DNA of 13,081 bases. Source: a virus (lineage: Duplodnaviria > Heunggongvirae > Uroviricota > Caudoviricetes). The notes beneath the pieces were generated by a model, which saw nothing but the letters and a program-made list of their open reading frames with translations, made no database searches and was not told the origin of the DNA. The translations under genes were made by a program, and so were the position numbers. How positions within the stretch are numbered: the stretch's first letter is position 1; each line of letters opens with the position of its first letter. The stretch lies in the IMG/VR virus record IMGVR_UViG_2568526681_000001. One strand, written 5' to 3'. This document shows, piece by piece, positions 1 through 13,081 of the stretch.

Positions 1-3000
1 TCACGGGACTGCTGTTGCATAAAGTCCGCTGCTGCTTTTTTCCCGAGGTCATAAACCACCTTCAGGGCAGCCGGACCTATCTGCCCGTTCATGCCGTCGT
101 TATTAATCTCGATATTGTACTGCGGGGCAAACATCGCCATACCTGATCCACAAATCTGTGCCACAACACCCAGCTTACCGTCAGCACCACGACGCAGTGG
201 CAGAATGGCTTCAGGTCCCGCTTCTCCCATCACACCCGCCCCTTTTGCAAAAGCAAAAAACGTCGGACGGTTAACCACCGTGCCACTGTAGCGACTCAAA
301 TCAGCAGACTGATAAATCCCCCCATTGGCATTCAGGGAAAGGCTGCTGAGATCAAATCCCAGTACACTGCCAATCCCTTTTATCGATTTCATCATGGTTG
401 CCTGCGCCAGGATTTTCGCCATATCTGACAGCACAGAAGAGGTGAAGGATTTGAAATTGAGTTTGCCGGTAGTGACAAAAGTTGCCAGGCCATTTCCCAT
501 GTTGCTGAAGGCTGACGAGAACACCTGTTCTGCTGTTTCTGCCGTATTATCTGCATCCACGGTAAAATCCTGAAATGCACGCAGGACTCCGTTTTTCCAG
601 TTACCCTGCACAACTTCAAGCTGTTGCCAGTAACGGCGATTCTCATTCAGTTGTCGGTTCAGGCTCTCCGTCAGCGCCTGCTCGGCCTTTCTGTAGTCAT
701 CCGTGTTATATGTCCCTTTCTGCTCACTATCCCGCCTCAACTGCTCCAGCTGTTGCTGGTATTTCTGGCGAAGACTCAGTTGTACCTGATATCGCTGTCG
801 CTGCTGATCACCCATACCCACCGTGGCGATATCCAGGTCATGTTGCTGACGCTGAGCGCGCTCTTCTTCAGCCAGTTGACTGGTCAGCTGAATTGTTTTT
901 TTCTTCAGCTCGTTGAGTGCCGTCTGTTTCTGAAGCTCCTGCTGTTTTACATCCAGCAGCGTCAGTGCCTGAATCAGTTCATCTTTACGGGCCAGCACAC
1001 TCTTTTCATCTGCCGTCAGTTTTTTCCCGTCCAGGTCGCTGATGCGCTGCTGCAGAGCCAGAAGCTGTTTATGCGCTTCTGTCATCCTTTCCGTGGCAAT
1101 GCCTGCTGACTGTCTGGCAGCAGCAATCTGTCCTTCCACCTGTGCCTGTTGCTGACTGTACTGCAGCAATAACCGGGTGGCCTCATCATTACGGGTTTCG
1201 CGTGTTTTTTTCTTACCGGATGCCAGGGCTTTCTCGTAACGTTCATTTTCACGTTGTATCGCCGCATCCCTGACAGCCTGATCGGCGTACTGCATGGCAT
1301 TAATACGCGCAATTTCACGCTGATGTCGTGCTGCTTCCGTTTCATTCATCCGGTTCAGTGCAGCATTTTCAGCATTACGGCGTTTCTGTTGCTCCTGATA
1401 ATTCCGCTCTGCCTGCTCTTTTGCATCCTGCAAATCCTTCTGGCGTTTTTTCTCCTGAAGCTCGTTAAGACGCTGCTGATCGTATTCAACCTGAGAAGAT
1501 GATGCCGTCCAGGGGAGTCTTTTCGCCCGCGACACTTTCTCCTGTAAAGCGGCAATCTGTTCATCCAGCGAGTCTTCACGACCAATATTCATGGCCGCAT
1601 CCCAGAAACGACTCCACAAATCAGACAGATACTTCAGCGTACTGCCAAGCGCATTGAGGTTATTATCAATATCCGCAGTACGCCGACCGGTTTCCTCTGC
1701 CAGTGCAGACATGGCTATCCGTGCAGCATCACTGGACCGCCCCTGCTCCCCAAGGACGCGTATCTGCTCAAGCTGAGTGGCAGTAAGAAAATGCAGCTCA
1801 TTGTCCAGAGCCTTCGCGGCATTTACAGGATCATCCTTCAGCCGCTTAAACTGATTTATGGTATCGCTGACCGACTGGCCAACCGATCGCTCCATCTGTG
1901 CGGCAGCTCTCGCCACCATACCGATATCGTTTCCACGAAATGCACCACTCCCCACCACCTGAGCCAGCGCACCGGCTGCAGCATGTTGCGTGATACCATT
2001 CCCGGAAATAGCACGACTGAGCGTCCACAGCTGCCCGGCAGTGACTCCGGCATAATGCCCCGTCAGCGACAACTGGCGGTTAAATTCTTCCCCCTCCTTC
2101 TGACCGTCATACCAGGCTTTACCCAGACCATAGACGGCCGCGGCAATACCGCCAATAACCCCGCCAAGCATCATGCCTTTCGGTGACATCAGTGTGTCTA
2201 TCCATCCGGCACGGTTAGCCAGCGTTATCCCGGATCCCCTCAGCGCCCCTAAATTGCCGCGGGCCAGTTCACCTATCAGAACGCCTATCTCCTGGCGGGC
2301 TGCTGCACTTTTCAGACCCAGCGAATGCGTGGCTTTTCCTGCCTGCTCCATTTTGCGGATATACACTTCTGCAGCACTGCTTACCCCCAGCTGGGCTGCC
2401 TTAGCACGAAGCAACTCAGAAGATGAAAGATTCAGGCGGGTTGCCTGCTCTTTAAGCTGACGGATAAACGCCACTTTCTGTCGGGTAGCCTCTTCCTCAG
2501 CCTGTGTAAGAACACGGGTTTTCGCAGTAACCTCAGAAATCAGCGCCAGATAATCCTGCTGACCAATCCCGCCACTGTTTCTGGCCTGTCGGATCTGCTG
2601 CTGAATACGCTGTAATTCCTGCAGCCCCGCACTGGCCTGTTTCACACTGTCAATCTGACGATAAAACGCAGCTGCTGCTTTATCCTGCGCCTCCGCCAGC
2701 GCCCTGGCATGCGCCTGTTCCTCGCGCATTTTCTGGCTCAGTGCCTCCATGCGATGGCGGGTTTGCTCCACCTCCCGGGCCATGCGCTCATGAGCCCGGG
2801 CACTTTTTTCCGCCGTCTGTGCATGGGCGGATGCGGCTGCTGAAGCCGAAGAAGCCGCCTGTGCTGCCTGCCGGGCAGCCTGCGCCTGACGCTCCATAAA
2901 CCGCTGCATACGGGCAGAGGAACGTTCTGCATCGCTGGCCGCTCCATTCAGCAGGTTTTTGATACGGGGAATTTCATTTTTAAACTCCGCCGCATCAATA

Positions 3001-3035
3001 CCCAGATCAATGACCAGGTTGGCTATCTGGTCCAT
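1..3035 (-). CDS. H: Tail tape measure protein (lambda gpH-like), C-terminus truncated by the window edge; at least 1011 codons
   Basis: The minus-strand frame is open from ATG at 3035 (GGAGG Shine-Dalgarno 8 nt upstream; in-frame TGA at 3072-3074 bounds the 5' end) to the window edge; I hand-translated both ends. The N-terminal part is Ala/Gln/Arg/Glu-rich (coiled-coil-like), followed by a Gly-rich hydrophobic segment (GMMLGGVIGGIAAAVYGLG). Near the C-terminus is FAFAKGAGVMGEAGPEAILPLRRGADGKLGVVA, which I recall as a conserved gpH motif. Position directly downstream of G/G-T fits. It is absent from the ORF track because it has no stop within the window. Confidence 0.85.
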   Translation of the reverse strand, partial: MDQIANLVIDLGIDAAEFKNEIPRIKNLLNGAASDAERSSARMQRFMERQAQAARQAAQAASSASAAASAHAQTAEKSARAHERMAREVEQTRHRMEALSQKMREEQAHARALAEAQDKAAAAFYRQIDSVKQASAGLQELQRIQQQIRQARNSGGIGQQDYLALISEVTAKTRVLTQAEEEATRQKVAFIRQLKEQATRLNLSSSELLRAKAAQLGVSSAAEVYIRKMEQAGKATHSLGLKSAAARQEIGVLIGELARGNLGALRGSGITLANRAGWIDTLMSPKGMMLGGVIGGIAAAVYGLGKAWYDGQKEGEEFNRQLSLTGHYAGVTAGQLWTLSRAISGNGITQHAAAGALAQVVGSGAFRGNDIGMVARAAAQMERSVGQSVSDTINQFKRLKDDPVNAAKALDNELHFLTATQLEQIRVLGEQGRSSDAARIAMSALAEETGRRTADIDNNLNALGSTLKYLSDLWSRFWDAAMNIGREDSLDEQIAALQEKVSRAKRLPWTASSSQVEYDQQRLNELQEKKRQKDLQDAKEQAERNYQEQQKRRNAENAALNRMNETEAARHQREIARINAMQYADQAVRDAAIQRENERYEKALASGKKKTRETRNDEATRLLLQYSQQQAQVEGQIAAARQSAGIATERMTEAHKQLLALQQRISDLDGKKLTADEKSVLARKDELIQALTLLDVKQQELQKQTALNELKKKTIQLTSQLAEEERAQRQQHDLDIATVGMGDQQRQRYQVQLSLRQKYQQQLEQLRRDSEQKGTYNTDDYRKAEQALTESLNRQLNENRRYWQQLEVVQGNWKNGVLRAFQDFTVDADNTAETAEQVFSSAFSNMGNGLATFVTTGKLNFKSFTSSVLSDMAKILAQATMMKSIKGIGSVLGFDLSSLSLNANGGIYQSADLSRYSGTVVNRPTFFAFAKGAGVMGEAGPEAILPLRRGADGKLGVVAQICGSGMAMFAPQYNIEINNDGMNGQIGPAALKVVYDLGKKAAADFMQQQSR

Positions 3036-3734
3036 AACGCACACCTCCGGAAATACCTTCCCCAAGATGCATCAGTTCTTCGTCCGTTCGCTCCGGTATC
3101 CCGTCCTCTTCCGGTAAAAGGCTGAAATCAGCCACCGCAGCATCACTGCTGCCGGACACCATTCTCACGATCAATGCCTTCAGCGAGGCAAACTGCGCAT
3201 CCATCCACACATCACTGAAGCTCTGCATCCGGAAATAATCGCCCCACTCACCAAGCTCAGTGGCCGACATTTCCGACAGCATCCGCCGCCAGTCTGCCCG
3301 CCGGAACTCCCGGGCAAGCCGCATGACAAACTGCATTTCCCGCGTCAGGACTTTTCCGGCGTCAGCACCTCATGCTCCAAATCCCCGGCATTCTCAATGG
3401 CCCCCATACCGCTCAGCGACAGAACCATCTCCGCCCCCGCTCCCAGGGCATCATACGACCATGTTGTAATAACGGATGCGCAAAGCGTCTCAACATCCTG
3501 AGACTGTTCCGCATTCCACAGTGAGCGGGAAACCAGCCAGGCATTGATATCCATCCCCATCCGCAGAAAAGCAATCTGTCGTTCAGCCTCCGGCAGTTCT
3601 CCCTCTTCGGCATCAAACTTTGCCGTTCGCTGCTGAACAAACGCCAGATATTCAATTCTCTGCAGCCCGGACAGCTCACTGAGCACCACGGACTGCTTTT
3701 CATAATTAAACGTGCTCTGTTTCAGAAACATCAT
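3007..3734 (-). CDS. Tail assembly chaperone G-T fusion, made by a programmed -1 ribosomal frameshift near the 3' end of G (T-frame part about 3007..3357)
   Basis: The T reading frame (track ORF 3007..3336) is exactly -1 relative to G. It is open upstream only as far as an in-frame TGA about 27 nt before the G stop, so any shift must occur in the last 8 codons of G. An A-rich heptamer G GAA AAG lies there. The G/T arrangement between V and H is conserved in lambda-like phages. The T-frame stop (3007-3009) overlaps the H start by 29 nt. Confidence 0.6.
3345..3734 (-). CDS. G: Tail assembly chaperone G (lambda gpG-like), about 129 aa
   Basis: Start ATG at 3734 (tandem ATGATG, GGTGGAGA Shine-Dalgarno upstream). 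The N-terminus MMFLKQSTFNYEKQSVVLSELSGLQRIEYLAF matches my recollection of lambda gpG (MFLK...TLSELSALQRIEHLA). Sits between V and H. Confidence 0.75.
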   Translation of the reverse strand: MMFLKQSTFNYEKQSVVLSELSGLQRIEYLAFVQQRTAKFDAEEGELPEAERQIAFLRMGMDINAWLVSRSLWNAEQSQDVETLCASVITTWSYDALGAGAEMVLSLSGMGAIENAGDLEHEVLTPEKS

Positions 3735-3747
3735 GTTCTCCACCTGC

Positions 3748-3771
3748 AAAAAAGCCCCGGATAACCGGGGC
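3748..3771 (-). terminator. Intrinsic-terminator-like hairpin between V and G
   Basis: On the minus-strand RNA: GCCCCGG-UUAU-CCGGGGC (7-bp all-GC stem, 4-nt loop) followed directly by UUUUUU. It lies 20 nt after the V stop and just before the G Shine-Dalgarno. The plus-strand side has no U-run, so it is minus-strand specific. Confidence 0.6.
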
Positions 3772-3791
3772 AAATGATGAGTATCGTCCTG

Positions 3792-4535
3792 TTAACCTGC
3801 GGCGCTGACAGCCACCGTAGCCACTGCCACAAAATCGCCGTCAGAAGTCATGCCCACAATGCTGACACTGCCCTGCTTCACGCCTTTCACCGTGGCCACA
3901 AGCCCGTTCAGGGTCACCGTGGCAGTCTGTGGATCTGTCGAATGCACACTGATCGCTTTGTCACTGGCTCCGTCAGGTTTTACTGTAAAGGTCAGCGTGG
4001 TGGTTGCTCCCACTTTTACACTGGCAGATGCCGGTGCCACCGTCAGCCCGGTAACGCTCACTGTTTCAGTGCCTTCCTCTGCCAGATACGGACGCCCCAC
4101 ACCGCTGATTTTCACTGTGCGGGTCATCACGTCTTTTGAGGCAATGGTTTTACCCAGTGAGCTCAGCCAGCCACGGAAAACATCAACAGTGCCGTTGGGA
4201 TATTTGATACGAAACGCGCAGACTTCACCGGAGTCGAACAACTGAACCAGTTTTTTCTGCCCGCTGTCACCCGGACGCCAGGCCAGCGTCGCCGAAGTAT
4301 CACCAACGGATTTCTGCCCCTGGGTTGTTGTTTTCCAGTCTGCATCTTCATCATCGAGATAAGTGTCATCTTCTGCATCAGCGGTCATTTCGCCAGGTTG
4401 CAGATCCTTCACCATCGCAAGACGCAGCCAGTCAGTGTCCTGTAAAGGGTTCGCAAACGGATCGCCACGGCCGGTGTACATCCAGAACGTCGTTCCCGCA
4501 CCTTTCGTTTTTGCCAGTGGATTTGGTGTGGTCAT
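3792..4535 (-). CDS. V: Major tail protein (lambda gpV-like), 247 aa, with C-terminal Ig-like domain
   Basis: Start ATG at 4535 with a strong Shine-Dalgarno (TAAGGAGGTGGTA-ATG). The sequence MTTPNPLAKTKGAGTTFWMYTGRGDPFANPL...DDEDADW...GDTS.TLAW...KYPNGTVDVFRGW...VGRP matches recalled lambda gpV nearly motif for motif. The C-terminal ~90 aa (TVAPASASVKVGATTTLTFTVKPDG...) resembles the Ig-like (Big_2) domain of gpV. The track ORF start at 4610 is an upstream extension overlapping U and was rejected. Confidence 0.9.
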   Translation of the reverse strand: MTTPNPLAKTKGAGTTFWMYTGRGDPFANPLQDTDWLRLAMVKDLQPGEMTADAEDDTYLDDEDADWKTTTQGQKSVGDTSATLAWRPGDSGQKKLVQLFDSGEVCAFRIKYPNGTVDVFRGWLSSLGKTIASKDVMTRTVKISGVGRPYLAEEGTETVSVTGLTVAPASASVKVGATTTLTFTVKPDGASDKAISVHSTDPQTATVTLNGLVATVKGVKQGSVSIVGMTSDGDFVAVATVAVSAAG

Positions 4536-4545
4536 TACCACCTCC

Positions 4546-4947
4546 TTAATTCGTGTACGTGATCTGGTACGTGATTTCCGCCATCGCCCAGGTGGCCATC
4601 TCATTATCACGTTGATAGTTAAAACCGAGTGGGATCAGGGTATCGATGAGTCCGGAAAGTGCCGGTACATCATTCAGGGCCGGGAAAATGGTGCTCTCCA
4701 TCCACATATCCAGCTCTGAATCCGGTGCCTGTGCCCGGATGAAGACAGCAATATGCAGAACAGCCTGCCAGTCATCTTCATCCGTCATTTTTCCGGTGTA
4801 CTGAGCATCACTCAGCCACACCGCCACGGCAGGCAGTTCCTGCGCATCAACAAATGCCGGAAGCCCGTCAAAAAACGTGGCGCTGTCTCCACACTGTTCC
4901 CGAAGGCGTGCCAGTACGACCTGGCGGATTTGTGTATGTCGGTTCAT
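4546..4947 (-). CDS. U: Tail terminator protein (lambda gpU-like), about 133 aa
   Basis: The sequence ...SATFFDGLPAFVDAQELPAVAVWLSDAQYTG...WQAVLHIAVFIRAQAPDSELDMWMESTIFPALNDVPALSGLIDTL...TYQITY matches recalled lambda gpU (GATFFDGRPAVFDEADFPAVAVYLTGAEYTG...PDSELDAWMES...TYVITYEM). I chose ATG at 4947 (MNRHTQ..., aligns to lambda MKHTELR and forms an ATGA overlap with the Z stop); ATG at 4959 is an alternative. The U stop TAA is embedded in the V Shine-Dalgarno. Confidence 0.88.
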   Translation of the reverse strand: MNRHTQIRQVVLARLREQCGDSATFFDGLPAFVDAQELPAVAVWLSDAQYTGKMTDEDDWQAVLHIAVFIRAQAPDSELDMWMESTIFPALNDVPALSGLIDTLIPLGFNYQRDNEMATWAMAEITYQITYTN

Positions 4948-5534
4948 CGGGTCAGCCATAACCTCAGTTGTTGTTTCAGTGCATACCCCAGCTGTTTCGG
5001 CATTTCCGCAGTAATGATGCGGTTGCGGGCATCATGGAATGCCTGTGTCAGCGGTCCGGACAGCGGGATTTTCACTACCTCCACAGGAAGACGATTTTTT
5101 CTTGGCCTGCCCTGATGGTCATGCCCTGTTGCAAAACGCGCTTCAGGAAGACGCCTCAGAACATGCCAGCGGCCATTCGCCAGTTGCTGAACAAATGCCC
5201 CCCGGAAAAAGTATTTTCCCACTCTCAGTCCTTCACCAGCACGTCGCCGTGTTGTGTTCAGTTTGATGGCGGGCAGATTGCCCCGGTTAACGCGGATTCT
5301 GGCCGTCATTTTTCCTGACGGACTGGCTTTAAACACCCGGACACGCTGACGTACCAGTTTCAGGGGGATCCCTTTCACCTGGTTATCTCCCGCAACGGTA
5401 TTCCCGGCAACCTGCCGGGTGGCAACCGAGACCGCTTTCTGTGCCACACGGTTTATCGCCCATGCGCTGGCCTGTGGCACCATACGGGTATCAAGGCTGT
5501 TCAGATTGCGGATGGCATTCTCAAGCCCCTTCAT
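4944..5534 (-). CDS. Z: Tail completion protein (lambda gpZ-like), 196 aa
   Basis: N-terminus MKGLENAIRNLNSL...AINRVAQ... and C-terminus ...QQLANGRWHV...VKIP...PKQLGYALKQQLRLWLTR match recalled lambda gpZ (MAIKGLEQAVENL...INRVAS...QQLKNGRWHV...VKIP...PKELGYALQHQLRM). AGAGG Shine-Dalgarno 6 nt upstream of ATG 5534. Confidence 0.85.
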   Translation of the reverse strand: MKGLENAIRNLNSLDTRMVPQASAWAINRVAQKAVSVATRQVAGNTVAGDNQVKGIPLKLVRQRVRVFKASPSGKMTARIRVNRGNLPAIKLNTTRRRAGEGLRVGKYFFRGAFVQQLANGRWHVLRRLPEARFATGHDHQGRPRKNRLPVEVVKIPLSGPLTQAFHDARNRIITAEMPKQLGYALKQQLRLWLTR

Positions 5535-5545
5535 CCCACACCTCT

Positions 5546-5821
5546 TTACTCAATAAAGATCATTGGCTTACCATTAAAGCGTTCATGCCGTGTGACCGTC
5601 CATTGTTGTCCGTCATAAACAACGCGATCCCCGCGCCGTGGGCGGTATCCCGAAGAAAATACCACCAGAGATACCGCAGGTCCGGACAGAGCATTCAGCT
5701 CTGCCAGTGTTTCTCCCGGGATCACAGTCATATCGACATCATTAATACAGGCCGTTCTTCCCATTCTCCTGACAGTTACCGAGTCCATACGGGAACACAC
5801 AGACTGAAAGGGGGACATCAT
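5546..5821 (-). CDS. Putative head-tail joining protein (gpFII-like), 91 aa
   Basis: Small ORF in the position lambda FII occupies, between head genes and Z. The C-terminal region ([15 protein letters not shown]) loosely resembles the FII C-terminus as I recall it. Its start ATG overlaps the stop of the upstream gene (ATGA). Assignment is by position and weak similarity only. Confidence 0.5.
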
Positions 5822-6288
5822 GAACCACCCCGATCGCCTTTTTCGCCCTTCGGCCCCTGAGGTCCTGCCGGGCCACGCTCACCTGTATCACCCTTTGGCC
5901 CCTGAGGTCCCGGCTCTCCCTTTTCTCCTCTCGGGCCCGTGTCCCCCTTTTCTCCCCTGGCACCACCAAAGTTAATCCTGACAGCGACGACATCACTCCC
6001 GGTACCAGCCTCTTCCCAGACAACCCCGACCAGCGGATCAGAGCCGCTGTTAGTCAGCTGAACTTTTCCGGACTTCAGATAAACCTTCTTACCCGTTTTC
6101 ATATCATCCGTTTTCAGCTTAGGCAGCATAAACACACCTTCGGTCATGCCGTCGCCTGTTTCACCCTGTGGAATATCGGTCAGCGCCACCGCAAAAACAT
6201 CACCCACCTGCACCAGATCTCCGCTGCTGATGGCTGCACTGGCAACAATCGCCACCGTTTTTCCTTCTTCTACAAAATTCTTTGCCAT
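5818..6288 (-). CDS. Putative capsid decoration protein (DUF2190-like N-terminal domain) with a C-terminal collagen-like Gly-X-Y region, 156 aa
   Basis: ATG at 6288 with GGAGA Shine-Dalgarno 5 nt upstream (the track start at 6333 is TTG inside a terminator hairpin and was rejected). N-terminus [36 protein letters not shown]... resembles small phage head-decoration proteins that sit just after the major capsid gene. The C-terminus is 15 uninterrupted G-X-Y triplets. Function assigned by position and recalled family resemblance, without a search. Confidence 0.5.
5821..5964 (-). repeat. Collagen-like Gly-X-Y coding repeat (15 consecutive triplets) forming the C-terminus of the putative decoration protein
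   Basis: Translation reads [48 protein letters not shown]. At nucleotide level the plus strand shows near-repeats such as ggcccctgaggtcc (twice) and cccttttctcc. Confidence 0.8.
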
Positions 6289-6301
6289 AACTGTCTCCAC
6301 A

Positions 6302-6320
6302 CAGCCCCGTTCAGGGGCTG
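6302..6320 (-). other. Stable stem-loop in the 5' UTR of the decoration gene, between the candidate terminator and the Shine-Dalgarno
   Basis: Perfect inverted repeat cagcccc-gttca-ggggctg (7-bp stem, 5-nt loop). It has no following U-tract and ends 8 nt before the GGAGA Shine-Dalgarno of the decoration gene. Confidence 0.5.
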
Positions 6321-6331
6321 ATTTCAGGTAC

Positions 6332-6350
6332 AAAAAAAGCCCTTACGGGC
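6332..6350 (-). terminator. Candidate weak intrinsic terminator after the capsid gene
   Basis: On the minus-strand RNA: GCCC-GUAA-GGGC (4-bp GC stem, GNRA-type tetraloop) followed by UUUUUUU, starting 25 nt after the capsid stop. The stem is short, so efficiency is uncertain. Confidence 0.4.
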
Positions 6351-6374
6351 CATCAGAGTTGTTGTCTGCGATGT

Positions 6375-8333
6375 TTACGCCGTACATTTCACCAGACCGC
6401 GGTGATCAACTGGCGCGACACCGGCGTCAATACGCACTTTCGTTGTCACGCCATCCACACTGAAGCCCTCCATCTGATCAATATATGGCGTATCCACACC
6501 GTTGAGATAAGCCACTTCAATCGTATCGGAGCCTTTTGACGCAGCCAGGTAGAAGGTGGTCTGGCTGTTATCATCAAGACGAGGCTCTGCAATAACGGTC
6601 GCAAAATCTTTCACCGGGTTAATAATACCGGCGTTAATGTCAGCCCCCTTGACACTTGAGGAGCGAATGACCTGGTTAGCAACAGACTCCATCGCCGTCG
6701 GTACCAGTACGAACGCAGGACGAATATTCAGATGACGCTCCCCCTCTTTCTGAACGCGCATCAACTGGCGGGCTTTATCCAGCGATGCCACGTCCATTGC
6801 AGCGCTCTCCAGTACGTTTGCATGTTTCGCTTTATCGAACAGACTTACATTATCTGTGGAGATTTTCGGGTTAGACGTCAGAATGGCATAAACCAGATCG
6901 GCAATAGTGGATTTCGCCGCACGGCCCAGTTTCATCGGGACATCGGTCAGCATATTCAGATCATCATTGATAATGGCCTGACGGGTGATACTGAACAGCT
7001 CGCCATAGGTCGCCAGTGCAATAGTGGCCTGTTTATCTCCGGTGGTGACGTATTTATATTCCGCCCCTTCACGCACCTGACGCAGAGCACTGAAGCCCCC
7101 CATACCCACACGATGGGCAATTTTAAAATCAGACAACTGACCTTTCCGCGTCCACTGTTCATAGGTTTCAGGGGCATCTTCCCAGCCCTGCAGAATGGCT
7201 TTGTTCGCAACATCCAGCAGAATATTACCGAAGTCAGACGTACTGTGTGTGAACGCCGCACCGACCATCTGCATCGGGTTATAACCGGAAACCCCAATAC
7301 CCCGTTCAGTCAGTGACATACGGGCATATTCACGCAGGGTCATCCCGTTGTAGACATTATCACGTTCGGTTTTTTCAAATCCGGCACGCGCCATCAGCGC
7401 CTGGCGGATCCCGTCCCCCACAAAATTACCGTTACCGGCATAAATATGAGCCGGGGTATTTTTATTCGATGGTGAAAATTCCTTACCCATTTCATTCAGT
7501 AATTTCTCACGGGCTTGATCCAGCGAGCACTCCGGATCAGAAAGACAACTGGCCTGTAATGTCTGATAACGTCCACCAAACATGCCAAACAGATCATTAA
7601 TACCACTCACGCGTGCTTTTTGCTCAGCCAGCACCTGCGCACGGATACTGTTTTCATCCACCACGGGTGCTGCTGCCTGTACTGGCGCCCGGGAGGCTGC
7701 AGGTTCATCATCCTGTACGCGTGGAGCACTGTTGCGTGGCGCAGTAATCATGTTTCGAATAGATTCCGGCATCTTTTTAAATTCCTCTGTACGTTTTGAC
7801 TGAATACATGCCATTGCCTTAACGGCTGGCGTCACCTGGTCAGCAAATCCATGTGCCAGACATTCGGCACCGGACATCCAGGTCTCATCCGCCAGCATGG
7901 CAGCAATTTCATCGGTGGTTTTCCCGGTTTTCTGTGCATAAGCGGGTAACAGAACCGCCTCAACTTTATCGAGCAGGTCGGCATAGGTGCGCATGTCCTC
8001 CGCATCACCGCCCGTAAAGCCAAATGGTTTATGAATCATCATGAAAGTGTTTTCCGGCATAATGACCGGGTTTCCCACCATCGCAATGACCGACGCCATT
8101 GACGCCGCCACACCGTCGACATAAACGGTAATGGACGCACCATGTGTTTTCAGCGCATTAAAAATGGCGATGCCTTCAAAGACATCACCACCCGGTGAAT
8201 TAATATGGAGATTAATGTGGGTGATATCTCCCAGTGCATTCAGATCACTGATAAACTGCTTCGCTGTAACACCCCAGAAACCAATCTCGTCATAAATATA
8301 AATATCCGCGTCACTCTGGTGACCAGCCTGCAT
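6375..8333 (-). CDS. Fused ClpP-like prohead serine protease / linker (scaffold-like) / major capsid protein, about 652 aa
   Basis: N-terminal domain has ClpP-like motifs: ...IYIYDEIGFWGV...INSPGGDVFEGIAIFNAL...VDGVAASMASVIAMVG (Ser motif) ...MMIHKP (His motif). A Pro/Ala/Gln-rich linker follows (APRNSAPRVQDDEPAASRAPVQAAAPVVD...), then a ~330 aa C-terminal domain typical of phage major capsid proteins. Single uninterrupted frame. I chose ATG at 8333, 13 nt after the portal stop; the track start at 8594 would overlap portal by ~250 nt. The Shine-Dalgarno at 8333 is weak, so the start is uncertain. Confidence 0.82.
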   Translation of the reverse strand: MQAGHQSDADIYIYDEIGFWGVTAKQFISDLNALGDITHINLHINSPGGDVFEGIAIFNALKTHGASITVYVDGVAASMASVIAMVGNPVIMPENTFMMIHKPFGFTGGDAEDMRTYADLLDKVEAVLLPAYAQKTGKTTDEIAAMLADETWMSGAECLAHGFADQVTPAVKAMACIQSKRTEEFKKMPESIRNMITAPRNSAPRVQDDEPAASRAPVQAAAPVVDENSIRAQVLAEQKARVSGINDLFGMFGGRYQTLQASCLSDPECSLDQAREKLLNEMGKEFSPSNKNTPAHIYAGNGNFVGDGIRQALMARAGFEKTERDNVYNGMTLREYARMSLTERGIGVSGYNPMQMVGAAFTHSTSDFGNILLDVANKAILQGWEDAPETYEQWTRKGQLSDFKIAHRVGMGGFSALRQVREGAEYKYVTTGDKQATIALATYGELFSITRQAIINDDLNMLTDVPMKLGRAAKSTIADLVYAILTSNPKISTDNVSLFDKAKHANVLESAAMDVASLDKARQLMRVQKEGERHLNIRPAFVLVPTAMESVANQVIRSSSVKGADINAGIINPVKDFATVIAEPRLDDNSQTTFYLAASKGSDTIEVAYLNGVDTPYIDQMEGFSVDGVTTKVRIDAGVAPVDHRGLVKCTA

Positions 8334-8346
8334 CCTGAACCAGGAA

Positions 8347-9852
8347 TTATTCTTCGGACTGGTTGTCGGTGTGCTGCGGCTCCTGTCGTTTCGTTGCGGC
8401 ACTGCTGCCTCCTTTATCACTGGCCGGATCGGTATCAAATACCAGATCCAGCTTGCGGTTTTCATCAATTTCGGCCTTACGCCGACGTTTGACATCATCC
8501 GGATTACGACCACCTGCACGTACCCAGTCTGATTCTGTCGCCGCTCCACCACGAATCTGGATTTTCCAGGCCTCAGCCTCCTTGACAGGATCAATCCACG
8601 GCATGACCGGACCAGAATAGGTTGCGTTATATAGTGTTTTCATATCCACATCCGACGTAATTTTCAGCAATCCCGCGGCCACAACCATATTCAGCCATGC
8701 CCGGTACACCGGACGGGTTACAGCACCAATAAAACAGTCCTGCAGGATCAGATAACCATCTGTGGACTCAACCAGCTCCTGTCGCTGGGCACTGTAGGTA
8801 CCGTTATAATTACGTGCTGCACTGGAAAAACTCAGACGTGTGCCCGCCGCCACGGCCCGCAACTGACCATTACGAAAAGTTTCCAGGTTAGTGTTAGGCC
8901 GATCAGATTTGACCATGCCGATATCTTCCCCCTTACGCAGATCGTCATAAATAATGCCGGGTGTGATATGCAGTTCCCGATCATTATCTTTATTCGTCAC
9001 GGGGGCCTCATAATCCTGCCCGTCTCCTTTACGGATATACAGCCCCAGTGCTGCAGCAATGCGCGCCGCTGTCAGCTCGGAATCTTCATATTCCTTAAGC
9101 GCGCTGATCCGCATCAGCACACCTGACAACATGGATGTGCCACGCGTCTGATGCAGCCGGCGGGTAAACTTCAGATGCACCATATTTTCAGCGGCGATCT
9201 CTTTGGTATCACTCTGTCGCCCGGTGACCGGATAATTTTTATAAACCAGGTATTTTTTCGGCCTGCCCCACTCATCCAGAAAAACCCCCTGATTCATTCC
9301 CGCAGACTCATCACTGAACATGGGTACAAAATCCGGCTCCATTGCCTCGAGCCAGAAAGGCACGCCGGCAGTCCGCACCAGTCCGGCCCCTGCACCACTG
9401 ACCATCTGGGCAAACACTTCACCATCACGTAACCAGGTACGCAGCAACAAACGCTCGAGCATGGGGCGCGTATGCTGCCCGGTCACATCCGGGCTGACAG
9501 ACCATTCCGCCCACAAACGACGGATAATCATTGCCAGGTCTGTAGCCATATCACCGTTTTTCAGTAATGGCTGGGGTTCAACAATGATCCCTTTTGCGCC
9601 AATCACCCGCTCCTCAAGCTTGTCGAAAGCACCGATGACAAGGTCATGATTGATATCCAGAAAACGGGCCTGCTCCCGCAGGGATACCGCCCCGTACTTA
9701 CTGAGCTGGTCGGCAGAACGGTTTTCCCGTCGGGCTTTGTGTGTGCGGGTGGGTTTCACTGCCTCATAGGCCTGAATTAATGCTCTTGACCGCAACCTCG
9801 CAGCTTTCCAGCCTGGTGAAAAAGCACCAATCACATCATCCAGAATTGCCAT
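8347..9852 (-). CDS. B: Portal protein (lambda gpB-like), 501 aa
   Basis: Size and position (after terminase large subunit and W) fit. The internal region ...LSFSSAARNYNGTYSAQRQELVESTDGYLILQDCFIGAVTRPVYRAWL... parallels recalled lambda gpB (...SYEQLSRNYAQMSYSTARASANESWAYFMGRRKFVASRQASQMFLCWL...). Its start ATG overlaps the W stop (ATGA). Confidence 0.85.
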   Translation of the reverse strand: MAILDDVIGAFSPGWKAARLRSRALIQAYEAVKPTRTHKARRENRSADQLSKYGAVSLREQARFLDINHDLVIGAFDKLEERVIGAKGIIVEPQPLLKNGDMATDLAMIIRRLWAEWSVSPDVTGQHTRPMLERLLLRTWLRDGEVFAQMVSGAGAGLVRTAGVPFWLEAMEPDFVPMFSDESAGMNQGVFLDEWGRPKKYLVYKNYPVTGRQSDTKEIAAENMVHLKFTRRLHQTRGTSMLSGVLMRISALKEYEDSELTAARIAAALGLYIRKGDGQDYEAPVTNKDNDRELHITPGIIYDDLRKGEDIGMVKSDRPNTNLETFRNGQLRAVAAGTRLSFSSAARNYNGTYSAQRQELVESTDGYLILQDCFIGAVTRPVYRAWLNMVVAAGLLKITSDVDMKTLYNATYSGPVMPWIDPVKEAEAWKIQIRGGAATESDWVRAGGRNPDDVKRRRKAEIDENRKLDLVFDTDPASDKGGSSAATKRQEPQHTDNQSEE

Positions 9853-10064
9853 CAGAACCTCGCCAGTTTATATCCCGGATCCCCCCGTCGCCGCGCAGTC
9901 ATGGCAGCAAGACGCCGCTCCCACTCCTGACGCCCCCGTCGGATCTCGGACAGATTTTCCATGGTCATCTGCTGACCATTAAAAGTGACGGATTTTCCGT
10001 CCAGAACTGCCATTTCCGCATCGATATAACGCTGGATCATGGCTTCAATATCATTCTGGTTCAT
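9852..10064 (-). CDS. W: Head completion / head-tail joining protein (lambda gpW-like), about 70 aa
   Basis: Small ORF between terminase large subunit and portal. ...AEMAVLDGKSVTFNGQQMTMENLSEI...ARRRGDPGY resembles recalled lambda gpW (...[31 protein letters not shown]...TQRRRGPAGF). I chose ATG at 10064 (6-nt spacing from GGAGG, ATGA overlap with the A stop); ATG at 10070 is the alternative. Confidence 0.7.
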   Translation of the reverse strand: MNQNDIEAMIQRYIDAEMAVLDGKSVTFNGQQMTMENLSEIRRGRQEWERRLAAMTARRRGDPGYKLARF

Positions 10065-12160
10065 AACCATCCTCCGGAAGTCACCCAGGGATTTTCCTCA
10101 TCGGGTACCGTTTTTTTTCGTTTCTTTTTTCTGTCCGGCTGGAGCACTGGCTCCGGCAGAACAGGTTGCTCAGTGTTATCACTGACGCACTCCAGCCAGG
10201 TTTCCCTGCATGCCCATTCTGGCGCATCCGGCCACTGAATTTTCTCGTAACCATGCAGAATGACCAGAGCCTCGGCATACACCATCAGGTCAAAGGCTTC
10301 GTTAGCCCCCCGCCCTGGTTTGCTCCACTTTCCGTCACTGCTCCGCTCTTCATACGTCAGTTCGTCGTAAAACCAGCTCCCCAGCCAGTCAGGAAAATGC
10401 ACATAGCCGGGACCCGGTGAATCACGCCATAACGCATTATTAACCCGGTCTTTCAGGGCATCCGTCTGAAGAAGCCAGAGTGGCACATCACCTGCGGCCT
10501 GCGCCCGTCGGCCCGTTCGTCCGGTGTTATCAGGGAATGTACGGGTGATCAGTTTTGCTCGCCGGATGCTGTCGCCCTTAAACAGGTAAATACTTTTACC
10601 AAGTCCATCACGACGGCAACGACGCCAGAATTTATAGGCATTATCAGTGACCCCGTCTTCACCGCCGGAGTCCACCGCCATTGCCATCAGTCGCATTTGT
10701 TGAGAAGGATCGGAGGCCAGCGGCCAGCTTTTATGAAAAACATCCGTCAGCAGGACATCCCAGTCTTCCGGATAGCTGGCCGGATCAATTCGCTGGCTCT
10801 CCCCGTCGCTGTCACCGCGCAATGACTGCGTGATGTTGTAACGATCAATAATCCAGCGTTCGCCACGACTGCCATAGCCCGTTACCTGAACCACAAAACG
10901 GCGATGACGTCCCGCCTGCACATCCACTGTCGCCACAAGGAAATTAACGCCATCCGGCACACTGCGTGAAGGAACTGGCTCTGCCCGCTGCTCAAGCAGT
11001 TCACTTTTTCGTTGCTCCATGCTGGCGCGGGGAAGATAAGGCAATCCCCAGTCGGTGTTGATAACCGCCCTGAGTGTTTCTTCGCTTCCTGTCGCTTCAT
11101 ACTCCTGTTCTGCAGTCAGTAATTTGTAAACCAGTTGCGCCCAGGTCTGATACGCAGCAGCTGGCCCTTCCATCCAGAAGCTGGCAATCCTTGAATTACG
11201 TGGCGTTCCGGTAACATTCCCCTCCATGTCAATGTGCTCACCATCCCGCAACCAGACCCCACGTCCGTTCAGTTCACGTTTCATGTCTGAGGTGATTCGG
11301 TTACCACAATGAGGACATAATATATGAGCCGATTTACTGGCTTTTACAGGATCAGGATTGTCACGATACCCCGTCATAGTCTCCATGGATGGCTGAAAAT
11401 ACCCCCCACAATCCGGACAGGGCCAGTACCAGCGACGACGATCACCACGGTTATAGAGTGACAGGATCCCCGTAGTGGGGGGAGCTTCATGTGGAGAGGT
11501 TTTCCGCCACTTACTGTCCGAAATTTCGCGTCCGGGTGAACTCTCCACAAGTGTCATCCCTGCTGACATAAACGTCGTGGTACGTTTGGAAGCCAGGGAG
11601 AAACCATCACCTTCACCATCAATATCATCAGGCCAGCGATCATAATCTGTTAATGCTACAAATCGATAATCAGAAGACGACATTATATTAACTGACGGCC
11701 AACCAATTTTTAGATAATTACCCGCCTTAAAAGTCTTATCATGGACGTTATTATCATTGGTTCGTGGGCTCATTCGCCGAACAACCTCTTTACTGACCCG
11801 GAATGTGCGATCAAGGCGTTTTCTGGAATGCTCCCTTGCTTTCTCTTCTGTCATTTGAATTAACAAAAAGTCTGCAGGTTCACAAACCACGCTGTAAACA
11901 ATCCAGCCATCAATTAATCCAACCGTTTTTCCTGTTCGCGCTGGCCCGACAAAAACAACCGCATCATAGTCACGGGAAGACAAACAATTCATTGGCTCAA
12001 TGATGTAAGGCGTCAAAGATGCATCCCATGGCAATGAACTTCCCCCACCCAGTGGCACTCGCATATATTTCTCAACAGCTTCTGCCACTGGCATTCTTGT
12101 GGGTGGTTTTAGTAATTCGGAAACATCACGCCTGATAGCACTTGCAGAAGCAAAGGTCAT
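10061..12160 (-). CDS. A: Terminase large subunit (lambda gpA family), 699 aa
   Basis: Length is typical for the gpA family. Contains a P-loop-like VFVGPARTGKT and a zinc-ribbon-like CPDCGG...CPHCG, with acidic nuclease-like motifs in the C-terminal half. Start ATG overlaps the Nu1-like stop (ATGA). Sits directly downstream of the small subunit and cos. Confidence 0.9.
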   Translation of the reverse strand: MTFASASAIRRDVSELLKPPTRMPVAEAVEKYMRVPLGGGSSLPWDASLTPYIIEPMNCLSSRDYDAVVFVGPARTGKTVGLIDGWIVYSVVCEPADFLLIQMTEEKAREHSRKRLDRTFRVSKEVVRRMSPRTNDNNVHDKTFKAGNYLKIGWPSVNIMSSSDYRFVALTDYDRWPDDIDGEGDGFSLASKRTTTFMSAGMTLVESSPGREISDSKWRKTSPHEAPPTTGILSLYNRGDRRRWYWPCPDCGGYFQPSMETMTGYRDNPDPVKASKSAHILCPHCGNRITSDMKRELNGRGVWLRDGEHIDMEGNVTGTPRNSRIASFWMEGPAAAYQTWAQLVYKLLTAEQEYEATGSEETLRAVINTDWGLPYLPRASMEQRKSELLEQRAEPVPSRSVPDGVNFLVATVDVQAGRHRRFVVQVTGYGSRGERWIIDRYNITQSLRGDSDGESQRIDPASYPEDWDVLLTDVFHKSWPLASDPSQQMRLMAMAVDSGGEDGVTDNAYKFWRRCRRDGLGKSIYLFKGDSIRRAKLITRTFPDNTGRTGRRAQAAGDVPLWLLQTDALKDRVNNALWRDSPGPGYVHFPDWLGSWFYDELTYEERSSDGKWSKPGRGANEAFDLMVYAEALVILHGYEKIQWPDAPEWACRETWLECVSDNTEQPVLPEPVLQPDRKKKRKKTVPDEENPWVTSGGWL

Positions 12161-12660
12161 AATTCCACCTCATCATCTCTTTCTCTCATTTCAGTTGATA
12201 ATGCCTCACGGATATCATCAACTGCTCGTTGAGCCTCAGCGATTTGTGATGCACTCCAGCCTCGATCTCGTTCCAGTTTGTCAGGCCACGTATCCAGTAC
12301 CTGAGTAACGACCTTCAACATCAACGCCATTTCGCGATGTACGTCACTGGCAGGAACAAGTTGTTTTAATGTCGTTTCCATTTTGATACGTTCATTTTCT
12401 GACTGGAACCAGTCTTTACGCTCTTTAGGCTCCATTCGTGACGGGTCATGTATATCGGAAGCAATGACTGATTTACTCTCAAACAAAGCGGGTCCGACAT
12501 CTCTCAATGCATAAACAGGATTACCACGAACAGTACCAGCAACAGGGATATTGGCCTCCAGCAGTCTTTTTTTTACCACCTTCCTGTCCATAGCAAAGGC
12601 TTCTGCAATTTTCGCGATACTCCAGTGATAAACGTCTCCAATATTACTGATATTCGACAT
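12157..12660 (-). CDS. Terminase small subunit (Nu1-like DNA-packaging protein with N-terminal helix-turn-helix), about 167 aa
   Basis: ATG at 12660 with GGAGAGG Shine-Dalgarno 5 nt upstream (the track start at 12666 is GTG). The N-terminus SNISNIGDVYHWSIAKIAEAFAMDRKVVKKRL looks like a helix-turn-helix, and the C-terminus is acidic. Lies between cos and the large subunit, translationally coupled to it. Family assigned by position and architecture; direct similarity to lambda Nu1 is weak. Confidence 0.7.
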   Translation of the reverse strand: MSNISNIGDVYHWSIAKIAEAFAMDRKVVKKRLLEANIPVAGTVRGNPVYALRDVGPALFESKSVIASDIHDPSRMEPKERKDWFQSENERIKMETTLKQLVPASDVHREMALMLKVVTQVLDTWPDKLERDRGWSASQIAEAQRAVDDIREALSTEMRERDDEVEL

Positions 12661-12729
12661 CCCCACCTCTCCACACCAGCTCGAATATCATTTTTCTCAT
12701 TAAAAACAGGACATTAAAAACTGGTCAGA

Positions 12730-12814
12730 TGTCCCATAAAAAGCCAAATGGGACAGGTCAAAAGCTTTTTTTGCAGTAATTTTCAATAGGTTACTTGATG
12801 TGGTGGTGTCCCAT
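12730..12814 (-). promoter_or_regulatory. Candidate cosB: three copies of an 8-bp motif (ATGGGACA in gene orientation), two direct and one inverted, with A/T-rich spacers
   Basis: Plus-strand tgtcccat at 12730-12737 and 12807-12814, and inverted atgggaca at 12748-12755. A/T-rich tracts lie between them (e.g. aaaagctttttttgcag). Located between the predicted cosN and the Nu1-like start, where lambda has its R1/R2/R3 sites and the IHF site. Confidence 0.5.
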
Positions 12815-12837
12815 GAAAATTCAAAAATCAGCCGTTT

Positions 12838-12890
12838 TCCGCGACGCTCCCGCCCCGTGGCAGGCCACCCCACCGGGAGGACCCGTCAGC
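12838..12890 (-). other. Candidate cosN (nicking site, predicted 12-nt cohesive end GGGCGGGAGCGT at 12844..12855) and adjacent cosQ-like sequence
   Basis: Minus-strand read: ACGGGTCCTCCCGGTGGGGTGGCCTGCCACG GGGCGGGAGCGT CGCGGAAAACGGCTGATTTTTGAATTTTC. Lambda, recalled from memory: ACGGGTCCTTTCCGGTGATCCGACAGGTTACG GGGCGGCGACCT CGCGGGTTTTCGCTATTTATGAAAATTTTCC. The shared blocks are ACGGGTCCT, CCGGTG, ACGGGGCGG and TCGCGG. Confidence 0.65.
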
Positions 12891-13081
12891 CTGACATCCA
12901 TGACGAACGTCTGATACAACGCCTTGCATAAATGGCATCGGGATAATCCAGAAAGGAATAGCATCGTGCCCACAAGAATCTGTGTGAGTATCCTGTTTCT
13001 TCCACCCCCGCACAGGACTGGCGAGCATGAGGGACAAACCCGCGAACCATAAACGCGGTAAAAACCCGGTGTGCATCGTTT

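What the first reader, a model, noticed from the sequence alone, without database searches (positions are those of the whole stretch)
3345..3380. G-T programmed -1 frameshift with a non-canonical slip site (G GAA AAG)
The T frame is -1 relative to G and is open only for the last ~8 codons of G (an in-frame TGA in the T frame lies ~27 nt before the G stop), so the shift must occur in 3345..3369. The only slippery-looking heptamer there is G GAA AAG (zero frame Glu-Lys). Lambda uses G GGA AAG, so here the P-site codon is GAA and re-pairing after the slip needs a central G:U pair with tRNA-Glu, while A-site tRNA-Lys slips AAG to AAA as usual. This is either a lower-efficiency variant site, which would change the G to G-T ratio, or the shift happens by another mechanism.
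Basis: partly seen in the sequence, partly recalled or inferred. Interest (0 to 1): 0.55.

Follow-up and report, generated by a model that had tools for sequence, protein, structure and literature searches.

The report
Lambda-type G-T frameshift, GGAAAAG slip site
This is the ordinary phage tail-chaperone G/G-T programmed -1 frameshift of a lambda-like E. coli prophage; it uses the slightly imperfect slip sequence GGAAAAG, which is real and conserved but was already annotated as the slip site in phage N15.

Summary
G (3731..3345) ends ACG CCG GAA AAG TCC TGA. The T frame is -1, closed by a TGA at 3372-3370, and open from 3369. GGAAAAG (3357..3351) is the only shift-prone sequence in that 25-nt overlap.

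It is not a sequencing error. The junction occurs in 1846 of 5426 complete E. coli genomes. (C/G/T)NG GAA AAG is nucleotide-invariant in about 24 lineages whose G proteins are only 31-100% identical, although the preceding ~20 residues are hypervariable. Elsewhere in G, invariant Glu and Lys columns mix GAA/GAG and AAA/AAG. The ATG used to annotate T is not conserved, and T-frame homology begins directly after the heptamer.

The site type is not new. N15's GenBank record marks this heptamer as "slippery sequence for -1 translational frameshift". Gifsy-1, phi80 and mEp043 share it. Lambda has GGGAAAG and Stx1 phages have AAAAAAG at the homologous position.

A possible extra is a GAGG Shine-Dalgarno-like element 10 nt upstream, which is enriched beyond amino-acid constraint in this clade only. 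No downstream structure was found. Efficiency is untested here. Interest is low to moderate: a new member of a known kind.

The parts
3345..3731 (-). Gene G, tail assembly chaperone (128 aa; an alternative ATG lies at 3734). It ends ...L T P E K S stop.
   Evidence: ORF list and translation. Pfam PF06894 E = 1.3e-39. PGAP calls the 387-nt version 'phage tail assembly chaperone G'.
3351..3357 (-). Slip heptamer G GAA AAG (zero frame Glu-Lys; -1 frame GGA AAA).
   Evidence: Sequence. Invariant at synonymous positions in about 24 divergent lineages. The identical heptamer is annotated as 'slippery sequence for -1 translational frameshift' in N15 NC_001901.
3370..3372 (-). TGA in the -1 (T) frame. 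It sets the 5' limit of where the shift can occur.
   Evidence: Read directly. In relatives L102, L108 and L110 the equivalent -1-frame stop lies only 16 nt before the G stop, narrowing the window to TCG CCG GAA AAG TCC.
3345..3347 (-). G stop codon TGA, one codon after the slip site. It sets the 3' limit of the shift window.
3007..3351 (-). [quoted passage not shown] It encodes 114 aa. The predicted G-T fusion is 241 aa with junction ...VLTPEK|VLTREMQFVMRLAREF...
   Evidence: Translation of the fused frames. Pfam PF06223. An alignment of -1-frame products from 13 phages shows homology starting right after the heptamer.
3334..3336 (-). ATG used by deposited records and PGAP as the start of a separate T gene. 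It is not conserved and is probably an artefact of gene calling.
   Evidence: Annotations (Ayreon uses a different ATG). Relatives have ATT, CTT, CGT or CTG at this codon.
3366..3371 (-). GAGGTG, a Shine-Dalgarno-like element. The GAGG core ends 10 nt 5' of the heptamer. It is a candidate frameshift stimulator (inferred, not shown).
   Evidence: The anti-SD duplex profile has its minimum at 6-10 nt upstream. Codon -5 is GAG in 18 of 18 unique contexts that have Glu there. Synonymous resampling gives observed -6.59 vs null -4.44 +/- 0.59 kcal/mol, with 0 of 400 resamples reaching the observed value, in this clade only.
3033..3035 (-). Start codon of H (tape measure protein). H overlaps the end of T by 29 nt and confirms the V-G-T-H gene order.
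   Evidence: Pfam TMP_2, TMP_4 and Tape_meas_lam_C on 3035..3.

Best explanation
The window carries the tail-assembly chaperone pair of a lambda-like (mEp460/cdtI/phi458-type) E. coli prophage. Most ribosomes translate G and terminate at TGA 3347-3345.

A small fraction slip back one base on G GAA AAG (3357..3351) while tRNA-Glu occupies the P site and tRNA-Lys the A site. tRNA-Lys moves from AAG to the better-pairing AAA. tRNA-Glu re-pairs on GGA, keeping its first and third pairs and accepting a G:U at the second position. Translation then continues in the T frame (GTC CTG ACG ...) to 3007 and yields a 241-aa G-T fusion. By analogy with lambda, this fusion links the tape-measure protein (through its G part) to the major tail protein (through its T part) and is needed in a low, fixed ratio to G.

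Shown here: the gene identities, the frame geometry, the narrow shift window, nucleotide-level conservation of the heptamer including its first G, the absence of a conserved T start, and T-frame homology that starts at the heptamer.

Inferred: that the shift really happens, that both tRNAs slip, and that a GAGG element 10 nt upstream stimulates the shift in this clade through anti-SD pairing, as in dnaX.
For: - **Identity and order:** G is PF06894 and T is PF06223, lying between V (PF16461) and H (TMP_2 / Tape_meas_lam_C).
- **Frame geometry:** T is in the -1 frame in every one of 130 unique G..T sequences. The overlap is 16-61 nt, and as little as 16 nt in L102, L108 and L110.
- **Heptamer conservation:** the site is always GAA AAG preceded by G. 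This holds in 12 divergent representatives plus 5 more lineages plus Gifsy-1, N15, phi80, mEp043, and Ravinvirus, Klebsiella and Providencia phages.
- **Codon-level control:** only 4 of 20 invariant amino-acid columns in G are codon-invariant, and two of them are the slip-site Glu (GAA 12/12) and Lys (AAG 12/12). Another invariant Glu splits GAG 7 / GAA 5 and another invariant Lys splits AAA 6 / AAG 6. AAG makes up only 32 of 154 Lys codons in this phage.
- **First G of the heptamer:** codon -1 is CCG, GCG or CTG, always ending in G, as tandem re-pairing on GGA requires.
- **Local constraint:** the G C-terminus is hypervariable except for the final PEK.
- **T-frame homology:** it starts immediately after the heptamer, K|V/A-L/F-x-x-E-x-x-F, upstream of the annotated ATG.
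- **Prior annotation:** N15's record marks GGAAAAG as the slippery sequence, and Gifsy-1's record labels T as made by translational frameshifting.
- **Homologous position:** it carries the proven lambda site GGGAAAG in lambda and Stx2a phages, and the dnaX-type AAAAAAG in a Stx1 phage.
- **Upstream element:** SD-like element. SD-like sequences 6-17 nt upstream are recognised -1 stimulators (Sharma 2014).
Against: - No protein-level or reporter evidence is available here for this phage.
- In a reconstituted E. coli system, AUG GAA AAG gave mainly zero-frame product with wild-type EF-G and was used as the 'only one tRNA can slip' control (Peng 2019). Intrinsic slipperiness is therefore low.
- There is no downstream stimulatory structure (z = -0.15; weak consensus of -9.3 kcal/mol).
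- The SD-like element is absent from the N15/phi80-like clade and weak in L302, L303, L304 and L115, so it cannot be a general requirement.
- The lineages used in the resampling test are not phylogenetically independent.
- This particular phage does have an ATG (3336) 8 nt after the G stop, so some independent T synthesis cannot be excluded from sequence alone.
Confidence: 0.85

Rival explanations
1. The shift occurs by single-tRNA slippage on the A_AAG tetramer (the NNA_AAG hexamer mechanism known from B. subtilis cdd and IS1222). tRNA-Lys takes the -1 AAA codon, tRNA-Glu does not re-pair productively, and the leading G of the heptamer is irrelevant.
For: A_AAG is the classic -1 tetramer in E. 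coli, and CGA_AAG hexamers are used naturally (Atkins 2016 review). [quoted passage not shown] A distant clade of G/T pairs has only CTG GCA AAA TAG, with no heptamer at all. An SD-like element upstream, as in cdd, is present in this clade.
Against: The base before GAA is G in every lineage examined, across three different codon -1 identities (CCG, GCG, CTG). That is a synonymous-site constraint the tetramer model does not predict. The P-site codon is restricted to GAA, GGA or AAA at the homologous position across the family. With the preceding base, each of these allows full or near-cognate re-pairing.
Confidence: 0.25
2. T is made as a separate protein from its own start (ATG 3336 as annotated, or ATG 3324), for example by termination-reinitiation after the G stop, and no frameshift is needed.
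For: All deposited records and PGAP annotate T as a separate CDS starting at ATG 3336. That ATG lies 8 nt after the G stop.
Against: - The ATG is not conserved (ATT, CTT, CGT, CTG in relatives), and there is no properly spaced SD: GGGAA abuts the ATG.
- Conserved T-frame residues (V-L-x-x-E) are encoded upstream of it.
- The T frame is always -1 and always overlaps G.
- The heptamer is constrained at synonymous sites.
- In lambda the T segment is made only as the C-terminal part of the G-T fusion, whose G part binds the tape-measure protein (review).
Confidence: 0.06
3. The GGAAAAG is a sequencing or assembly error or a decayed site (true sequence GGGAAAG), or the fusion arises by transcriptional slippage on the A run.
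For: None found. It differs from lambda's site by one base.
Against: The 68-nt junction block shows only three near-identical variants, and the stretch from CTG ACG through the heptamer onward is identical, in 83 independent loci. The junction occurs in 1846 complete E. coli genomes at 95-100% identity and in cultured phages N15, phi80, mEp043 and Gifsy-1. Four A's are far below the run length generally associated with transcriptional slippage (established knowledge).
Confidence: 0.02

Closest known systems
Phage lambda G / G-T programmed -1 frameshift (Levin, Hendrix & Casjens 1993; Xu, Hendrix & Duda 2004, 2013, 2014)
   Same: Homologous G (PF06894) and T (PF06223) genes lie between V and H. 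T is in the -1 frame and overlaps the end of G. The slip site is at the homologous alignment column. No downstream structure was found here, and to my recollection none has been defined for lambda. The expected output is a low-ratio G-T fusion (review).
   Different: Lambda's heptamer is the canonical G GGA AAG, five codons before the G stop. Here it is G GAA AAG, one codon before the stop. The P-site tRNA is therefore tRNA-Glu, which must accept a second-position G:U. The G proteins are only about 31% identical.
Phage N15 genes 14/15 (NC_001901), with phi80 and mEp043
   Same: The identical heptamer GGAAAAG sits at the G/T junction. N15's record annotates it as 'slippery sequence for -1 translational frameshift'.
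   Different: The context is GCG GAA AAG CCC TCG CCA GTG AGC TGA, with the stop six codons later. There is no SD-like element upstream. The N15-like and phi80-type G proteins are about 34% identical to this one.
Salmonella prophage Gifsy-1 (NC_010392) G/T
   Same: Same sub-clade (G 55% identical) with an identical ACG CCG GAA AAG TCC TGA. T is described in the record as 'part of ... gpG by translational frameshifting'.
   Different: The record names no slip site and has no joined CDS. Upstream it has AAGGAC rather than GAGGTG.
E. coli dnaX (A AAA AAG with an upstream SD and a downstream hairpin)
   Same: The A-site Lys slips from AAG to AAA. This clade has an SD-like element with 10-nt spacing (dnaX described).
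   Different: There is no downstream hairpin, the P-site codon is not AAA, and the frameshift product is longer rather than shorter.
A_AAG tetramer / CGA_AAG hexamer sites (B. subtilis cdd, IS1222)
   Same: A low-efficiency -1 shift driven by tRNA-Lys on A_AAG with an imperfect 5' codon (review).
   Different: Here the 5' codon plus the preceding G allow near-cognate re-pairing, and that G is conserved.
GGGGGAA and 'twofour' motifs of mycobacteriophage tail chaperones (PRFect, McNair et al. 2024)
   Same: The same tRNA-Glu GAA->GGA re-pairing through G:U is proposed. 'twofour' (XXYYYY) formally covers GGAAAA.
   Different: In GGGGGAA the Glu codon is in the A site. Those are bioinformatic motif classes in unrelated chaperone families.

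Membership tests
Lambda-type G/G-T tail assembly chaperone frameshift | Two ORFs located between the major tail protein gene and the tape-measure gene | tested here: met
   V is 4535..3792, G is 3731..3345, T runs to 3007, and H starts at 3035.
Lambda-type G/G-T tail assembly chaperone frameshift | Sequence homology to lambda gpG and gpT | tested here: met
   PF06894 E = 1.3e-39 and PF06223 E = 2.9e-15. Alignments with lambda G and T.
Lambda-type G/G-T tail assembly chaperone frameshift | The second ORF is in the -1 frame, overlaps the 3' end of the first, and lacks a conserved start of its own | tested here: met
   The -1 frame applies in all 130 unique sequences, with a 16-61 nt overlap. ATG 3336 is not conserved, and homology begins at the heptamer.
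Lambda-type G/G-T tail assembly chaperone frameshift | A conserved slippery sequence inside the overlap | tested here: met
   GGAAAAG is invariant at synonymous sites across about 24 lineages.
Lambda-type G/G-T tail assembly chaperone frameshift | A G-T fusion protein is made at a low fixed ratio and is required for tail assembly | not testable with these tools
   Needs a western blot or mass spectrometry, a reporter assay, and phage genetics.
Canonical X_XXY_YYZ tandem-slippage heptamer | Positions 1-3 identical and positions 4-6 identical in the zero-frame register | tested here: not met
   Positions 1-3 are G, G, A. Positions 4-6 are A, A, A. After a -1 slip the P-site tRNA-Glu would face GGA, with a second-position G:U (Peng 2019).
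Z_ZZN tetramer / NNA_AAG hexamer -1 sites | A_AAG in the zero-frame register, with tRNA-Lys able to re-pair on AAA | tested here: met
   GA A AAG at 3355..3351. The family is described in the review.
dnaX-type stimulated -1 site | SD-like element about 6-17 nt 5' of the shift site | tested here: inconclusive
   GAGG ends 10 nt upstream. It is enriched over synonymous resampling in this clade (0 of 400 resamples) but absent from the N15-like clade, and the lineages are not independent. Function was not tested.
dnaX-type stimulated -1 site | Stable downstream hairpin or pseudoknot 5-9 nt 3' of the site | tested here: not met
   Fold z-score is -0.15. The consensus structure is -9.3 kcal/mol with little covariation and no helix at the right spacing.

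The most novel reading that the evidence does not exclude
In the mEp460/cdtI/Gifsy clade the intrinsically weak heptamer G GAA AAG is compensated by a dedicated upstream Shine-Dalgarno-like stimulator: GAG at codon -5 followed by G, 10 nt from the site. This would make it a two-component, dnaX-style signal inside a phage chaperone gene. The G family would then tune its G:G-T ratio by moving along a chain of single-base neighbours that all stay shift-competent: GGGAAAG, GGAAAAG, (GAAAAAG), AAAAAAG. This would also mean that a heptamer used as a 'non-slippery' control in ribosome kinetics is a widespread natural programmed site.
Probability: 0.35. Interest if true: 0.4.

Novelty: new member of a known kind. 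Interest (0 to 1): 0.27.

Why it matters
For genome annotation, this G/T junction is present in about a third of complete E. coli genomes. Every record inspected, PGAP included, annotates it as two separate genes with an arbitrary T start. A joined G-T CDS at GGAAAAG would be the correct model.

For frameshift biology, it is a natural and strongly conserved example of a heptamer with a second-position G:U in the P site. The same sequence has been used in vitro as the poorly slipping control. Measuring its in vivo efficiency, with and without the upstream GAGG, would show how much P-site mismatch a programmed site tolerates and how phages set the G:G-T ratio.

It does not reveal a new kind of system.

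Tried and rejected
- **Downstream stimulator:** single-sequence folding and a 12-lineage consensus fold gave nothing above shuffles.
- **Heptamer frequency:** 3 matches against 2.24 expected in the window, so occurrence alone says nothing.
- **Apparent natural G-T fusion proteins P0032 and P0046:** they are internal deletions and say nothing about the slip site.
- **Per-species genome scan:** the alignment returned only 13 loci because the back-translated patterns were narrow. Diversity came instead from viral-contig scans with divergent queries, exact-protein look-ups and tblastn of annotated phages.
- **Literature:** Xu et al. 2004 (Mol Cell), Xu et al. 2013 (JMB), Licznar et al. 2003 (EMBO J, NNA_AAG series) and the IS1222 paper are not held. 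I could not check whether GGAAAAG has been measured in vivo or how GAA ranks among NNA_AAG hexamers. Full-text searches for GGAAAAG with phage tail terms found no description of this site.
- **Joined annotation:** none in the eight same-clade records inspected (mEp460, Ayreon, cdtI, PhiR47_1, Tritos, Gifsy-1 and one PGAP record), nor in the annotated distant-clade records or lambda's RefSeq record.
- **SD-like element as a family-wide feature:** rejected. The N15/phi80-like clade has GAA at codon -5 and essentially no anti-SD pairing.

Full report
**1. What is at the coordinates**

The genes lie on the minus strand. G runs 3731..3345. A second ATG lies at 3734. PGAP uses the 387-nt form. G ends CAT GAG GTG CTG ACG CCG GAA AAG TCC TGA. 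In the -1 frame the same stretch reads TGA (3372-3370) GGT GCT GAC GCC GGA AAA GTC CTG ACG CGG GAA ATG... and stays open to 3007.

GGAAAAG occupies 3357..3351.

Pfam identifies G as PF06894 (lambda TAC protein G, E = 1.3e-39), the -1 ORF as PF06223 (minor tail protein T, E = 2.9e-15) and the upstream gene as the lambda-type tail tube protein. Downstream is the tape-measure gene. Upstream is a full lambda-like head-tail module.

**2. Source**

The region is 97-99% identical to phages phi458, Ayreon, mEp460, cdtI and relatives. The 221-nt junction occurs in 1846 of 5426 complete E. coli genomes. Lambda's junction occurs in 3495.

None of the records inspected joins G and T. They start T at ATG 3336, or at a later ATG in Ayreon.

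**3. Is the heptamer real and constrained?**

Among 83 close loci the 68-nt junction block has only three near-identical variants, and the stretch from CTG ACG through the heptamer onward is identical in all. These loci are near-clonal, so this excludes a sequencing error but says little about selection.

Protein homologues down to about 54% identity all end ...[S/T/L]PEK[S/P/F], although the 15-20 residues before that are hypervariable.

I collected DNA from divergent lineages and analysed every junction.
- The site is CCG GAA AAG followed by TCC, CCC or TTC and then TGA in the E. coli and Salmonella clade, Gifsy-1 included.
- It is GCG GAA AAG TAT TAA in a Symbiopectobacterium prophage.
- It is GCG GAA AAG CC(C/T) ... 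AGC TGA in N15, phi80, mEp043, a Ravinvirus and a Superficieibacter prophage.
- It is GCG GAA AAG CCC TAG in a Klebsiella phage.
- It is CTG GAA AAG TAG in a Providencia phage.
- In three lineages the -1 frame opens only 16 nt before the G stop, leaving five codons (TCG CCG GAA AAG TCC) in which to shift.

As an internal control, I looked at the 20 amino-acid columns of G that are invariant across 12 divergent representatives. Only four are also codon-invariant. Two of them are the slip-site Glu (GAA 12/12) and Lys (AAG 12/12). Another invariant Glu is GAG 7 / GAA 5, and another invariant Lys is AAA 6 / AAG 6. AAG is the minor Lys codon in this phage, 32 of 154.

The base before GAA is G in every lineage, across Pro, Ala and Leu codons. 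This is nucleotide-level selection on G-GAA-AAG.

**4. T has no conserved start**

ATG 3336 corresponds to ATT, CTT, CGT, CTG and other codons in relatives. [quoted passage not shown] Homology begins at once: K|V/A-L/F-x-x-E-x-x-F-x-x-x-LARE[F/M]-x-R-x-DWR. This is upstream of the annotated ATG. The predicted fusion is 241 aa with junction ...VLTPEK|VLTREMQF....

**5. Comparison with known sites**

At the same alignment column, lambda, Perceval and Stx2a phages have GCG GGA AAG, and a Stx1 phage has TCA AAA AAG.

The key point for novelty is that N15's GenBank record carries a misc_feature "slippery sequence for -1 translational frameshift" at 10027..10033, and that stretch reads GGAAAAG. Gifsy-1's record calls its T [quoted passage not shown], and its junction is identical to this window's. 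The site type was therefore recognised by phage annotators long ago.

In the ribosome literature, Peng et al. 2019 used AUG GAA AAG as the control in which "only one tRNA can slip". tRNA-Glu would face GGA with a second-position mismatch, and they obtained mainly zero-frame product with wild-type EF-G.

The Atkins 2016 review covers A_AAG tetramers, the CGA_AAG sites of cdd and IS1222, and the dependence of NNA_AAG on the 5' codon's tRNA. PRFect (2024) lists a "twofour" motif class and discusses GAA->GGA re-pairing through G:U in mycobacteriophage chaperones.

**6. Mechanism**

The best-supported model is tandem -1 slippage of tRNA-Glu (GAA to GGA) and tRNA-Lys (AAG to AAA). The conserved first G argues for P-site re-pairing and against pure A_AAG tetramer slippage, but only experiments can separate the two.

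No downstream structure is detectable (z = -0.15; weak consensus).

Upstream, a GAGG core ends 10 nt before the heptamer (3371..3368).
- Across the clade with the stop close to the site, the anti-SD pairing profile dips at 6-10 nt.
- Codon -5 is GAG in 18 of 18 unique contexts that have Glu there, while Glu codons at -8 and -10 are mostly GAA.
- Synonymous resampling with this phage's codon usage never reaches the observed mean pairing energy: -6.59 against -4.44 +/- 0.59 kcal/mol, 0 of 400.
- SD-like sequences 6-17 nt upstream are accepted -1 stimulators.

The element is absent in the N15/phi80-like clade and weak in several lineages, and the lineages are not independent. I therefore rate it as a plausible clade-specific stimulator, not an established one.

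**7. Verdict**

The finding is a correctly recognised but ordinary member of the lambda G/G-T frameshift family, using a near-canonical heptamer already annotated in N15.

Three things remain open:
- the in vivo efficiency of GGAAAAG;
- whether one or two tRNAs slip;
- whether the upstream GAGG contributes.

Noticed in passing
window 3771..3748 (-): A strong intrinsic-terminator-like hairpin (GCCCCGG TTAT CCGGGGC followed by TTTTTT) sits between the V stop (3794-3792) and the G start. The mEp460, Ayreon and N15 records annotate an equivalent terminator. It may lower transcription of G, T and H relative to the abundant tail tube protein V.
   Followed up: partly
window 3334..3336 and 3270 (-); E. 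coli RefSeq genomes: T is annotated as an independent gene with inconsistent starts: ATG 3336 in mEp460, cdtI and PGAP, and ATG ~3270 in Ayreon. No inspected record joins G and T. The same unjoined two-gene labels appear in the E. coli genome hit listings. This looks like systematic mis-annotation, and it extends to lambda's own RefSeq entry, which lists G and T separately.
   Followed up: partly
L094, L111, L113 (Ewingella prophage and metagenomic viral contigs), G/T junction: A distant G/T clade (34-35% identical G) has no heptamer. G ends CCA CTG GCA AAA TAG, and T is in the -1 frame. The only shift-prone element is A_AAA immediately before the stop codon, which suggests single-tRNA-Lys slippage, perhaps aided by slow termination.
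   Followed up: no
L313 (Stx1a-converting phage Stx1_12188) and L310/L311 (Stx2a phage, PhiR12_2*): At the column homologous to the slip site, the Stx1 phage has the dnaX-type TCA AAA AAG and the Stx2a-type phages have GCG GGA AAG. The family therefore uses at least three heptamers (GGGAAAG, GGAAAAG, AAAAAAG) linked by single-base steps.
   Followed up: partly
window 6378..8594 (-): A 739-aa ORF combines a ClpP-type protease domain (residues 95-255) with a major capsid domain (441-736). As listed from its TTG start, it overlaps the 3' end of the portal gene (8350..9852) by about 245 nt, so the true start is probably further downstream.
   Followed up: no
window 5821..6333 (-): A head decoration/cement protein (PF09956) has a C-terminal collagen-like Gly-X-Y repeat (Pfam Collagen, residues 124-169).
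   Followed up: no
window ~3133..3116 (-), inside T: The mEp460 record annotates a second 'rho-independent terminator' inside T (GGCTGA TT TCAGCC TTTTA). The consensus scan here did not report it, so its significance is unclear.
   Followed up: partly
L086 (MAG 'Bacillota bacterium') and L089 (MAG 'Proteobacteria bacterium'): Contigs binned into non-enterobacterial MAGs encode G proteins 94-98% identical to this E. coli prophage G. This is probably mis-binning or contamination of those MAGs.
   Followed up: no
G homologues P0005, P0012, P0013 (aligned to about window 3445..3430): The ALGAGAEM segment of G varies in the number of Gly-Ala repeats (GAGA, GAGAGA, GAGAGAGA), a short in-frame repeat expansion within the chaperone.
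   Followed up: no

Follow-up and report, generated by a model that had tools for sequence, protein, structure and literature searches.

A collagen-tailed capsid cement protein of lambdoid Escherichia coli prophages as a candidate head fibre

We describe a 156-aa capsid cement protein with a collagen-like C-terminal tail, encoded directly downstream of the major capsid gene in a 13,081-nt stretch of phage DNA (the window, by which we mean the whole stretch analysed). Our best explanation, which we regard as probable, is that the protein is a functional cement allele from a lambdoid E. coli prophage of the mEp460/cdtI type and that it bears a short head fibre. More specifically, we favour the view that the cement protein is genuine and that its tail folds into a triple-helical spike on virions. 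The relevant features, in window coordinates, are as follows.

5818..6288, minus strand: complete reading frame of the collagen-tailed cement protein (156 aa and stop codon; from the ORF list and the sequence, translation checked)
5965..6288, minus strand: cement or head-decoration domain, aa 1-108, predicted to have the base fold of trimeric capsid decoration proteins
5821..5964, minus strand: collagen-like tail, aa 109-156 (15 G-X-Y triplets plus G-G-S; PF01391 match)
6295..6298, minus strand: Shine-Dalgarno GGAG, 6 nt 5' of the cement ATG, read from the sequence
5818..5821, minus strand: ATGA stop/start overlap of the cement gene and the downstream Gifsy-2-family gene, read from the sequence
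5792..6000, minus strand: core of a patch replaced relative to mEp460-type prophages, lacking a blastn counterpart (mEp460 has 58 nt here)
5828..5910, no strand assigned: degenerate internal duplication of 45 nt (5 triplets), copies at 5828-5865 and 5873-5910, 82% identical
6338..6351, minus strand: terminator-like hairpin and T-run between the capsid and cement genes, with annotated counterparts in mEp460 and mEp043
6375..8402, minus strand: ClpP-like prohead protease/major capsid protein fusion gene (PF00574 and PF25209; gene calls in loci L003-L012)
5546..5821, minus strand: Gifsy-2-family head-tail gene (PF13856, phrog_153; profile matches), its first ~26 codons within the replaced patch

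Genomic context and domain architecture

The gene content of the window is that of a lambdoid late operon, judging from the predicted products. In order, these are a DUF1441 protein, a lambda-type large terminase, a small W-like protein, a lambda-family portal, the ClpP-protease/major-capsid fusion and the cement protein. On the 3' side of the cement gene lie the Gifsy-2-family head-tail gene and homologues of lambda Z, U, V (with a Big_2 domain), G and T. The fusion protein is 675 aa as called in related loci, though the mechanical ORF reaches 8594. Its gene stops at 6375, and that of the cement protein begins directly downstream at 6288, as the first-pass annotation had said in placing the ORF next to the major capsid gene. 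The same capsid-then-cement order is found in mEp460, mEp043, Gifsy-2, Pmp14, a Vibrio phage and Chris1. In both mEp460 and mEp043, a rho-independent terminator is annotated at the matching position between the two genes.

The cement gene runs from an ATG at 6288-6286 to a TGA at 5820-5818, and this stop codon and the start codon of the next gene overlap in the tetranucleotide ATGA (5821-5818). Translational coupling of the cement gene to the downstream gene thus appears to be kept; the same junction in mEp460 is an 8-nt overlap. An alternative-frame ORF at 5742..6023 was dismissed as a by-product of the GC-rich repeat, and the product P0018 is a frameshifted read-through into that frame.

The N-terminal part of the protein, which the first-pass annotation had likened to head-decoration proteins, belongs to a recognised decoration family. 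A profile search matched residues 7-105 to positions 2-103 of the 103-position Phage_cement_2 profile (PF09956, formerly DUF2190) with an E value of 7e-21 and a score of 75 bits against a cut-off of 24, and matched the PHROG 122 'head decoration' profile over positions 1-108 of 109 (E 1e-45). The predicted fold, described below, agrees with both profiles. In a Pfam scan of the whole protein, the only matches were Phage_cement_2, Collagen and a sub-threshold Phage_cement. The protein was aligned with 13 relatives from E. coli, Salmonella, Edwardsiella, Citrobacter and phages infecting Pasteurella, Citrobacter and Enterovibrio. The relatives stop one residue past a conserved V-x-V-[KR]-[IL]-N motif. 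The tailed protein has VAVRIN at this position, followed by F-G and then by collagen, so the tail is a pure C-terminal addition. By this alignment, the cement domain extends all the way to the usual end point of the family.

An AF2 model of residues 1-112, built from a 46-sequence alignment, is all-beta with a pLDDT of 87.6. Confidence is low only in the first tail residues and in residues 1-10, which form a predicted flexible N-terminal arm. A monomer model of the full-length protein from the 13-sequence alignment had a pLDDT of 53 and was discarded as a fold model. The tail in this model is of low confidence and lacks secondary structure, as expected of any single collagen chain.

A PDB search with the single sequence gave no match, and a search with a profile gave just a weak one, to phiCD508 gp48 (E 0.19), which was later borne out by fold comparison. 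In that comparison, phiCD508 gp48 scored highest (11.2, TM 0.73), followed by the HFTV1 capsid-stabilisation protein (10.4), the Pam3 cement protein (9.2), Sf11 gp40 (8.9) and the TW1 stabilising protein (8.6). Between TW1 and phi29 rank the FCWL1, XM1 and BB1 decoration or minor capsid proteins. E217 gp24 scored 6.6, the N-terminal base of the phi29 head-fibre protein gp8.5 6.1 (Foldseek E 2e-4), YSD1_16 5.7 and lambda gpD 4.8, with herpesvirus triplex proteins ranking after gpD. The modelled cement domain therefore has the predicted fold of the trimeric capsid decoration proteins, which is related to the beta-tulip, and the same model places it with the gp8.5 N-base. Nine viral proteins of 323-945 aa in BFVD match the same base fold over ~115-133 columns, suggesting that a base plus an extension may be a recurrent design.

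The tail begins at G109 and consists of 15 uninterrupted G-X-Y triplets and a sixteenth, G-G-S, with glycine at every third position; the 15 triplets at 5821..5964 reported by the first-pass annotation match the translation in count and coordinates. Its score against the Pfam Collagen profile (PF01391) is 31.2 bits. This exceeds the curated cut-off of 27.2, so the G-X-Y pattern is not due to chance. The 48 residues include 7 prolines (15%), 9 lysines and arginines and 8 aspartates and glutamates, and the DNA encoding them has a GC content of 66% compared with 51% for the cement domain. At the collagen geometry of 0.286 nm per residue, 45-48 residues correspond to a predicted rod of ~13-14 nm. 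The protein ends 3 residues past the last full triplet and has no distal globular domain. Five K-G-D/E motifs are present (3 KGD and 2 KGE), two of them at the extreme C-terminus. KGE and KGD motifs concentrate at the C-termini of collagens, where they support nucleation and register (PMC11923368). Taken together, the proline content, charged pairs and KGE/KGD motifs of the tail look compatible with a stable helix formed without hydroxylation.

Distribution and origin of the tailed allele

The identical 156-aa protein recurs on 174 contigs (251 index blocks), including chromosomes of 3.9-5.6 Mb, and is present in GenBank as the 'hypothetical protein' GAB0674122.1. This recurrence excludes an error of sequencing, assembly or reading frame in the repeat, a possibility that the first-pass annotation had raised against its own reading. 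Twelve independent loci and the window carry the same 471-nt gene with 0-4 substitutions. In eight of the ten loci that were fetched (L003, L004 and L007-L012), head and tail modules are complete within the limits of the contig. Of the other two, L005 is a rearranged prophage and L006 has fragmented distal tail genes.

Among phages and complete genomes the allele is rare. The mEp460-type locus is present in 1837 of 5426 complete E. coli genomes, and tail DNA was found in 2 of these 1837: one from chicken meat (GF4) and one from chicken faeces (Ch1). The GF4 prophage is rearranged, and in that of Ch1 the terminase and tail genes are frameshifted. The tail was absent from a set of 50,697 phage records. 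A search of IMG/VR for the junction pattern returned one contig, with the same allele. No match to the exact junction pattern was found in species-representative genomes, nor to its back-translation in JGI metagenomes. A profile-based locus search of genome contigs recovered six loci, none of tailed length, and the equivalent search of IMG/VR recovered 80 near-identical copies, all tail-less. Degenerate scans of IMG/VR for V-x-V-[KR]-x-N followed by 0-3 residues and six glycines at three-residue spacing, a motif that covers this cement subfamily only, found the known allele alone; their other matches were unrelated tape-measure, fibre and giant-virus ORFs.

The wider family gave the same picture. 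Across 66 close-family clusters and the best 120 of 729 profile matches, every protein judged intact was a tail-less one of 105-121 aa, the longer relatives examined were frameshifts, fusions or products of alternative starts, and PF01391 was carried by the tailed cluster only. A search of a representative library with the full-length protein was dominated by long collagen proteins and so is uninformative on distant cement-collagen fusions.

Annotation practice also bears on how visible such proteins are. In both RefSeq genomes, PGAP cuts the gene at codon 106 and labels it a pseudogene ('incomplete; missing C-terminus'), which hides the tail from the RefSeq protein databases. This flag most probably results from a family model that ends at residue ~106, not from decay of the gene.

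The first-pass annotation expected the repeat DNA to be a site of length variation between related phages, and this expectation was not borne out. All 13 copies (the window, Ch1, ten loci retrieved by exact look-up and the IMG/VR copy) are 471 nt long. Because exact look-up can return only loci for the identical protein, the ten found in this way cannot differ in length, leaving Ch1, the IMG/VR copy and the cluster members as independent tests of length, and none of these deviates. TRF detected no tandem array in the repeat DNA, which contains just the one degenerate 45-nt duplication. Comparison of homologous prophages, proposed in the same annotation, revealed no difference in repeat number. 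The polymorphism is instead one of presence or absence of the whole tail, carried on the replaced patch. Within the tail DNA there are five substitutions, four of them synonymous and one an aspartate to glutamate change at an X position. With 26% of sites expected to be synonymous under neutrality, the binomial probability of at least four of five is 0.019. Very small as their number is, these five substitutions suggest that the tail is under purifying selection.

Relative to mEp460, the window is 96.8% identical on the upstream side of the patch (6001-8200) and 92% on the downstream side (3988-5791). In the encoded proteins, the divergent stretch begins at codon 92 of the cement gene and ends at approximately codon 26 of the next gene (~5745-6015), after which identity resumes. 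Both divergent flanks co-occur strictly with the tail, in 2 of the 5426 complete E. coli genomes, which indicates that the whole patch of ~210-270 nt entered as a unit. Insertion of tail-fibre DNA in situ into an mEp460 gene was dismissed because the divergence is not confined to the tail but extends into both of its flanks, which occur only together with it. The donor was presumably a related, unsampled phage whose cement gene was already tailed, which would account for the intact frame and stop/start coupling.

The closest relative of the tail itself lies in an E. coli 'prophage tail fiber N-terminal domain-containing' protein, whose collagen domain begins with a stretch that is 80% identical to the tail in a gap-free alignment of 46 aa. 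The corresponding DNA is ~77% identical over 129 nt (E 4e-16). Unrelated collagens in a large library are mostly 44-64% identical to the tail. It therefore appears that the tail was acquired by recombination and that a tail-fibre module has been re-used on a head protein. Among the prophages with the tailed allele, the capsid, cement and tail genes are 97-100% identical and the portal, W-like and terminase genes 79-85% identical, showing that the allele travels with the capsid gene through mosaic genomes.

Proposed arrangement on the capsid and competing explanations

Several structural relatives of the cement domain are described as trimeric on capsids. On the T=7 head of phiCD508, gp48 is present in 420 copies arranged as trimers, each contacting nine capsid proteins, and has an N-terminal arm. 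The HFTV1 capsid-stabilisation protein likewise forms capsid-bound trimers and was related by its authors to gp8.5 and to the TW1 and Pam3 proteins. A review table lists gpD, SHP, TW1 gp56, YSD1_16 and gp8.5 as trimers, and the papers on these structures place the trimers at three-fold or quasi-three-fold sites. In phi29, residues 1-110 of gp8.5 form a trimeric base at quasi-three-fold positions and residues 117-280 a trimeric fibre projecting from the head. By analogy, we infer that the cement protein, too, is trimeric on the mature capsid and occupies three-fold or quasi-three-fold sites. A trimeric collagen helix fits this symmetry, and the match between a trimeric decoration protein and trimeric collagen that the first-pass annotation had pointed out is upheld by gp48, the HFTV1 protein, gp8.5, gpD and the TW1 protein. 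The cement base is, by the same analogy, the only candidate unit for trimerisation and nucleation of the tail.

We propose that trimers of the cement base attach to the expanded capsid and that their flexible N-terminal arms touch the major capsid protein. At the three-fold axis, the base would hold the three C-termini together, allowing the 45-48-residue tails to zip into a single triple helix of ~13 nm. In place of hydroxyproline, proline and the five Lys-Gly-Asp/Glu motifs, acting as interchain salt bridges, would stabilise this helix. The helix could in turn clamp the cement trimer and so raise its avidity for the capsid, and the head would be covered with charged spikes that lack a distal knob. 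If the capsid is T=7, as the 37-47 kb of the complete genomes of phage relatives and the analogy with phiCD508 lead us to infer, there would be ~140 spikes per head. Given that there is no knob, any adhesion would need to involve the surface of the helix itself, as assumed for SPP1 gp12. By analogy with what has been proposed for phi29 gp8.5 and SPP1 gp12, the most likely role of the spikes is weak multivalent adhesion or conditioning of the virion surface and not an essential structural one. Adhesion and stabilisation are both compatible with the proposed spike as the benefit it confers.

A bolder version of this proposal, speculative and in our judgement unlikely, treats the collagen spikes as a switchable surface trait of a gut prophage. 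With ~140 charged helices per head that melt near body temperature, the virion would act as a collagen mimic, sticking to mucus, to animal collagen-binding receptors or to bacterial surfaces. On this reading, the tail-plus and tail-minus alleles of near-identical prophages would constitute a natural polymorphism for adherence of phages in the gut. The observations cited for it are the melting of EPclA collagen at 42 °C, the temperature-reversible binding of SPP1 gp12 to capsids and the origin of both complete-genome carriers from chickens.

The spike has its main competitor in a tail that is translated but has no function, being disordered or polyproline-II-like at physiological temperature, a C-terminal extension that the fold simply tolerates. 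We consider this possible, if doubtful. The rarity of the allele is compatible with a neutral or slightly deleterious passenger, and 16 triplets without hydroxyproline would make a short helix that may be marginally stable at 37-42 °C and that lacks the distal globular domain usually found in a dedicated adhesin. The unstructured tail of the AF2 monomer fits as well, with the reservation already made for single collagen chains, and it is well established that lambda gpD tolerates C-terminal fusions in phage display. A passenger would not, however, be expected to keep 16 perfect triplets without a glycine interruption, or to accumulate substitutions biased to synonymous ones. The combination of KGD/KGE motifs with 15% proline is typical of stable bacterial collagens, the putative trimeric base would supply the nucleation that short collagens need, and SPP1 gp12 is described as forming collagen-like trimers on capsids.

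It is quite unlikely, in our view, that the allele is defective, an illegitimate recombination scar having added tail-fibre collagen that impairs decoration, with its carriers being decaying prophages. Such decay is what the PGAP pseudogene flag in both complete RefSeq genomes would imply, and some carriers are indeed rearranged or degraded (GF4 and L005) or have frameshifted terminase and tail genes (Ch1). Yet the cement domain is not truncated, the extension continues its reading frame, and the overlap of its stop with the next start preserves coupling within the operon. Further, terminase, portal, capsid and tail genes are intact in most carriers, and the allele is common to prophages with different portal/terminase modules. 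Its spread over prophages in which these modules are only 79-85% identical speaks for a functional allele. An arrangement in which the tails instead lie flat on the capsid and pair with tails of neighbouring trimers or with capsid protein, forming a collagen 'net' that acts as extra cement, seems very improbable. Decoration proteins of the same fold, such as phiCD508 gp48, do use extended arms over several capsid subunits, and a reach of ~13 nm exceeds the roughly estimated spacing of neighbouring three-fold sites. But three chains anchored at one axis are far likelier to pair with each other, and phi29, the one solved case of this base fold with a C-terminal fibre, projects its fibre radially. 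The accompanying capsid allele is also an ordinary mEp460-type one (97-100% identical), with no sign of co-adaptation. Overall, we retain the projecting triple-helical spike as the preferred reading.

Relation to known systems and significance

The closest known relatives of the tailed protein are mEp460 gp06, cdtI gp06, Gifsy-2 STM1034 and VT1-Sakai H0018, all Phage_cement_2/DUF2190 proteins. Residues 1-91 are about 90-100% identical to mEp460 gp06, and mEp460-type cement genes share the position next to the capsid gene, the downstream gene and the upstream terminator-like hairpin. These lambdoid relatives are 105-121 aa long and end one residue past V-K-[IL]-N, whereas the tailed protein continues for 48 collagen residues, and the last ~17 residues of its domain and the start of the next gene have been replaced. 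In every respect tested, the tailed protein is a member of Phage_cement_2 except for its architecture, the family being otherwise single-domain and this protein 156 aa.

phi29 gp8.5 offers the nearest architectural parallel, with a base of about 110 residues followed by a trimeric fibre and a junction at the same place (residue ~108). The gp8.5 fibre, however, is a 164-residue helix-turn-helix supercoil and not collagen, and the two proteins have no sequence similarity. The gp8.5 base docks on Ig-like domains of the phi29 capsid protein, and the phage itself is a podovirus with a Gram-positive host. The tailed protein thus shares the architecture of gp8.5 but is not a member of its family.

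SPP1 gp12 is the nearest parallel for collagen on a head. It is a small capsid-surface protein that forms trimers with a central collagen-like fold, binds only expanded capsids and is non-essential. It differs from the tailed protein in its length of 64 aa and in having no cement or beta-tulip domain. It also binds at the hexamer centre (quasi-six-fold) and not at three-fold sites, and its gene is upstream of the capsid gene, unlike the tailed cement gene, which lies downstream. gp12 has about 8 G-X-Y repeats. Lambda gpD and the SHP of phage 21 belong to a different sequence family and overlap the fold in part (about 55-65 residues); to our knowledge, neither has a natural fibrous extension.

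The collagen itself resembles that of the EPcl proteins, the tail being 80% identical over 46 aa to the first collagen triplets of an EPcl-type side tail fibre protein. EPcl proteins are built as tail fibres, in which PfN, coiled-coil and PfC trimerisation domains accompany a much longer collagen region; none of these other domains is present in the tailed protein. Here, unlike in EPcl proteins, it is a head protein that bears the collagen, as an addition to its terminus. EPclA forms a triple helix with a Tm of 42 °C in the absence of hydroxyproline (Ghosh et al. 2012, PMC3368898).

Full-text literature searches on collagen-like decoration proteins and on DUF2190 combined with collagen turned up no report of a fusion of this type. 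The combination is therefore undescribed so far, but it is built from two well-known parts and is an expected recombination of familiar elements. If the tail is helical on virions, this would be the first natural collagen fibre directly on a beta-tulip-type cement protein that we have found, and it would link the base-plus-fibre design of phi29 gp8.5 with the collagen capsid binder SPP1 gp12. The pseudogene label in RefSeq indicates that gains of domains such as this one systematically escape protein databases. A naturally tolerated trimeric extension of 48 residues would be useful for capsid-display engineering on this cement family. Near-identical prophages with and without the tail provide a natural plus/minus pair for the role of a head fibre in stability, adsorption and adherence in the gut. 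If our proposal is correct, it would also mean that fibre modules pass between the tail and head proteins of phages.

Annotation of the tailed cement gene

RefSeq does not carry the full tailed cement protein. The gene is cut at codon 106 by the RefSeq pipeline, PGAP, in two Escherichia coli genomes that hold prophages with the same allele, Ch1 and GF4, and is labelled in both as a pseudogene ('incomplete; missing C-terminus'):

L002 8472-8789, truncated tailed cement gene, E. coli Ch1 (NZ_CP127316.1)
L113 1223-1540, truncated tailed cement gene, E. coli GF4 (NZ_CP172217.1)

In each genome the 150 nt encoding the collagen tail are left without annotation, which is why the full-length protein is missing from the RefSeq proteins. 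A further open reading frame crosses the GC-rich collagen DNA in a frame other than that of the cement gene:

5742-6023, minus strand, alternative-frame ORF of 93 aa

One database protein (P0018, 181 aa) corresponds to the cement gene read through into this frame by a frameshift. The likeliest origin of this protein is a frameshift, by sequencing error or by mutation, rather than the existence of a second product.

Organisation of the head-tail region

The following features lie around the cement gene:

6338-6351, minus strand, terminator-like hairpin (GGCCC-GTAA-GGGCT followed by a T-run) in the gap that separates the cement gene from the capsid fusion gene
5546-5821, minus strand, gene downstream of the cement gene, named differently by three sources
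3795-4535, minus strand, lambda V-like major tail protein with a C-terminal Big_2 Ig-like domain
3010-3731, minus strand, two adjoining tail-assembly chaperone genes homologous to lambda G and T, in different frames

In the related phages mEp460 and mEp043 the position of this hairpin carries an annotated rho-independent terminator. The hairpin may tune the ratio of capsid to cement expression within the late operon. The product of the gene downstream is called an 'ATP-binding sugar transporter from pro-phage' by Pfam (Gifsy-2), a 'DNA breaking-rejoining protein' by PGAP and a 'minor tail protein' by PHROG. The location of the gene points to a head-tail joining protein, so that the Pfam and PGAP names look like misnomers. 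Adjoining G and T chaperone genes are the classic setting for programmed -1 frameshifting, for which the pair here is a candidate site.

A sharp mosaic boundary separates the packaging module from the capsid module. In prophages with the same cement allele (L002, L004 and L010), the portal and W-like genes are only 79-85% identical to those at 8350-12160 of the window, as is the terminase gene of L004; the capsid-to-tail genes of the same three prophages are 97-100% identical.

Possible head fibres and surface modules

A search of BFVD with the predicted structure of the cement base (model m685ff9170f33) matched its fold to nine viral proteins of 323-945 aa over ~115-133 columns, among them H9YRV0, A0A6J5N4C7, A0A6J5PNV2 and A0A6G8R632. 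One of the nine is annotated with a major-tropism-determinant N-terminal domain and another as tail-fibre-like. These proteins may be further decoration bases with long fibre extensions. A small collagen-like ORF was also found in an unrelated phage:

L115 1291-1566, minus strand, 91-aa ORF consisting mostly of G-X-Y repeats (GKPGDQ...), IMGVR_UViG_3300037117_000244

Two further ORFs, of 64 aa and 151 aa, lie downstream of it; judging from its sequence, we take the 151-aa ORF to be a putative head-completion protein. The G-X-Y ORF may encode an SPP1 gp12-like collagen capsid accessory protein.

Given the Big_2 domain at the end of its major tail protein, the virion encoded in the window would display two surface-exposed, adhesion-type modules, this domain being the second besides the collagen tail.

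Follow-up and report, generated by a model that had tools for sequence, protein, structure and literature searches.

The minus strand of the window (the whole 13,081-nucleotide stretch of viral DNA analysed here, IMG/VR record IMGVR_UViG_2568526681_000001) carries one gene that encodes a prohead protease, a scaffold-like segment and a major capsid protein in a single polypeptide. The gene most likely extends over positions 6375–8402 and comprises 675 codons and a stop. With a probability of roughly 0.92, it is the head-shell gene of a lambdoid Escherichia coli prophage of the Gifsy-2/cdtI/mEp460 type, which would be translated from a GTG codon into a precursor that cleaves itself. The fusion architecture is already known, and the gene, though genuine, is an ordinary one, closely related to the published gene of the Salmonella phage Gifsy-2. 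It adds nothing new: the architecture has been on record for Gifsy-2 since 2010, a curated NCBI family is named after it, and more than one in three complete E. coli genomes contain the fusion. The suspicion in an earlier note, made from the sequence of this DNA, that such a fusion was 'probably not new' was thus well founded, given the Gifsy-2 precedent, the family NF045540 and the occurrence of the fusion in cultured phages, E. coli genomes and divergent protein clusters.

Between the ATG at 8333 and the stop codon at 6375–6377, the frame runs for 652 codons without an internal stop, in agreement with the uninterrupted frame of about 652 codons reported in the earlier note, and it stays open 5′ of this ATG, past position 8594. 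The protein matches the NCBIfam model NF045540, which is named 'ClpP-like prohead protease/major capsid protein fusion protein', with 978.5 bits (curated cut-off of 475 bits) over profile positions 2–651 of 652, and the match to PHROG 133 spans residues 15–675. In the 652-residue version of the protein, Pfam places CLP_protease at residues 23–168 (E-value of 4.5e-36) and Phage_capsid_4 at residues 354–649 (E-value of 1.7e-54). The Gifsy-2 tripartite protein has the same three-part order in one frame and is colinear with the window protein over its whole length, with 69% identity over 662 aligned positions and gaps only in the linker and the junction. The open frame, the domain matches and an HK97-fold model of the C-terminal part bear out the reading that a single polypeptide combines a protease, a capsid protein and a scaffold-like segment between them; matches to both a protease fold and a capsid fold were obtained, by way of Pfam, the PDB and Foldseek.

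The fusion is widespread. The DNA is 97% identical to the cultured coliphages mEp460, cdtI, Ayreon and Tritos, and to the plaque-forming HannyBb. The fusion was found in 2017 of 5426 complete E. coli genomes, in many Pseudomonas genomes, and in 28 phage records by DNA search or 80 by protein search; the architecture is kept in about 128 of 130 representatives of clusters built at 50% identity, whose proteins are 35–60% identical. Conservation of the in-frame fusion in homologues, which the earlier note had proposed as a check, is therefore seen in the cultured phages, in these E. coli genomes and in upwards of 120 clusters. Members of the NF045540/PHROG 133 family include Gifsy-2, cdtI, mEp460, Ayreon, Tritos, some Stx2 phages and Pseudomonas prophages. 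The Gifsy-2 tripartite capsid gene was described by Effantin et al. 2010 (Virology 402:355), as cited in later papers. Between the Gifsy-2 family and the window there is no substantial difference in the gene itself, apart from the Pro/Ala-rich linker, which varies from allele to allele in both length and sequence. Public records name the fusion protein variously 'head maturation protease', 'major head protein', 'Nu3', 'preconnector protease C' and 'Clp protease ClpP', and give it at least five different start codons. The practical value of the present comparison is one of annotation, in a family with many names and many starts, and it favours a Shine-Dalgarno-preceded start inside the portal gene. 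Two stand-alone scaffold-capsid proteins (P0291 and P0346) were considered as a natural split at Met211 and rejected, one being a frameshifted fusion and the other being cut by the end of its contig.

The ClpP-like serine protease domain (MEROPS S14-type) is composed of residues 30–195 (positions 7818–8315) and has matches in Pfam, NCBIfam and the PDB. The NCBIfam model NF045542 (Clp_rel_HeadMat) matches the domain with 215.8 bits, and solved ClpP chains, whose Ser and His motifs line up with those of the window protein, match it with E-values down to 3.8e-16; the AlphaFold pLDDT over the domain is approximately 70–87 in the full-length model. The two motifs pointed out in the earlier note, GVAASMAS and MMIHKP, are both present. 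Ser101 (codon 8100–8102), within GVAASMAS, aligns with the active-site serine of ClpP in the PDB alignments; it is invariant in both alignments of close relatives (A1 and A2) and conserved in 99% of 131 sequences of the wide family, in which His124 (codon 8031–8033, motif MIHKP) reaches 100%. The putative third residue of the triad, Asp188 (codon 7839–7841, motif GFADQV), aligns with the GF/LxD motif of ClpP and is invariant in A1 and A2. Its assignment is less certain, because only 69% of the 131 sequences conserve it.

The central segment between the protease and capsid parts comprises approximately 130 residues. It begins with a connector, AMACIQSKRTEEFKKMPESIRNMITAP (residues 196–222, positions 7737–7817), which is conserved in the enterobacterial and Pseudomonas members and contains Met211 and Pro212, the latter 95% conserved in the wide family. 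The connector is followed by a hypervariable Pro/Ala-rich linker of 26 residues (residues 223–248, positions 7659–7736; seven Ala, four Pro and four Val), which is predicted to be disordered (pLDDT below 50) and which, among close relatives, differs in length by 0–20 residues and shows little sequence conservation. The linker described in the earlier note is thus present, but the segment is not mere filler, as some 60 conserved residues of helical character follow the linker. This block, DENSIRAQVLAEQKARV...REKLLNEMGKE (residues 249–308, positions 7479–7658), has three predicted helices (residues 250–273, 280–288 and 294–307; pLDDT of 68–86), is conserved in the alignment and is shared with a second fusion family, NF045541/phrog_4523. 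From its position and helicity, it may be a scaffolding module resembling a delta domain. Searches of Pfam and the PDB with residues 196–326 gave no significant match and no detectable similarity to known scaffolding proteins. The segment ends in a disordered junction, FSPSNKNTPAHIYAGNGN (residues 309–326, positions 7425–7478), which is a low-confidence coil in both AlphaFold models, carries an indel in Gifsy-2 and directly precedes the first helix in the HK97-fold model. Judging from these models, the maturation cut that releases the capsid protein most likely falls in this junction, giving a predicted mature N terminus at approximately residues 308–327. In Gifsy-2, mature capsids reportedly retain only the C-terminal domain of the precursor.

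The C-terminal part, residues 327–675 (positions 6378–7424), is the major capsid protein, with matches to Pfam Phage_capsid_4 and Mu-like_gpT, and is predicted with confidence to adopt the HK97 fold. By sequence, the capsid part has only weak matches in the PDB, to Mu gpT-like capsid proteins (E-value of 2e-4), so a fold search was needed. An AlphaFold model of residues 309–675, built on 148 sequences, has a pLDDT of 90 and a pTM of 0.84, and a Foldseek search of the PDB with this model gave 355 matches at E-values of 1e-3 or below; matches with a probability of 1.00 include the capsids of HK97, D3 and T5 as well as encapsulins. The best 50 of the 355 matches are tailed-phage capsids (including that of HK97), encapsulins and related cages, all of which we take to be HK97-fold proteins. 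Structure prediction of the individual segments, as suggested in the earlier note, hence yielded a confident capsid, whereas the central segment remained without a match in Pfam or the PDB. In the full-length AlphaFold model, built on 33 sequences, the mean pLDDT is 50 and the capsid part is unusable, so the model is too poor to show how the three parts pack.

Two candidate starts lie at the 5′ end of the gene. The GTG at 8402 would add a 23-codon N-terminal extension, MPQRNDRSRSTPTTSPKNNSWFR (positions 8334–8402), that overlaps the last 56 nucleotides of the portal gene. It is preceded, with a spacer of five nucleotides, by the perfect Shine-Dalgarno sequence AAGGAGG (8408–8414), which sits in portal codons for D-K-G-G. 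Pairing with the 16S rRNA tail is predicted at −11.6 kcal/mol for GTG 8402, as against −2.6 kcal/mol for ATG 8333, and only 2% of the minus-strand ATGs in the window reach −9 kcal/mol. By virtue of the position of the Shine-Dalgarno sequence and these pairing energies, the most likely start is GTG 8402, giving a product of 675 residues, with ATG 8333 as a start that may be used in addition. A gene that begins only at ATG 8333, with a 652-residue product and an upstream frame left open by accident of the portal overlap, is unlikely. This ATG lies 14 nucleotides past the portal stop codon, a spacing typical of coupled genes, some database annotations of homologues (648–652 residues) start at its equivalent, the protease matches of NCBIfam and Pfam all lie downstream of it, and it is conserved inside the E. 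coli subgroup. However, it has nearly no Shine-Dalgarno pairing, and its position is occupied by Ile in Gifsy-2 and in a Pseudomonas phage, with no start codon near, so that their start must lie upstream. Across 130–131 divergent sequences (representatives of 50%-identity clusters), residue 24, at this position, is more often Ile (42%) than Met (11%); Trp21, three residues before it, is conserved, as are more generally the S-W-F/Y residues encoded past the portal stop in E. coli, Salmonella and Pseudomonas. AAGGAGG is kept in cdtI, Eeyore and the Stx2d phage although the portal tail around it varies, and AAAGGAGGCANCA-GTG is kept in relatives of 74–77% identity while the surrounding portal residues vary. 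Among viral contigs scanned for divergent DNA copies of the locus, only copies of 97–98% identity and one of 91% turned up, which are too alike to inform on start-site conservation. In the earlier note, the weak ribosome-binding site at 8333 and the open frame upstream to 8594 were correctly described; as the start itself, 8333 gives way to the favoured GTG 8402.

Ribosomes might also start inside the gene, at Met211 (codon 7770–7772), producing in the enterobacterial and Pseudomonas branch a protease-less scaffold-capsid protein of 465 residues beside the full precursor. This is a doubtful proposal, and the codon a weak candidate. An SD-like GAGGA lies ten nucleotides upstream in the window; GAGGA, GAGGAG or AGGAG is found 9–10 nucleotides before the equivalent of ATG 7772 in cdtI, Stx2d, Eeyore, Gifsy-2 and the Pseudomonas phage as well, and the pairing energy of −6.0 kcal/mol is near that of real genes of the same operon (−6.3 to −7.9 kcal/mol). 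All 33 enterobacterial and Pseudomonas sequences compared have Met211-Pro212, gene callers pick exactly Met211 in copies that have lost the upstream part to a frameshift or truncation, and lambda provides a precedent for a nested start, making Nu3 from inside gene C. If correct, the proposal would put the ratio of protease to capsid below 1:1 and make it tunable, a nesting like that of lambda C and Nu3 with fewer than one protease per procapsid subunit. Yet Met211 is present in just 8 of 131 cluster representatives, Ala, Val and Ile being commoner; an equally good SD precedes about 10.6% of the minus-strand ATGs in the window and 3 of the 26 in-frame ATGs of the gene; and the SD-like bases are accounted for by conserved Glu/Asp-Phe codons. 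The idea was set aside, since the SD strength lies in the background range and conservation of the Met does not extend to the wide family. Very improbable, too, is a ClpP-like domain without catalytic activity whose sole role is to add internal scaffold mass, the cleavage being left to a host protease or another phage protease. The incomplete conservation of Asp188 would fit such a domain, as would the behaviour of cellular ClpP, which requires ring assembly and usually an ATPase partner. Against this, Ser101 and His124 are almost invariant in sequences otherwise only 35–60% identical, which argues for selection on catalysis; the head module contains no other protease gene; and stand-alone homologues of the domain are annotated head maturation proteases in hundreds of phages. 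A dependence on ClpX or ClpA is not known for phage prohead proteases of the ClpP-like type. The remaining possibility, that two genes were joined by sequencing error or by mutation in a decaying prophage, is for practical purposes already refuted by conservation, with a residual likelihood that is close to negligible. Frameshifted copies do exist elsewhere: the copy at locus L088 has a 201-residue protease ORF and a 443-residue capsid ORF with a change of frame between them. But in this split copy the conserved connector is still encoded ahead of the ATG, which marks the copy as a derived, broken form, and the frame is uninterrupted in the plaque-forming phages mEp460, cdtI, Ayreon, Tritos and HannyBb and throughout the E. 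coli genomes and protein clusters counted above.

The preferred reading, a self-cleaving precursor started at GTG 8402, implies the following course of assembly. Translation would be coupled to the 3′ end of the portal gene and yield the 675-residue precursor, consisting of the ClpP-like serine protease (with Ser101, His124 and probably Asp188), the flexible linker with the helical scaffold-like block, and the HK97-fold capsid protein. By homology, the capsid domains would build, on the portal, a procapsid of T=7 geometry that encloses each subunit's protease and scaffold parts; their high local concentration there would activate the proteases. These would cut the precursor in the disordered junction (at about residues 308–327) and degrade the internal parts; the fragments would exit, the DNA would be packaged and the shell would expand, after which trimers of the downstream decoration protein could bind to the expanded shell. 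Self-cleavage, the position of the cut and the geometry of the shell are features that we infer. Obligatory self-processing, and equal numbers of proteases and capsid proteins (1:1) until cleavage, would be reasonable expectations. Gifsy-2 itself has T=7 geometry (PMC8814770) and a trimeric cement protein at the three-fold axes (PMC8538268). The known family offers a handy natural system for how a prohead protease stays silent until assembly, and for how a shell forms with a cargo of approximately 35 kDa on every subunit.

The arrangement resembles that of lambda in the order of its functions: the portal is followed by a protease of a ClpP-related clan, encoded by a gene that overlaps the 3′ end of the portal gene, and by scaffold, shell and trimeric cement. 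It differs in that the lambda protease is annotated as S49, rather than S14, E is a separate gene, and D comes before E rather than after it. The statement in the earlier note that lambda encodes C, Nu3 and E separately is right for E and wrong for C and Nu3, as nu3 (5132–5737) is nested in frame inside C (4418–5737); lambda thus already fuses protease and scaffold. In BLASTP searches (E ≤ 1), the fusion protein had no match to lambda C, Nu3, D or E, and the decoration protein had none to D. HK97 likewise has a shell protein of this fold with an N-terminal helical scaffold-like extension, the delta domain of gp5, that is removed by the prohead protease. The HK97 protease (gp4) is encoded by a separate gene and belongs to an unrelated family, and the shell is crosslinked instead of carrying a decoration protein; in the window, by contrast, the protease is in the same chain as the capsid protein and a cement protein gene is present. 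The family NF045541/phrog_4523, named 'prohead protease/major capsid protein fusion', shares the connector, the scaffold-like block and the capsid domain, with a match from about residues 211–220 to the end. The window protein reaches 399 bits with the NF045541 model, below the cut-off of 525, and this match covers residues 220–672 and leaves the protease part uncovered.

On the minus strand, the fusion gene lies between a lambda-family portal gene (positions 8347–9852, stop codon at 8347–8349; Pfam Phage_portal_2, E-value of 3e-80), whose 3′ end holds its ribosome-binding site and start, and a DUF2190/cement decoration gene, an order that recurs in cdtI, the Stx2d phage and the Pseudomonas phage. 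Phages of the Gifsy-2/mEp460/cdtI type have the same neighbours, with a gpA-type terminase, a small adaptor and the portal upstream, and the DUF2190 decoration protein, Z, U and V downstream; with Gifsy-2, synteny extends from TerL to tail gene G. The terminase and portal are 69% and 65% identical to those of Gifsy-2 and only 24% and 20% identical to those of lambda, whereas the tail proteins Z, U, V and G are 33–55% identical to their lambda counterparts. These identities indicate that the whole head module, including terminase and portal, is Gifsy-2-type, and that only the tail genes are clearly lambda-like. The mosaic drawn in the earlier note, with a head module set against lambda-like terminase and tail genes, stands for the tail and fails for the terminase. 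A scan of the window gave no convincing match to a lambda-type cos motif. Between the capsid stop codon and the decoration gene, a consensus scan picked out a terminator-like hairpin, GGCCCGTAAGGGCT followed by TTTTTTT (6338–6351), and the records of mEp460 and Ayreon contain a 'terminator' feature within the matched stretch that covers the decoration gene and the next gene. The 156-residue decoration (cement) protein, the partner of the capsid protein, is encoded at 5818–6288, matches Pfam Phage_cement_2 and Collagen and phrog_122 (head decoration), and is 58–59% identical to Gifsy-2 STM1034 over its first 106 residues. Its gene has an unusual collagen-like 3′ extension (5818–5969), lacking in Gifsy-2, cdtI and mEp460, which is a rarer feature than the fusion.

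The minus strand of the window carries a gene, most likely at 6375–8402 with a 675-residue product, that joins a ClpP-like protease, a middle segment and a capsid protein. The frame is uninterrupted, as the earlier note had read it, with 652 codons from ATG 8333 to the stop at 6375–6377, and it stays open far upstream of that ATG; both motifs named there, GVAASMAS and MIHKP, lie in this frame. The N terminus matches CLP_protease (Pfam, E = 4.5e-36) and aligns with solved ClpP structures (best E = 3.8e-16), and the motifs of the active-site Ser and His fall in register. The catalytic residues are intact (Ser101, His124 and Asp188, numbered from GTG 8402). When the protein is aligned with 130 representatives of 50%-identity clusters, conservation is 99% at Ser, 100% at His and 69% at Asp, despite an overall identity to the window protein of only about 35–60%, which argues for a working protease. 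The C terminus matches Phage_capsid_4 (Pfam, E = 1.7e-54). AlphaFold modelled the full-length protein poorly (mean pLDDT 50); residues 309–675, modelled with a 148-sequence alignment, reached a pLDDT of 90 and a pTM of 0.84. Foldseek searches of the PDB with this model returned 355 matches at E ≤ 1e-3, the best 50 of which are tailed-phage capsid proteins (HK97, D3 and T5 among them), encapsulins and related protein cages, all of which we take to be HK97-fold proteins. The Pfam matches, the ClpP structures and the predicted HK97 fold together bear out the reading of protease and capsid domains in one chain.

The middle segment comprises four pieces: a conserved connector (residues 196–222), a Pro/Ala-rich hypervariable stretch (residues 223–248; 7659–7736, minus strand) differing in length between alleles by 0–20 residues, a conserved helical block (residues 249–308; three predicted helices, pLDDT 68–86), and a disordered junction (residues 309–326; 7425–7478, minus strand). 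The Pro/Ala-rich linker described earlier corresponds to the second piece and not to the whole segment. Because no match to the middle segment was found in Pfam or the PDB, we infer its scaffolding role from position, helicity and analogy. In alleles otherwise 91–98% identical, variation in length and sequence is concentrated in the Pro/Ala linker, with Thr/Gln/Ala-rich insertions of up to about 20 residues.

The earlier note placed the start at ATG 8333 and flagged its ribosome-binding site as weak; the weakness is evident, and the comparative data favour GTG 8402. This codon follows AAGGAGG (8414–8408) after a 5-nt spacer, within the last codons of the portal gene and 69 bases upstream of ATG 8333. 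For this start, pairing to the 16S rRNA tail is predicted at −11.6 kcal/mol, the strongest value among the gene starts scored in the window, versus −2.6 kcal/mol for ATG 8333. The Shine–Dalgarno and GTG unit is kept in the related phages cdtI and Eeyore and in one Stx2d phage, while the surrounding C-terminal tail of the portal varies; AAGGAGG is written in the portal codons Asp-Lys-Gly-Gly, which are fixed among relatives as other residues of the tail change. The position of Met24 (ATG 8333) is occupied by Ile in the Salmonella phage Gifsy-2 and in one Pseudomonas phage, neither of which has a start codon nearby, and the Pseudomonas gene has GGAGG, 5 nt and ATG farther upstream. Across the wide family, 42% of sequences have Ile here and 11% have Met, whereas Trp21 is conserved; conservation of the residues S-W-F/Y, encoded 3′ of the portal stop and 5′ of ATG 8333, extends from E. 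coli to Pseudomonas. On the strength of the ribosome-binding site, its conservation with GTG, the Ile at position 24 and the conserved upstream residues, the gene most likely extends over 6375–8402 and encodes 675 residues. It thus overlaps the portal gene by 56 nt (8347–8402), much as C overlaps B in lambda, by 20 nt. Public annotations give homologous products of 648, 651/652, 656, 673–675, 686/690 and 707 residues, from at least five different start codons, under names including 'head maturation protease', 'major head protein', 'head-tail preconnector protein Nu3', 'preconnector protease C', 'Clp protease ClpP' and 'protease/scaffold protein'.

The family of this fusion gene is already known, carries a name and has been studied experimentally, in keeping with the earlier judgement that it was probably not new. 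The protein is colinear with, and 69% identical to, the one encoded by Gifsy-2 at 22471–24561, the tripartite capsid gene that Effantin et al. (2010) treat. It scores 978.5 bits (cut-off 475) against the dedicated NCBI model NF045540, 'ClpP-like prohead protease/major capsid protein fusion protein', and its PHROG 133 match spans residues 15–675. Over its full length, the gene shares 96–97% DNA identity with the cultured coliphages mEp460, cdtI, Ayreon, Tritos, HannyBb and phi458; for several Stx2 phages the value is 77%. One CDS is annotated in each matched record. At least 80% of its length is present in 2017 of 5426 complete E. coli genomes, annotated with the NCBI fusion-protein name, and Pseudomonas prophages carry the fusion at about 55% identity. 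When 1.84 billion cluster representatives were searched exhaustively and without a profile, 7029 matched at E ≤ 1e-30; among the best 130 of 600–800 residues, about 128 align across the protease, middle and capsid parts, so that the in-frame fusion is kept in homologues. The recurrence of one architecture in phages, bacterial genomes and divergent clusters rules out an artefact and, by these sequence comparisons, the fusion is old, widespread and stable.

One locus (L088, 2411–4386; GCA_000755365.1, contig BBMQ01000056) has a frame change that splits a 201-residue protease ORF from a 443-residue scaffold–capsid ORF. The connector is still encoded 5′ of the capsid-ORF ATG, and the locus was classed as a frameshifted fusion rather than a natural split. 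Its surroundings, in which a DUF1441 small-terminase fragment follows the capsid gene, resemble a prophage that has decayed or been rearranged.

Every long gene in the window is encoded on the minus strand. Upstream of the fusion gene are a small terminase of the DUF1441 type (12157–12666), a large terminase of the gpA type (10061–12160), a 72-residue head–tail adaptor (9852–10070) and a portal of the lambda family (8347–9852). Downstream are a decoration or cement protein (DUF2190, PF09956; 5818–6288), a 91-residue PF13856 protein (5546–5821), the tail genes Z (4944–5534), U (4546–4959), V (listed ORF 3792–4610) and G (3345–3773), and an ORF at the position of lambda T (3007–3336) for which no homology was found. 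The left end of the window cuts through a tape-measure-sized open frame that exceeds 1000 codons (1–3035, first Met at about 3035). None of the window proteins was found to be homologous to lambda FI or FII. The PF13856 protein, directly after the decoration gene, matches the Pfam entry 'Gifsy-2', ATP-binding sugar transporter from prophage, and is recorded variously as minor tail protein, head closure Hc1 or DNA breaking-rejoining protein; by gene position, it probably has a head-completion or joining role. A terminator-like hairpin, GGCCCGTAAGGGCT followed by TTTTTTT (6338–6351, minus strand; T-run to about 6328), lies between the capsid stop and the decoration start, and could leave downstream genes less strongly expressed than the capsid protein. 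In the records of mEp460 and Ayreon, a 'terminator' feature is given under the matched stretch covering the decoration gene and the next gene.

The window terminase and portal are 69% and 65% identical to those of Gifsy-2, but 24% and 20% identical to lambda A and B; for Z, U, V and G the values are 39–69% with Gifsy-2 and 33–55% with lambda. BLASTP found no similarity of the fusion protein to lambda C, Nu3, D or E. By these identities, the window is a Gifsy-2/cdtI-type late region throughout, in which the entire head module, from terminase to decoration gene, differs from lambda and the tail is lambda-like. The mosaic proposed earlier thus stands for the tail but not for the terminase. Nor does lambda encode C and Nu3 separately, nu3 being nested in frame inside C: lambda has a protease–scaffold fusion and HK97 a scaffold–capsid fusion, and the window gene joins both into one chain. 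Overall, the original observation is confirmed and its interpretation supported, with the start codon and the mosaic boundary corrected.

In the assembly that we propose, the capsid domains would form a T=7 shell enclosing some 300 N-terminal residues from each subunit, and crowding would switch on the ClpP-like domains. A cut in the disordered junction (residues about 308–327; 7425–7478) would release the capsid protein, the internal protease and scaffold parts would be degraded and then exit, and DNA packaging would expand the shell, to which the decoration trimer would bind afterwards. Mature T=7 capsids of Gifsy-2 reportedly contain the C-terminal domain only and are said to bear a gpD-like trimer. 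The single frame implies a 1:1 ratio of protease to capsid before cleavage, unless translation also starts internally at Met211 (ATG 7772). That codon has GAGGA 10 nt upstream, conserved in six relatives, and a pairing energy of −6.0 kcal/mol comparable to real genes in the window; however, 10.6% of minus-strand ATGs in the window pair as well, and Met211 occurs in only 8 of 131 cluster representatives, making such a start improbable.

The decoration protein is a homologue of Gifsy-2 STM1034 (58–59% identical over 106 residues). Gifsy-2 is listed as T=7 (PMC8814770), with a trimeric cement protein on the 3-fold axes (PMC8538268). The C terminus of the window protein is a collagen-like tail of about 16 Gly-X-Y triplets (5818–5969, minus strand). 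This 151-nt segment is absent from all 16 close cultured phages, and Gifsy-2, cdtI and mEp460 are also without the tail. It occurs in only two of 1827 complete E. coli genomes with the region, GF4 and Ch1, both chicken-associated. In a collection of 5.8 billion proteins, only one 90%-identity cluster (44 members) among the matches listed joins cement and collagen domains. At DNA level, the segment shows only partial similarity (70–77%) to the collagen repeats in tail-fibre genes of prophages. A collagen-like capsid protein from a different family is SPP1 gp12. The collagen-like tail may form a fibre on the 3-fold axes of the capsid: if the cement protein is a trimer whose tail folds as a collagen triple helix, each 3-fold position of the head would plausibly bear a short fibre.

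Follow-up and report, generated by a model that had tools for sequence, protein, structure and literature searches.

A predicted lambda-like cos site with a rare cosB-terS cassette in a Gifsy/cdtI/mEp460-type prophage of Escherichia coli

Where would the DNA of this prophage be cut and packaged, and which terminase would recognise the place? The stretch analysed here (13,081 nucleotides, hereafter the window) carries both terminase genes on its minus strand, and the initial annotation had read the segment directly upstream of them as a cosQ-cosN-cosB site. We find that this reading holds, as all elements lie where they had been placed, the ends of the phage cdtI record match the predicted junction and the layout is conserved among relatives. 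We therefore regard the segment (minus strand, 12884..12730) as, with high probability, the cos site of an E. coli prophage of lambdoid (Gifsy/cdtI/mEp460) type, most likely working as lambda cos does. What is unusual here is cosB; the cosN is already known from cdtI-type phages.

Elements of the site and the prophage around it

On the minus strand, a cosQ sequence, GGGTCCT, is found at 12884..12878 (-28 to -22 from the predicted nick, 22 nt upstream of the top-strand nick), followed by a cosN-like junction in which the predicted 12-nt 5' cohesive end, GGGCGGGAGCGT, occupies 12855..12844 (bp 1-12), with the nicks placed by homology at 12856/12855 on the minus strand and at 12844/12843 on the opposite strand. 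The junction reads GACGGGTCCTCCCGGTGGGGTGGCCTGCCACG / GGGCGGGAGCGT / CGCGGAAAACGG, CCACG and CGCGG flanking the cohesive end (coordinates checked by script), and the pattern GGGTCC-N18-28-CGGGGCGG has a single occurrence in the 13-kb window. Next to it lies an I2-like AT-rich spacer, CGCGGAAAACGGCTGATTTTTGAATTTTC (minus strand, 12843..12815, bp 13-41), and then an R3-like putative TerS site with the core ATGGGACA (minus strand, 12814..12807, bp 42-49), which probably runs on into CCACCAC. These are followed by an I1-like candidate IHF site, TTTCAATAGGTTA (plus strand, 12781..12793), matching WATCAANNNNTTR at 12 of 13 positions, by an inverted R2-like putative TerS site (plus strand, 12748..12755, bp 101-108) and by a direct R1-like one (minus strand, 12737..12730, bp 119-126), both again ATGGGACA and together forming an imperfect palindrome.

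The three copies of ATGGGACA between cosN and terS, two direct and one inverted, had thus been seen correctly, and the density of the motif elsewhere, which had been put forward as a check, is nil: the 13-kb window holds exactly these three copies, all inside 85 nt, where about 0.7 copies per window are expected by chance and 8 of 200 shuffles give three copies anywhere. In a repeat search of the window, R1 was also detected as part of an inverted repeat and of a direct repeat. A candidate fourth element, AGCTGGTGTG (minus strand, 12672..12681), stands directly before the ribosome-binding site of terS and, read as its reverse complement, is similar to the right half of R3. Between R1 and terS there is also a tandem 14-nt direct repeat (12698-12725; plus strand CATTAAAAACAGGA / CATTAAAAACTGGT), one copy of which holds another inverted GGACA. 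Predictions for the cos region gave neither a promoter-like nor a terminator-like site, and the fold of R2-R1 is no stabler than that of shuffles (z = -1.39), on which grounds a terminator or hairpin reading of this pair was set aside.

The terS gene itself (167 aa, minus strand, 12157..12660) likely starts with the ATG at 12660, which is bp 196, 195 nt past the predicted nick, in agreement with homologues beginning MSNISN. It is followed by an intact terL of the gpA type (699 aa, minus strand, 10061..12160; Pfam GpA_ATPase 6.6e-75, GpA_nuclease 7.4e-86). Large subunits of the gpA type are the class that makes cohesive ends. An 82-aa ORF (minus strand, 12828-13076) runs across cosQ and cosN and stops within I2; it corresponds to a hypothetical protein in mEp460 and PhiR55_1 and matches phrog_17397, and its counterpart in Ayreon, which goes under 'putative late gene regulator', ends short of cosN. 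As cos cleavage would split this ORF in two, the call is probably spurious; expression from circular or concatemeric DNA alone would be the exception.

Upon comparing the window with the common AH04-type prophage, we observe similarity from 13081 to 12801 (95%), which is then lost and comes back from 12105, so that one mosaic breakpoint lies within R3 and the other ~55 nt into terL. From these limits the exchanged unit extends from R3 through terS to the first ~18 codons of terL, that is, it comprises cosB, terS and the N-terminus of terL. The remaining head-tail module is 87-98% identical to AH04, and at least 80% of the window is matched in 1,793 complete E. coli genomes. The full window-type terS/cosB cassette was found in a single one of 5,426 complete E. 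coli genomes, that of strain Ch1 (NZ_CP127316.1), where it lies in a lambdoid prophage beside mlrA with 95.3% identity over the window. The protein cluster of the window TerS has ~18 members in a collection of 15 billion proteins, and a metagenome scan for the R3 region returned 15 matches, 13 of them chance matches in unrelated genes. Among 120 IMG/VR stretches with an identical cosN, none has the GGGACA R3, three other cosB types being present there. By these sequence comparisons, cosQ, cosN and I2 are common to very widespread E. coli phages and the cassette from R3 through terS to the start of terL is a rare allele, which, being rare, probably defines a separate packaging-initiation specificity, as in lambda versus phage 21.

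The same data bear on whether the site is still in use. It could be a true cos by descent but a fossil, left in a defective prophage and no longer cut or packaged in its host, and we consider this unlikely though by no means negligible. Consistent with a fossil, the window shows packaging, head and part of the tail genes only, and the terS/cosB allele occurs in that one genome of 5,426. The nearest relative, the Ch1 prophage, is annotated with frameshifts in the integrase, terL and a tail gene and with an internal stop in a W-like gene, so that relatives of the element can be defective, but these frameshifts may be assembly errors. Against a fossil, the window terS, terL (699 aa), portal gene (501 aa) and protease-capsid fusion have uninterrupted frames as long as in AH04, no cos sub-site is damaged, and the three R cores are identical, unlike what decay would leave. 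The site may still be packaging-competent, as the initial annotation had suggested, but the intact packaging and head genes speak for one part of the prophage only. The sequences show the elements with their order, orientation and spacing, their conservation and the covariation of the R motif with TerS residues 25-27; the nick positions, the binding of TerS and IHF and activity in the present prophage are what we infer.

The cohesive end and its relation to lambda and other phages

The predicted end GGGCGGGAGCGT differs from lambda GGGCGGCGACCT at positions 7, 8, 9 and 11, in agreement with the predicted 12-nt end and the four differences given in the initial annotation. Its block-by-block alignment to the lambda junction fared less evenly: the expected blocks are recovered, yet the Smith-Waterman score against lambda is 24, with shuffles having a mean of 18.6, an sd of 2.2 and a maximum of 27, and is thus only ~2.4 sd above shuffles and marginal as evidence taken alone. 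Since the score is marginal and one shuffle reached 27, the lambda resemblance is a lead and not a proof, and the weight for the identity of the site comes from the ends of the cdtI record and from a layout kept in dozens of relatives. The GenBank record of phage cdtI (AB285204.1) starts with GGGCGGGAGCGTCGCGG and ends with GGCCTGCCACG, exactly the predicted junction, so that in sequence terms its depositors set the genome ends precisely there and this cosN is already in use. The first base of one related IMG/VR contig is that of the homologous GGGCGG. Of 5,426 complete E. coli genomes, 2,055 carry a region like it; PhiR55_1, 569R4 and phi458 have identical cosQ-cosN and share cosQ-cosN-I2, and mEp460 differs by 1 base in the 12-mer, with cosQ conserved. 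An exact-match IMG/VR scan for cosN plus I2 gave 120 matches, all internal to contigs, which look prophage-derived as most bear identifiers in the style of isolate genomes.

Lambda-like phages have been defined by the Feiss laboratory by the type of their 12-base 5' extension, together with cosQ, cosN and cosB (PMC4669245, PMC9026076). Among them cosQ is highly conserved, and the left half of cosN, GGGCGG, and both flanking CG dinucleotides are positions reported to be important for nicking (PMC4669245). Natural variation of cosN is confined to bp 7-12, Gifsy-1 differing from lambda at 8, 9 and 11, and cosB of lambda, 21, phi80 and Gifsy-1 is R3-I1-R2-R1 with R2 inverted (PMC4669245, PMC9026076). 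In the window, the left half and both CG dinucleotides are as in lambda and changes occur only within bp 7-12, including bp 7, which in Gifsy-1 is not among the differences. Three R-like repeats are present, R2 being opposite to R3 and R1, and the site lies directly upstream of terS and a gpA-type terL.

The comparison with lambda itself shows an identical 7-bp cosQ, an AT-rich I2, repeats in direct, inverted, direct order with, in the window, a candidate IHF site between the first two, a small-subunit gene starting ~190-195 nt from the nick (Nu1 at bp 191, the window terS at bp 196), and a gpA-type terL. Apart from the cohesive end and TerS, there are differences of spacing and of the repeated sequence: the distance from cosQ to the nick is 23 nt in lambda and 22 in the window, and R3 lies at bp 50-65 in lambda, whereas the window core at bp 42-49 is ~8-10 bp closer to cosN, and the R2-R1 spacing of the window is shorter. 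The lambda R sequence (CGTTTCC...) is unrelated to ATGGGACA, as had been pointed out before. With cdtI, mEp460, PhiR55_1 and phi458, all with a DUF1441 TerS, the window shares the gene order and an identical or nearly identical cosQ, cosN and I2, and the terL of the cdtI/mEp460 group is ~82-84% identical to that of the window at the DNA level. What differs is cosB and terS, the window TerS being 57.5% identical to that of cdtI and 37% to that of mEp460. The Salmonella phages Gifsy-1, Gifsy-2 and Fels-1 have the same TerS family and head module, and in Gifsy-2 and Fels-1 the repeats are likewise direct, inverted, direct, but the motif is TCATCATC in Fels-1 and TTCGACACTGA in Gifsy-2, and their TerS proteins are 31-43% identical to that of the window.

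A cos site with ends other than those derived from lambda, through a shorter overhang or shifted nicks, is in our estimate improbable. The right half of cosN is variable, mEp460_4F5 being 3 nt shorter there and VT1-Sakai having 11 nt between ACG and CGCGG, and the 22 rather than 23 nt from cosQ to the nick would also fit shifted ends; however, the GGGCGG left half and both flanking CG dinucleotides are identical to lambda (PMC4669245), and both the cdtI record and the related contig start exactly at the predicted base. In mEp460_4F5 (LR595868.1), which has the same cosQ, the shorter junction reads GGGCGGGAG, a 3-nt gap and CGCGG, and reflects either natural variation in the length of the cohesive end or a fault of the assembly. 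That record has its termini 5 nt upstream of the predicted nick, a placement that we took to be arbitrary and not counter-evidence on the nick position. In the papers searched, a literal search for GGGCGGGAGCGT returned only an unrelated eukaryotic paper, and a determination of DNA ends for a phage with exactly this cosN was not found there.

The repeats as putative binding sites of the small terminase subunit

The initial annotation had called the small subunit Nu1-like, and this stands for the modelled N-terminal fold and not for the sequence. TerS belongs to Pfam DUF1441 (PF07278; 2.2e-44, 151.3 bits against a cut-off of 35.1) and to PHROG 141 'terminase small subunit' (1.4e-54); the Pfam search gave DUF1441 only and not Phage_Nu1 (PF07471), BLASTP against lambda Nu1 gave no meaningful match, and a profile search against PDB sequences gave no terminase match. 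An AlphaFold model built from 43 homologues (mean pLDDT 82.7) has as its N-terminus a winged helix-turn-helix, with helices spanning residues 15-21 and 26-35 and a hairpin formed by residues 42-51. In structure it is nearest, at modest scores, to winged HTH domains of the MerR/Xis type, among them two DNA-binding domains of small terminases (7lxs_A and 6hn7_B) and RppC, a PICI protein. As only the modelled N-terminal fold resembles the Nu1 type, TerS probably works like Nu1 without belonging to the Nu1 sequence family.

We next compared terS loci from one genome per species and from IMG/VR, which yielded 63 distinct terS-upstream regions from Escherichia, Trabulsiella, Citrobacter, Buttiauxella, Pantoea, Erwinia, Providencia, Morganella, Rahnella, Rosenbergiella and Rouxiella. 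All 63 share I2 and then a short motif at the same position, repeated in direct, inverted and direct orientation; I2 is nearly invariant in the relatives from E. coli, Providencia, Morganella, Pantoea, Erwinia, Rahnella and Rosenbergiella, and between the repeats the sequence diverges with the spacing retained. When stratified by TerS residues 25-27, with which the modelled recognition helix begins, the loci fall into classes with different motifs. Those with DRK (11 loci including the window) have GGACA in direct, inverted, direct order, with start-to-start distances of 56 and 21 nt in 10 of the 11, and those with NRS (3 loci) have CGACA, with the 56/21-nt spacing in 2 of the 3. The NRG class (24 loci) has TGTCA in the same order, and the HRD class of the cdtI type (24 loci) has another motif set. 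Fels-1, VT1-Sakai, Gifsy-2 and mEp460 have the same architecture, yet other motifs.

The motif thus switches at all three repeat positions along with TerS residues 25-27. A protein and its binding sites would be expected to change in step, as the recognition helix and the three DNA sites do here, and we take this covariation as strong comparative support for the repeats being bound by the terminase, although part of the signal is shared ancestry, the motif classes also being clades. Together with the R3-I1-R2-R1 layout, it supports the earlier suggestion that the small subunit binds the ATGGGACA copies with a distinct specificity. In lambda and phage 21, similarly, a common cosQ-cosN is joined to an exchangeable cassette of cosB, terS and the terL N-terminus, and the R sequence tracks the recognition helix, whereas for the family of the window the specificity is read wholly from covariation. 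Experiments on packaging specificity or helper packaging for Gifsy/cdtI/mEp460-type phages were not found in the papers searched.

Between R3 and R2, a perfect IHF consensus is present at the same place and in the same orientation in 39 of the 63 relatives, which is seen in 0.5% of shuffles. The IHF-like site of the window is at the homologous position with a 12/13 match, and is not significant alone, as sites with at most one mismatch arise in ~11% of shuffles. The AGCTGGTGTG element co-varies with R3 (GCTGGTGTG in the DRK class, CACCTGACAG in the NRG class and CACCTGCCAG in the HRD class) and may serve TerS as a fourth site or act in autoregulation. In Trabulsiella guamensis, whose TerS is 80% identical and the closest homologue in the one-genome-per-species scan, the R3-I1 segment is tandemly duplicated ~190 nt upstream of terS (TTTTCATGGGACACC...TTTAACTTATTGA, twice) and the R2-like element is degenerate.

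It is also conceivable that cosQ and cosN are real and the ATGGGACA copies form a hairpin or are the site of another factor, acting in late transcription or terS translation, with TerS reading for example the CACCACCAC tract by R3 together with AGCTGGTGTG. The imperfect palindrome of R2 and R1 would suit such an arrangement, as would the CACCAC common to the R3 regions of the window and the mEp460 type, and the way in which the element by the ribosome-binding site of terS co-varies with the right half of R3. We nevertheless consider it very improbable, as in independent classes all three copies of the motif change along with TerS residues 25-27, and the arrangement defined by experiment in lambda has the same order and orientation and a matching IHF site (PMC9026076). 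As for a chance resemblance to cos, for which the pairwise lambda score within the range of shuffles would speak, it is effectively refuted by the identity to a deposited phage genome end, the position directly upstream of terS-terL, the conservation across genera, the covariation and the uniqueness of the composite pattern in the window.

With the repeats read as TerS sites, the following sequence of events would account for the layout. Dimers of TerS (DUF1441, with its N-terminal winged helix-turn-helix) would bind R sites of the GGGACA type, a bend induced by IHF at I1 would join R3 with the inverted R2, and R1 would assist. The TerS-R complex would then anchor the gpA-type large subunit ~45 bp away at cosN, where staggered nicks would produce the 12-nt 5' end GGGCGGGAGCGT. 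Packaging would run toward terS, and cosQ (GGGTCCT) and cosN would end it at the next cos of the concatemer.

Reuse of the module in satellite islands and its meaning

We found the part of the window at 12885..12623 with 98-100% identity in four other complete E. coli genomes, namely GF60, TUM1886, PKF4 and PKF11. This 263-bp module extends exactly from cosQ to the first 12 terS codons, with a stop codon next in the islands, and is hosted by a ~10.5-kb PICI-like island between roxA and phoQ (in GF60, NZ_CP172185.1, locus L038 2940-3210 and locus L040 9660-19936), in which the cosN is GGGCGGGAGCAT. The island carries genes for an integrase, alpA, a repA helicase, ssb, perC, an E-like capsid, a D-like decoration protein and a Phage_Nu1-family terS; the four genomes are without a matching helper terS, and their DUF1441 terS is cut to 12 codons. 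That the whole module is copied exactly into a satellite supports its being a functional unit.

A second, lambda-type cos is found in the island at L040 18490-18710 (GCGGGTCCTTTCCGG...TTACG / GGGCGTCGACCT / CGCACGTTTTCGCTATTTATGAAAATTTTCCGG), directly upstream of the Nu1-family terS of the island and convergent with the window-type cos, so that the satellite has two cos sites of different cosB types. A PICI with two cos sites, EcCICFT073, has been described earlier, there without phage cosB (PMC6739421). In ECCNB12-2 (NZ_CP033635.1, locus L039 1440-1830), next to phoQ, a window-type cos (ATGGGACA / TGTCCCAT / TGTGGGACA) stands head to head with an mEp460-type cos, the cosB sides facing each other, directly after a ClpP-capsid fusion gene. 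These arrangements suggest that cosB modules are swapped or stacked in such islands, and an identical cos module in satellites suggests that helpers of matching specificity are active in nature.

A more far-reaching proposal, which we put forward tentatively and which may well prove wrong, is that residues 25 and 27 of DUF1441 TerS proteins specify positions 1 and 3 of an N-G-N-C-A hexamer (direct, inverted, direct, at 56/21 nt), that the window represents a rare, previously undescribed DRK/GGACA specificity, and that the roxA-phoQ PICI-like satellites captured it whole as an extra cos beside a cos of another type. If this code were true, a satellite with both cos types could be packaged by helpers of two specificities.

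Overall, the findings leave the known mechanism of cos packaging unchanged. The site marks where the prophage DNA would be cut and packaged and therefore sets the genome ends expected after induction, as well as the orientation of any cos-dependent lateral transfer. In E. coli, an identical cosQ-cosN is joined to at least four interchangeable cosB-terS cassettes, and the comparative set provides a testable map of TerS residues against R-site bases in the very common Gifsy/cdtI/mEp460-type phages of Enterobacterales.
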